Part shown: piece after piece, positions 1 through 64,000 of the stretch
Position numbering within the stretch: the first letter of the stretch is position 1
Layout of the letters: every line of letters begins with the position of its first letter
Source of the DNA: Utricularia gibba
Taxonomy: Eukaryota > Plantae > Magnoliophyta
Length of the DNA: 64,000 bases
Direction of reading: 5' to 3'
Assembly (NCBI GenBank): GCA_002189035.1
Contig: NEEC01000026.1
Coordinates: 310,001 to 374,000 of the forward strand
Notes under the pieces: model-generated
The model's input: the letters and a program-made list of their open reading frames with translations, nothing else
What the model was told of the DNA's origin: nothing
Databases searched by the model: none
Translations under genes and position numbers: made by a program

Positions 1-137
1 GTGGTGAGGAAAGAATACAGGCTGGGGGGGAGGGACTTGGAATTGAACCCTTATTATGTTATGATTTCTTCTATTTATAGAAGAGGTCAACCTGTCCGAG
101 TCTTGAATCATGCAGATGTCAGTTGCTTATACCCCAT

Positions 138-1017
138 CAAGCGATCAAAGCTCAGCCTCTTGCCGACTTTGTAGTCGAGATGACCAGGCCCGTCGACTGA
201 TTCGTGGAAACCAATGACCGATGGATCATGTATGTCGATGGATCAACATATAATGGGGCTGGAGGGGGATTGACATCCGTACTCAGGATGGAGGTCATAT
301 TTTTGTGACGTTGAAATTCTCGTTCCCCGCCACCAACAATGTCGCCGAATACGAAACCTTGATTGAAGGGATGAAAATTTCCAAGAAACCTATGACCCCC
401 TACTCGACATTTACACCGACTCACGGCTAGTGCAAGGACAATTTTCGGGTGAGTATGAAACCTATGACCCCCTAATGACTTTGTATTGTACTAGGGTGAA
501 GGAGTTGACGAAAACTTTTAAGGAGTTTACCTTATCGCATGTGGCCCGCGAAGAAAACGGATTCGTGGATAGCCTTGCCCTATTTGTCGCAGGATTTTAG
601 GAGCTAAAAGAATCAAGCGTGACGATTCGGTTGCAGGATCAACCTTCGGTAACTTTGCGGGCAATGAACCATATTACCCAACAACCAGGAAATGACATCT
701 CCCCACAATTGAATCTCCTCGAAGATTGGATGTCGCCTTACGTCCGATATTTCAAAAAACGGAGAAATACCATCTAAAAAATCAGAAGCCCGACAGCTGG
801 AGATTAGGGCAAAGAGATATACACTGGTAGATGGAATTCTTTATCGAAAATCCTTCGATGGACCCCTATTAAGGTGTATCGAGAGAGAATATTCTCAAGA
901 CCTTATAACCGATTTGCATGAAGGAGAGTGTGACAGCCACATCGCAATACGATCCTTGTGCAGGAAAGCTTTGAGAAGCAGATATTATCGGCCGACTATG
1001 AAGGGAGATATAATTCG
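138..1017 (+). pseudogene. Degenerate pol fragment (RNase H and integrase N-terminal Zn-binding region); integrase core deleted
   Basis: Homologous to element B pol, including the HEGECDSH motif; many stops and frameshifts; abrupt junction to the 3' repeat at ~1018. Confidence 0.85.
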
Positions 1018-3000
1018 GGGCTTCCCCCAAATTATATGCTCCTCCAAACCCAGGCCCCAGTGATAAGGGTAAGCCCTGGTATAACTCGGGCACCAGTTCC
1101 CCTAAACTGTTTGTGTTAGCCTCGAAAAGCCCTTAAGTACAAACCTTACTACCGAGTCTCGAGACGACATGAGCACCCGAAGCAAATCCGCCCATGATAT
1201 TACAACAATGAGAATTTGGCCAAAAGAGGGCCCATTTGGATTGGGGAAGTTGTTCAACCCATGAGAGGTTCTGATCTACTTCCCTAGCACCGGTTCAGCT
1301 CGCGTAAGGAAAGACTAAGGTAGATAAAGATCGAAAAGCCCAACCAAATGGTTGGCAAAGGGCACACAACCTCCAAGTCATGTGAGCCCACGTGAACCCT
1401 CTAAATCCAAGCCCCGCAATGGGTACACTAAACCGACTTAGGGCTCCCCCGAAATATGTGATATTGAAAATCCAAGCACTAATAACAAGGGTAAGTGATG
1501 AACGTTGGAATGGGTTGCTAAATGTCGTGGTTTAGCACATTCAATGCATCAAAAGAAATTTATAAACCGAGATATTATACTACACAAATCACAAGAAGTA
1601 ATGTAGCGTGGCAAGCAAGGGTCGAATCCACAGGGAATAGTTGCAATTTTCTGAAGTTTAACACATTTACTGGAAACAGGGGGGTTTTCTGGGATTTAAG
1701 TCTAATGCGGGTAAGACGTAAAATAACAGTTACTGGAATAAACGAGTTGTAGTGATGAAGAGGGACTGAAATTAACGTGAAGGTGCATAAAACATAAAAC
1801 AAAAGTAATTTGGCTGGGTTTTACACCAGAGTCTAGCTTCTGTGTCACTCAAGAGAGCCCTTAGGTTTAAACCCAGCTTGGAATGCTTGAAAACAGAGTA
1901 ATAGTTTGCAGAAACAGAGCATGGTTCGCATGAACAGTGAAAGCGCGTTAAACTTAAAGGCATACATGGAAAGCTTAAACAGAAACATGTTTATAAACTA
2001 AGGCAAGGTCTACAACGAGTTTCCCGTTCACAGCAAGGTACCGAAAAGCAGCAGAAAGCATAGAAACGAAAGCTGTAACGATAACAAGTTCTCGCAGAAA
2101 TGGAAGTGTAGAAAATACGCAAATAAAAGTTACAGGATGCTTCTGTGGCTGGAGATCTGCTGGAAATCAAGTTTCTGGGTGGAGAGACGGTGTAAACACG
2201 TAGATCTGGAGGTCGCCGGAGACTTTCGCCGGAGAAACGGAGTTCTCCTTGCTCCCGCTTACTCTTGTTCGCTGCCTGTGCACTCTGCATGCACAGTGTA
2301 CTCTTCTTCTTCTCTCCCTTCCTTTTCCCTTTTGCAGCTCAAAATTAAGGGTAGCATTGTCCTTTCCTCAGTCTTCTAGAAGGGAGATCTCTGCTCCAAA
2401 TCTTATCTTTTCAGAAGGGCGGCTACTTTCGGCGGAAAGTGACTTTTGTACAGCTTTTCTGTCTCCTTTGATTTGTCAACGCGGAAAGTGCGCTGCTACA
2501 GTACTAGCTCTTATCCTGGTAAGACTTAAAACATAGACTAAACAAAATATTAGAGTTTTCGGTTCAATTGTTTCCAATTGAGCATGTTTTCACAATAAAC
2601 ATATTTCAATAGTCTAAATATGCAAAAGAAGACATTTTAGCACCCTAAGCAACATTTAACCCCACAAAACACACTTAAAAACATATATAAAAACACAATA
2701 AAAACGGTGTTATCAGTAAGCCCTGGTACGACTCGGGCACTGGTTCCCCTAAACCGTTCGCGTAAGCCTCGAAAAAGCTCTAAATAAAGATCGTGCTTCC
2801 GAGTCTCGAAATGACAAATGCATCCGAAGCAGATTCGACTATACCCCAAAGGCATGGGTTTTGCTAGAAGAAGGCCTATTCGGATTGAGAAAGTAACTCA
2901 ACCTAAAAGAGGTTCTGAGTCACATCCTTAGCGACAACCGCGCACGCATAAGAAAAGGCTTAAGCAAAAAAGCCTAGCCAAGTGACTAGCAACCTGCACA
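1018..3000 (+). repeat. ~422-bp tandem repeat units of the Tat 3' non-coding region; second unit split by a solo LTR
   Basis: Unit start GGGCTTCCCCC...AAGGGTAAGCCCTGGTA at ~1018 and ~1441; same units at ~30992 and ~31414. Confidence 0.8.
1496..2715 (-). mobile_element. Solo LTR (Athila-like) with 5-bp TSD GTAAG
   Basis: TGATG...TATCA ends; GTAAG at 1491-1495 and 2716-2720; reverse-complement homolog of 37263-38401; removing it restores AAGGGTAAGCCCTGGTA of the host repeat. Confidence 0.95.
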
Positions 3001-3145
3001 ACTTACAAATCGCAATGATTGACAAGATGCAGAGGCAGTATGCAAAAAACTAAACGAACTGAAGGAAGGGATCCCCAAAATAGAACCTCAAAATATCCAA
3101 AAACCCCGAATCAAGGGCAAAAATATCAGTTTCAGAAAGAGGAAA

Positions 3146-4222
3146 CTAAGGCTTAGGAAGAGGATCAGCTGAGGGGCCGACGTGTCCCTCCATCCTGGCT
3201 CTCAGCTTGGCTTCATTCTCTCGTCCGATCCTAGCCCGAATGAGCCCAATTAGACGTTCCCGATCAGCCTCAAATCCGAATTCAGGAGCAGGGTAAACGT
3301 CTGCGATGACGTCCAGCATATTCTCATCCTTTGTCAAGGAGTTGATCCGGTCGAAACGTGGATCCATGATGATCAGTCCGAACTCCCGGCTGATTTGGCA
3401 CCTTTGCCGATACAGGAGTAGGCCAATCAGGTCTCCCGTCTAGATGTCGGACAGCTTAGAGAAGCAAGCCGAATTAACAAAATTTTCCAAGAGCTCCCGC
3501 CAAGACGCCTCTTGGTTGAGTAGTTCGACCTTTAAGGTCGAAACGTGTTCCTTGCTCTGCTTCAACTCCGCCTCTGCCTCCTCAAACTGCAATTTGAAAC
3601 TTTCCTTCTCAGAGTTGGCATCATCGATCGCCTTCCCCATCTCGTCTACCAAGGTCTGCAACTCCTCTTCCCGATGGGTGTGTTTCGCGAGAATACTCCT
3701 CAACGCGCTCCCTTCCTCTCCCAATGACTTTATCTTGTCATTCTGTGCTGCAACCTGGGCTTGAAGTTGAGAAACTTCCTCCGAAGCAGACCTCATTTCC
3801 TTGGCCATCCCCCATCCAAAGGACAAGGCCTTAGAAAAAGATCATCAAATTAGATATCGGCTATGTACAATCTCGAGAAAGAAGAAGAGTACCTGCCAAA
3901 TTCCCTTGAGTATAATTTCGGGCTGAGCTCCCGAGACATTCGAAGTCGCCTCCTCTAAGGCCCTTTGCAGTTCTGGCAGGAATGAAGACGATGGTAGGGC
4001 GGAATCCTCCCTTAACTCAATCAGAGGAGTAGAGCTCCTTTCTGTGTCATTCGGTGGAGCCAGTATCCCCAAGGGAATTGGCAAACTCAAAGGAGGAAGT
4101 GGGCTCTCACCTAATTCCCAAGGGATTTCAGTATCCTGAGCATGAGAAACCTGATACTCGTCAGGGATCGAGTACCGAATGCGGAGAGAAGGGATGCTCA
4201 ACTCACTCGATCTTCTACCCAT
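3146..4222 (-). pseudogene. Antisense additional ORF of Tat element A; two exons (4222-3893, 3829-3146); coiled-coil protein with one in-frame stop
   Basis: [23 protein letters not shown]...KGIWQ|ALSFGWGMAKE joined in phase 0 across a GT..AG intron (3830-3892). The stop at 3440 is read through in copy B. TATAAATA on the minus strand at 4489-4496. Confidence 0.75.
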
Positions 4223-4708
4223 GTTCAGAAAAACGAAAGAAGGACCAAACCATAGAACAAAGCGGAAACCCGGAGTAGGGAAGAACACAGGAGAAAAAGG
4301 GGGAGCCCAATCAAACCCCAAGAAGTCAAACGGAGAGGATGAAGAACTGATTGATACTTGAAAAATTCGTAGTTCCCGGCGGGATTATGGCGGCGAAGCC
4401 GACGGACGAGTACGACGGAGCACGAACGGCGCTGAAATTTCGGGGAGGAATAGAGGGAGCAAAGGGGAGGAAAGACGGGGAGAGCGCATATTTATAATGG
4501 GGATATTCGGAAGACGAAACAGTGCGTCGTTTGAGATGCCCTAAATGAGCGGGAAAAAGCGTGGCGTGCTCAGGTGGCGACACGTGGTTAGGAAATCGGT
4601 TTGAGGCTCACCCATGGGAAAGTGACATGCCCGAAATCGGCACACAAGTGATTATGATTCACCGATTCTCCTTGAAAAGGTCCATATCAGTAAATCAAAG
4701 GGGCTGAA

Positions 4709-5222
4709 TGATGGGGTACAAATCAGATGAGGATAATCGGCCTCTGGAAAGCTGCCAAAAGGTGCTCTAATGGGATAGCGCCAGCCGACAGACCGATATG
4801 TGTTAGAGACACAGTTTGAAAAGCGGCCGAGTTACGGCAGAGCAGGCGACGATTTGCTGAGAAGCCGGATCATAGTACAGGTGCAGAAAGCAACCGGCAA
4901 CCACAAGAGTCAGAATTCGGTCAGATCGATCTTTTCTATAAGTAGGAGAAATTCTAAACGAAAAAAGGGGTTCGATCCTCAAGTTTCCAACTTGTATTTT
5001 CTCCCCTCATCTCTATCTAGTGAAGATTCTCTCCAGCGAGCTTCGATAGCTCCGTGGTTTTCCCATACTTCGGTGATTTCCACATAAAAAGTCTTCACCT
5101 CTCTTTATTTCGATAAACCACGTCAAATCACGCATTCAAACCGTACCCGGATCCGACACATTTGGCCGTTTTCACGAATTAAAAATCGGTTCTAATTCCA
5201 ATGTCGATTTTCACCCTTAACA
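4709..5222 (+). repeat. 3' LTR of Tat element A (514 bp)
   Basis: TG...CA ends; preceded by a PPT-like tract; start and end match the LTR at 25631-26150. Confidence 0.85.
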
Positions 5223-5726
5223 ACACTTCATCTCTAAAAAGATCAAAGTAATATGAAAAATGAAAATTAATTGAAAATAATAAGAAATTGGAGTTTAAAA
5301 TAAATAAAAACAACATTCAAAAATAATGTAAGAATTTGTTTTAGAACAACATTATTTTGAATAGTCCAATCTTCACTTCCACCAAAATCATTGCTAATTT
5401 CTTTAATTTAGATCGACATTATTTTGAAATTTTTCAAAATATATTTTTCTTCCAAAAAAAATGAAATTAATATAATTTATAAAATTCATTAAAAAAATAT
5501 AGGAAAAGTTAAATAAAAAAAGATTCACAATGAGCTAAAAGAGTTAAACCACAAAAAGTTTTAATAAAATTCTATTATATATTAGGTAATATATAAATAT
5601 AAATAACTATAATAAAATATTCATTTTCTATTTCTTTATTTTATAATTAAAAGAAATATATGTTTTTTAACAAAAAATATAATTTAGATTATAAATGAAT
5701 ATAGTTAAATTAATTTCATATTAATT

Positions 5727-5842
5727 TATTTTGAGTTTTTATAAACGGAGTAATATTCAAAAATTGAGAAAGATATAATTTCATATTAATTTATATCTTT
5801 CTTAATTTTTGAATATTACTCCGTTTATAAAAACTCAAAATA
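5727..5842. repeat. Near-perfect inverted repeat (52-bp arms, 12-nt loop)
   Basis: 5727-5778 is the reverse complement of 5791-5842 with one mismatch. Confidence 0.95.
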
Positions 5843-6040
5843 TTCTTTTATTTCAGTAGTTATTTTTGTTTTCATTAGTTATCTTCATGTAATTTTTTTA
5901 TTTATGTATCCTTTATCTTAAAGCATAATTTTTTTTTAATTTTTGAATTCTTCAATTTTAATCATTCTTTTTTTTTCATCTATTTAAAGAGAAATTTTTG
6001 TTGTTTTATTAGAAATACAAATCATTTCATAGCATATAGT

Positions 6041-6446
6041 TAGAGCTGGGCACGGTTACGGGTTGACTCGTGTATCCGGCGGGTCAACCCGTGACGGGTC
6101 CAACCCGTAACCCGTAACCGTCGAAAACGGGTACGGGACGAGTCAGTTGTACATGGGTACGAGTTGACCTGGCGGCTCAGTGTAAATGGCCTAGCATGTA
6201 GTGTATTAAGAAGTATTGGGCTAACTCACAAAAATATAAATACATGGTTAGCCCATAAACTAATTATCAATGAATATATCTAATATTATTAAAATTAAAA
6301 AAAAAATTAATGACACGTGTCAACCCGTGACCCGGGACGGGTCAGCCCATCCAACCCGTCAACTCGTACCCGCCGAGTCAGCCATTTCATTTTTTACCCG
6401 GGGGTTCGACCCGTGACCCGCCGAGTCGGACCCGTGCCCACCTCTA
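6041..6446. mobile_element. hAT-family MITE (406 bp) with 8-bp TSD CATATAGT
   Basis: TIRs TAGAGCTGGGCACGG / CCGTGCCCACCTCTA (14/15 match); CATATAGT at 6033-6040 and 6447-6454; subterminal (A)ACCCG/CGGGT repeats. Confidence 0.93.
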
Positions 6447-7054
6447 CATATAGTATTACTTTGATCGATATATCTTTTGAATCTGTTTTGGAAAAAATAT
6501 TATTACATGTAAATATCACAAATGGTATGCGCTACATTCATTGAAAAATTTGAAAAAGTAAATGATTATAATTCAAAGATTCAATTATGCAGCTTATGTT
6601 TAATTAACTCTAAAGACATGAACATTTGTTTATAATAGAAATGTTAGGTATCTATTTAATTTTCTATTGTATATATTTTAATTAAATGCAAATAGTATAT
6701 TTATATAAATTCGTAATTCAGTCCAAGTGAAATATATTGACAACGAATCATGTTGAAGTATTAGATAAAGTATTAAAAGGAGCCAGACATATTACTTTTA
6801 CAACATTAGAAAATGTATTAATATAATTTAAAAATATATATATATTATCTACATTTAAGAATATATATGCAAATTAGGTATATAAATGTGAACTTTATAA
6901 AAAGTTAATTCATAATTAACTATATGTTTATTAAAAAATTTATTTGAATTTTTAGAAATAATTTACAAACTTTATTAAAAATACTAAGATGAAAAATTGT
7001 AGGAATTTTATTATATTTAAATATTATTTTAGTAATTGATATTTTTGAAAAAAT

Positions 7055-7175
7055 TATAATTTTTCTAAGAAATTGCACGGTCATTTTTCTCAAAAATTTG
7101 AGAAAGAACTCACAATATAATTTTTCTATGAAATCAAACGGTCATTTTTCTCATAAATTTGAGAAAGAAGTCATA
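7055..7175. repeat. Two-copy 61-bp tandem repeat upstream of UCP
   Basis: TATAATTTTTCTA...GGTCATTTTTCTCA.AAATTTGAGAAAGAA occurs at 7055 and 7116. Confidence 0.8.
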
Positions 7176-7364
7176 ATTTAATCCACGGTCAGGATGTCAT
7201 TTCATATGTCTGTGCTTTTGTTGTAATTCTTGCCGTTGGTTACTTTATTATCATTAATTAATTTTATCATTTTTCCGCTGTCAACTAGACAGCTACTGCT
7301 GGGAGTTGGGGTGTGAGCACTCTTGGATAATAAATACTTCTTTTTCTTGTCTTGAATGTCATCA

Positions 7365-9516
7365 ATGGCGGGTTCAACGGAAATCCCCTTCACCGTCAGA
7401 TTCCTCTGCAGTGCTTTCGCTACTTGTTTCGCCGAGGTAGATCTTTCTTCTGCAAGTTTGTGTAAATTCAAATTTTATGGATGATTTATTTGTTTTACGC
7501 CCTTTGGAATGCTTATGCTGAATCATCTCTTTTCTTTTCTTTTTTTGTAATTTCAACCCTTCGCGAGATTATCCGTATTCCTGGCTAGATGAATTGCAAA
7601 CATGATAGCTTTTTTTATGCGTGATCCTCCTTCAAGTAGCTTTTTATTCTGAAACAACTCTGTGGCTGTTGCTCATCTGCAGTTTTAAAGGTGATCACTC
7701 GTAAAGGACGATTTTTTTTCCTTTAATTTACAGTATTCTGTGCCTAATGTACAACGTATCTGGTGGCATATGGCCATAGAGTTTCTTAGACGTCTTTGTA
7801 GATATGCTTGATAACCTGCCAGTGGGAGACTTTCTTCGTAGATTTCTGGCTGCCCCTTACATGATGGCCTTTGTTTCTACAGTTCTGTACCATCCCGTTG
7901 GATGTTGCTAAAGTCAGACTTCAGCTGCAAAAAAGAGTTCTTTCCCTCCATGAAAGTGGTCTGCCAAAGTACAGGGGATTGCTTAGCACAGTCAATACAA
8001 TTGCCAGAGAGGAGGGATTATTTTCCCTATGGAAAGGAATTATTCCTGGTTTACATAGACAATGTCTCTATGGTGGCCTGAGGATTGGATTGTATGAACC
8101 TGTACGTACTGCTTTGAGGGACTTTTATTCGCTATGTAATAAGCTTTTTGAAAGTATTATCTCTCTTTGTCCAGGTCCGAGATTACATATCAGGGAACTA
8201 CTATTTGGGAAGTATTCTTCTCCTAAGTAAAATACTGGCCGGTCTACTTACGGGTATAAGATTAACGAAAAGCTCTTTATGATGTTCTGTTGATTAATGA
8301 AAATTTCTACTTGTATCAAAAAGGTGCTATAGCAATCTTTGTGGCAAATCCAACTGACCTTGTGAAAGTTCGCCTTCAAGCTGATGGAATGTCATCAGTT
8401 GGATTGCAAAGGCGGTACACTGGTGCTTTGGATGCATACCATACCATCGTGAAGCAGGTTGCTGTTGTTATTGTTATTAATTGGATTCATTGAGTTCAGA
8501 AATCTAAGCTCTTGGAATCAACAGGAAGGATTATTTGGATTGTGGACTGGGCTTGGGCCTAACATTGCCAGAAACTCAATCATAAATGCTGCTGAATTGG
8601 CAAGTTACGATCACATCAAGGAGGTGCAAACAATGTTCATAGGATTTTCTCTATGTTGCTCTATTTTGTCATTACCGTTATTACAGTCATCATTTTTCAA
8701 TATATTGGTCCAATGTGTGACTTTGACAAAGTCTGCCTTTTTGTGCAGATGGTTCAAACTATCTTTGGGCTAACAGATGGTATTGTAGTGCATGCGCTAG
8801 CTGGTTTAGGTGCAGGATTCTTTGCAGTGTTTGTTGGCTCCCCTGTTGATGTGGTAGTTCCAAATTATAGGCATTATCTCTGAAATCATTATCTATCCTT
8901 CTATCCTCAGTATGTTTCTAGAATATTGTATGCCTTTTTCATGGGAAATTCTCCTTTTTATGCCAGATCAAATCTAGAATGATGGGAGATTCTGCCTATA
9001 GAGATGCATTAGATTGTTTCTTCAAAACATTAAATACTGAGGCAAGATTTCTTTCTGACCGTTCAGAACAAATCTGTTTAGCCATTTCCATTACTTTCAT
9101 TATTATTGTTTCTGTGTTTAAAAGTTATAGATCCTTTTAATCCAGTTTAAGCATAAGAGACTTCAGCGTAACAATGTTTCCATGATTCCTTCTAAATAAT
9201 ATCTCATTTTTCATATTCATGGGATGTCTCAACATTATTCCCTTCAATCATTGACTCTTCGTTCTAGCAGGGTTTTTTAGCTTTCTACAAAGGCTTCTTT
9301 CCAAATTTCATTCGGCTTGGATTGTGGAATCTTATCATGTTTCTCACTTTCGAACAAGTACGACCACTCATACCCATCCCTTTCCCTTTCAAACAAGTTT
9401 GTAGTTTTGTGATGTGCAGTTGTGTTAAAAATTATCGATGATTAGATGATGGTTCTTGCACCATGATCCCAACTGTTTATTTGTTACTTGGGCAGTTAAA
9501 AAGATACGTCTGGTGA
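7365..9516 (+). CDS. UCP1: Mitochondrial uncoupling protein (plant UCP/PUMP1-2 type). Exons 7365-7436, 7883-8101, 8175-8253, 8324-8457, 8525-8623, 8749-8853, 8967-9041, 9271-9357, 9496-9516 (last exon less certain; alternative in-frame ATG at 7356)
   Basis: Spliced translation gives three carrier signatures ([29 protein letters not shown]) plus [18 protein letters not shown] and NAAELASYD. All exons are in frame; intron 7 has a GC donor. Confidence 0.93.
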
Positions 9517-10077
9517 TGGCTATCTTTATTTTTTTATGCCGTGTTTCTCCCAATGTGCAACATACTGGATGAACCTCTGGTTCTGCCTCATCTTCATTTA
9601 GCGATTCTGATGACAATAAAATGCATCGGCATACATCCCTCCTCGTTCATCATGCTGATCAATGCCAGGCAGACTGGGAACCTTCATTCTCATAGGTACG
9701 AAAGTGGATGTTAGTATCTTGAAATGTCGAGGAAGTGTGTACTCACTCACACAGAGACACACACACGGACCCACATAAGCAATGTATATTTGTTCACGAG
9801 ATAACCTATAATACATCGAAACAATGTTCAGTGTGCGTTCAGCCAGACTGATCTGAATGTACGAATATTCCAAGTAAACTTATTCCTTCATTCTTTTGCC
9901 AGTTCCTTGTACACAATGATCATGTAATTGATTGGACTTTTGCTATCGTGTGTTTTCATTATAGGCATCATGAACAAGGTTTCCTTGCAGAAGAAACAAA
10001 AATCAGACAAAGCGTTTATTCTTCTCTTCACGAAGATGAATCAAGAAAGCGCACAGAAGAACGCAGTGGTTAGTCCA

Positions 10078-11442
10078 TCACTTCTTGGGAACTAGATACA
10101 CCCTGGCCTTGATGATGGATCCATCGTGGAGCTTGAAACCAAGACTCACTGAAATTCCAACCATCATGGATGCTGCCTCATCAGTAGCAGCCGTCTTGAC
10201 CACGCTCTCCATGCACTGGGAATCAAATTTAGCTCCCTTGCTCACCTCAAAGACACTGGGAGGTGGGTTAAAAGAGAGTGCCAGTAAACTTAGCAATCAA
10301 GTAGCCTTAGCCAAGTCCAAGAACTGGCCATAAATCCTAGTCCTTGGATGGTGGCCATCCAGGACCTGCTGCCTTTGTTCCATTCTCCGAACAGGGCTTT
10401 CTCCATATTGGGGTGCACACTTGAAAGGTACGTCTTGTAGCAGAAGTTTTCAAAGCTGCAACGTAGAAGGATCCCTAGAATCTCAACAGGTCCATATACC
10501 TCATGTCATTGTACTGAGCAAAGCAATCCTGCGGTGTTGATTCGGATGGAGGATGGAGGAGAGACTGTCGTCCATGTAGAACGTCTCGTGATCGAAGTCG
10601 TGGAAGATTTTGGGGTTGATGTAGCACTCCATGGCATATCTGGCGTGGCCGGAACCAAGGTTCCTTGTCGGGTTGATGCTCGTCCCAGACGAGGTGTCTC
10701 GATGCATCGGACTGCTTCTGCTACGTGGCAACGAGCATAGCGCATTAGGGATAATAGCCGGGATGCCAAGGCTTTAGATGCTTCTTTCACTAGGCACGTC
10801 GTCTCTCCAAATAGCACCACCGCCGAAATCAGAGCTGCTAGCACATTTTGAACCAAATCTGAGTAAGTAATACGGTGACTGAAGATTGCACTACAACTAA
10901 AGAAAGAGTTGGAAACCTCTCGCGGTGGAGATGACCTTGAATCGGGGCCTCCCTCCCTTGGACTTGCCGCCGTTGCTACCAAGACACGACACCGTTTTGA
11001 GGTTCTCTCTAAGATTTTCTAGCTCCAGTTTCTTCGCCTTCACCTCTTTTTTCAGTTTCTCGATTGCCTCTTCGTATGGCTCCACCACGTCGCGCAATGT
11101 TGTCGTGCCCAACCCATACATCCCGGAGGGTGCGTCGCGTATCTTTTGCACCTCTCAGGGAGAATGCGCCTCCTGAAGCCCGATGTATGCTCTTTTGAAC
11201 GCCATCGTGGCATCGAAAACCTGACCGAGGAGGAGATGCAACTTTTAAGTTTCCGGCAGAGCCCCCTCCTCGTTCTCATAACTGCCTCGCATAGCATTCG
11301 GGACCAGGTCCTCTTCCTCCTCCTCCATGTCGTCATCCGAGTGATCCAAGAGTTGTGATACGTCGGCGAGGGGATGCAAGAAGCACAAGGCTGTGGCCTG
11401 GTGGATCAGATCTGATAAATTGGAGCATCCAGCAGCATTCAT
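10078..11442 (-). pseudogene. DUF641 / IRK-interacting-protein-like (At3g60680-like) pseudogene
   Basis: Segments across frames: SNLSDLIHQATALCFLHPL, VFDATMAFKRAYIGLQEAHSP*, KIFHDFDHETFYMDDSLSSILHP, AKAT*LLSLLALSFNP, GFKLHDGSIIKARVYLVP. Two TGA codons sit at Trp positions, and there are several frameshifts. Family recognised from memory. Confidence 0.85.
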
Positions 11443-11699
11443 TTTGGAGTTGCAGTCTCCCCCACGCCAGATGCCACTATGCCAGCAGTAGAAGAAATGA
11501 ATTATAATAAATATTTTTTTGAAACCTTAAAACATAATTCTAATAAAACGAGGCTCTACCCATCCAAACAACCCACTCCTTGGTTATGATTTGGCTATGG
11601 TAGAAGAATTGAAGTTAACCCAAATAATTAAAATATAAATATTTGTTAATATCAAACTATTTTTTTTAGCCTCATGTAGAGTGACTCATCCATTCTCTC

Positions 11700-14600
11700 C
11701 TTCCCGACACATGAGTGAATTGGTCAACCCAATGATTCTTCGTTAGAATTCAAAGCTTTTTTTTGTAAGTATCTTCATCATCATATACGATTCATTTTAT
11801 TCAGTATGAATCTTTTTCAAGTACCGGTGCATTCCCTCCAAAACATCCCTGATCAAGTGATAACATTGATTTATATGTTTTGATCGTAACTGAAATGAAA
11901 CAAGATCGATCACATTGTGCCCCCCTCAACCCTTTTGAGATGGATATCACTCTATCTATCACAAAATAATTCATGCTTCCTTTGCTTCACATCAAGTTCT
12001 CGCAAGAACATTTTTATCCACAGTAATTCCTTACAAGCCTCAATAACTATAATATATTCTACTTCTGTTCAAGTAGAGCAACACACTTCTACATTACTGA
12101 CTGACAAGACACATCATCTGTCTATCCTTTCAACATAGCCGCTTGATTTCCAAAGCTTAAATATATGCTTGAAGATGCTCGTAGATGTTTGAAAATCCAT
12201 TTCATCATAGACTAAAGATTTGCTTACAACTTCAACTGCATGAGTGATATATAGTCAGGTTCACACCATCTTATACATCAAATTCCCAATAGCTGATAGA
12301 GTATGGAATGTTTATCATTGCTTTTCATTCTTCCTCGGTTGATGGATATTGTTTCTTGCTTAATTGAAAATGATTAGCAAGATGGCAGCTAGCCGCATTG
12401 ACTTCCTTCATATTGAATCTCTCAACGATCTTCTCAATGTATTAAGTTTTAAACAATCATATCTTCTTGGCATCTCTATCTTTCAGGATTTTCATGTCAA
12501 GAATCTACTTTGCTGATCCCCAAGTCTTTTATCAAGAAATCCTTATTTAACTCTTTGTTCAAGTTTACAATTCTTGAAGTATTCTAATCAAAAATTTGCA
12601 TATCGTCAACATAAAGCAATAGAATTACAAAGTCATAATCGCAAACCTCTCAAAGTACACATAGTGGTCAATGCTCGTCAACTTGAGGCCGTACTTCTCC
12701 ATGACTAAGTCAAAATTTTTGTACCTCTTTCTCAGTGCTTGTTTCAACCTATATATGTTTTTATGCAACTTGCAAATATATCCCTCTTTTCCTTTTTCCA
12801 CAAAGCCTTCTATTATTCCATATAAATCTCTTCCTCTAGATCTCCATGTACAAATGCCATCTTGACATCCATTTTGATGAATCCCAGCAAAATGATGAAG
12901 AGCATTTGAAAAATAATGAGGATATTATACAAGTAAACACTTTGGATAGTAAAATCATTCCGCTAGGACCAATGACAATGAGCAAAAATAAGAAGATTGA
13001 AGCTACACTCAAAGCTTTACTCAATATTATTGGAATTAAACTTGAATTTGAAAACTTGCCATAAAAAAAATCAACTACTTGAAGCTAGATTTATCCTAAA
13101 ACCCAAAACATCTCTTCATTTTTTATATATGTTATTAGATTTGTTAGTCTTTTCTTTTTATTTAGTTTGAGTTTAGTAATGTTAGAGCCCGATTCTAAAG
13201 TATAAATACTCTATAAATGTACTTTATGAATGACCTTTAGCTTATTTCATTAATCTTGTGAAAAATTTCCTCTTTTTTGATTGTTTGAACACTCTTAACT
13301 TATCAAGTTCTTGAGCTTGTAATGTGTAAGTATTATTACTTCTAATTCCTTCTCAATTAAAAGTATAGCTCCTAATTTTTTCTTTTTTATAGTTTGGTTG
13401 CAAGAGATTTACTCTGTTAACGGTAGACTTGGATGAGTTCTTTTCTAAGTACAAATTTCCCCATGTGTGTGAGTTGCTAATCTCTTTAAATTAGAATGTC
13501 ACATCACATTTGCTCAACCTTCATGTTGAGACTACGTGTTAACCCTAATACTCTCCTGATACAAATCATCTTCACAACTAGTGCAAATATCTCATCATAA
13601 TCGATTCCTTTCTGTTGATTGAATCCCTTTACTATCAGCCTAGTCTTGTATTGAGGCTTTAAACTATTTTCAGAATACTTTATTTTGAAAACCCAGTTAT
13701 ATCTTAGTGTTTTTCTGCCTTTTGGAAACTTTATCAACTGAAATGTCTTATTCTCATTGAAAGGTTTCATTTTCTCTTCAATAGTTTTTATCTAGAGAGT
13801 TTTATCTTGGATTTTCATCTTTTTTTGGTAATTCTCAATTCTCCTTCATCAATGTACATAATGAACTTATCTCAAGATAATCTAGTAGGGCACCATACAA
13901 CTTTTCATGATCTTGTGTGCACAAAAAAACCTTCGGTAGAACTTGATGGTTGTTAAACCACATTCTCTCCATTTTTAGCTACCTCTGGTTCCTAATGATC
14001 ACAAGGTTATTCAGACACATGATATTCAGCATCACCTCCTTCATTATCTGGCAATATCATAGGAAGTATCACTCAACATTCATTCAATTTTCATTGCGAC
14101 GAGGGATATCATTCTTGGATTTCAAAATGTCTTTGATGATCTCTTCCTCAACAAAAAGAGCATCTCTACTCATGATTTGATTCTTTGAGATAGGAACATA
14201 AAATCAAAACTCAAACTAATTTTGGAAATAACCAATGAACACATATTCACATGTCTTAGAATCCAACTTCGATCATTCATCCATTGGAATCTGAACGTAT
14301 CCCTTGCAACGAAAACACCTTCAAATAATCATATGAGACCTCCTTTCCAGACCATAAATTTTTTGACACATGATGTCTCAACGACATATATAATGAAAGA
14401 TTCAAAACATGTGTTACCATAAAAGAAAACATCTCACTCTGTCCACAATAAAAGTTTATCTGAAAAATCATTGTAATTATCTAAAAAGTCTCAAATCCAA
14501 AAAATAATAAAAATGAGTTATGTCCATACACATTAAACTCTTTGGGAGAACGTGAAATATAAATTTCAAAAACTTGTTCGGATAATCACACAATTTACTT

Positions 14601-14700
14601 TTCAAATGTCTCCAAGCATCACAATCTACATGGGACATCTAGATAAGACTTTGATTTTTATCGAGAGACCTCAGTAAGATACAAATCTTCTTTTGATATT
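11700..14700 (-). mobile_element. Degenerate Ty1/copia internal region (integrase, RT, RNase H fragments)
   Basis: WVFKIK...YKTRLIVKGFNQQKGIDYDEIF (13504-13770); VKMAFVHGDLEEEIYM (~12830-12870); LLLYVDDM (~12610). Outer boundaries approximate. Confidence 0.85.
12875..13506. mobile_element. Solo LTR (632 bp) inserted in the copia RT, 5-bp TSD CATTT
   Basis: TGATG...CATCA ends; CATTT at 12870-12874 and 13507-13511; removing it rejoins RT as KVEQM-DVKMAF. Confidence 0.93.
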
Positions 14701-14954
14701 TCTGTTAATATTGATGGTAATTCTACAAGTGTACATAAACCATCGAAGTAATAAAATAAGATCGTATTCACAGGGAATTGTTATTGGAATTTTCTTTTCA
14801 AACAAAGACTAAAAAAAGGACAAAAATAAAAGAAAGATTTGGTTTTAAAAATAAAAAAAAAAATGGCTTTGGATCCAGGACTCACCTTACTTGAAACTCG
14901 CCCTTGCGTGTGTGTAAACCTTGAAGACTGACCTGCTTGCGCAAGCTCTGGGGG

Positions 14955-15830
14955 TGTTATTCTAAAGTATTGCTACTCGGTGACCGTTATAGCACCGTCC
15001 CTTGTTTTGTGGTACTATGGAATCAACCACGCCACCAAAACCATTTCACCTCTTTTGATAACCCATGTTTTCCCCACACCCAAATCTAACCCCTACACCT
15101 CACACCTCGCAGATAGATTAGATAGAATGTGCCTTGCCAACGATGTCCGATTGAGCCCTTCTCCTTAGGTGCTTGAGGCCAACCTTTGATTCTCTCACAC
15201 TCCCTTCGGCTTATGTGATACTAAAGAACACGTTGATAAAGAAAACGTTGTGAAAAAACAGAATCAAACCTGAATTTAAATGTCGAAAAACATAGTAAAA
15301 CAGTCACACGTGCAGGACTTGCGCAAGCAAGGCTTCACCACAGATCCTCAGCCGCAAGCGCCTACACGCGCAGACTCGACTCTAACATGAAAATAGACAC
15401 AAAAATAGGAAAGATACAAAGGAAAAGTGGTCAAAGACGTTTCTAATGGTTGAGAGGGTGGGGTATTTATAAGATAGTCAATCCAAGTCTTCGTATTGAG
15501 CTTATTTGATGGGCTTGAATAATATCTTCTATCCAAATCTTTTATTCAAATATTTGAAGATCATCTTTATATCTCTATCTTATCCACGAATCTTGGACCA
15601 AATCCTCATCGGTTGACCGAGTCTTGGGTTGAAATTCGTGGCCCATCAAGTCCACAACTTGGTGGGTCTTGATTTCTCCTCAAATTAATCTAAAAGTACC
15701 CTAAAAATCCATAAAATACAATTTCTCTTCAAAAAAATTAAAGTAGTGTGAAAGATGCAAAATCAATTGAGAATAATGAGAAAGCGGGATCTAAAATAAG
15801 TAAAAACAACACTCAAAAGTAGTGTAAGAA
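14955..15830 (-). mobile_element. Possible 5' LTR of the copia remnant
   Basis: Lies upstream of the minus-strand copia internal region; GCTCTG resembles half of a reversed PBS. No second copy or TSD found. Confidence 0.35.
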
Positions 15831-16232
15831 CATGTTTTGTAACGATACGAAATCAATTATCAATTATCATTCTTATCAATTAATTTGTAAATGATGTAGG
15901 TCGCATTAATGTGGATGGCAGGAGAGCAATTGCAATAACATGAAGGAAGTGATCTCTAAATCTCATAGATTTGTAATAATTCGTACGGGTCAAGTCCAAT
16001 TTCAACCATCAAATATCGATTCGAGTATGGGTAATAAAAATCAGGTCGGAGCCCAAATACCCGTTTCGATCCACATGTCTATCCCCACCCCCACCCTTGG
16101 GGTGTGGACAAATGCGTTGAAATGTTCAGCGAGGGCAAGATGGTCATTTACGCAACACGCATTCCTTTCTTGCCGTTGGGTTGTTTCTTGGCATTCAGAC
16201 GAGACTTCGGATCCCATTTCCTGGAGGAGGAA

Positions 16233-16613
16233 ATGCGGTTCGTCGCTTCCAAACCTTGGGCAGTGCTCGCGATTGCCGCCCTTCTGCTCACCCTTATCCC
16301 GCCCACCGTCCGATCGGAGCCTAATTTCATCAGCTTACCGTCCAATGATCCCGACCACGACGTTTGCGCGAGGAATCCGGAGCCTGATGTCTGCCCCGTG
16401 AAATGCTTCCGGGCGGACCCCGTATGCGGCGAAGACAACGTCACCTATTGGTGCGGCTGCGCCGAGGCTCGATGCGCCGGTGCTCGTGTCATGAAATTGG
16501 GCTTTTGCGAGGTGCGTAACGGTGGCTCGGGGCCGGCCGGTCAAGCCCTTCTCTTGGTCCACATAATTTGGTTGATTTTGCTCGGGGTGTTTGTTTTGTT
16601 TGGGCTTCTTTGA
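16233..16613 (+). CDS. Kazal-type serine protease inhibitor (single exon; signal peptide and hydrophobic C-terminal tail)
   Basis: MRFVASKPWAVLAIAALLLTL signal-like start; CPVKCFRADPVCGEDNVTYWCGC...C...GFC Kazal cysteine pattern; GQALLLVHIIWLILLG tail typical of the plant family. Confidence 0.92.
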   Translation: MRFVASKPWAVLAIAALLLTLIPPTVRSEPNFISLPSNDPDHDVCARNPEPDVCPVKCFRADPVCGEDNVTYWCGCAEARCAGARVMKLGFCEVRNGGSGPAGQALLLVHIIWLILLGVFVLFGLL

Positions 16614-16951
16614 CTTGATCGCTTTTCCAATTCCATTGCTTCATCAACTTCAATTTCTATGTTGTTATGCTCATCCTTGTTCACTCGGGTTAAAAGATTG
16701 AATCTTTAGCAAGCCAATTTCCTCAACAATGCGCAGTACTCAGAAAGATTGGATGTTTGAATAAACAACAAACAGCGATGGGTTCTGTAAGCATGATGAT
16801 GAACAGAAGCAAGCGCGCACACACACAAGAACGGGTTCTCCCAAAATGGACACGACTGGTTAAACAAGAAGCTGAGAATGAAGACGAGACCTGAGGATGA
16901 TGACAGTCTAAATGCTTTATCCTTAATCAACCACGACTAGCAGCAGTTGTC

Positions 16952-17699
16952 TTATTCTTCTTCGGCAATAACACCCTTCTCGCTGACATATATACCGTCG
17001 AGGAATTTGCGGATATCCTTGTTCTTCACATGGCATTTCTGTCCACAAAACATACAAGGCATGAATAGCGTGCCTTTTTCATTCAAATTCAGAAGAAAGA
17101 TGATGATATGTTGGTATATAGCATGCCTGGTTGATCAGAGCACAGGATCGAGAGACAAATTCAATGTCGTTCCCATCCAACATCAGCTCATCCTTCACCT
17201 TCTCAGAACGAACCACAGTAACCCCTTCAAGCATATCCACCTTCCTTACCTGATTAAAACAAAAGGAAGGGTTCATGTAATCATAATGCTGTAGCGGAAG
17301 ACAGAAAGCGCAGTGTGCAAATACCCTTTTCTCTCCAAGGAAGTTGCGAATCTCAATAGCCTTGCCATTATTCGTGATGGAAGCGTTGATCGGAAAGTGG
17401 GCATACACAAATCGCATCTTGTAGCGGTAACCCTGTGTCACACCTTTGATGAGATTGGACACGTGGCTGAGAGCGGTGCGAATGGCTGCAGTGGTTTTCC
17501 GGCTTCCGAACCAGGCGTCAACCTTGAGCTTCTTCTTCCCCGTCTCCTCGTCGGTCATCAATTGAAAATCAAGGTTCAGATGCTTGAAATCTCGAGTAAG
17601 CTTCCCCCTGGGCCCTTCCACCTCGATCACCTTGGCTTTAACCTTGATCTTCACGCCCTCAGGTATATCCATCGTGTCCGATGACAGAATCGTCTTCAT
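16952..17699 (-). CDS. RPL9: 60S ribosomal protein L9 (uL6); exons 17699-17325, 17249-17127, 17038-16952; 194 aa
   Basis: MKTILSS...[13 protein letters not shown]...[16 protein letters not shown]...[22 protein letters not shown]; intron 2 has a GC donor. Confidence 0.97.
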
Positions 17700-17805
17700 C
17701 TCTTCCCCTGATTTCTCCCGCCGACCGAGGCTGGTGTTGTCGAGCGATGGACGACGGAGGCTCCGCTCCAGGAGAAACAGAACCAAGCGATTATATCCGT
17801 CCCCA

Positions 17806-17885
17806 AAACCCTAGCTTTTGTCTTCATCGGGCCGGCCCGATATGGGCCTGGGCCCAGATATTTTACAAACCGAGAGCGGCCCAAA
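17806..17885. promoter_or_regulatory. Telo-box (AAACCCTAG, 17806-17814) and site II-like TGGGCC/GCCCA motifs upstream of RPL9
   Basis: Motifs are seen directly; this pairing is established for plant ribosomal protein promoters. Confidence 0.75.
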
Positions 17886-18001
17886 TATGACACTCAACTG
17901 GAATCAATTCGAAATTAACAAGCTAAGCTGCTATTTTTTTCCAAAGGAGACAGGGGGATGCAGGTGCAGACATTCCCATCCTCTTGTATTCCTGGTTTGA
18001 T

Positions 18002-18028
18002 GCAGCAGCAGCAGCAGCAGCAGCAGCA
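18002..18028. repeat. (GCA)9 microsatellite
   Basis: Read directly from the sequence. Confidence 0.9.
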
Positions 18029-18256
18029 CCCCCTCATGGCCATCTAGGATGTAGCCTCCACATTTGATTTGAGGTATGAGGTATGATGCAGTAGCACCAG
18101 TTTGTTCAACACATAAACACCACCACACACAAGCTAAGCTAAGCTGAAGCTGCTGGAGATCAGGTTCATAGCTTCCAGTTTCCTGTGAGTCCTTCCTTCG
18201 TACGCCAAAAGCAGGGTCTCAACAAGTGGATACACGAGGCGCAAGTGCAGAGCTTC

Positions 18257-18914
18257 TCACATCAGTGTCATCGCCTTCCTTCCCTTCCCCACATCATCGG
18301 CATTCCGCTTTCTTTTCTTGGTCACCGACATCGGACTCTTCCCCTTCTTCTCCCTCACTCTCCACACATTCTTCTTCCTAAACAGTAATTTTTCAAACTT
18401 CCACACCCCCTTACCGTAACTCGTATCTATGACGGTTACATCCGTTCGAGAAAAACCCGTCAAGCTCGGATCCCGCTCTCCTTCTTCTTCCTCTTCATTT
18501 TCGTAAGTGGCTGGTTGCGGTTTCCCTCCCTTCACTCGGCCGCCGGTATCTTCACTCCGCCACGGCTGCTTCGCCTTCTCCAATGACCCATCCTTGCTCC
18601 CATCACTTGGATCATTCGAAAATGTACAGATTTTAGGGTTTGACTGCTTGCGACACGACTTTTTCAGGTGGCCCGAAGCGACGTTGTTATCCCCGAAATT
18701 GAATAGCTCGTTGAGAACTCCATCCACGGTGCTCCTCAAATCCCCTTGTACATTTCGAGGGGAGGGTAATTGGATTGGCATTTGCATTCGTCCTCGGATG
18801 GTCGTCCTGGGTAGGGCTTTGGAGATCTGCCGCGTCACTCTCCGCGAACCCTCTCGCTGCCCGCAGCCGCTCCAACCATCCGCCGGATTTCCCGATCGAC
18901 ACTCCGCAGGCCAT
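18257..18914 (-). pseudogene. Conserved plant protein of unknown function (At5g24500-like) with an internal frameshift
   Basis: The N-terminal motif MACGVSIGKSGGWLERLRAARGF is in one frame. GVLNELFNFG, KKSCRKQSNP and DVTVIDTS..VWKFEKLLFRKKNVWRVREKKGK are in another. Family recognised from memory. Confidence 0.65.
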
Positions 18915-19399
18915 CTCCCCAAGAACAAGAATTGAGTTGCAACTTGAAGAATTAATAATATGCCTTTTGTCAGCCTTATATCCTCTGGCGGCTTCACAAC
19001 AGTGACCTCCTCTTGGCTCCTGCACCGGTTAAGCGGAAACAAATCATACATACATACACGAAAGCAGGATCTCGCATCAAGTGTTCATGGGCGATTCTGT
19101 AGAACTACACCAAGCAAATCTTCAGCGTCGACAAGACACAACACACTTCAGGGGAACCAAACAAAGAAAAGCAACAGATGCAGCAGCAGCAGCAGCCATT
19201 AGCTTTCCAGGAATATGACTCATCAAATGCAGCAGGGGTGTCTACTTGGAGCTTTCCTTGGGCCTAAACCTCAACAACGGTAATCACAAAAGTGTTGCAA
19301 GGGAAGAATGATTGCACCACCTACATTTCCAGACTGATGGTTCTGTCATTTGTGTTGGAAGAGAAGATGAACTGCACACACACACACACAAAAGCAAAC

Positions 19400-21900
19400 A
19401 ACTTCAAGAGTTTTTGGTCTTACTAATTAAACTTCTTAGGACAAGGAAATTGAAACAAGTTTTATGGATATAATAAACTAAACTTAAATCCAAATTTCAA
19501 ACTTCCTAACAAGTAAACTCTCCTTGAGATAACTACTCTATGAAAATTCTTAAGCAGCATAATCATAATTTCGTTGATGGCTTCCAATACTCTTCCTCAA
19601 GTTTGAACCATCCTTCCTTCCAAGTAAACTTCTCAAGTCAACAAGTACCCCACGAGACATAATCCTCGTCAAGATATTATCTAACTAGTCCTATGATGTA
19701 ACGTATTCAAGCTCCACTGCCTTCTCAACAATGCATCCTGTGATCTCAAGATATGTTTGCTTTTTCCATGGAAGATCAGATTCTAAATGGTTATATCTTG
19801 GCCGTTCCTGATTGAGTAGATCCAATATTGTCCTAAAAGTTTAGAGCCATCTTGCTTGACAAACACAAAAGTTTGCTGTTATGAACTCTATCTACTTCGC
19901 ACGTGGACATTGCCAAAATTGGCTTCTTCTGAGAACACCAACTAAAAGCTATGATCGAGGAAGAATGCAAAACAAGATGTACTCTTAGCATCATCCAAGC
20001 TTTCTCCTCAATCATATCACTATAACAAACCAAATCATAATTATCAGAATTTAGAAACCAATGATCAAAACTTACCATTTCCTTAATATATCTAAGGATT
20101 CTTTTCACTGCTATTATGGAACTTTCACCAAGCCTACTGCATAAGAGTATCAAGCCTTGTACTAGTAATATACCTTACACTTTCAACTAAACTCTTGAAG
20201 AGAGTTGGATTCAATTTTCCACTTGAATAATTTAAACATAGTTTTCTTCCATTAACTGCTAGAGTATCAATTTGCTTACAATGCTTCATTCCAAACCTTT
20301 CTAAAAGATCTTCAGCATATTTCTTTTTGAGAAATAAAGATGCCATCCTCCATTTTACGTACTTGAATACCAAGATGATGGCTCATGAGTCCAAGATCAC
20401 TCATTTCAAATTCTACTTTTATTGGTTGCTTAAATTTTTTAAAGTCAGCAAGCTTAGTTCTAGTGAAGAACAAGTCATCCACATAAAAGCATAATAAAAG
20501 AACATCTCCAAATTGATTAATTCTTGCCTATATACCATGTTCATGAAAATACCTCAGAAAACCATTTCTAATAAAATATTGATGAATTCTTGCTTTAATT
20601 TGTAGAGGAATTTGTTAAGTCTCAATACTTTGTCTCTGTGTTCCTCATTGACATACCCATGTGACTGTTGTGAGACAAAGTCTTACTAGATGCTTTTCTG
20701 TAGATGAGATATGTCTGTCGAGCAAACACCCTGCTAATAGTAAAAAAATATAGGTATTCTAGCAAAAAAAATTACAAACTACAGGTATTTTGATAAAAGT
20801 AAAAAAAAAAAACAGGTAACTTGACGAAAAATTTTATCTGACACGCGCATTTCAATAAAAAAGCCATTAATAACTAGTTTTTTTTTATACTTTTCAATAT
20901 CATAGTGGGCATCTTTTTTGATCCTATATACACATTTTTAATCCAATGACATTCGTAGTTCCATGTTCATCAACAAACTGCTAGGTAGAATTCTTCTGGA
21001 TGGCATTGATTTTTTAGTTTATAGTCCTCTTCCATTAATCAATGTGAACATCTTCAAATCTTAATATTTTAGATTTTGCAAACAAGCAACAGCGAGAAAA
21101 AGTAAGGACTTCACTTAAATTTGCTTTAGGTGAGTGAATACCATTTCTAGTCCAAAGCGTTGGTAGATCAATGAAAAAAGTTATCAAAATATCTTGGTTG
21201 TCTTCTTACATGAATCACCTTATTAGATTGCGAAAGATCTATGTTATCAGATTGTTGTTACTGACTTCAATGATTGTTTTTTTCATCATCAAAATATACA
21301 TATCCTCCAATAGTTGTTGGAATCATTCCAATTCCAAACTTCTAAATTGTCAAACTCAACATCCCTGTTTATCATAACTTTATCTTCTACTCGATCAAAG
21401 AGTTTGTACCCTTTTGAAGAAGAATCATAACCAATAAATACAAAATTCTTAGAAAGAGCATCCAACTTCCATCTGGTTTTCTAGGAGTATGAGCATATGC
21501 CGTGCATCCAAAGATTCTCATATGAGAAACATGAGGCCTCTTGAGAAGTTTGACCACCTGCACTATTTGTGTAAAATTTGTTCAATAAATATATTGCACG
21601 AGTAGCAACCTTTGCTCAAAATTGTTTGGATAAGTACAAAACGCTTGCTCCCTATTAAGTACCATTCTATTCCTCATTTCTACGACATTATTTTGATAAG
21701 GAGTACGAGAAATTGTGAAAGACCTACTCATGCCAAACCTTTTACTGAATTCCATGAAATTATTAGGAGTTAATTCTTCTTCTTTGTCTAAATGCAGAGC
21801 TTTAATCTTCATTCTACTTGATGCTTAGTGATGATTTGAAATCTTTTAAAAGCATCAAACCTCAGATTTCCTTGAGAAAACATAAATCCAGCACTTCTGA
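19400..21900 (-). mobile_element. Degenerate Ty1/copia internal region
   Basis: SRTPYQNNVVEMRNR (integrase, 21582-21812); RT fragments 20134-20700 (KKYAEDLLERFGM); AVKRILRYIK and WCSQKKPILAMSTCE (RT/RNase H). Boundaries approximate. Confidence 0.85.
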
Positions 21901-23389
21901 GCTATGATAAATGATATATGCTTTCCCATCATATTAGTATATCAAAAGAATCATCATCATTATCTTCAACAATATGTGAGATTCCACAAAATATATTTTC
22001 CATTTGAGTTAGAGGATTGAGAGAAGGAACTATGTTTGCTTTGAATTAACGTAATAAGATTAATTGTATAAGAACATGAAGAAGAAGACGAAGACATAAA
22101 AACACTCAAAAAGCATATCAATTTTTTTAATAAAGCACATCAATCACTAAATAAAAGAAAGCACATCACTGAAACATAAAACCTCACTTCAATACCTTCA
22201 AATGGAATACAAATACATAAATAAGGGCTAGAACTACTTGAAAATATTTTACACTTAGGAGACTGTCACCAATCAAACAATAAAAAGGGATCAAGTGTTA
22301 TTTTGCTTCTAAAAGTTTGCAGCTAGAACAAATGTTATTTTCTAGTGTTATTTCACTTTGAATTAAAATCTTGACTAGTTTTTGGATTAAAAAAAAGCAA
22401 TAAACCTTTTGCTAGTTTTGCAAGTCAACGATGACCTAACGAATCCATCATCCACTTAGGAAGGGTTGACCCATGGGTCCAACCCATTCATATAAGTCGA
22501 GTCCGCTATGCTCATTGCCACCAGAAACACCATGACACTCAAATTAGAGAGTTCAAATAATTGCGAAATATTTAAAACAATTTTAATATCTGGAAAGTAT
22601 TATAATTATTTGATTCAAATTCTTCCATTGTTATTGTTCCTCAAAGTACATAATATTAGTTTTAATTTCAACTTACTACTATATAATTTAAAAGTATGAT
22701 ACAAACTTAAAATGATAAAAAATAAACCTTTAACTATTTGTTTCTTTGAAATCTAATCAATTCAATAAAACCACATAAATATTTAGTTCGAAAGGAAATC
22801 ACCAATCGCAAATACATTGAATTAAACCCGTGGTGATCATCCTACCCCGCTTGCTCTTCTACCTCCTCTATTGATAAATGAAATATTTTGTGTGCATCGT
22901 AAATATGCAAATTTTCGTATCAAATAAATTTATAAATCTAATTCACAACCAATCATACGAAAAATATGAACATAATAGATCAGGATCGAACATAAGGAGT
23001 TATGTGTCTGTTATGTGAAGATTCATGCATACTGTTTTTGTCATGGTTGGAAAATTTAGTCTAAGCTAAAAGTAAGACAAGTTTATGATAAAATGCAATA
23101 AGAAATAACAAGTAGATTTGACTACTAACTAGAATAAGATAATGCAATGTATTGAAACTTCTAGAAGTAACATGATAATTACTATACTTAACCACCCAAC
23201 TTAATAGTCATTCATCCAATAATACAAGGATTCAAGTCTACTCAAAGCCTTGATTTTCCTAACTTTTGGTTGACTTCTAGTTAGGTTATTTATGATGAAC
23301 ATGATCACTTCCCCTTCCTGCGTCTACCTTGGTTTGATAAGGAAATTACATGTAATAATCATGTACACCCCCTTCTACCCCAGAACATT

Positions 23390-25460
23390 ACATGTATTCA
23401 GCCATTCATGCTGAAATAAAAGGTAACATGTTCATAGCATAGCACCCAAAACATGATAGTGTCAAAGTGCAACAACAAGGAAAGAAACATAAACAAAAAC
23501 AAAAATCGTAAATAGTTTGCATGAAAAGCTAGAACTATTCATGACTAGAAATAGTATTCCCAATAAACAAAAAAAAAGTTCAAAGATAAACTTGGATCAT
23601 GGTTTATTCTTCTTCGTCCTCCATGTTTTTGCTATGATTCCCTACTACAGAAGTCTATGGCGTATTGTTCAAAGTGTAGAGATATTTTTCTCTTTTTTCA
23701 TTATGCCAAAAATCTACTTTTCTTCTACATTTAGATTTGATCTCTTCTATTTTTAGCTTTTGTCCCTACATCCTGCCACTTTACTGTTCTCTTTCAGTTC
23801 TTTGGGATTTGAGCTGCTAAAATGTATTGCATTGCTCAAGAGAATGATTAGAATTAAGATTAAGATTAAATCTATGATTTAGTCCCAATTAGGAATAAAA
23901 GACGCAAATAGTGGTGCTAGTCACAAAAACATAGAAATACAATAAAATCCAAGTTTTGTAGCAAAATATTAATTATTTTTCTATCATTAAACACTCAAAA
24001 ATATGTGTTTTCATCTATCTATAAAACTAAATGCGTGTGAGGATTTTCTGATTTTAAATAGGGAGAAAGGGATTAATTAAAAATTTAGTTGGAGAAATTG
24101 AGTTAGAAAGAAAATGAACGTGAACGATTCAAAAAGTACATATGACAGGCTTTTTATGAAATGCATGGAGATGTGACACCTAGCATTTTAACAGACATTT
24201 CGTGTAGTTCATAAGATGTAAATATAGATTTTCTAACATTTGGAATCAGTATGCATGGAAGGAACCTCCATATAGCAACTGGGAAATCCAATAGGTGAGT
24301 CGTATGCATCGTTTTGGGAGGAATTTTCTTGTGATCACATGGAGTCTCATAAAAATAGTAGAAATTTTCAAAAGTGAAGCTAAGACATAGGGGAGCGATT
24401 AGATACTACTTTGGTCAAATCAGGTGAAAGAGTAAGCCGATGATGGGTTCTGAACTACTTTTTATGTTATTTTTGTGATTTTGTGTTATGATTGTGTATT
24501 GCATGTTTATGAATTTTTCAATTACATCTAGAGGGCAATTTGGATTTCGGATAAATATGATTTTGGTAGGATTTTTGTCATCTTTCATTTGCAAAAAAAA
24601 GGAACTTTCAAATTTGAAGCTAGAAACAGGAAGCTATGCATTTTATCTCAAAACTATTCAAATTGCTTTGACATTCAAAGACTGTTCGAAGTTCATAATT
24701 AAAAAAATTTATAACTTAATGGTGGATGATCGAATTTCCATGATTCTTGTTTCTATAACCCTATTCTTTGGGATTCAAATAAAAATGATCTCATGATTTT
24801 TTTGGTTAAGTTTAAAACTTCCAAAACATATAATGGTTTAAGAGACTATGAAATCTAAAGTTATATCTGAGTTGTATTGTATTGAAATAGAAAACTGTAG
24901 GGGAGTTGTGGATGCACACTTCTTGATTTTAGGCATGTCTATGACAACCCTACAATGAAGTTTTAGCCACATAATGGATTAGGAAGGAATTGAAAAGGAA
25001 AAATAAAAAAGTTGGGCTTTTGTAACCTTGGACGAGGGGGTTGCCCCTCTTGCGGAGTTCATGAGAGTTTTTCCAAATGAAAATATTGTGTTTGGTTCCC
25101 AAGATTGCCAAGTTGAGGGATCCAAACACAAGGGGGCACAACATGCATGTAAATGGTTACATAGAAAACGACTCCTACTTATTTCTTATGTGATTCCTTA
25201 GGTGTTTAATTGAATGACTGTTGCTTTTTGCATTTTGAGCTTTATGTGATAAATCAATGCCTTGCCTGCTATAGACATTTTAGATTTTGAAAAGTGGAGG
25301 AGGGCTATGATCCATAGTTAGAAGAAGCTTAGTCTGGTTGTCATCTCTTTTGGAGAGGTTTGCTTATAAGTCTTAGGTTATCATGTCAACAACTTGGTTT
25401 TCTTTCTCCTAGTTGATAACTACTGTATTTTTGCTTGAGGATGTAGATGTGGTCATTTGG
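23390..25460. mobile_element. Degenerate LTR-retrotransposon non-coding remnant (Athila-like); 23390-24013 is homologous to the solo LTR at 51076-51700
   Basis: Shared blocks CATCCT(CT)GCCACT, TTGGGATTT, CATTGCTCAA, GATTTAGTCCCAA, TTTTGTAGCA and AATATGTGTT.TCA. Confidence 0.55.
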
Positions 25461-25630
25461 AAGTGGTTGTAATGCTTGTGTTTGTATATTTATGGTTATA
25501 ATAGTTCTTGGTAAGTTTAGAGATAGAAGAATGTCATAATATAAAAAAGTAAATTTATGCTCCATTAGGAATTAGAAGGTAAAAGTGGTCTTGTGTCCTC
25601 TTCTCTTATGGATAGGCATGGCATCATGGT

Positions 25631-26150
25631 TGATGGGGTACAAATCAGATGCGGTTAATCGGTCCCTGAAAAGCTACCAAAAGATGCTTTGATGGGATAG
25701 TGCCGGCCGATAGACTGAAAAGCTACCAAAAGATGCTACCAAAAGATGCTACCAAAAGATGCTTTGACAACAGCGGCCGTATTGCACAGTCTGAAAAGTG
25801 GCCGAATTACAGCAGAGCAAGCAGCGATCATCTGAAAAGTAGGATCACAGTGAAGGCACAGAAAGCAACCAACATCTACAAAATTCTGAATAGAAAGTGG
25901 TTCGTCTCTAAGCTCCCCAACCTGTATCTTTCCCCACCATCTCCGTCTAGTGAAGATTTTTCCGGCGAGCTCCGACAGCTCCGTAGTTTTTCCATTCTCC
26001 GACGATTTCCATGTATCAATCTCCACCCACCTTCATTTCTGCTAAACGAACCAAGCGAAACACCAAAAACTTAACCAGATGTGGCACATCCGGCTGCACT
26101 CATAACCCAAAAATTGGCCTCCTCTCAGATACCGATTTTCGCCCTCAACA
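25631..26150 (+). repeat. 5' LTR of Tat element B (520 bp), containing a 13-bp x3 microrepeat (GCTACCAAAAGAT)
   Basis: TG...CA ends; followed by PBS-like TTTGGTGTCCACCATGGGGC (26152-26171); homologous to 4709-5222. Confidence 0.9.
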
Positions 26151-26174
26151 TTTTGGTGTCCACCATGGGGCAAG

Positions 26175-29100
26175 ATCTATTGTCCCACTCGAGAAATCAA
26201 CAGAAGAGAGCTTGAAATCTTATCGGGAGTTGGTGTTGCTCTTCACTACCCAATATGTTGTCAACATCAAAGCCCCACCTTCAAAGGCAACGTTGTACTC
26301 TATTCGGTATGACCACCGAAAAGAGAGCTTGAGAAGATTCATCGACCGATTAAACTGCTTAGCGCATGATGTTTAGTTAGATTTGAAGGAGAGAGTGGAA
26401 ATAATGAAGCGAGCCCTAGGAACGTAGAAACTGGGATAGAGTCTGTCTAAGTCCCCACCAAAGAACCTTGGGGAATTACTGAGAAAGATCATGAAATACA
26501 TCCGAGTTGATGACGACCTCAGAGTCGAAATAAAAAGCCGCATAGAAATCCAGCCGATCTCACAGCAAGAAGTGCAGCCCAACAGGGTCCCCCGACTGAT
26601 AAGCGCCACGAGTGTATCAGGTGGAACCGACCAGAACAGACACCTATTGTGAGATAAACAAGACAACAGGACACGACGCTATCGACTGCCGGGTGATGAA
26701 AAGGATGATTGAGCAATATCATGCTGACGGTGGGATGAATGGTACAACACAAAATCCGCAGGAAGGGCGGAACGAAAAAGGGGACTTAATGAACACACGG
26801 GGAACGAAGGTAGCCGATATCTGAAATTCCCCTCAAGATCAACAGGGGGAGTCCTGCGCGTCAGCAGATGCCTGGACCCCGAAAGGGAACGAGACTGACC
26901 GGAAAGTTCAAGAAACGTCAGCCGGGCATAAGGTAGTCTCCCCTATGTCCGGGAAATCCATATGGTATTCGAAGGGACCGAAATCGATGAATCCGCAAAG
27001 GCAAGGAAAAGATATTTGGAGGAGGCTAGAAGGGGAGAAGTCTTTGAAATCGGGAAAGGTCAGATTGAGAAAATCGCTTGGGAAGAGGAGGAGATCAAAT
27101 TCTGTGAAAGAGATGTTCCCGTCGGCCCAGCCACACGAAATGAACCTTTGGTGGTAGCGGGATATGCGGAAGCACCAAGGTAAGAAGGATTATCATCGAT
27201 CAGGGATCCTTCTGCAATATCATGAAGAAAGAAGCTGCCGAGTTACTTGCATCATCTAAGGAGGGGGATATCCATCTAACCCGCATGGAGTTGTACGCAT
27301 TTGATCAACGGGCCGTGCAGACAGTCGGAAAAATAACCCTGCAGGCCGAAACCGGACCGAAAGACTGGAGTTCTTGATATTGGACTCGAAGGTCTCATAT
27401 AACATCATTCTTGGCCAACCCGGCATCAACCAATTCGGTATGTAACCCTCAACGATGCATTTGAGAGTTAAGTTTCCAACACCAAGGGGCATTTGTACAC
27501 TGGATATCGACCAACCAGCCGCCCAATCCTGTTATGTGTCTTCTTGCTGAGATCCCTGCGCGAAGAAACCAAGAATAATGATGGTGGAAAAGGAACCCGA
27601 GAACCTCCCATGTGAGCAATGGAACCGGTGAGGTACAAGTCACTACAGTTAGTACCAGGAGATGTATAGAAGATGACCCACATTGACTCTAACCAAAATA
27701 CCGAATTTTAGGAGAGGTTAGTGGAACTTCTAAGAAAGAATGTTGATGTCTTTGCCTGGACTACTGTAGACTTTGTAGGTATCAGCTGAGCTATCACCGA
27801 ACATCATACTGGTACTTACCCGGGGGTGAAGCCTATTCGACAAAAGCAACAACATTTTTCTGAAGAAAAGTGTCGGATCATTAAAGAGAAAACGAGAGAG
27901 CTACTGGAAGCTGTATACGTGAAGGAGATTCAGTACTCCGAATGGGTAGCCAACCCTGTCATCGTCCCAAAGCCCGGGGGAAAATGGAGAATGTTTGTTG
28001 ACTTCACCGACCTCAACGCATGCTATGAGAGGGATCCTTACCCTTGTTGAAGATTGATAAGCTGGTAGATGCCATTGTTGGATCCCGATTTCTGAGCACC
28101 ATTGTTGTAGAGAAGGACCAGCCGAAAACCACCTTCTACACAAAGGACGGGGTTTACTGCTATGTTGCGATGCCCTTCAGTTTGAAGAATGTTAGGGCTA
28201 CTTATCAGAGATTGGTGAACAAAATCTTTTCTTGTGAAATAAGCACTTCTATGGAGGTGTATCTAGACGATATGATCATAAAATCCATGAATGAAGAAGA
28301 TCATTTGGAGTATTTGAACTCTTGTTTCTCTATGTCGGTCATATGGATTAAAACTCAACCCGCTGTAATGTTGCTTCGGGGGTACAAAGCGGAAAATTCC
28401 TTGGGCATTATGTATCGGAGAGAGGGATCGAAGCTGATCTTGCGAAGATTAAGGCAATATGTGAGATGCAATCCCCAAGAACAATCAAGGAGTATCAGAG
28501 CCTCACAGGTAAATTGGGTGCTCTCAACCGATTCATATCTCGGTCGGTAGATAAGTCAGCATCCTTCTTCAAGGCCCTTCGAAAGGGAAATACTATGGAA
28601 TGGAACGAGGATTGTCAGACTGTTTTCAAAAAGCTCAAGGAGTACCTTTCATCGCCTCCACTTCTGGTGGCCCCAAAGGAAGGGGAGCCCTTGGGGCTTT
28701 ACCTATCTATATCAATCATTGCAGTCAGTGCAATCTTGACAACTATCTCTGGGGAAAAAAACCTGCCGGTGTATTATGTGAGCAAGGTTCTGCTACCAGC
28801 CGAAAGCCAGTACACAGTGACAGAGAAATTCATGTTGGCTCTAAAAATGGTGGCCACCAAGCTGAAATCATATTTCCAAGATCGGAGCCTCTGAAGAATA
28901 TCTTGTCTTGACCCGAAATTTCCAAAAGGGTCACCAAATGGGCGGTCGAATTAAGCACAGTGGATATCGAATTCAAGTTGAGAACGGCTATCAAAGCCCA
29001 GCCTCTTGCCGATTTTTTGGTCGAGATGACTCAGCCAACCTGACCGATTTGTGGAAACCAATGACCGATGGGCCATGTATGTTGATGGCTCGACATACAA

Positions 29101-30802
29101 TGGGGCTGGAGGAGGAATCGACATTAGAACTCGGGATGGGGAACACATCTATATCACGGTGAAATTCTCATTGCCCGCTACCAATAATATCGCCGAGTAT
29201 GAAGCCTTGATCGAAGGGTTGAAGGTGGCCAAGGAACTTGGAGTTGCAGAAGTCGATGCACACACCGATTAACGACTAGTGCAAGGACAATTTTCTAGCG
29301 AGTATGAAACTCACGATCCATTAATGGCTTTATATAGCATGAAGGTAAAGGAGTTGGTGAAGACCTTCAAGGAATTTACTTTATCACACGTGGCATGTGA
29401 AGAAAATGGGCCCGTGGATAGCCTTGCCTGATTTGTCGCGAGATTTCAGGAATTAAAGGAAGGGAATGTGACGATTCGATTGCAGGATCAGCCCTCGGTA
29501 ATATTACGGGCAATAAACCATATCACCCAACGACCGGCAAATGATATCTCTCTGCAACTAAATCCCCTTGAAGATTTGACGACGCCCTATATTCGGCATC
29601 TGCAGAGTGGAGAAATGCTATCTAATAAATCGGAGGCATGAAAATTGGAGATTAGAGCAAAGAGGTACACATTGGTGGACGGAATTCCTTATCGAAGATC
29701 TTTTGAGGGACCTCTACTGAGGTGCATTGGAAAAGAGCAATCTCAAGACCTCATAACTGATTTGCATGATGGGGAATGTGGCAGTCATGTTTGGATACGA
29801 TCATTGTGCAGAAAGGCAATGAGAAGCGGATACTATTGGCCAACTATGAAGCAAGATATTGCTGAAGTGGTGAGGAAGTGCAAGGTATGTCACTATCATG
29901 CGAGTATACCAAGACAACCGGTAAACAACCTAACCACTCTTCCACTCTCATGCCCGTTTGATCACTGGGGGCTGGATATCATGGGGCCCTTCCCCCAAAC
30001 CTTCAGCCAACAAAAATTCGTTATCATGGGGATTGAATACTTCTCCAAATGGGTAGAAGCGGAAGCCGTGGCGAAAATTTCAGAGGAAACTGTTATATTA
30101 TTTCTATGGAAAAACGTCTTCATCCGATTTGGGAAACCCCGAGAGCTTGTAACCGGCAACAGAACCTAGTTTGCTGAAGGGAGGATGGATGCTTTTCTAG
30201 ACAAGTATTCAATCAAGCACAACTTCACTTCGGTCTATCATCCTCAGAGCAATGGCCTCACGGAGGTAACAAACCGAATTCTCAGACAAGGTATGAAAAC
30301 CAAACTTGAGGATTTTGGAGGGTCATGGGCAGACCGGTTGGATGAGGTGCTATGGTCATATCGCACCACCCCTCAAACCACTATGGAAGAATCCCCATTC
30401 TTATTGGTTTATGGATCAGAAGCAATATGCCCAATTGAATTAATGCTGAAAAGCCACAAGGTGGAACACTATAATGAAGAGGAAAATGCAGATCTACGAA
30501 AACTGGAGCTGGGACTGTTGGAGGAAAAAAGACAGAGTATTTATAGCCGACTAGGGGCTTGTCAAAGAAGAACGGAAAAGAATTACAACAAGTCTATATC
30601 CCTAAGAGAATTCTTGGAAGGAGACTTGGTGCTCCAAAGCATCCAACCACAAAGACATGTGGGAAAATTAGACCGCAATTGGGAAGGCCCTTATCGGATT
30701 TCAAGGGTAATCGGAAAAGGAGCGTATCGCCTACAACGGCCAGATGACGTGGAATTTCCAAGGTCATGGAATGCATCACATCTGAGGAAATACTCCCCCT
30801 AG
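26175..30802 (+). pseudogene. gag-pol pseudogene of element B
   Basis: gag ESLRRFIDRLN; protease IIIDQGS (~27190); RT KWRMFVDFTDLN and YLDDMII; RNase H YVDGST; integrase HDGECGSH..CKVC, WGLDIMGP, HPQSNGLTE, WEGPYRI. Many stops and frameshifts. Confidence 0.93.
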
Positions 30803-30924
30803 TTGGCCAAATATCAATCCCAATTACAAATCCTTACAGGACACGGTATTCTCTTCATCAAAACACTCAAGTGGCTACATATTCCTCCGAAGTGAAGATG
30901 AATTAACAACATCGTAAGCCTTGG

Positions 30925-31700
30925 CCGAGTTATGTAAGCCCAGGCAAACCCTTCTGATCTAAGCCTCGCAAAGGGCACAGCAAGCTAACTAGGGGCTTCC
31001 ACCGAAATGTGAGATCCTCAAAACCCAGGCTCCAGTGACAAGGGTAAGCCCTGGTAAACTCGGGCACCAGTTTTCCTAAAATCGCACGCATAAGCCTCGA
31101 AACAGCCCTTAAGTACATAACTTACTGCCGAATCTTGAGTCGGCAAGAGCACCCAAAGCAAATTCGTCTATGCTTTTAAAATAATGGGATTTCGGCTAGA
31201 AGAGGGCCCACTCGGATTGGGAAAGTTCGACCCATGAGGGGTTTCGATCTACTTCCCTAGCAGCAATTCAGCTCGCGTAAGGAAAGACTAAGGCAAATAA
31301 AAGTCGAAAAGCCCAACCAAACGGTTTGCAACAGACATACGACTTCCAAGTCATGAAAGCCCACGCAAACCTTCCAAATCTAAAGCTCGCAATGGGCTCC
31401 GCAAACCAACTCAGGGCTTCCCCCGAAATGTGAGATCCTCAAAACCCAGGCTCCAGTGACAAGGGTTAGCCCTGGTACAACTCGGGCACCGATTTCCCTA
31501 AAACCGTTCGTGTAAGACCCGAAAAACACAGATATGACTATGTCCTGAAAGCATATATCTGGCCAAGAGAGGGCCTATTTGAATTGGGGAAGTAAATCAG
31601 CCTAAGAGAGGTTCTGAGTTACAACCGTAGCAGCGAGTTGCACGTGCAAGAGAATACTTAGGCAAAGAGCCCAACCCAATGGTTGGCAAACACACAACTT
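30925..31700 (+). repeat. ~422-bp tandem repeats between pol and the antisense ORF
   Basis: GGGCTTCC.CCGAAATGTGAGATCCTCAAAACCCAGGCTCCAGTGACAAGGG at ~30992 and ~31414; partial copy upstream. Confidence 0.85.
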
Positions 31701-31857
31701 TCAAATCGGGAAAGGTAATCAAGCCAATATAAGATGGGGAAATTCTCCCAAAAATCGAATAAAGTCAAGCCCCCAAATCGGGGCAATTGCAAGCCGTTTA
31801 AACCCCAAATCGGGGACAACAATGCTAGTTCCAGAAGAGCAAAGGAAAAGGAAAAAA

Positions 31858-34062
31858 TTAAAGTTTAGGAGAAGGAGAGGGATCAATACGGGGACCGACA
31901 GAGGGCTGACGTGCCCTCTAGCCTCGCTTGCAGCTTGGCCTTGTTTTTCCGCTAGATCCTTGCTCGAATCAATGCTATTAGACCATCTTGATCTGCCTCA
32001 ACCCGAATTCCGGGGCTTGATACACGTCCACGATAACATCTAGCATATTTTCATCCTTGGCCAAGGGTTGATCCTGTTGAAGCGCGGATCGGTGATTGAT
32101 AGCCTGCATTCCCGGCTGAACTGGCGCCTTTGCCGATACAGGAGTAGGCCGATAAGGTCCCCCAAGTATATGTCGGATAACTCAGAGAAGAGGGCCGAAT
32201 TCACAAAGTTGTCCAAAAATCCTCGCCGAGATGCTTCTTGTTCAAGCAATTCAGCCTCCAGGGCCGCAACGCGATCTCCAACCTACTTTAGTTCCGCCTC
32301 TATTTCCTCGAACCTTACTCTGAAGCCTTCTCTTTCTGATTTGGCATCATCAACTGCTTTTCCCATTTCTTGGACCGCGTTCCGCAACTCTTCCTCTTGA
32401 CGAGTACGCTTTCCCAGAACCGTCCTAAGTGAACTCCCCTCCTCCTCCAGCAGCTTCGTCTTGGTGTTTTGAGCCGCCACCTAGGTCTAAAGCCGGGAGA
32501 CTATCTCTGAGTGGGATCCCATCTCCTTGGCCATTCCCCATACGAAAGTCAAAGCCTGAGAAAAGACTATTAAGTTAAGAATCGACTATGTATGGCACTA
32601 AGAAGGAAGAAGACGAATACCTGCCAAATTCCCTTAAGCAGAATTTCCGACTGAACATCCGGAAGACTCGGCATGGCTTCCTCTAGCATTCTCCTTAATT
32701 TGGCCGGAACCAAAGATAGAGGAAGTGCCGGATCGCCCCTTACCTTTATTGGAGCAGAATCCCTTCATGTCTCATTTGGGGAGCTGATTTGTCCAAAAAA
32801 AGTCCCGTACCGAAAACCGGGACTTCGTCTGGATCAGGCGAAGGAGAAAGTTTCTCCTTTCCCTTTCCGGTAGATGGAGGAGTCGGCTCCCAAGTCCCGG
32901 AGACTTCTACTACTTGATCCTCCTCTGAGGAGTGATCAGCAGCATTTGGTTGAGCCTCTGGTGAACCAGCCTAAATGAAGAATTGAAAGGGGTCAGAATT
33001 GGGAATCTACTATAATCGATAAATAAAAGGCAGACCTGCACAAGAGGGGTCACCTCGGGTTCCTGCATCCTCTACATCTCGGCAGAGAAGCGGGCCATCA
33101 CCGAGTCTTCCAAGGCGTTCCTTCGGGCCATCTCTTCAGCTGCAGACAAAAACCGGGAGAATAGTAAGATGCAACACAAGTCTTGAAACTCAGGAAAGTA
33201 GAACCTAACTACCTCTTTGTTTCTTAGAGTTTTTTATGGGCAAGCGCCTTAACCCTCTTCTTTTTCTTAGAGACCGCGGGTTGAGCGGTTGGGGGAATCA
33301 GAGATGAAACAGAAATGAGGGGGAGACTCAGAGAAGGGTTGGAAGGAGGATTCTGTAAACCGGGACCTTCAGAAGGCACGATGTCGGGCCAATGGGGATC
33401 GCGAGAACGACCGATAATACCTGACCTCTTCAGCGATTCACTGGAGAACATCAAGGCACGAGATTCATACCGGATAGAACCTCAACTAAGCCTTTCATAT
33501 AGGACTTCACGGGATTCGGAAGAGGACCGATATGTGCCAAAAAGCTTCACTCTAAAGGGTGTTGGGGGATTAACCGAGAAGTTCCACTGAAAACCTGAAG
33601 GGGGTGCCACCTAGAAGAAAGAAGACCACAAATCGTGGTGGGTATTAGGGGCTTTCACGATGAAGTGAGGATTATCCTCAAATCGGCAGAACTAAAAGTG
33701 AGATCGGCCATCCATGGGGGACTTCGCTTTGCGAACAACTATCTTGAAATGGTGAAGAAAATCTACTAAGGTCATAGCCGGATCCATACCAGCCGAATAG
33801 AATAAAAAGGTAGTAAAAAAAAAGATGGAGTTCGGGGAAAGGCAATAAAGCGGTATCGCAAAAGTATGGAGAAAGCGGACTATCAAAGGATGGAGGGGAA
33901 AGCGTAAACCGCTTTCGAAGTAAGCTAGGGGAATCGGCAGACTAGGAGGAAGCAGACCCTCACCTAACTTGATATCCTGGGCATGACAAACTTGGTACTC
34001 ATCAGGGATCGAATACCGAATTCGAAGAGAAGGAATGTTAACTCGCTAGATCTCCTACCCAT
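31858..34062 (-). pseudogene. Antisense additional ORF of element B: Transposase_28 (PF04195)-like domain plus coiled coil, spliced
   Basis: [20 protein letters not shown]...AYFESGLRFPLHPLIVRFLHTFAIPLYCLSPNSI; GT-AG intron 32556-32620 (KGIWQ|ALTFVWGMAKE); possible second intron 33140-33212. Stops and frameshifts present. Confidence 0.75.
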
Positions 34063-34154
34063 TTTCCGAAGGATGAAAGAGAAACCTACCCAGGCGCAAA
34101 GCGTAACCAGGAATGTGAGGAGTTAGGAGAAGAAGAGAGAGTCTGGAAACCTTA

Positions 34155-35200
34155 GAACTTGAATGAAAAACAGTTTCCATTCTAGCCATAGTAGCAAAAA
34201 CTTCATCAAAATCAATCCCTTCCTTTTTCTTATATCCTTTAGAAACTAGACGTGCCTTAAATATCTCAATTTCGTCACCATCTTTGTTTTCAATTTTGAA
34301 AACCCATTTCACTCCTATAATTGTTTTTAAGGAGGTTTTTCACCAATTTCCAAGTATCATTGCTTTTGATTAATTCAATTTCTTCAATCGTAGTCTTTCT
34401 CCACTTTAGATTAGAGACTACCTTAAAACTCAAAGGCTCAGTTTCTGCAATCAAACAAAATATGAAAAAAAAATATTCACTTTGTGTAGAAATTCTTCAC
34501 AAATTCCCATGATTAGTGAATTTGATAAATCAATGACAATCATTAAAATGTCTCGGATGATGTACTCAATTCTCCTAGAAACTTGTATTGATTATTAATT
34601 CCATTAGTATCAAGAGGCTCTTCTTATTGTGTCCCAAAGCATTCATCATCAATATACGAGTATGCATGACCACTTCTTGAAGCATCTTTCCAATCCCATG
34701 TTGATGCTTCATTGAAAGTAATTTTCATGTTGATAATTACCTTCCCAATAAGTAGATTGAACACCCTATATGCCTTAGAGTTTTGATCGTATCTAATAAA
34801 CACCATCTTTTGTGTTTTATCATTAAGCTTTGTTCTTAGTTCATCATGATCGTATCAAAACCTTATATGCCACGTCCAAGCTTTAGCTCCGTAATAAGTC
34901 TACAAACATATGGGAGTAGCATGATTAATAGTGATAAAAAAACATTTGATTCACAATCAGTTCCACAATCGCAATGACTTTCTTCTTTTCATCTTGTACT
35001 TCCAACTTGTTGTTTCTCAAATACATATCGAAACCCCTCTCAAAGAGTTGTCCTAAACTCAAATTATTGCATCTCACTCTTGGAATGAACAACAAACTAG
35101 AACTGATTTTGTGGTTTCCATCACTGAAGTAGAATAAGATATCACCTTTCCCCTTTCACTATGTAATTGTTGCTTTTGCATATTTAGTTGGTAAAGATGT
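34155..35200 (-). mobile_element. Degenerate Ty1/copia fragment (integrase C-terminus and RT start)
   Basis: KWVFKIE...[23 protein letters not shown]; MVFIRYDQNSKAYRVFN. Confidence 0.85.
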
Positions 35201-35359
35201 GTTTATTATGAAAATACGCTCAATTAGAAAAAATTAGGCCAAAAACTCTAATATTCCCTCTAGTTTATGTTTAGGTATTAATAAGAATATTGGGGATGTA
35301 CTTTCCATGTTGAGAAGTAAAAGGGGGCAGAAAAACTGAGAAAAAGTACCTTTTAGTCA

Positions 35360-35760
35360 AAATAAGTTAACTTCTAGAAAGAAATGATATGGAGTAGAGA
35401 TTTGCCTTCCAGAACACCATAGAATAGACGGAGATAACCTTCTTTTGAGTGGGAAAGAAAAGAAGGAATGAGAAAGAATAGAAAACCCAAGTCAAGGAGA
35501 ACAATGGTTTTTTGATGATAGCTCTGGACAACTTTGAAATCCACACACACAGACCAGGTTTTTCACCCAAACTCTTAGATTGATTAGATCTATGACTAAT
35601 TGCAATCGATTAACACTCTGTTTTTGCTTTCCGTTTCATTGTTTCAGGCCAACGTGTTTCTGTATTCTCTATATTTTCCTTTTGACTCTTGTGTTCAGTT
35701 GTGAACGAGAAACTTTCCGTAGACAATATTTTAGTTTATGCACTTGTTTCTGCCTGAGTT
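35360..35760 (+). repeat. Diverged fragment of the 37263/1496 LTR family
   Basis: GATATGGAG.AGAGAT...CTTC.AGAA and GTGAACG..AAACT...GTAGAC blocks match 37540-37950. Confidence 0.65.
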
Positions 35761-37262
35761 CTTTGATTCCTAGCTATTGAGCGTCATTTTCTTACTATTT
35801 TTTAGGTCATTTTCAATGTTTAAGTGTAATTAGAATTGTCAAATTGTAGGTCTATAATATAAGTTTTAAGTTTTATCTAGATTAGGGTAATTATCTTAAT
35901 TTATGTGTTTTATCAAATGTTTTTGTCTAGTTTTGTTTAAGTATTATTAAGAGCGAATACATGGCAGGAAGTGTGAGAAAGAGAGTATCACATGGCGACA
36001 AAAAAGGTCTTTCCGAATTGAATTTTCCTTGAATTTTGAAAGACTGTAGATGCACAATGACGAGCCTTGATGTGTGGTACATGAAAGTCTCTGACAGATG
36101 AAATCATTAGCATATCAACGTCAAAGCAGGAGCTTCCTTGCAAGTCATTCATGTCCAACAAGATTAGAAGAACACAAAAACTAAGACATAATTAGTTAAG
36201 TTTCAATTCACACTTGGATTCGAACTTAATTTGAGTTTTAGTTTAGACTTAAGTTTATCTCTAGAACCTTGTTCTTGTTTTCCTTAATTCGTATGGCCGT
36301 TCACAGCTAGAAACTTTTGTTTCTGGGTTGGAGACTCCTAGTTCTACGTTTTGTTAGTTGATCTCCATTTCTTCTTTGAATCTAATCAGGTTGCATATGT
36401 TTCATGATTAGCTGATAATTACCTGTGACTTTTGAAGAGCAACAAGATGGAAAGCACCAACTCATGCCCTATTTGTTCGAGAGATAACGTTTTCTCTTTG
36501 GCTGTACCTCAAGATCAATGGACATATAGTGAACTCGTATCTTGACTCATTGAGTCATTGGCAACACTCGAGCACACGTGTGCAATTCAATTGGTAGGGT
36601 ATGATGAAAGGGCCTCTTACCTTCCCGTTCGTCTAAGGGGAGCAACATCGGTCTGTTCCCGTACCTTCTTACAAGAGAGTGTAATGGAGGGTAAGCAATT
36701 TCTTATTACTATAAGGGAGTGCAAGAGAGTGAACTTGAAAAGATCAGAGAAGAGTGGAGACGCAACAAATGTAGCTAGACATGATTCCAATTCCAAGAAC
36801 GTTCTCTTTATTTATGGTTCATCACTTAAGTTCACTTTCGTTGTTTGTTTTACATTCCCTTTACTCAAGCTTCATCTTTCTCACACCTTTTACTTTACAA
36901 ACCCATTTACAAATCATGATAGTTGCATTCAGTGTAACTTCACCCTTTGCTTGAAAAGCAACTCCTTGTGTACTATGCATTTTTTGTTTTACGAGTTTTA
37001 AAAAACTTTAAAATTTGTTGTGAAAACAGCATGTATCAAATTTTTGGTGTTGTGTTCGGGGAGTTAAATTTTTTTTGTATAAGGTTGAAGTCTTACCAAG
37101 AAGTTGTATATCCTTTAGACCAAGAGGTCGAAAGAACCATTCTTGTCAAAAAGAGGGAGCAAACATCAAGTTCGACCATTAGGGATATTATGGCAGCCCA
37201 TGTACCCGTTGGAGTACCAGTTACGCCTAAGACCCTAGGAGAACAGCCCCAATGGAAACTGC

Positions 37263-38401
37263 TGATAACACTGTTTTTATTGTGTTTTTATATATGTTTT
37301 TAAGTGTATTTTGTAAGGTTAAATGTTTCTTAGGGTGCTAAAATATCTTCTTTTGCGTATTTAGACTGTTGAAATGTGTTTATTGTGAAAACATGCACAA
37401 TTGGCATCAATTGTGCCGAAAACTCTAATATTTCGTCTAGTCTGTGTTTTAAGTCTTACCAGAGTAAGAGCTAGTACTGTAGCAGCGCACTTTCCGCGTT
37501 AACAAGTCAGAAGGGACAGAAAAGCTGAGCAAAAGCCACTTTCCGCCGAATGTAGCCACCCTTCTAAAGAGATAAGATATGGAGCAGAGATCTCCCTTCT
37601 AGAAGCCTAAGGAAAAGAGCCTACACTATGCACGCAGAGTGCACAGATAACGAACAGGAGCGAGCGGGAGCAAGGAGAACTTTGTTTCTCCGGGAAACGT
37701 CTCCGGCGACTTCTAGATCTATACTTTTACACCGTCTTTCCGCCTAGAAACTTGATTTCCAACAAATCTCCAGCCCACATAAGCAGCCTGACTCTTTTAT
37801 TTACAGATTTCTGCACTTCCATTTCTGCGTGAACTTGCTACTGTTATTGTCGTCGTTTTTATGCTTTCTGTTGTATTTCGGCACCCTGTTGTGAACGGAA
37901 AACTATTTGTAGACCTTGTTTTAGCTTATAAACATGTTTCTGTTTAAGCTTTTCACGTTTACTTTTAAGCTTTATATGCACACATACTCTGTTTTTGCAC
38001 ACTCTTACTCTGTTTTTAAGCGTTTCAAAGCTGGGTTTAAGCCTATGGGCTCTCTTGAGTGACACAAGAGCCAGACCCTGGTGTAAAACCCAACCAAATT
38101 AGTTTTAGTTTATGTTTTCTGCATCTTCACGTTAACTTCAGTCCCTTTTTAACCCTGCAACTCGTTTATTCCAGTCATTGTTATTTTAGATCTTACCCAC
38201 GTTAGAACTAAACCCCAGATAACCCCCTGTTTTTAGTAAATGTGATAAACTTTAGGAAATTGAACCCATTCCCTATGGATTCGACCCTTATTGATTAATT
38301 CTTGTGATTTTCATAGTAGAATAGCCAGGTTTATAAATTTCTTTTGATGCGTTGAATGTGCTAGACTGCAACATTTAGCAACCCCATTACAACGTTCATC
38401 A
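37263..38401 (+). mobile_element. Solo LTR (1139 bp) inserted in Athila gag, 5-bp TSD ACTGC
   Basis: TGATA...CATCA ends; ACTGC at 37258-37262 and 38402-38406; same family as 1496-2715. Confidence 0.95.
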
Positions 38402-39183
38402 ACTGCCCAGTATTACCTCTCATTAACTATGGACCAACATTACGGACCACCAAGGAAGAAATCACTGCAAATCATTATGACTGTCCCTTATGCATCATCT
38501 TTGATGTAGAAGAAGAGTATGTGCTATGCCCTTACTTCTTCTAGATGCTTTTGAAGTTTTCTAGAAGGGAAAATGATGACCCTAACCACCATCTTCATGA
38601 GATGCATCAACTGAGTGTTTCCCTTCAACTTTATCGAACAAGCTTTGGAGTGGCTTTATGGACTTCCCCCATCATCTATTGCCACATTGGAGTAGATGGT
38701 TTAAAAATTCTTGGATCGTGTTGCGCCACTAAGAAGAGCATAGTTGGAAGTAGAGCCTTGACAACCATGATGCAAAGAAAAGGAAAAAAACTCACAAGAG
38801 TATTATGATTGTTTCAATTGAATCTGCAACTCCTACCCTTAGTATGGACTCAATGAAGCCCAGATTATTATTATTATCCGAGGATAGATGGATGTCTCTT
38901 GTAATGGATTATTATTAGAGAACCGTCATAGTGCTGATGCTCGAAGACTGATTGAACAAATGGTTGCAAACTTCTATTCTATAGCCAACCATTATGACAA
39001 CTCCTACAGACCATCTGGAGGAAATGTTGGAATAGCGAAAGTGGTCTATGAAGTAGACAACTCAGAAGTATTGGCTCAACTTACAGTAATGAGTGACACG
39101 TTGAAGTTTGGTCTTCAAGCTTTCTTCAAACAAAAGGAAGAATATCAAGGAGCGTCACGTTTCATGCCATCTCATGTTGATCC

Positions 39184-39475
39184 TGTTGGGTTTCTCATAG
39201 ACATCGTATGTCAAAAAAGCAGCGGAATTTAAAAATTTTTAAGAAACCCCAAATGCAGATCTTAGAATACGGTATACGTCAGATAAAGAGACACTGCAAA
39301 TACCTTTCAGTGCACTCCGTTGTTCACCAACCACCAATAGCATATGGCCTCTATGGTATCCACACGTGAAGCACTCCATCGATAATCTTCTCTAGGCTAT
39401 AGAATGTTGGTCGATCTCCTCAGGTACTAGTGGAGAAAATCGCCCCCTTGCGGATCAATCTCACAAAGAACCAAG
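39184..39475 (-). repeat. 3'-end fragment of the 39963/54366 LTR family in inverted orientation
   Basis: TGTTGGGTTTCTCATAGACATCGTATGTC matches 54366 onward and the reverse complement of 41170-41462. Confidence 0.85.
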
Positions 39476-39962
39476 GAGGGACATGTAACTATGGAAATTA
39501 TCACATGCCTTGAAGAGACCATCCTAGTTTTCGTTGGAGACAGCTAGTACCTCATGGTCAAGCACCATCATCAAGGAACCCACCTAGCATACCTTAGAAG
39601 ACTATCACTAAACCACCTCAACCACTATAGATAACTCGACCTCTAGAGCAATATATGATTCCATACCAATCAAACCATAGTTTGGAGGCCATGGTGAATC
39701 CCTTGCTGAAAGCACCTCCAAGATGCATGTTGAGCAGAAGGATATGAAGGGTCTAATCACAAGTATTCAAGGCCAGATTACTCAGGTAGCACAAGCAATG
39801 AATTGTTTGGAAACGAGAGAAGGATTGCCATTACACCCAGTGCAAAATCCAGAGCATATCAACGTCATTTTCATGGAGAAGTGGAACGGATCTACTAGAC
39901 CCTTACCCATGATTCACAAACAAGTTGGATAGATTCGAAGAGAAGGAGTTGGAGGTCATAGA

Positions 39963-41720
39963 TGTTAGTGTATATGTTTTAGAGACAATCAACTCATTGG
40001 CAAATCTTATCTTATGATATTTACTTTGAATTGTGATCAAATTTATATCATTGATAAAATTCTCTACTTGATCTATGTGCTATAGAAATTATGATAAGAT
40101 CATAATATGAGATTCTTCAAGCACTCATGCTCAAGTCAAAAACTCCCTAGCTAGAGTGTTTGTGAAATGAAGATATCACAAATACGGATAAGCTAGCACA
40201 CATTGAGTTCCCTAAACTATTTACGCAATGGTTCTCACAATTGATGTAATGAGATTACTAGAACCTATGTGTGGGTGTCGATTAGAGAATCAATTCACTG
40301 GATGACTCATCTTCGAGATGCTACTATGGGAAGCTAACCCAGTGTTAGTAGCAAGATCTCGAATATGAAAGCCGTGCAAGTAAGCTTAGACTTGAGGTCA
40401 ACAAAGTTATCTTGATCTTAAGCTCACATTTTCGCTCATTACTAATGGGAGCCTAACCATGGCTTGCCTAGTATGGATGGGTAGGTATGTGACTCCTTAA
40501 GGTTGGAGTAGTTGATTGATCAATAAAGGATTCATCACTCATGTTAGCGATGAGATCATATCTCAAGTAATTGCATCAAAGCCTAACAGTAAGTCCTGGG
40601 CCCAGGGTAATGACACTCGAATTGTTTGAGTAGGTCATTGAGTGTTAGTGCTTGAATGCAATTATAAGTTCGATACATCAGAAAGACACACACCCATGTT
40701 CTGGTACCGAATGAGATATAAGTATGATGAAAGCTATTCATTGCATGGTGGCTGGTCATGGAAAGGCTCAATCAGCTCACCTGATTATTCTTTAATCTTG
40801 GGATCATGATATGTTGCTAGACATCACTCATGATCGATAATGATGGATTTGATTAATTAAGAGTTAATTAATAAATCTATTATTACGGTTTTGATTGAAG
40901 AAGCCTATAGGGTCACACACAATAGTGGAGTTACTCAACGATATAAAATAGAATGACACAATTACATGAGATGTAATTGGTAAAGTGGATAAATTAAATT
41001 GAGAATTATTTTGAGATAATATTGATTAAACTCAAAATAAAAGATCATATATAGATAAGATTTGGAACATATACATATCTCCACAAGATAAGATCTTTAT
41101 GGAGATATGATTTGATATGTTACCATATATCTATCAAAAGATTCAGATTTTTAGAGAGGCCTCGAAGGTCTTCGTGCTCTCTGAGACTGATCCACAAGGA
41201 GGCGTTTTTTCTCTACTAGCATCTGAGAAATTCGACCAGCATTCAAGAGCCTTGAGAAGGTTATCGACGAAGTGCTCCACGTGTGGATACCATAGAGGTC
41301 GTCTGCTATTGGCGGTTGGTGAACAATGGAGTCATCTGAAAGGTACTTTGAACATCCATATGTCTGATGTATACTGTATTCCAAGATCTGCGTTGGGGGT
41401 TTCTCAAAATTTTTAAAATTCCACTGCTTTTGAGACATACGATGTCTACGAGAAACCCAACAGTGGTATCAGAGCAAGGTTACGGAATACGTGTATACGT
41501 TAGAATCTTTGCTGATTTTACGAGATGTTCTCGTATGTTGCCTTGTCGGTGACACGTTATAATCCTTGCTGATTTTTCGAGATGTTCTCGTATGTTGCCT
41601 TGCCGGCGATCATGATAATAGCATGTGATGCACGAAACCCAACAATAGACAGTTATTTTGATGTGTCGACGAAGAGATCGTTTGTGAGAATCTAGATGGC
41701 TCACTAGTCCAGAGCAATGA
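39963..41720 (+). mobile_element. 5' LTR (39963-41462) with tRNA-iMet PBS (41464-41475) and a short truncated internal region
   Basis: TGTTAG...CCAACA followed by GTGGTATCAGAGC; highly similar to the reverse complement of 54366-55817; 57-bp x2 repeat at 41504-41610. Confidence 0.92.
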
Positions 41721-41755
41721 TGTTTTGAAGCCATATGAAGATGCTAAGGAGAAGG

Positions 41756-43280
41756 TGTTAAGTGTCATTTTCTAAGTGTTTATTGTGTGTTATTACGTGT
41801 TAATTAGGTATTAAGTTGCCCAAATTAGGAGTTATATTTATAAGTATTTGATTTTATTAGTAAATTCCTATTTTTGTATTTTGTACATATTTTATTATCC
41901 TTTTTCATACACTTTCACCTAAAATGTCAGGAGGCAGGCTTGGAGTGTTGTAGAAGATTTGCAGGAGTTTAGACATTGATGTTTCGTGCCTTGCAAACAA
42001 CTTTAATCATTTGTTGGTGGAAGATTGAGATTTGTTAGGACCCCTGACTTACGACATGTCAGAGTCTGTAGAAATGATTGAGCACTTGCACACATGGAAA
42101 AGTTAGTGGCGAACAGACAAAAAAAATGATGGAAGTGGAGCAGAGGAAGTTAATGCATGTGAGAAGTGAATTAAAACTAACTTGGAACAATTTGGGAAAG
42201 ATCTAGAACTTTTGGTTCTTTCTCTCCACCATAGGAGGAAGAACACTTTAGCTTTCCATTTAGTTTTCCATTTTCATGACTATTCGTGGCTAAGGCCTTT
42301 TAGTTTCTGGAAATAGATGAAGTTTACTTCAACGTCTTGAGCATTAAAGCCAACTGGTCATTGGCAATAGCTGGGCACACACATAGAATTCGGTTTTGAA
42401 GGCGAGTGACGGCAATCCAACAAGGAAGCACATAAGGCTATTCCCGTGTTTCCTTGTCAATTAGAGTGTAAAAGAGAGTAGGCTAATTCTTGCTCCTATA
42501 ACTAGTTATTCGGAAGGAATCTGTGAAGGTTGAGGCGAGGATAGAAAAAAGGAGGAAGTGTAATCCATTTCTTAGGAATTCCATCCTTATTCAAGCTCCA
42601 TTACTTACGTTGTATCTTTTATTTCTGTACTTCAAAAACCCCCTTTTACAAACCCGTGACAATTTGTAAAAGTTTCCTACAAAACACTTTCCGAAAAACT
42701 CAACTCCCCGAAATCGACATTTGTGCTACGCTTTTTTGTATTTTTACATTTTTCTAAATTAAAATTTGTTGAATAAATGATAAGCAACAAATTTTTGGCA
42801 CCATTGCTGAGGAGTTGTGTATTTTTGTATTTAGTGTTGCATATAGTTTTTCTTTTTCTTTTCTTTTTCTTCCTTTCTTCTTGTTTTTCTTTTGTTTCAT
42901 TTTGGCTGCTATTTCTCTCTATTTTGATGCATTCAGCTCCATCGAAGGGCCATTGAAGCTTGAGATCATACCAAAATTTCTTGTGTCCATTAGATCTAGA
43001 GATTGAGTACACATTTCTGGCGAAAAAGACAGAATTAACTTCCAATTCATTTACTGCCCGAAGAAATGGTTGCTCAAAGACCTACTGGAGTCCTCATGGT
43101 TCACGAAGAATAGGAGCAACAACATCCTCAAATTTTTCAGTCCTATCGATCGTTGATCATGGCCAAGAACTACGAACCTTTAAAGAATAAATCACCGCCA
43201 ACCATGCTCACCGACCACTTTGTATCATCTTTGATGCAAAAGAGGACTTTGAACTTATCCATATATATTCCAGACACTTT
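41756..43280 (+). mobile_element. Second Athila-like LTR (41756-42789), PBS-like site and gag N-terminal fragment
   Basis: LTR end GCAACA then TTTGGCACCATTGCTGAGGA; ELRTFKE*ITANHAHRPLCIIF is homologous to the gag at ~38430-38520. Confidence 0.7.
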
Positions 43281-43519
43281 GAATAAATCAACCGTGATGT
43301 GGATGGTCCGTTGGGGCAGCGCGTCGTGACGAGGACGTAGAAATTGCAACTTTTGATCGCTACATTCATGTGAGGGAGTCTCCAAGGTACGAGGCGTATT
43401 TAGAAATAAGGAACTGAAAAAATTAGCATGCTACATGAGCTCAACGGATTTTCATGTGGCCTCGATCCTCACGTCGCTCCTTGCACATACGCAACCAAAT
43501 GGTGTGTTATGTAAAAATA

Positions 43520-43614
43520 GGGATGCAACATGAGGACTTTCTAAGTGTCATCCATCCTAGTACTAATGTAGGCCAACCATGCTTGACTTCATTAGTGATG
43601 GTATGATCACATCC
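43520..43614 (-). pseudogene. 5S rRNA pseudogene, copy 1 (95 nt; ~24-nt internal deletion)
   Basis: Minus strand reads GGATGTGATCATACCATCACTAATG|AAGTCAAGC...AGTACTAGGATGGATGAC...AAGTCCTCATGTTGCATCCC, then a T-rich tract. Confidence 0.88.
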
Positions 43615-44032
43615 AAGCAGTGTTACATGACCAAATAAGCCATATGTCATGCTCCTCGATCCGGAATGCATAACTTTCAAATCGCTTTGATCGACGTGGC
43701 GCACAGCGTATCGTTTCGAAACTCTCTCCATGCCTGACACATGAATACATACTTTGACGGTCGTGCGACAATGTTTCAGCATTCGAAATGCAGCGGTGAT
43801 ATGCATGGTCCGTCGGGGCAGCTCATTGTGTCGAAGACGTAGAAGTTGCAACTTTTGATTGCTACGTTCATGTGGGGGAGTCTCCAAGGTACAAGGGGCA
43901 TGTAGGCATAGAGAACTGAAAAAAATCGGCATGCTACATGAGCTCGACAAATTTTCACGTGGTGCAGATGCTCACATCGCTCCTTGCACATTCGCAATCA
44001 AATGGCGTGTTCAATAAAATCATAGAAAAAAA

Positions 44033-44127
44033 GGGATGCAACATGAGGACTTTCTAGCGGTCACCCATCTTAGTACTAACGTAGGACAACCAAGCTTGAC
44101 TTCATTGGTGCTGGTATGATCATGTCC
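44033..44127 (-). pseudogene. 5S rRNA pseudogene, copy 2 (95 nt; same deletion)
   Basis: GGACATGATCATACCAGCACCAATG|AAGTCAAGC...GATGGGTGACC...GTCCTCATGTTGCATCCC followed by TTTTTTT. Confidence 0.88.
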
Positions 44128-44499
44128 GAGCGGTGTTACACGACCAAATAAGCCATACGTCGTGCTGCTTGGTCCGGAAGGCATAACTTTCAAACCGCTT
44201 TGATCCACGTGGTGCACATCATATCGTTTCGAAGCTCTCTTCGTGCCCGACACATGGATATGGAAATATGCGCGTCGTGATAGCCTTAGTTCAAGCTTTG
44301 AATAGTTTTGAGCTCTTATACGCATCATTCCTTAACTCGTCCAATTCTGAAAGATGAAGCTTCCTATGACCAGCACTAAGGTTCTTGTCCAAGTTCAACT
44401 TCTTCACAGCCCACCAAACCTTGTGCTGAGGAGGTGCTGGTAATCTACAAGGCTTCCCATACACCAACCAAAATGGTGAGGTGCAAATGGGAGTAAGTA

Positions 44500-45065
44500 A
44501 TTAAGTTAGTTACAAAAACTTAAAACATTCATTAATTGAAAAGAAAGTAAAGATTGTTCTAATGATCGTTTTCTATTGTCCACTGTCCATAACAGTAGCA
44601 GTGAATTGGGTCTTGGTGCTATTCTTTAGATTGGAGGGTCTCTTCTATGAGAATCCCTTCTTCCTTTTTCAGGTTCAGTGTTCATGGTGTTAGAGGAGCC
44701 CTCGTGTGCATGCTGTTGGAGTTCTCTCTCGATTATCTCCCCTTCGAAAAATATCTCCCCTCCTTTACTCCAATGCACTGTTCCTGACACTAGCACTATT
44801 TTCGGCCTAAATTCACAAACTGCAGGTGATAGAACAGTGCTCTTTGTTTCTCTTCGGATGTTGCTGCTAATCATCCTTCTCAACTTAATTAAACATTAAT
44901 AACGAAGTTGGTGGACTAAATCAAAGGATTTAGTCCACTTTTAAACATAAACACAAAATTAACATAAGCAACACATAAAACATGAAAAAGCACACAAACT
45001 TAACCTAAACCAAAGTAAAACATAACAATTTTGCATTATAAAATGCAAAGAAAACATGTGTCATC
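44500..45065 (-). mobile_element. Probable 5' portion of an Athila-like LTR
   Basis: Minus strand begins TGATGACACATGTTTTC with T-rich composition like the other LTR starts; no TSD or partner found. Confidence 0.4.
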
Positions 45066-45167
45066 AACACTACAAGCAAGGCTTAATAAGTCTAAAATTC
45101 TTTTATTTCAATATGTTTTATATAATATAATTTTTCCATGTCAAGGATAAGACAGACTAGATTCGAT

Positions 45168-45367
45168 CTATTTCTTTACTTCCCATGAATCATATCTTTG
45201 GAACAATAGGGACATAATTTTCTTAATTCTAATTGAACCGGTGTATTATGCTGGTTCTTTTGAGTAATATATCTGGAAATACCTGTTGATACCTTCTTAA
45301 GACCATTTCAAAAACAACCGGTACATTCCAAAATTACTGTTACTTAGACATCTTTTTTTTTTCTAGG
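45168..45367 (-). pseudogene. rpl33: Plastid rpl33 pseudogene (NUPT)
   Basis: GATGTC..GTAACAGTAATTTTGGAATGTACC...ATTTCCAGATATATTACTCAAAAGAACC...CCCTATTGTT...GATTCATGGG...AAAGAAATAG; start codon degraded. Confidence 0.9.
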
Positions 45368-45801
45368 AATGAAAAAACTTTTAATTTTTTATTTACTCAA
45401 TCCGTCTGATTCAAAACGAAGAAAGAAAATAAACAAACTAAAAATACAACTATAAAATAAATAATCAATAAAGCAGCAAAAAAGCCATAAGAGATAGTGT
45501 AGTAAATAAAAAAAAGTAAGAAATAAAAAAATAAACAATGATTTCGAGACTCTATTTCAACATGACAAGCGGTATTTGAGTTAAAGATCTTCTCGTCTTG
45601 ACCTAAATCTTCATTTTACTACGCTACCCACACATTGGTACTATTCCGTTAGTTAATTGAATTTGAACCTAAGTTTAGCAGATGTTGTATCCACTTTTCT
45701 CTTTTTTCCCTTTTATTTTTTTAAAAAAGAAAAGTGGGTAGGATTAATCAGAGATATTTCATTGTATCTCTAATCCTCTTCATTGCTTTCAATAAAAATA
45801 A

Positions 45802-45936
45802 CTAGAATGAAAAAAAGGGAAATGTCAATGCATCCGGGAAAAAATGATTAATCTTTATCAATAGCTCGGCTAACAACATGAACCATAGCGTACTTAGTAT
45901 TGGGGCCACACAGAGATATGTTTTTAGGTCTCGCAT
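45802..45936 (-). pseudogene. psaJ: Plastid psaJ copy (NUPT); ORF open but with substitutions
   Basis: [44 protein letters not shown]. Confidence 0.93.
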
Positions 45937-46208
45937 CGAAAAACCTCCTTTTTTACGTATTATAACACATAAAGAAAACGTATATATGATCAGATGCATA
46001 TGCACTTAAAGGTCACCTAAAGTTTGACACGGAATACTGAATGAAATGTACAATGATCCATAATTTTTTTTCTTATTAGTATATTTAAATAAAACCAAAA
46101 AGATTAACGAGACTAAAAAATTTTCTCTATCCATCCTTTCTCAATCGAGTAAATAGGAATGTGGAAAATAAGACAGGAATTCTCTAAATGACACTGTAGA
46201 CCAATTAA

Positions 46209-46282
46209 AGGGATGTGGCACAGTTTGGTTGCCCGTTTGTTTTGAGTACAAAATGTGACATGTTCAAATCATGTCATCCCTA
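46209..46282 (+). pseudogene. trnP: Plastid trnP-UGG pseudogene (NUPT); anticodon now TGA
   Basis: AGGGATGTGGCACAGTTTGGTTGCCCGTTTGTTTTGAGTACAAAATGTGACATGTTCAAATCATGTCATCCCTA. Confidence 0.9.
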
Positions 46283-46423
46283 CCTATTGCTGCCCTTTTG
46301 GAAAATAGAGTAAGATCTATTCAAATTGCGCGAACTCATTAAACTATCGAATACAAGGGATTCACTTAAGAAAAAGAATAATTTTCTTTTTTCTTTACAG
46401 CCTTTTCTATTCTGATAAAAAAC

Positions 46424-46496
46424 ACGCTCATGGTTCAGTTCGGTAGAACGTGGGTCTCCAAACCCGATGTCTTAGGTTCAAATCCTACAGAGCATG
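46424..46496 (+). pseudogene. trnW: Plastid trnW-CCA pseudogene (NUPT); 1-nt loss near the anticodon loop
   Basis: ACGCTCATGGTTCAGTTCGGTAGAACGTGGGTCTCCAAACCCGATGTCTTAGGTTCAAATCCTACAGAGCATG. Confidence 0.92.
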
Positions 46497-46625
46497 ATCT
46501 TTTCGTCATAGATTCATTGAGACCGAAATGCATTTAGTAACTTGCACTACAATTAAAATTTTCGCTCCTATGGATTAAAGAAAAGAAGAGTCCAAAGAAA
46601 AATAATAAATACAAATTTTAATTAA

Positions 46626-46739
46626 TCAAAAGTTCAATTGATCACCATGTCTGTATTGTAAATATGCAGTTAAGAATAATCCATCCAAAATAATACGAAT
46701 TAGACCTAACATGATTTCAAATAGAAAAACTTCAAAAAA
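46626..46739 (-). pseudogene. petG: Plastid petG pseudogene (NUPT); start codon lost
   Basis: GAAGTTTTTCTATTTGAAATCATGTTAGGTCTAATT...ACTGCATATTTACAATACAGACATGGTGATCAATTG...TGA. Confidence 0.92.
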
Positions 46740-47005
46740 TTTTATTTTTTAAAACGGAGAAAAAAGGCAATTTTTCGGAAAATAGAAATAATCCATTGAT
46801 GTATTCTAGAACACTACTTAATTTTGATTAATAAGAACACTTTTCAAAATGCATGAAAAGGCGGGTCAATTTGAGAAATGGCCATCTCTCTCCTCGTAAA
46901 TTTGAGAGATGGCCATCCCGTAAAAGCTCTTTGAAAAATGGTCATACTGAAAATGGCCAATTAGAAGAAAATCAATATTCACCTAAATACATTGACACGT
47001 CATTG

Positions 47006-47623
47006 TATTTTGGTGAAATACTGGATTTCTTTTAATTGGCTATTTTCAAAGAAATCTAATTTATTAAACCATCTATCTAATTACATAGTATTCTACATAG
47101 TAATATAAATATGTGATGATAACTAATGAATTCTCTAATAATTGCAGAGCGCAAAAGATAATCATGCCCTTCTGTAGTTAATATACATATATATATCTAT
47201 ATAAACATTTGTGTTATCAAATTATACAATGCAAACAATTTCTTTTATTTAAACTATATAAATATATTACATAATTTACATATCACAAGGTAAATCCATT
47301 TTTGTATATGAAATGAATGGTCCTGAACAAATTGAGGTACTTTTTGCCAATTTTAATTTTCAATTCCAGTCTATACCACACACTTCAGGAAACGCAGTAA
47401 TCTGGAAGAGTTTTATAGCTTATGCATGGAGATCAGCTCCAAGTGTCTCGACATTTCTTAATTCCCTATGCAGCGCTCGAAAAAAAAACATGACTATTAT
47501 AATTTTCATTTCTGCACTCTTCAAGAACAACCATAATTTGGAAAAGTGATACAGTTTCAACATAAAAAGGAAGACATCACTAACCAAGCATTGCTTCGAT
47601 CGAAACCATAATTAATACAAGAA
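47006..47623 (+). repeat. Left long inverted repeat of the MULE
   Basis: Reverse complement of 56952-57575 with scattered mismatches. Confidence 0.92.
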
Positions 47624-49157
47624 GTTAATATAGATGAAGTAATATCTTTTGTGTAAAATGTAAAGCATGTTTCCGGATTTAGAAGCGATTTCTTTGGTGA
47701 GTCATCAATCAACAATGTATTCATTATATTGTAACGATAGTTGAACATTGTACCATCATCCCAAATATGTCGTAGGTCTTTAAATTTGATGGTGCTGAAG
47801 CTCCCGTCAATGCATATTCTGGTGTCATTACATTGACTTATCCCCAAAAAAATACAAGCTTTCGATGACTGCAATTTGCCATAATATAGTCGATTATTTT
47901 ATGTACGAGTGCACTACAGAGAAATAAAGTAATGAATATTTTAAAGTAATAGAAGGAAGGAGTACAAAGTTATGAGCATATGAACTTACTCTCTCCGTGA
48001 GGACCAAAATGCAACATCGAATGTTTCCATGTACCAATCTAGAAATTTGATACAATTTGGTCTGAGATAAACTACAATGAAAAACATACATCATTATTAT
48101 ACATATAATTAGAGTAGATCAATTTATTATGCTACTTACTTGCTCGATACTCAATGATGCAATTTGGTCTTCCAGCCGCTCGTCCTTTGTCCATAAACAC
48201 GACATCAGCAAGTACACCATTAACATCAAGGATGATCGATTTCATAGGTGTTGCAGCATCGATATCTTGAGGAATGAACGTCGGGTGTCTTGTTTCATAT
48301 TGGTAGATAGTGTCCCTTAGTTATGCAATTTCATTTCTAGTTGCTTCGAGCTCCAAACGCATCTAGATAATATCATTGTCATTCATTGTTGAGGGGCAGA
48401 CGAACCGACTGTCTTTTCCTCCTGTTCTTCTGGTCGAGTATGCATCTTACGAGGAGTGCCACACCATATATGGATTGATCCTCTAAGATTTGCAACGAGT
48501 GGCTCAATATCTACCCATCACATATCTTTTGCTACTACCAATGTTCCAAGACACTCTTTGTGCTCTTCATCCAATGGTTGCACACCTTACAATATACAAT
48601 ATACACATTCATTAATAGAAAATAAGAGAAAATTAATCAAATCACAAGATATTTACCAAAAAATAATCTTACAATTGGTCTTCCAATATTTGATTAGGTC
48701 GATAATTGCCTAGGTATCCTAATCATCAAATCTTCGAGTAGAGTAATTCATACGAAACTAGTCCACCAATCTCCATATGAGTCTTGTAAACCTGTGACAA
48801 TTTTAATTTTTGCCTTGGATGATATTGTAAAGTGATTCTTGTGGGCAACTTTGGAACACTTTACAATGCCAAACAATGCACTAACACTAAGCATAACTTC
48901 ATAAATGTAATAATATTACTGATGGAAGGTAGTGTTAAATGAGATAGTGAAACATGCACTAAACGAAGTACCGATTGGATAAAATGATGAATTGGTAATC
49001 TCAACCCACATTTGAAATGTTCGATACTCACAGCAAAAGCACAATCTCCAACATGCTTGGGTGATTCATCTGAAATTTGTTCTCCATCTTCCTTGTCTGA
49101 TATTACTAAATTTTCTGGCACCATATATCGCTGTTTGATTTTTTCTCCAATAGTCAT
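47557..49157 (-). pseudogene. MULE accessory gene: Transposase_28-like N-terminus, coiled coil, FCP1/NIF (HAD) phosphatase-like C-terminus
   Basis: EHFKCGLRLPIHHFIQSVL (GLRLP at 48993-49007); IILDVNGVLADVV (LDVNGVLAD at 48204-48230); RA|IYLRPNCIKFLDWYMETFDVAFWSSRR; FKDLRHIWD..NTLLIDDSPKKSLLNP. In-frame GT-AG introns at 48072-48139 and 47914-47989. Confidence 0.8.
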
Positions 49158-49648
49158 CTATTATACGAATGGTATAAATGTAAATATATAACATCAATAC
49201 TATGCATAAACTAACATATTAATCCACAAAAACATGAACATACAAATTGATATAATAAAAAAAGGTCAATTGGATATAGACATTCACTTCAAAAAGTAAC
49301 AATAATATTTTGTGTAATTTAATTAGAAAAGTGGCTCGGATTTGATGAAAATACCTGAATTAAATTCGTAAACTCACAAAAATGCATTGTATACAAGATA
49401 AAGATAATATAAATAATAAGGGTGAATTTAATACCTTGATAGAATTTGTAGAAATAGCCTAAAGAAAATTAAGATAGGGAAACCCTTTTATACCATGGTG
49501 AAGATGAAGAAAAAGAAGAGAAGAGGGGACCGAAGAAGAGAAATACAGTGGAAGAGAGAAAGAAGCGAGAGGTTGTAGGAACATTTAATAGGGTAGGTGT
49601 GTTTTACTTATGTTTAATGAATAAAAAAATTAATTTATGCTTGGAATC

Positions 49649-49937
49649 CTAGACGTTGCTTGTTACACACAAGTGATGCCTAGAGATATTTGGGCGTCAC
49701 CTATTGCACATAAGTGGCGTCCAAGGCTACTATTCAGATGCTATTAATGACAGATACACAATGTAAGCAGCAATCCAGGATATCTTGACGTCACTTATAT
49801 GACATAAACAGGGCCCTGGATGTCTATGAACGCTGCTTGTATGTACAATGCCCATGGCTGTCTGGGCATTGCTTGTGACATATAAGCAGTGCCCAAGATG
49901 TTGTGGACATTGCTTGGTACATATAAGAAGCGCCCAG
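49649..49937. repeat. Array of ~7 degenerate palindromic ~35-bp units (period ~42 bp)
   Basis: Examples: CTGGGCATTGCTT-GTGACATAT-AAGCAGTGCCCAAG (49862-49897) and TTGGGCGTCACCTATTGCACATAAGTGGCGTCCAAG (49690-49725). Confidence 0.7.
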
Positions 49938-50246
49938 ATAATAGCCATGTTTGGTTTTGCCTAGTACTTATAATTCACATCCAAGTCTCATTGTAAAAAT
50001 GAAAAATAGAATTGTGTTGTCTATTCGTACTAAGTTTGATATGATTTTATGACATTACTCCAGAATAATGAATCCACTCATGCTAGACATATAGGTTACA
50101 TAGAAATGTTCATTTTTTATGTCTAGAAAAAAAACTCTTTACCCTATCAAACATAGATTTTTTACCGTGCTCGATTGATGCGGTAGAGAAACTGGTCTCA
50201 TAGCTAGCATAGTCCCATCGTACAGTGGGACAATGTACCGATGATT

Positions 50247-53200
50247 TCAATAGCTCATCTTTTTTACCTCAGTCCAGTTGAGATGATGTGTGAAATGATG
50301 CCCGATATGTAGAGTGTGGATATTCTTGGCTAGATTCTGTTGCAAGATTCTGATCACGTCGGCCTCTGGTTCGTGTAGATTTTTGTGCTTGGTAATCCAT
50401 TGGCATTGCAAATCGAGTTGATCAAGGCCTGCCTCCACATACTTCCTTTTTCCAGGCAGGATCATGCACTAATGAAAATGACGTCGGTGGCCATTTATCT
50501 TCTGATCCTAGTGGTTGAAATTGCCTAATCTAGTGATCAAGATGTAACATCAAATTGATGACATCCCTGTGATCAATGTTCACCATTCGTCATGCCTATA
50601 CACATTGAATTACAAGTAAAAAGGATATACATATGAGTATATATAATGAAAGTAGTTGATCATAAATACCTGTTCTGCATGAGAACACGGTATGCCGAAA
50701 TTCTGCCACTTTCTACACTCACATGTGCCTTGAGCAACCATGACAATGAGTTTCTTTTGTTTTCCATTTTTCCTGCGTGTAGTAATCAAAATCTTTTTTG
50801 TGCATAATCAACTACCTTTATTGATGCATGAAGAATTGGTTTATCCCAACACGCATATAGCTTGTGCGATTGATCAACAAAACCAATGTGTCGATACATT
50901 TTTATATCTTGTTGAGAAGTAGTGCTCACATTGTACAAACGTTGCCTATATATATAAAAACCAAAATAAGATATGTAAATGCAACTTTTTATATTTTTCT
51001 AGTATTGTCTCACTCACCTGTGCCAATGCGCATTGGGGTAGATGTCTTGCTCTCTTTAATATTCCATTCATACCTTGATATTCCATTCATAGCTAAGTGT
51101 TTAGCCACTCATGAAAAGGGAAAGCAAAACGTTTTTATAGCATATCCTAAGCAATATTCTGGTTTCAAAGTTAAACAACAAGCAATGTATAACATAAATA
51201 GAAAAGACAAATTGTTCAAGCAGTAAATCTAAAACTAGTCTTAGCTAGGAACAGTATGTATCAAGAACGAAAGTAAATCTTCAAAGAAAACTTGTTCTTT
51301 AGGGTCGTCATCCCCTTCTTCTTCTACCCCATAAAAATCTCTAGAAAACATGTCGTGAGTATTCAATGGGGGAGATCTATCTTCTCTCTCTACTTTTTCC
51401 CCTTTTTGTCCAAAATCTCCCTTTTTCTTCTTCCTTGGATTTTGTATATACTTCTTTTCAGACTTCTGCCTCATCCTCTGCCACTACACTGTTCATATTC
51501 GGCTCCTTGGGATTTATGTTGCGACCTGCACTACATTGCTCAAAAAAAAATATTAGAGTAGATTTAGTCCCAACTAAGACTAAAATGACATGACTACGGT
51601 ACTATATGCAAAAATATGGAACTAAGTAGTAAAACTGGATTTTTGTAGCACAATATGAGTAATTTCCATGTACTCCATCACAAAAAAATATGTGTTATCA
51701 TACCTTCAACATGATTTGTTGTTAGCATACCATACCTATATGATAGTTATTGTTGTCGGTCAAAATTGCATGGTTAATATGTAACTACTAGTAAACATGC
51801 CTTACTCCTCCATTGTGCGACAATGTTAATGATTTAGGTTGTAACTTATTTAAATAATCCCATGCTTTTGGATGAATTGTATAAATTTCTCCCATGCACA
51901 ACCTCCATTTACTTACCGACGTTGCATACATGGCTTTCATAAATAGTTGCCTCATCTGTGGATATTTTCCATATTTTTCAAGAAAATTAGATTGTAAATG
52001 ACATATGCAATGACGATGTAAAACTCCATATTTAGACATGAATGCTCTTACTTTGGATGCTCCGTTCTCTATAGAAGGATATCGATCTGATATAACACAA
52101 CATGCTCTATTACCAAAAACATGTTGCTTCAATAGTTGAATAAACCAACACCAAGATTCATCATTTTCACATTCCACAACTGCAAAGGCGATGGGCAGAA
52201 GAAGACTAGAGGCATCCTTAGTTACAGCAATCAATAGCTTGTGAGAATATTGTGAATAGAGATGAGTAGCATCCATAGTGATTACCGGTTGACACCAACG
52301 GAATGCCTGAATACATTTTCCAAAAGACCAAAAACATACTGTAATATCTTTGTGTCACTAATTTTTGGATGCCTGTGTTGGTACCCTACAACAAAGGAAG
52401 GAGGCATACAGATGACTCCCATGTCCCATAAACAACTTCATATCCTTTTTGCAAGTTGTACCATGCTCGATAATATGAGATATCCTGATTTCTCTTTAAT
52501 CACCTGTTGAATAACTTTGTCTTTGGTACCAATATCGACTTCAAGAAAAGGTCTTGTGCATTCCGTGATGTATAATGAAGTAATATTTCGTTGGGATAAT
52601 GATTGTGATCCAAGACTTGTACAGGTGTGTGGCTCCTCAATACCTGTTATTTTCCAAATTGCATCACGTGTAAAATATGCACAACGAATCCTCCATTTTC
52701 ATCCCTTCTCCTTCATCTTATAGCAATGATATTCAACATACATCTCCTATTGCACTTTATATGATTTAAATTCACGATCAATTTTGAGACTGTATTCCAC
52801 AACATCATCATTGAAGGCCTCCTTTGATGAAAATTCTTGATATTTAAAGAATGGATAGGGCACTAAGCTAATGGGATCTAAGATTTCTCCAGAATGTTGA
52901 TCTTCATCTAGTATGGCATTTCTTATAAATGCAGGAGGTGCCTAAAGTGTATCATCAATATTAATTGTAGAATTATGTTCCCCTTCTTCTTATTCATTTA
53001 TCTCCTCACCTTCATCGATAGGCTCATTGCCTTGTATATCATAGTCGCTATCGCAGTCTTGCAAATCATCACGTAGAATGTCATTGGTCGCCAATTCATC
53101 ATGAATATCATCCTCGTGTAAATCAACATCACACCCCATATTTCGCACTTCCTTTGGAACTTGATCCATGAAAACATCAAATCCCATCTGTACATGGGTC

Positions 53201-53477
53201 GGATTGAAAGTATACAATAAATCATAATCGGAGGTAATACCTAGAATTCGTGTACACCTAGAAGACGAGTCATAAAATTGAACTCTTATTTGGATATCAA
53301 AATGTGTCGGATCTACATCACATACTGAACATAATTCATCTCGTAGACAATTCAACGACATCATACTATCGAAGCTTCAAATGTAGAGTGGTGGCATATC
53401 ATATGCTCTATAATCTTTGGGATACACAATCATATTATCTCCGTAAAAGATTTGACAATGATGGTTGTTGGATCCAT
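50247..53477 (-). pseudogene. MuDRA-type transposase pseudogene
   Basis: MuDR domain FSSKEAF..C..WRIRC..HTC (52620-52860); MULE domain DATHLYSQY..LPIAFAVVECE..SW.WF..VISDR..HRHC..HL; SWIM motif CECRKWQNFGIPCSHA (50671-50730); downstream FQPLGSEDKWP..GRP. Several stops. Confidence 0.92.
51076..51700. mobile_element. Solo LTR (625 bp) inserted in mudrA, 5-bp TSD TACCT
   Basis: TGATA...TATCA ends; TACCT at 51071-51075 and 51701-51705; removing it restores VEG-MNGILKRARHLP. Confidence 0.93.
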
Positions 53478-54129
53478 CTTCTAACCTCCCAGAACGAAAA
53501 GGAACTTTGGAATGAAATGAGACGAATGACAATGTGTGTGTCCATGATTCATAGAGGAATAATGCATTTGTGATGATGGGTAGCACATGTTATGTTACGT
53601 AGGGTAGTGATATTAAGTCATTTGGTGTATTTTTTAATGCGTGGTGCCTATGCTTTATCTTTACTTTACTTCACTTTTTTCTTTATATAACATCATAGTT
53701 TCAAATAACTGATGACATGGTCAATGATGTACACTACATTCTATATTGTCAAAGAACATCTTTGAGTATTACTTAGATGAATATTTTTTGTATAACATGT
53801 TCTAAACAATGAAAATTGATGTGTTTAAGTGCTCTTACATATGCATAACTGCTTAGAGAGAAAATGATTGGAATCACATAGGTAATATGTTCATTTATCA
53901 TCATGTATTCATTGCCATAAAATGATTGGAATCACATGTGCAAAGGCTAAACAAGTGAAATACGGGAGTGTACACGGAAGCCATCGGATCTTAAGAGTGC
54001 ATCATTTAGCACCCAACTATATGTAGCAGACCCCTCCCACTCAGCAAGCACATATATAAATTTCATGTTTTCATCACATACACTCAACACGTTGGTGGAT
54101 ATCACACCCTTTCGATTTCTGTACCTTGC

Positions 54130-56667
54130 AGCTTTACATTTCTTGACCCATATACCGATCTATGTACCATCTATGGCCCCAACACAATTCTACAAATGCA
54201 CAATCAATTTTACATATATTCTTAAAAACATGTAAGAAAGGTGTATCTACCTTGAAGTGCTTGAACTTTCCTTCGGATGCACGTTCCCAAGCAACTTCTA
54301 GGGTCTCTAAGAGTACCTCATGAAGGCAAAGGACTGCATGCAACACCTTTTGAAAGCACCAAGACTGTTGGGTCTCTCGTAGACATTGTATGTCTCAAAA
54401 GCAGCGAATTTTAAAATTTTTGAGAAACCCCAAACGCAGATCTTGGAATACGGTATACATCAGACGAAGGGATGTTCAAAATACCTTTCAAATGACTTCG
54501 TTGTTCATCAACCACCAATAGCAGACGGCCTCTATGGTATCCACATGTGGAGCACTCCGTCGATAACCTTCTCAAGGCTCTTGAATGCTGGTCGAATTTC
54601 TCAAGTGCTAGTAGAGAAAAATGCCTCCTTGTGGATCAGTCTCAAAGAGCACGAAGACCCTTTGGAGCAAATCTCAAGGTCTAAATCTTTTTTATAGATA
54701 TTTTGTGACATATCAAATCATATCTATATGAGATCTTTTATTTTGAGTTTAATTAATATTAATCTCAAAATAACTCTCTATTTAATTTATCCACCTTACC
54801 AATTACATCTCATGTAATTGTGTCATTCTATTTTATATCGATAAGTGACTCCACTGTTGTGTGTGACCCTATAGGTTTCTTCAATCAAGGCCGTAATAAT
54901 GGATTTATTAATTAACTCTAAATTAATCAAATCCATCATTATCGATCATGAATGATGTCTAGCAACATATCATGATCCCCAAGATTAAAGAATAATCACG
55001 TGAACTGATTGAGCCCTTCTATGACAGCCACCATGCAATGAACAGCTTTCATCATACTTATATTTCATTCGATATCAGAACATGGGTGTGTGTCTTTCTG
55101 ATATATCGAACTTATAATTGCATTCAAGCACTAACACTCAATGACCTACTCAAACAATTCGAGTGTCATTACCCTAGGCCCAGGACTTACTGTTAGGCTT
55201 TGATGCAATTACTTGAGATATGATCTCATCGCTAACATGAGTGATGAATCCTTTATTGATCAATCAACTATCTCCAACCTTAAGGAGTCACATACCTACC
55301 CATCCATACTAGGCAAGCCATGGTTAGGCTCCCATTAATAATGAGCGAAAATGTGAGCTTAAGATCAAGATAACTTTGTTGACCTTAGGTCTAAGCTTAC
55401 TTGCACGGCTTTCATATTCGAGATCTTGCTACTAACACTGGGTTAGCTTCCCATAGTAGCATCTCGAAGATGAGTCATCCAGTGAATTGATTCTCTAATC
55501 GACACCCACACATAGGTTCTAGTAATCTCATTACATCAATTGTGAGAACCATTGCGTAAATAGTTTAGGGAACTCAATGTGTGCTAGCTTATCCGTATTT
55601 GTGATATCTTCATTTCACAAACACTCTAGCTAGGGAGTTTTTGACTTGAGCATGAGTGCTTGAAGAATCTCACATTATGATCTCATCATAATTTCTATAG
55701 CACATAGATCAAGTAGAGAATTTTATCAATGATATAAATTTGATCACAATTCAAAGTAAATATCATAAGATAAGATCTGCCAATGAGTTGATTGTCTCTA
55801 GAACATATACACTAACAAAGACATAGTCTTGGTGCTCCACCTATAAACATGCTTCTGCACCCGAATTTTTTTATGGTGACCTAATATTTCTAAAAACATG
55901 CAAACCATCTCCATAACTATAACATATTTTCCAGCCTTTAAACTAGAATGATTTTCTAACAGACTGCATAAAATACAGAAGGCATCTCAGCTGATTCTCA
56001 AGTTCTCAATGGATGCGATGTTCACATCACTTACCAACCTACTAATATACTCAACTTGTTTAGTAATCTTGTCTGTAAGGGAATACCTGTGTCTCACCCT
56101 ATATCCCCTACGGTAATTTTTCCAATATAAGTATATTAACACATCCATCCCAACCAAGTATTTGGTTAATACTACCACATCCGCACTCAAGATGACATGA
56201 CCTCCATGGAAAAATCCATGTCCCCTCAACAATAGCAAAAATCGAGCAAAATAAATCCACACACACATAGCACAACTAATTTTGAAATTGGAAAATCACA
56301 TAACACACCCACTATGCGGTGCTGTCGTGGACAAACTCACTAAGAACAAAAAACACACTTACCGGAAGACCCACCCTTTGCGCTCAAATTGCACGTGATG
56401 CCGCCGGCAATTCATGAACCTTGCGTCTAGTTTGTAGATTTGTATTCAAATTTGGATGACGTGAGGGTAAAATTGGAAGCGAAGAGCCTTGTTTAGCTAA
56501 ATCAACCACCCCCCATGAGTTTAGCTAAACCCAGCTCGATGGGTTCCTGTCGGGTATATAGGCACCTAGCGGGTTTATTTTTATCCGCCTGAAACCCACG
56601 AACCAAACGTGGATTTATGTCTAAATCCACGCCACAACCCACCTAAACCACCCAACCAAATGCACCC
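54130..56667 (-). mobile_element. PIF/Harbinger element remnant (5' TIR and transposase N-terminal half) nested in the MULE
   Basis: TIR GGGTGCATTTGGTT (56667-56654) next to a TTA/TAA target; KQVEYISRLVSDVNIASIENLR, MFLEILGHH, VLHAVLCLHEVLL and KFKHFK resemble the PIF transposase N-terminus. Confidence 0.72.
54366..55817 (-). mobile_element. Solo LTR (1452 bp) inserted in the Harbinger transposase, 5-bp TSD AAGAC
   Basis: TGTTG...TAACA ends; AAGAC at 54361-54365 and 55818-55822; same family as 39963-41462. Confidence 0.96.
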
Positions 56668-56951
56668 TAAAGGAAAAAGAGGGGCAGATCTTTACATACA
56701 AGACAATACTTTATGAGTTGAATGTGCCTCTGAAATGATTCCAATTCCAATACAAGTAGTGTATCTTGAAGAACAAGCATCTCATTATAGGAGTGGAGGA
56801 AGTAGAAAGGGAAAGGAAAAGACGTGCTAGGATGATGGGTGATACATGGTTTTTATGTGGCACTTTTGGTTGTATCAATTATTAGAAGTGACTAATGTTT
56901 GTGATATTTGCATTGTTTTATGACTTTGTTTGAAGTAGACATTTAGTGGTT

Positions 56952-57575
56952 TTCTTGTATTAACTATGGTTTCAATTGAAGCAATGCTTGATTAGTGATG
57001 TCTTCCTTTTTATGTTGAAACTGTATCACTCTTCCAAATTATGTTTGTTCTTGAAGAGTGCAGAAATGAAAATTGTAATAGTCATATTTTTTTTTCCGAG
57101 CGCTGTGTAGGGAATTAAGTGACGCCTAGACATCTGGAGTTGATCTCCATGCATAGATTGTAAAACTCTTCCGGATTACTACATTTCTTGAAGTGTGTGG
57201 AATAGACTTGAATTGAAAATCAAAATTGGAAAAAAAGTACCTCACTTTATTCAAGACCATTCATTTCATATACAATAATGGATTTACTCTTTGATATGTA
57301 AATTATGTACATATATTTATATAGTTTAATTAAAAGAAATTGTTTGCATTATATAATTAATTACACAAATGTTTATATAGATATATATATGTATATTAAT
57401 TACAAGAGGGCATGATTATCTTTTGTGCTCTGTAATTATTAGAGAATTCATTAGTTATCATTACATATTTATATTATTATGTAGAATACTATGTAATTAG
57501 ATAGATGAATTAATAAATTAGATTTATACTAAAAATGGCCAATTAAAAAAAATTCAGTATTTCACCTAAATACTT
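56952..57575 (-). repeat. Right long inverted repeat of the MULE
   Basis: Reverse complement of 47006-47623. Confidence 0.92.
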
Positions 57576-58512
57576 GTCAGAATGCATGAAAAGGCTGATT
57601 ATTTTTGAAATTGGATACAAGTGGGAGATCACCAAAAAAAGTCGTGTGATGGACGAGGTAGTGATGAAAATGGGCCCCAGGATCCCAAGACCAAAAGGCC
57701 ACCCCTCACCCTGGCCTCCCTTGGACTAGGCGGGGGCTACACGTGTCAAGTCGTGGGCAGTTGCAGTTAGGTTCAAGCCGGCTGGTGGGTGGTTGGTCGT
57801 TCCAACTGGTTCATGTCTTCTTTTATCACGCCAGCGCCTTGCACGTGGAGCCATGTGTTGCCCTCCCTGAGTCCGGCTGGGCTGGGCTGGGCTCCTCCAG
57901 CGCTCGCCATGGACATGGAATCCTTCCCTTTCTATCTCCGATTCAGGCAAGGACAGGACAGGACAGGACCCTCTCCTCTCCTGGGAGTTTCTTTTGTGTG
58001 TGTGTGTGTGCGTGTGGAAGGAAGGATTCGCTACTCGCGAGGATCAAATCCATCAACGAATTAAAGCAGGGGGGTGGTTATTCAAAACCATTACTTCCCC
58101 AATTATTAAAAATTCAAAAATAGCTGGATTCAAAGAAGCCATCAATGCGCGGCTGCGGAGCGAGAGAACATCCTTTGCACAAATTTCAGGTAATACTTCT
58201 TCCTCTCCCTCGGTTCGGCTCGGCTCGGCTCGGCAAGGGAGGACAAACCCCAACACCTTTCCTAACAATCGCGGGGCTCCTCTGTCAACACAGTCCTGCG
58301 TTGAACGCTGCCTCTTTTGCACACTCGGGGATGACCGCAACCCTGGCTTCAGCGTGATGCCAAGTCCAGATTCAGGCGAAAGTGCTCCTGGGTTTCTATT
58401 TTGGGAGTGGAAGGTGGGGGGCTTGGCTTCTGTTTCACTTAGATCTGATCCCATGCGTCTATTCTGCTTATTGTGATTGATCGGACACTGGATTCGAATT
58501 TCCGCACAAGTA

Positions 58513-61320
58513 ATGGGGCATTGTTGCAGCAAGACCGTCGCCGTTTCCGTCGACAAGGATGACTTCAACTCCGCCGCACCTCCCGACAACTGGCGCCCTC
58601 AGGCCCCGGCATCGGGATCGCGTACCCCATCAGCCTCCGGCAATGGCGCTGCCCCAACCCCACCCCATTACTTCACTTCAAGCCCCTTCCAAAGCCCTTA
58701 CCCCACTGGTGTTGCTCCCTCGCCATCGCCATCGAGGACTCCGGGAAGAAAATTCCGATGGCCCTTGCCGCCGCCTTCTCCTGCGAAGCCCATTATGTCG
58801 GCTCTTATGAAACGGCAACAAGCTTCGCAGCCCACGAAGCCCATACCTGAGGAGGCCCCGGCGTCGACAGTTTTGAGCCAAGTAACCAACAGCTTGATAA
58901 GACCTTTGGGTATTCGAAGACCTTCGGGGCAAAGTACGAACTTGGAAAAGAAGTGGGTCGTGGGCATTTTGGGCATACTTGTTTCGCCAAAGTGAAAAAA
59001 GGGGAGCTCAAGAATCAGCCAGTCGCTGTGAAGATAATTTCCAAGGCTAAGGCGAGCGATGAGTTTGCTTTGCTATTTCTTGTTACTCTTTGATGAAAGA
59101 AGAATGCCTTTTCATGTCTCAATTCTTCTGCAGATGACAACAGCAATAGCCATAGAGGATGTAAGGAGGGAGATTAAGATACTGAAAGCACTCTCTGGAC
59201 ATAAAAGTCTCGTAAAATTTTATGACGCGTTTGAAGATGCAACCAGCGTCTTTGTAGTAATGGAGTAAGAAATGCGCTCATGATCCTTTCTTCCCAAAAG
59301 CTTCCTAAGTTCAGTTTTGATCTACCGAAGAGTAATCACCATAAGGTAGGATTTTTTCTTTAATGGGCTTGTCATATCGTTATTTCAACAGATTATGTGA
59401 AGGGGGAGAACTGCTGGATAGGATTTTAGCAAGGTAATAACAATGAATTGCCTATCATTCCTTAGATACACAATCACTTAATAATTGAGTTTCATTTCTT
59501 CTTGTTTCATCGGTCCAGAGGTGGAAGATATGCAGAAGAGGATGCTAAGATTATAGTTGTGCAGATGCTAAGCGTAGTAGCTTTTTGTCACCTTCAAGGT
59601 GTTGTGCACAGGGATCTAAAACCGGAGGTATCAACCACTTCATGTGAATGCCAAAATGAGTTGAATACGAAAGACCTCACCAAATTCGCTTTTTGTTTGA
59701 TTCTCTTGCAGAACTTTTTGTTTGCTACAAAGGATGAAGATTCTCCCATGAAGGTCATAGATTTTGGTCTATCCGATTTCATCCGGCCAGGTGAATGTCC
59801 ATCTTCGTCACTTGATTGGAGCATTTGAGCTGGGTACAAGTTCATTGGAACTCCTGGCACGCTATGGTTATGTTGTGCGAGCTTATGATACTAAACAGAT
59901 TCTTCTTTGTCAGTCGATGCTGGTTATAGCTCATGTATTCCTAGCACAACTGCTGGTTTATTGTTGCAGATGAACGTCTAAACGATATTGTTGGCAGTGC
60001 ATACTACGTAGCACCTGAAGTGCTCCATAGATCATACAGCACTGAAGCAGATATTTGGAGCATTGGTGTGATTACATATATTCTATTGTGTGGAAGCAGA
60101 CCTTTTTGGGCACGCACAGAATCAGGAATTTTTCGCTCTGTTCTGAGAGCTGATCCCAACTTCTACGACCCACCATGGCCCTCCGTATCATCTGAAGCGA
60201 AAGATTTTGTTAAAAGACTTCTGAATAGGGATCACAGGAAAAGAATGACAGCCGCACAGGCGTTGAGTAAGTTTCTGATTAATGCCTTGTTTGAAGGTGG
60301 AAACTCCTAGAAGTAGCTCCTTCTCATCCATCATTATTTCCGTTTCCATGGTGATCCCGTTAATCTGTGGCATCCCCTGTTTATCTCAGCTCATCCATGG
60401 TTAAGGGATCTGAACTGCAGTGTTCCTTTGGACATCATGATCTACAGATCAGTGAAGTCATATATTCGAGCCTCACCTTTAAAACGTGCTGCTCTAAAAG
60501 TAAGCAGTATCACTGACAAAGTATGCTTGGTAGTACTTTGAAAGTTACTTTCTGAAATGCATGTGTTAGCAGGCACTTTCCAAGGCTTTAACTGAAGATG
60601 AGCTGTGTTACCTCCGGGCTCAGTTCGAGATGTTGGAGCCGACAGATGGCCGAGTCTCCATCGACAACTTTCGGATGGTGTGTGCCTGTGCTACTTTTTT
60701 GGCATTCTAACCATTTACTTTGTTCCTAACAAACACCATCATCTATGCCTCTGCCGGGGGACTCCCAGGCGCTTTCGAAAAATGCTACGGATGCCATGAG
60801 AGAATCAAGAGTTGCTGATATTCTCAACATGGTACTGCAACTCTCTTACTAATTGTTAATGGAGGTCTTGCCGTCGGGAGATTCATTTCTACTGATCTTA
60901 ACGAGTGCGCTTTTGTTGTGGAACTGAAGATGGAACCTCTGTCCCATAGAGTGATGGATTTCGAAGAGTTTTGCGCTGCGACAACTAGTCCCATCAGCTT
61001 GAGGCCCTCGAAAGATGGGGAGACATTGCAAGCGTAGCATTTCAGATCTTTGAAAGAGAAGGCAATCGTATCATTTCTGTTGAGGAATTGGCACAGGTCA
61101 GTGAACTCTATTTTCCTCCAGACAACAGCTCTCGTTTTGCATCAGAAAACTCTCACCAGCGTCTGAGATCCCGTTTCAGGAACTGAATTTGGGTCTAACG
61201 GCATACTCCCTGCTCAAGGATTGGATTAGACCATCAGATGGCCGACTCAGTTTCCTCGGTTTCACCAAGTTCTTGCATGGGGTAACCATTCGCAATGCGA
61301 ATACGAGAAATCGGCATTGA
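58513..61320 (+). CDS. CRK4: CDPK-related kinase (CRK4/6-like). Exons 58513-59051, 59134-59264, 59392-59433, 59519-59627, 59712-59790, 59970-60266, 60390-60499, 60573-60677, 60769-60831, 60930-61096, 61180-61320. Two apparent 1-nt deletions
   Basis: MGHCCSK acylation-type N-terminus; PSPAKPI; GRGHFGHTC; VAVKII; HRDLKPEN; DFGLSDF; GSAYYVAPE; degenerate EF-hand C-terminus. Exons 1 (539 nt) and 10 (167 nt) are each 1 nt short of frame. Confidence 0.9.
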
Positions 61321-61747
61321 ACACAGACAGATCCTATCCCATTCTTTAGGTGACAAAAAGCTCAAGTATTTCTAGTGGCGCCTAGTTTTGAAACTTCCCA
61401 GTTTCTGTGAAGCATTTGTTGTCTCTTGGGAGGTTCTAATGAGATGATGATGAAGATGAAACCACGCATACGGATTTCTAACCTTTTTTAACTCGGCTCT
61501 TCTCTCGAAACTGGTCTTTTCTTTTTCCTTCAACGGCGATCTGGTCAAGATCTGTAACGAGTACTGCAAGCATTCCATTGTTGACTCAAAATAAAGCATC
61601 ACAGAATCTCAAATGGATAACATGCCAAGAACATCCCAAGCCATTCAGGTTTCAACGGTAGACGGATAAAAACCACGAGCAACAAGACAATGAAACTAGG
61701 GTACAGTCTCATACTGAGGATGAATGGCCACAAAAGGTAAGTGGTTT

Positions 61748-62664
61748 CTACTCTGCCTTCTCCTTGGTGTAGCGCCGGACAACAAAAGCCAGTCCTAAGA
61801 TCAAGAGAGGCACAAGGAACTGCAAAATCTTTATAACAAACTCTGGAGTCTTATCTGGGTTATAATTCGCTTGTTTTGGAGGCACATAAGCACGTTTCAG
61901 TGGCACAGTCGTTGAGTCAATCTCGCCAATGTAATATTTTGCCATCATATCCCTTGCCGAAGCACTGTGGCCAACGTCCTCAAAGTCATCGGTTGCATCC
62001 TTTCCTGCACAATGCAATCATATTTGAGGACGCCAGATAGTATGCGTATACTCCTTTTAACAAGAGATGAAAATAGACCGGTGTTAGTTACCAGTGGCGG
62101 AGAGCAAGACTTCATCTCCTCCAGGATGATCTTCCATGAATGAGGTAACATCATAAACCTAAAGGCAGGATTCATCTCACAAAATGATGCAACAATAACA
62201 CCTTCCACTTTTTCAGGGAAAACCAAATACTCGAAAACCCAATGTGTCATTTCCAATACTCGAGATGAATGAATCATAATCCAGCAGCACTTAAGAATTT
62301 CATTGGCGAACACCAGACATCAAACCAGTACACGAAATCCAAGCTCTACACAAGAAATAGTGCATAAAAGGGGAAAAAAGAATCCAGAATACACAAAGCC
62401 GGCGATGGACAAGCAGGATCACAAGCCAACGAACTTACAGATACCCAAAATTCACTTTACACGCAATGCACCCACTAAAGATGAGATATTCCAAATGAAC
62501 AAGCGAAGTCAGCAGAGCAGCCACTTTCCGAAAATTAGGAGGAAAACAAAAAGGGGAAAACCAAAAAGGTTTCTTACCTTTCCACCTATAATCAGCCAAC
62601 AATCCTTACTCTTGTTGTGCGTCGCCACATCCTGGAAAGAGTGCACTTTCGGATCTGAAGCCAT
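61748..62664 (-). CDS. CB5: Cytochrome b5 (tail-anchored); exons 62664-62578, 62158-62092, 62004-61748; 136 aa
   Basis: DCWLIIGGK|VYDVTSFMEDHPGGDEVLL..|GKDATDDFEDVGHS; hydrophobic C-terminal tail. Probable 5'UTR intron, and TATAAAT on the minus strand at ~62894-62900. Confidence 0.96.
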
Positions 62665-63268
62665 CGCCTTCCGCTAGGCTACAGAGAGCAATAAACGAAT
62701 TGATGATCCGGATCAAAAAGGAATGAATCGGTTAGTCCACATAGAAGAGTCACAAAGGAACAAAATCGATCGCGAATAACAGTGAGCAGCAGGAGATTCA
62801 GCGTCTCGCTCACCGAATCACAACTCCCGAGGAAGCAGATGAGGACTGACGGCGTGAGCGCGTGGGGATGGGAATTGGCTTCCTCCCACACTTATTTATA
62901 ATAAACCCAAGCGAGGGTCACGCTGAATTAAATACCCAATATTATTTCTGCAGATTTTAGATGGGGGATGGGAATTGGCTTTCAGAATCTTGGGTTTATC
63001 CTTTGTAGTTGTTGCTGGTCATTGCCTTCAGAATTTTTTTTTTTAATGCTTTAAGTCCCTCCCTGGTTTTGGATGCCGGTGACTTTAGTTGTGAAGGAAT
63101 TGGTTTGTTTATAGGAAAGATTAGATTTATTTGGACAGAAACAAGTCAAAACCGATTGAAATATTTCAATGATTCCGTTGGGAGTGCCTTCAGTTTGAAT
63201 TTTTTTTTGTTTTTTGTTTCTTGGCATATAAGTTGCAACTCATTTCAATGCTGTAATAACTTGCACAG

Positions 63269-64000
63269 GATATTGTTGCGTGTGACGTTGTTAATCCAGA
63301 CCACATAGATGTGAACTTTGATGCCATTGGTGGATTGGACGCTATTAAGCAAGAACTCTATGAATTGGTTATACTTCCCTTGAGACGACCTGAGCTATTT
63401 TCCCGTGGGAAGCTTCTCAGTCCACAGAAAGGCGTTCTACTGTATGGACCACCTGGCACAGGGAAGACAATGCTTGCCAAAGCAATAGCCAAAGAGTCTG
63501 AAGCCGTTTTTATCAATGTCAGGGTGTCTAGTTTGATGAGCAAATGGTTTGGCGACGCACAAAAGTTGGGTAAGTAGGCTGCCTGGTATATAAGTCAAGG
63601 TTCCCTGCTAAATAATTATTATGGATGGCCGTCGCTCTTAATTATAGCAAGTATTATTGTGTATGCTCAAAAATGCCCACTAGGCTCCCTAGTGTTTCCC
63701 ACATTATACTCTGCTCTATCTTTAGTAGAAACTTGTTCCGCTTGTTTTTATTTTATGAAGACGTATAGGGCATTAATGTTGCTGAATTGTGCGGCTTTTG
63801 AATGTCTCCCTCTCTTGAGATTTTGAAGTTTTCTAACTGTCTCACCCTTTTCCTTTTCTGGTGGAATTTCATGCACTTGCAGTGAATGCTGTTTTCAGTT
63901 TGGCGTACAAACTCCAGCCGTCTATTATTTTTATTGATGAAGTAGATAGCTTTTTAGGCCAGCGAAGGTCTTATGAACATGAAGCGATGACTAGCATGAA
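63269..64000 (+). CDS. Msp1/ATAD1-like AAA+ ATPase, partial; exons 63269-63569 and 63883->64000
   Basis: [36 protein letters not shown]; Walker A GPPGTGKT; [10 protein letters not shown]|[13 protein letters not shown]; Walker [11 protein letters not shown]. Confidence 0.92.

Follow-up and report, generated by a model that had tools for sequence, protein, structure and literature searches.

What is the gene-like stretch that lies beside the transposase gene of an old MULE in the window (the whole 64-kb stretch of Utricularia gibba DNA analysed here), and did it ever serve the element? MULE accessory genes, among them mudrB, VANC and the ULP1-type cargo, offer the best way to learn how DNA transposons adjust their integration and evade silencing, and to our knowledge few kinds have been described. 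The preliminary description had read the stretch as a candidate new accessory gene in which a Transposase_28-like domain (T28), a coiled coil and an FCP1/NIF-type phosphatase domain are fused. Our analysis favours a reading in which the window holds the dead copy of a multi-copy, autonomous-type MULE with a T28 remnant and a captured host NIF gene, the latter formerly under purifying selection and decayed here. We give this explanation, taken as a whole, a probability of roughly 70%. Whether the two parts ever formed one protein, and what such a protein may have done, are separate matters and are weighed below.

The element measures about 10.6 kb (47005-57573) and is bounded by inverted ends of about 620 bp with 90% identity (Table 1). 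Between them, the decayed mudrA gene still matches the MULE domain (PF10551, E 1.6e-12 at 51788-52276) and a SWIM zinc finger (PF04434, E 3.8e-6 at 50610-50789) in Pfam. A MURA-type transposase with both domains, together with long TIRs, makes this a member of the MULE/MuDR superfamily, and the presence of mudrA rules out a Pack-MULE, i.e. a non-autonomous element that carries captured host fragments only. The T28/NIF stretch (47557-49157) forms the innermost part of the left end of the MULE; given the TIRs and the minus-strand orientation of PF10551 and PF04434, it lies inside the element, 3' of mudrA and on the same strand, as had been proposed. The mudrA gene is itself broken up by an insertion of about 0.63 kb. 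In runs X1, X2 and X6 the contigs over this insertion sum to 20-30 times the depth of its flanks; others lack 51067-51698 and join across it, and a search for clean inverted ends on this insertion found none. A 9-bp target-site duplication (9-11 bp are expected for the class) was not found at the MULE, the flanks CACGTCATT and TTGTCAGAA being mismatched. A 47-bp copy of the right terminus sits 14 bp beyond the left end, which suggests rearrangement. The copy is old.

Table 1. Features of the MULE and of its T28/NIF stretch (positions in the window).
Feature	Position	Strand	Basis and remarks
Left TIR of the MULE	47005..47623	.	Pairs with 56952-57573; 623 bp, 90.0% identity
Remnant of the post-LLNP intron	47624..47673	-	Donor lost; runs into the TIR; later exons missing
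NIF exon 3 (host exons 3 and 4 fused, without the host intron)	47674..47913	-	S-x-C, K..W motif, DDSP..LLNP
Intron 2, GT..AG	47914..47989	-	Phase 2; host intron after WSSRT+2 nt at the same position and phase
NIF exon 2, motif II (FDVAFWSS)	47990..48071	-	Alignment and profile; Pfam NIF E 0.026 alone
Intron 1, GT..AG	48072..48139	-	Phase 1, splits an ATT codon; host intron after ...RRA at the same position and phase
NIF exon 1, motif I (ILDVNGVLAD)	48140..48245	-	Alignment and profile match; ends GCA A/GTAAGT, phase 1
Linker between the T28 and NIF homologies	48246..48747	-	Heptad-like stretch 48297-48362; TAG 48363-48365, TAA 48321-48323
Transposase_28-like remnant	48748..49157	-	ATG-started ORF 48861-49157 and a continuation ending ...GDWWTSFV past a frameshift near 48890
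mudrA transposase gene, decayed, many stops and shifts	50247..53586	-	Pfam and frame reading
Very-high-copy insertion of about 0.63 kb, breaking up mudrA	51068..51703	.	Contig depth
Right TIR of the MULE	56952..57573	.	Inverted-repeat search and alignment

The three peptide strings on which the preliminary description was built lie on the minus strand where it had placed them, and both GT-AG introns that it had read in the phosphatase part splice in frame, at GCA A/GT..AG/TT for intron 1 and at GA/GT..AG/T for intron 2. An ATG stands at 48245, five residues upstream of motif I. Taken singly, the exon pieces match Pfam NIF (PF03031) with E 0.026 at best. Spliced into one 143-residue reading, with an X at the shift, they score 127 bits (E 3.4e-35 at Z = 1e6), a value obtained against a profile of 146 eudicot host NIF domains, the host proteins tested being recognised as Pfam NIF at 1e-15 to 1e-42. 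Four pieces of the window tile the NIF domains of P0017 and P0008 in order. The HMMER comparison thus bears out the NIF identity indirectly, by way of the spliced reading and the host profile.

The same domain had been credited with a single 1-nt shift, in a run of G (47842-47845). The shift is real, since an additional base after 47841 in three X6 contigs repairs the frame exactly, and the lesion falls at the junction of the fused host exons 3 and 4. All six X6 contigs at 47848 also have C in place of A, restoring the host-like Cys of ..LVFCW. The count was probably too low, however. Near 47829 and 47806 there is probably also a compensating -2/-1 pair, which scrambles eight residues with respect to the hosts and to L001, a 1-kb Logan contig carrying the protein P0001 (a singleton) whose last exon is 60% identical to that of the window copy and which is itself decayed. 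The donor of the post-LLNP intron is lost, with CCG GAA in the window copy against CCA GTA in L001. Alignment to the profile of 222 positions goes no further than position 151, at LLNP and 50 nt short of the TIR, so that the last ~70 residues of the domain (final strand and helices), kept in the hosts and in L001, are absent. The missing 3' exons were sought inside the inner TIR, and this location was rejected, the TIR having no significant tblastn or blastn similarity to host C-termini or to the 3' part of L001. One X6 contig that matches 47621-48085 goes on for 122 nt unlike the window TIR, a hint that the 3' loss could be particular to the window copy; the NIF gene may also have been truncated at capture instead of shortened later. 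With its shifts, stops, lost splice donor and missing 3' exons, the window copy is the pseudogene that it was first taken for.

Which NIF family does the remnant come from, and what chemistry can be expected of it? The preliminary description had named the plant DxNG variant subfamily, putatively At3g29760/At4g26190-like, and the DxNG placement is confirmed by the host sequences: the residue two after the motif I Asp is Asn in 131 of the 146 host NIF domains, while the following Gly and the W-S-S, K..W, DDSP and LLNP motifs are near-invariant among them. The window copy keeps all of these signature residues at 35-45% identity to the hosts. With the last exon as query against 1.84 billion representatives, HMMER gave 20 matches. 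Nine long ones were scanned against Pfam and proved to be NIF (E 1e-15 to 1e-42); P0002, another of the 20, was discarded as an unrelated repeat protein. No match was obtained in a word-indexed protein search with the 94-aa last exon, where candidates were restricted to proteins of similar length, nor in a metagenome scan with transposon-type peptide patterns, and a PDB search with the last exon gave chance matches only. By sequence, the solved structure closest to the host family is UBLCP1 (PDB 3SHQ), with E 3.7e-5.

Active FCP1/SCP enzymes carry DxDx(T/V) in motif I, and the window copy reads D-V-N-G there. The motif II Ser/Thr (WSS), the motif III Lys (FKDL..W) and the motif IV DD (IDDSP) are present, and the last strand and helix of a complete domain are absent from the window copy. 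In HAD phosphatases the Asp at the +2 position of motif I is the general acid. Because this second catalytic Asp is replaced by Asn, ordinary phosphatase chemistry appears doubtful for the DxNG family, and a putative phospho-binding or slow-turnover role is more likely than that of an ordinary active FCP1/SCP enzyme.

The gene structure bears directly on the origin of the NIF part. We mapped host genes exon by exon in Camellia sinensis (L003) and Arctium lappa (L002). In Camellia, introns follow ...RRA (phase 1, A/TT) and WSSRT+2 nt (phase 2), separate LLFCW/DISHC (phase 0) and follow LLNP (phase 0); the map for Arctium is coarser and agrees with these boundaries where it is resolved. Introns 1 and 2 of the window copy are identical to those of Camellia in codon and in phase. 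The fourth host intron, after LLNP, survives in L001 (CCA/GTAAAC...CAG/GTA AAC AAT GCA). The third, before D-x-S-x-C, is absent from both the window copy and L001, and one further host intron is missing from L001. Introns held in common imply that the gene was taken up as genomic DNA and not as a processed transcript; the shared positions and phases support DNA-level capture of a host NIF gene, as the preliminary description had supposed. The exact loss of one intron is, to judge from these gene maps, a derived mark of the transposon-type lineage, and the structure as a whole is what one would expect of a captured and since altered gene and not of an ordinary host-family gene.

In trees, the window copy and L001 form a pair with 99-100% support, whose stem is very long, at 1.5-3 changes per site. 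The pair lies inside the eudicot host family, which makes host-to-transposon the simple direction of transfer. It groups with Cornales in a quick tree of 148 rows (94% SH-aLRT) and with Rosales in a more careful tree of 66 rows (99/70); in view of this conflict and of the length of the stem, we rejected any call of a donor lineage.

If the NIF gene belonged to the element, it should be found with the transposase in other copies. DNA contigs of four public runs were placed on 47000-52900. Summed over the contigs of run X6, depth is 150-300 across 47591-49166 and 100-200 across mudrA outside the high-copy insertion; at single positions 6-11 different contigs overlap, most of them 80-95% alike. 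One X6 contig of 4.5 kb (record 18) matches 47998-48114, 48186-48380 and 48675-49030 in order; being colinear, it represents a second, diverged copy with the same T28-then-NIF layout. The NIF region is thus present in other diverged copies of the same organism, at a depth like that of the transposase, and the worry that the cargo might be a one-off fragment does not hold. Three short ORFs on contigs of about 1 kb (P0004, P0009 and P0010) were set aside: they read through a host-type intron acceptor, which identifies them as host genes.

Did the captured gene work, or was it carried along? MULEs frequently capture host fragments (PMC4858842, PMC6446971), so that a piece of a host gene picked up once, in the manner of a Pack-MULE, could have spread with the element without being used, and the 3' truncation and many lesions of the window copy are in line with such a history. 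The element is nevertheless of autonomous type and not a Pack-MULE, and the family-invariant residues have all been kept in spite of the 35-45% identity to hosts. The pattern of substitutions points the same way. Over a core of 44 codons, from GSF to LLNP, the comparison of the window copy with L001 (Nei-Gojobori, NG86) gives dN 0.11, dS 1.56 and dN/dS 0.07, values that rest on this one relative and on a small sample; 17.5 synonymous differences stand against 10.5 non-synonymous ones, where about 1:4 would be expected under neutrality. The ratio is 0.74 in the preceding 18 codons and 0.16 over all 62. A dN/dS near 1 had been named as fatal to the accessory-gene idea, and the ratio against the one relative compared lies well below it. 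This argues that, through most of the divergence between the window copy and L001, the lineage probably functioned as a gene. L001 being a decayed 1-kb contig of undefined context, the selection signal could also stem from a paralogue outside transposons. On balance we regard an unused passenger as improbable and prefer a captured NIF gene that was once under purifying selection.

The second component is the T28 remnant. Its ATG-started ORF (48861-49157) matches Pfam PF04195 with 31.3 bits (E 2.4e-7; gathering cut-off 26.2) and is grouped with Transposase_28 clusters at 0.95 in the ESM Atlas, so that the HMMER comparison sustains the identity given to it at first sight; a word-indexed search with the 98-aa ORF, again among proteins of similar length, gave no match. 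The antisense ORF of Retand/Tat retrotransposons is typified by Transposase_28 (PMC11963269, PMC7264820), a domain without an assigned role in the literature (PMC11963269). Tat-type elements are present in the same 64-kb window, and one may ask whether the T28 part is simply a fragment of such an LTR retrotransposon that landed in the MULE, unconnected with the NIF gene. The remnant is, however, distant from the T28 of the Tat-type copies elsewhere in the window (35% identity over 40 residues only), and no DNA similarity was found between the T28/NIF stretch and other parts of the window, Tat elements included. Its depth in X6 is MULE-like and not retrotransposon-like, and the T28-NIF order is repeated in another contig. 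We consider a chance insertion of this kind very improbable.

Were T28 and NIF joined in a single protein? A linker of about 500 nt separates the end of the T28 homology, near 48748, from the start of the NIF homology at 48245. The preliminary description had filled this gap with a coiled coil. The heptad-like string, II-stop-MRLELEATRNEIA-stop-LRDTIYQY, does exist on the minus strand and its stops are TAG and TAA, as reported; the coding signal around it is no better than chance, and the coiled coil amounts to about four heptads read by eye. Even the best stop-avoiding path through the linker, some 146 codons long, meets 5-6 stops and needs 1-2 shifts, which is close to what composition predicts. 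The longest open piece has an ESM Atlas recognition of 1244, under the level of known families, and tblastn with the linker found no similarity. With a stop density near chance and no recognisable relatives, the linker is at most putatively coding. PF04195 and PF03031 occur together in none of the 120 best annotated relatives (the best 120 of 905 matches), which were all of host type with PF03031 alone and came from a search with a profile built on host and window pieces; nor are the two families combined in any of the Atlas clusters near either part.

A single fused T28-NIF protein is thus no more than possible, and the uninformative linker and the missing domain pair among the annotated relatives compared make two adjacent genes a serious rival. 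The stretch 3' of mudrA would then hold two separate accessory genes, a T28 gene like the Tat/Retand antisense ORF and a NIF gene that starts at its own ATG (48245), just upstream of motif I. To the chance-level stops of the linker, its want of recognisable similarity and the missing domain pair among the best 120 of 905 matches may be added that the X6 depth is minimal in the linker, with a dip at 48379-48575. Against a split into two genes, strand and order are the same in the second diverged contig, the stretch 5' of the NIF exon is weakly similar to L001, and the host NIF proteins of the family all have long N-terminal extensions in the motif I exon. We hold two genes to be a tentative alternative, possible rather than probable. 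The captured, formerly selected NIF gene of our preferred reading may have stood in either arrangement.

How could this cargo have come about and what might it have done? An ancestor of this MULE family would have taken up a host NIF gene in the form of genomic DNA, and the gene would then have diverged strongly under purifying selection (with a stem of 1.5-3 changes per site), the window copy being inactivated later by shifts, stops, the loss of a splice donor and the loss of its 3' exons. It is tempting to speculate further. Intact copies might encode an accessory protein with a HAD-like pocket that has the Asp nucleophile and lacks the general acid, and which would help transposition or expression of the element by binding, or slowly turning over, a phospho-Ser/Thr protein; whether fused to the T28 module or beside it, such a NIF protein could aid the element much as mudrB, VANC or ULP1-type cargo do. 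We put this forward as a conjecture with the odds clearly against it. The bolder version, in which the MULE lineage long kept, under selection, a chimera of a Tat/Retand-derived T28 and a DxNG CTD-phosphatase-like protein that favoured the element by trapping phospho-proteins of the transcription, proteasome or silencing machinery, or by slowly dephosphorylating them, is a little less probable again, and any role on polymerase CTDs or silencing factors in particular is speculation. If true, a phosphatase-fold cargo under selection would be a new biochemical class of MULE accessory gene, and it would offer the first functional clue to the Transposase_28 domain and to the widespread plant DxNG NIF proteins, as well as a clean case of a gene captured with its introns and later rid of part of them. 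The window copy is a fossil only, and it is the family that gives the finding its value.

That MULEs may carry extra genes is well known, and what is new here is apparently the kind of cargo. A full-text literature search that combined MULE, Mutator or Pack-MULE with Transposase_28, FCP1, NIF or CTD phosphatase found no description of such cargo, which thus appears to be real, multi-copy and undescribed. The established accessory genes (maize mudrB, VANB and VANC of the Arabidopsis VANDAL elements, ULP1/Peptidase_C48 cargo and PMD-MURA) resemble it in being the second gene of an autonomous MULE, placed between transposase and TIR and common to the copies of a family. They differ in their domains: Zf-GRF, Peptidase_C48, NAM-associated and PMD are the extra domains that recur in active plant TIR elements according to the main text of a survey from 2025 (PMC12973397), where neither Transposase_28 nor a NIF/HAD-like domain is named among them. 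Binding of MURB to the N-terminus of MURA is also shown there. The orientation differs as well from that of MuDR, whose second gene is convergent with mudrA, whereas T28 and NIF are co-oriented with it. Pack-MULEs likewise hold host gene sequence with introns between MULE TIRs; the present element differs in having its own transposase, in having captured most of a domain and in the purifying selection seen against L001.

The two parts of the cargo have their own relatives. The eudicot DxNG host NIF family, which goes under the database names 'FCP1 homology domain-containing protein C1271.03c-like', 'TIM50' and 'UBLCP1', agrees with the remnant in its signature residues and in the place and phase of introns 1, 2 and 4 (the last by way of L001); the window copy is set apart by its 35-45% identity, its long stem, the missing intron before D-x-S-x-C, the lack of the C-terminal 70 residues and its location within a transposon. 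UBLCP1 (3SHQ) and the CTD phosphatases FCP1 and SCP1 have the canonical DxDx(T/V), where the window copy and the host family have Asn at the second Asp. The antisense ORF of Tat/Retand elements shares the same Pfam domain at its N-terminus, and coiled-coil-like C-terminal parts are frequent there (PMC11963269); its setting is a retrotransposon, whereas here the domain sits in a DNA transposon and is distant from the Tat copies of the window.

The closest analogy in logic may be with MAIL3 and VvMAIL2.2, in which a PMD is fused to a PP7-type phosphatase domain (PMC7156037). There, too, a transposon-derived and a phosphatase-like domain are brought together, in a pathway that touches transposon silencing. 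The MAIL proteins are products of host genes with a metallo-phosphatase fold and a proven fusion, whereas the MULE described here carries a HAD-like fold inside the transposon itself, next to a T28 module to which it may have been fused.

The mudrA gene of the decayed Mutator-like element is interrupted by an insert of about 0.63 kb, which in three sequencing runs reaches a contig depth 20-30 times that of its flanks, and other copies of the element lack it, their contigs jumping over window positions 51067-51698. Clean terminal repeats were looked for in this insert and none were seen. Upstream of mudrA, the element also holds one copy of an inverted repeat pair, which is probably a nested element. 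A weak remnant of a second transposase lies inside the element too (see table).

The left boundary of the element is flanked by two further features. A copy of the right terminus lies just outside the left terminal inverted repeat (TIR), with which it forms a small palindrome; it may be what remains of an adjacent copy, or may have been left behind by a rearrangement. Plastid DNA carrying psaJ and two tRNA genes has been inserted a short way to the left of the element.

Features within and beside the element (window positions)
Feature	Position	Strand	Remark
Plastid DNA insertion	45802-46496
psaJ	within 45802-46496	minus	PF01701, E 1e-14
tRNA gene	46209-46282		within plastid insertion
tRNA gene	46424-46496		within plastid insertion
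Copy of right terminus	46944-46990		47 bp, 87.5% identical; 14 bp outside left TIR
RPNCI-encoding repeat	48090-48160		16 nt, present twice
Linker stretch matched in X7	48553-48672		0 substitutions, 1 gap
Insert in mudrA	51068-51703
DDE_Tnp_4 remnant (PIF/Harbinger type)	53947-54260	minus	E 0.06; inside element
Inverted 1.5-kb repeat pair	54364-55817 and 39963-41464		91.6% identical

Part of the linker between the Transposase_28 and NIF remnants is matched by a 162-nt contig of run X7, which is labelled as a different organism (organism B); among the contigs aligned to window 47000-52900, the rest of the element is almost entirely absent from that run.

Within the NIF remnant, the end of exon 1 and the start of exon 2 share the RPNCI-encoding stretch, the two agreeing at 15 of 16 positions; this resembles a micro-duplication, or a conversion event, spanning intron 1. 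L001 (a Logan contig of SRR2033663, 1001 nt) is related to the transposon-type NIF gene and is itself decayed, but still has the C-terminal extension missing from the window copy. It retains introns 1, 2 and 4 and lacks two introns of the ordinary plant NIF genes, one before D-x-S-x-C and one before GDLRVYL.
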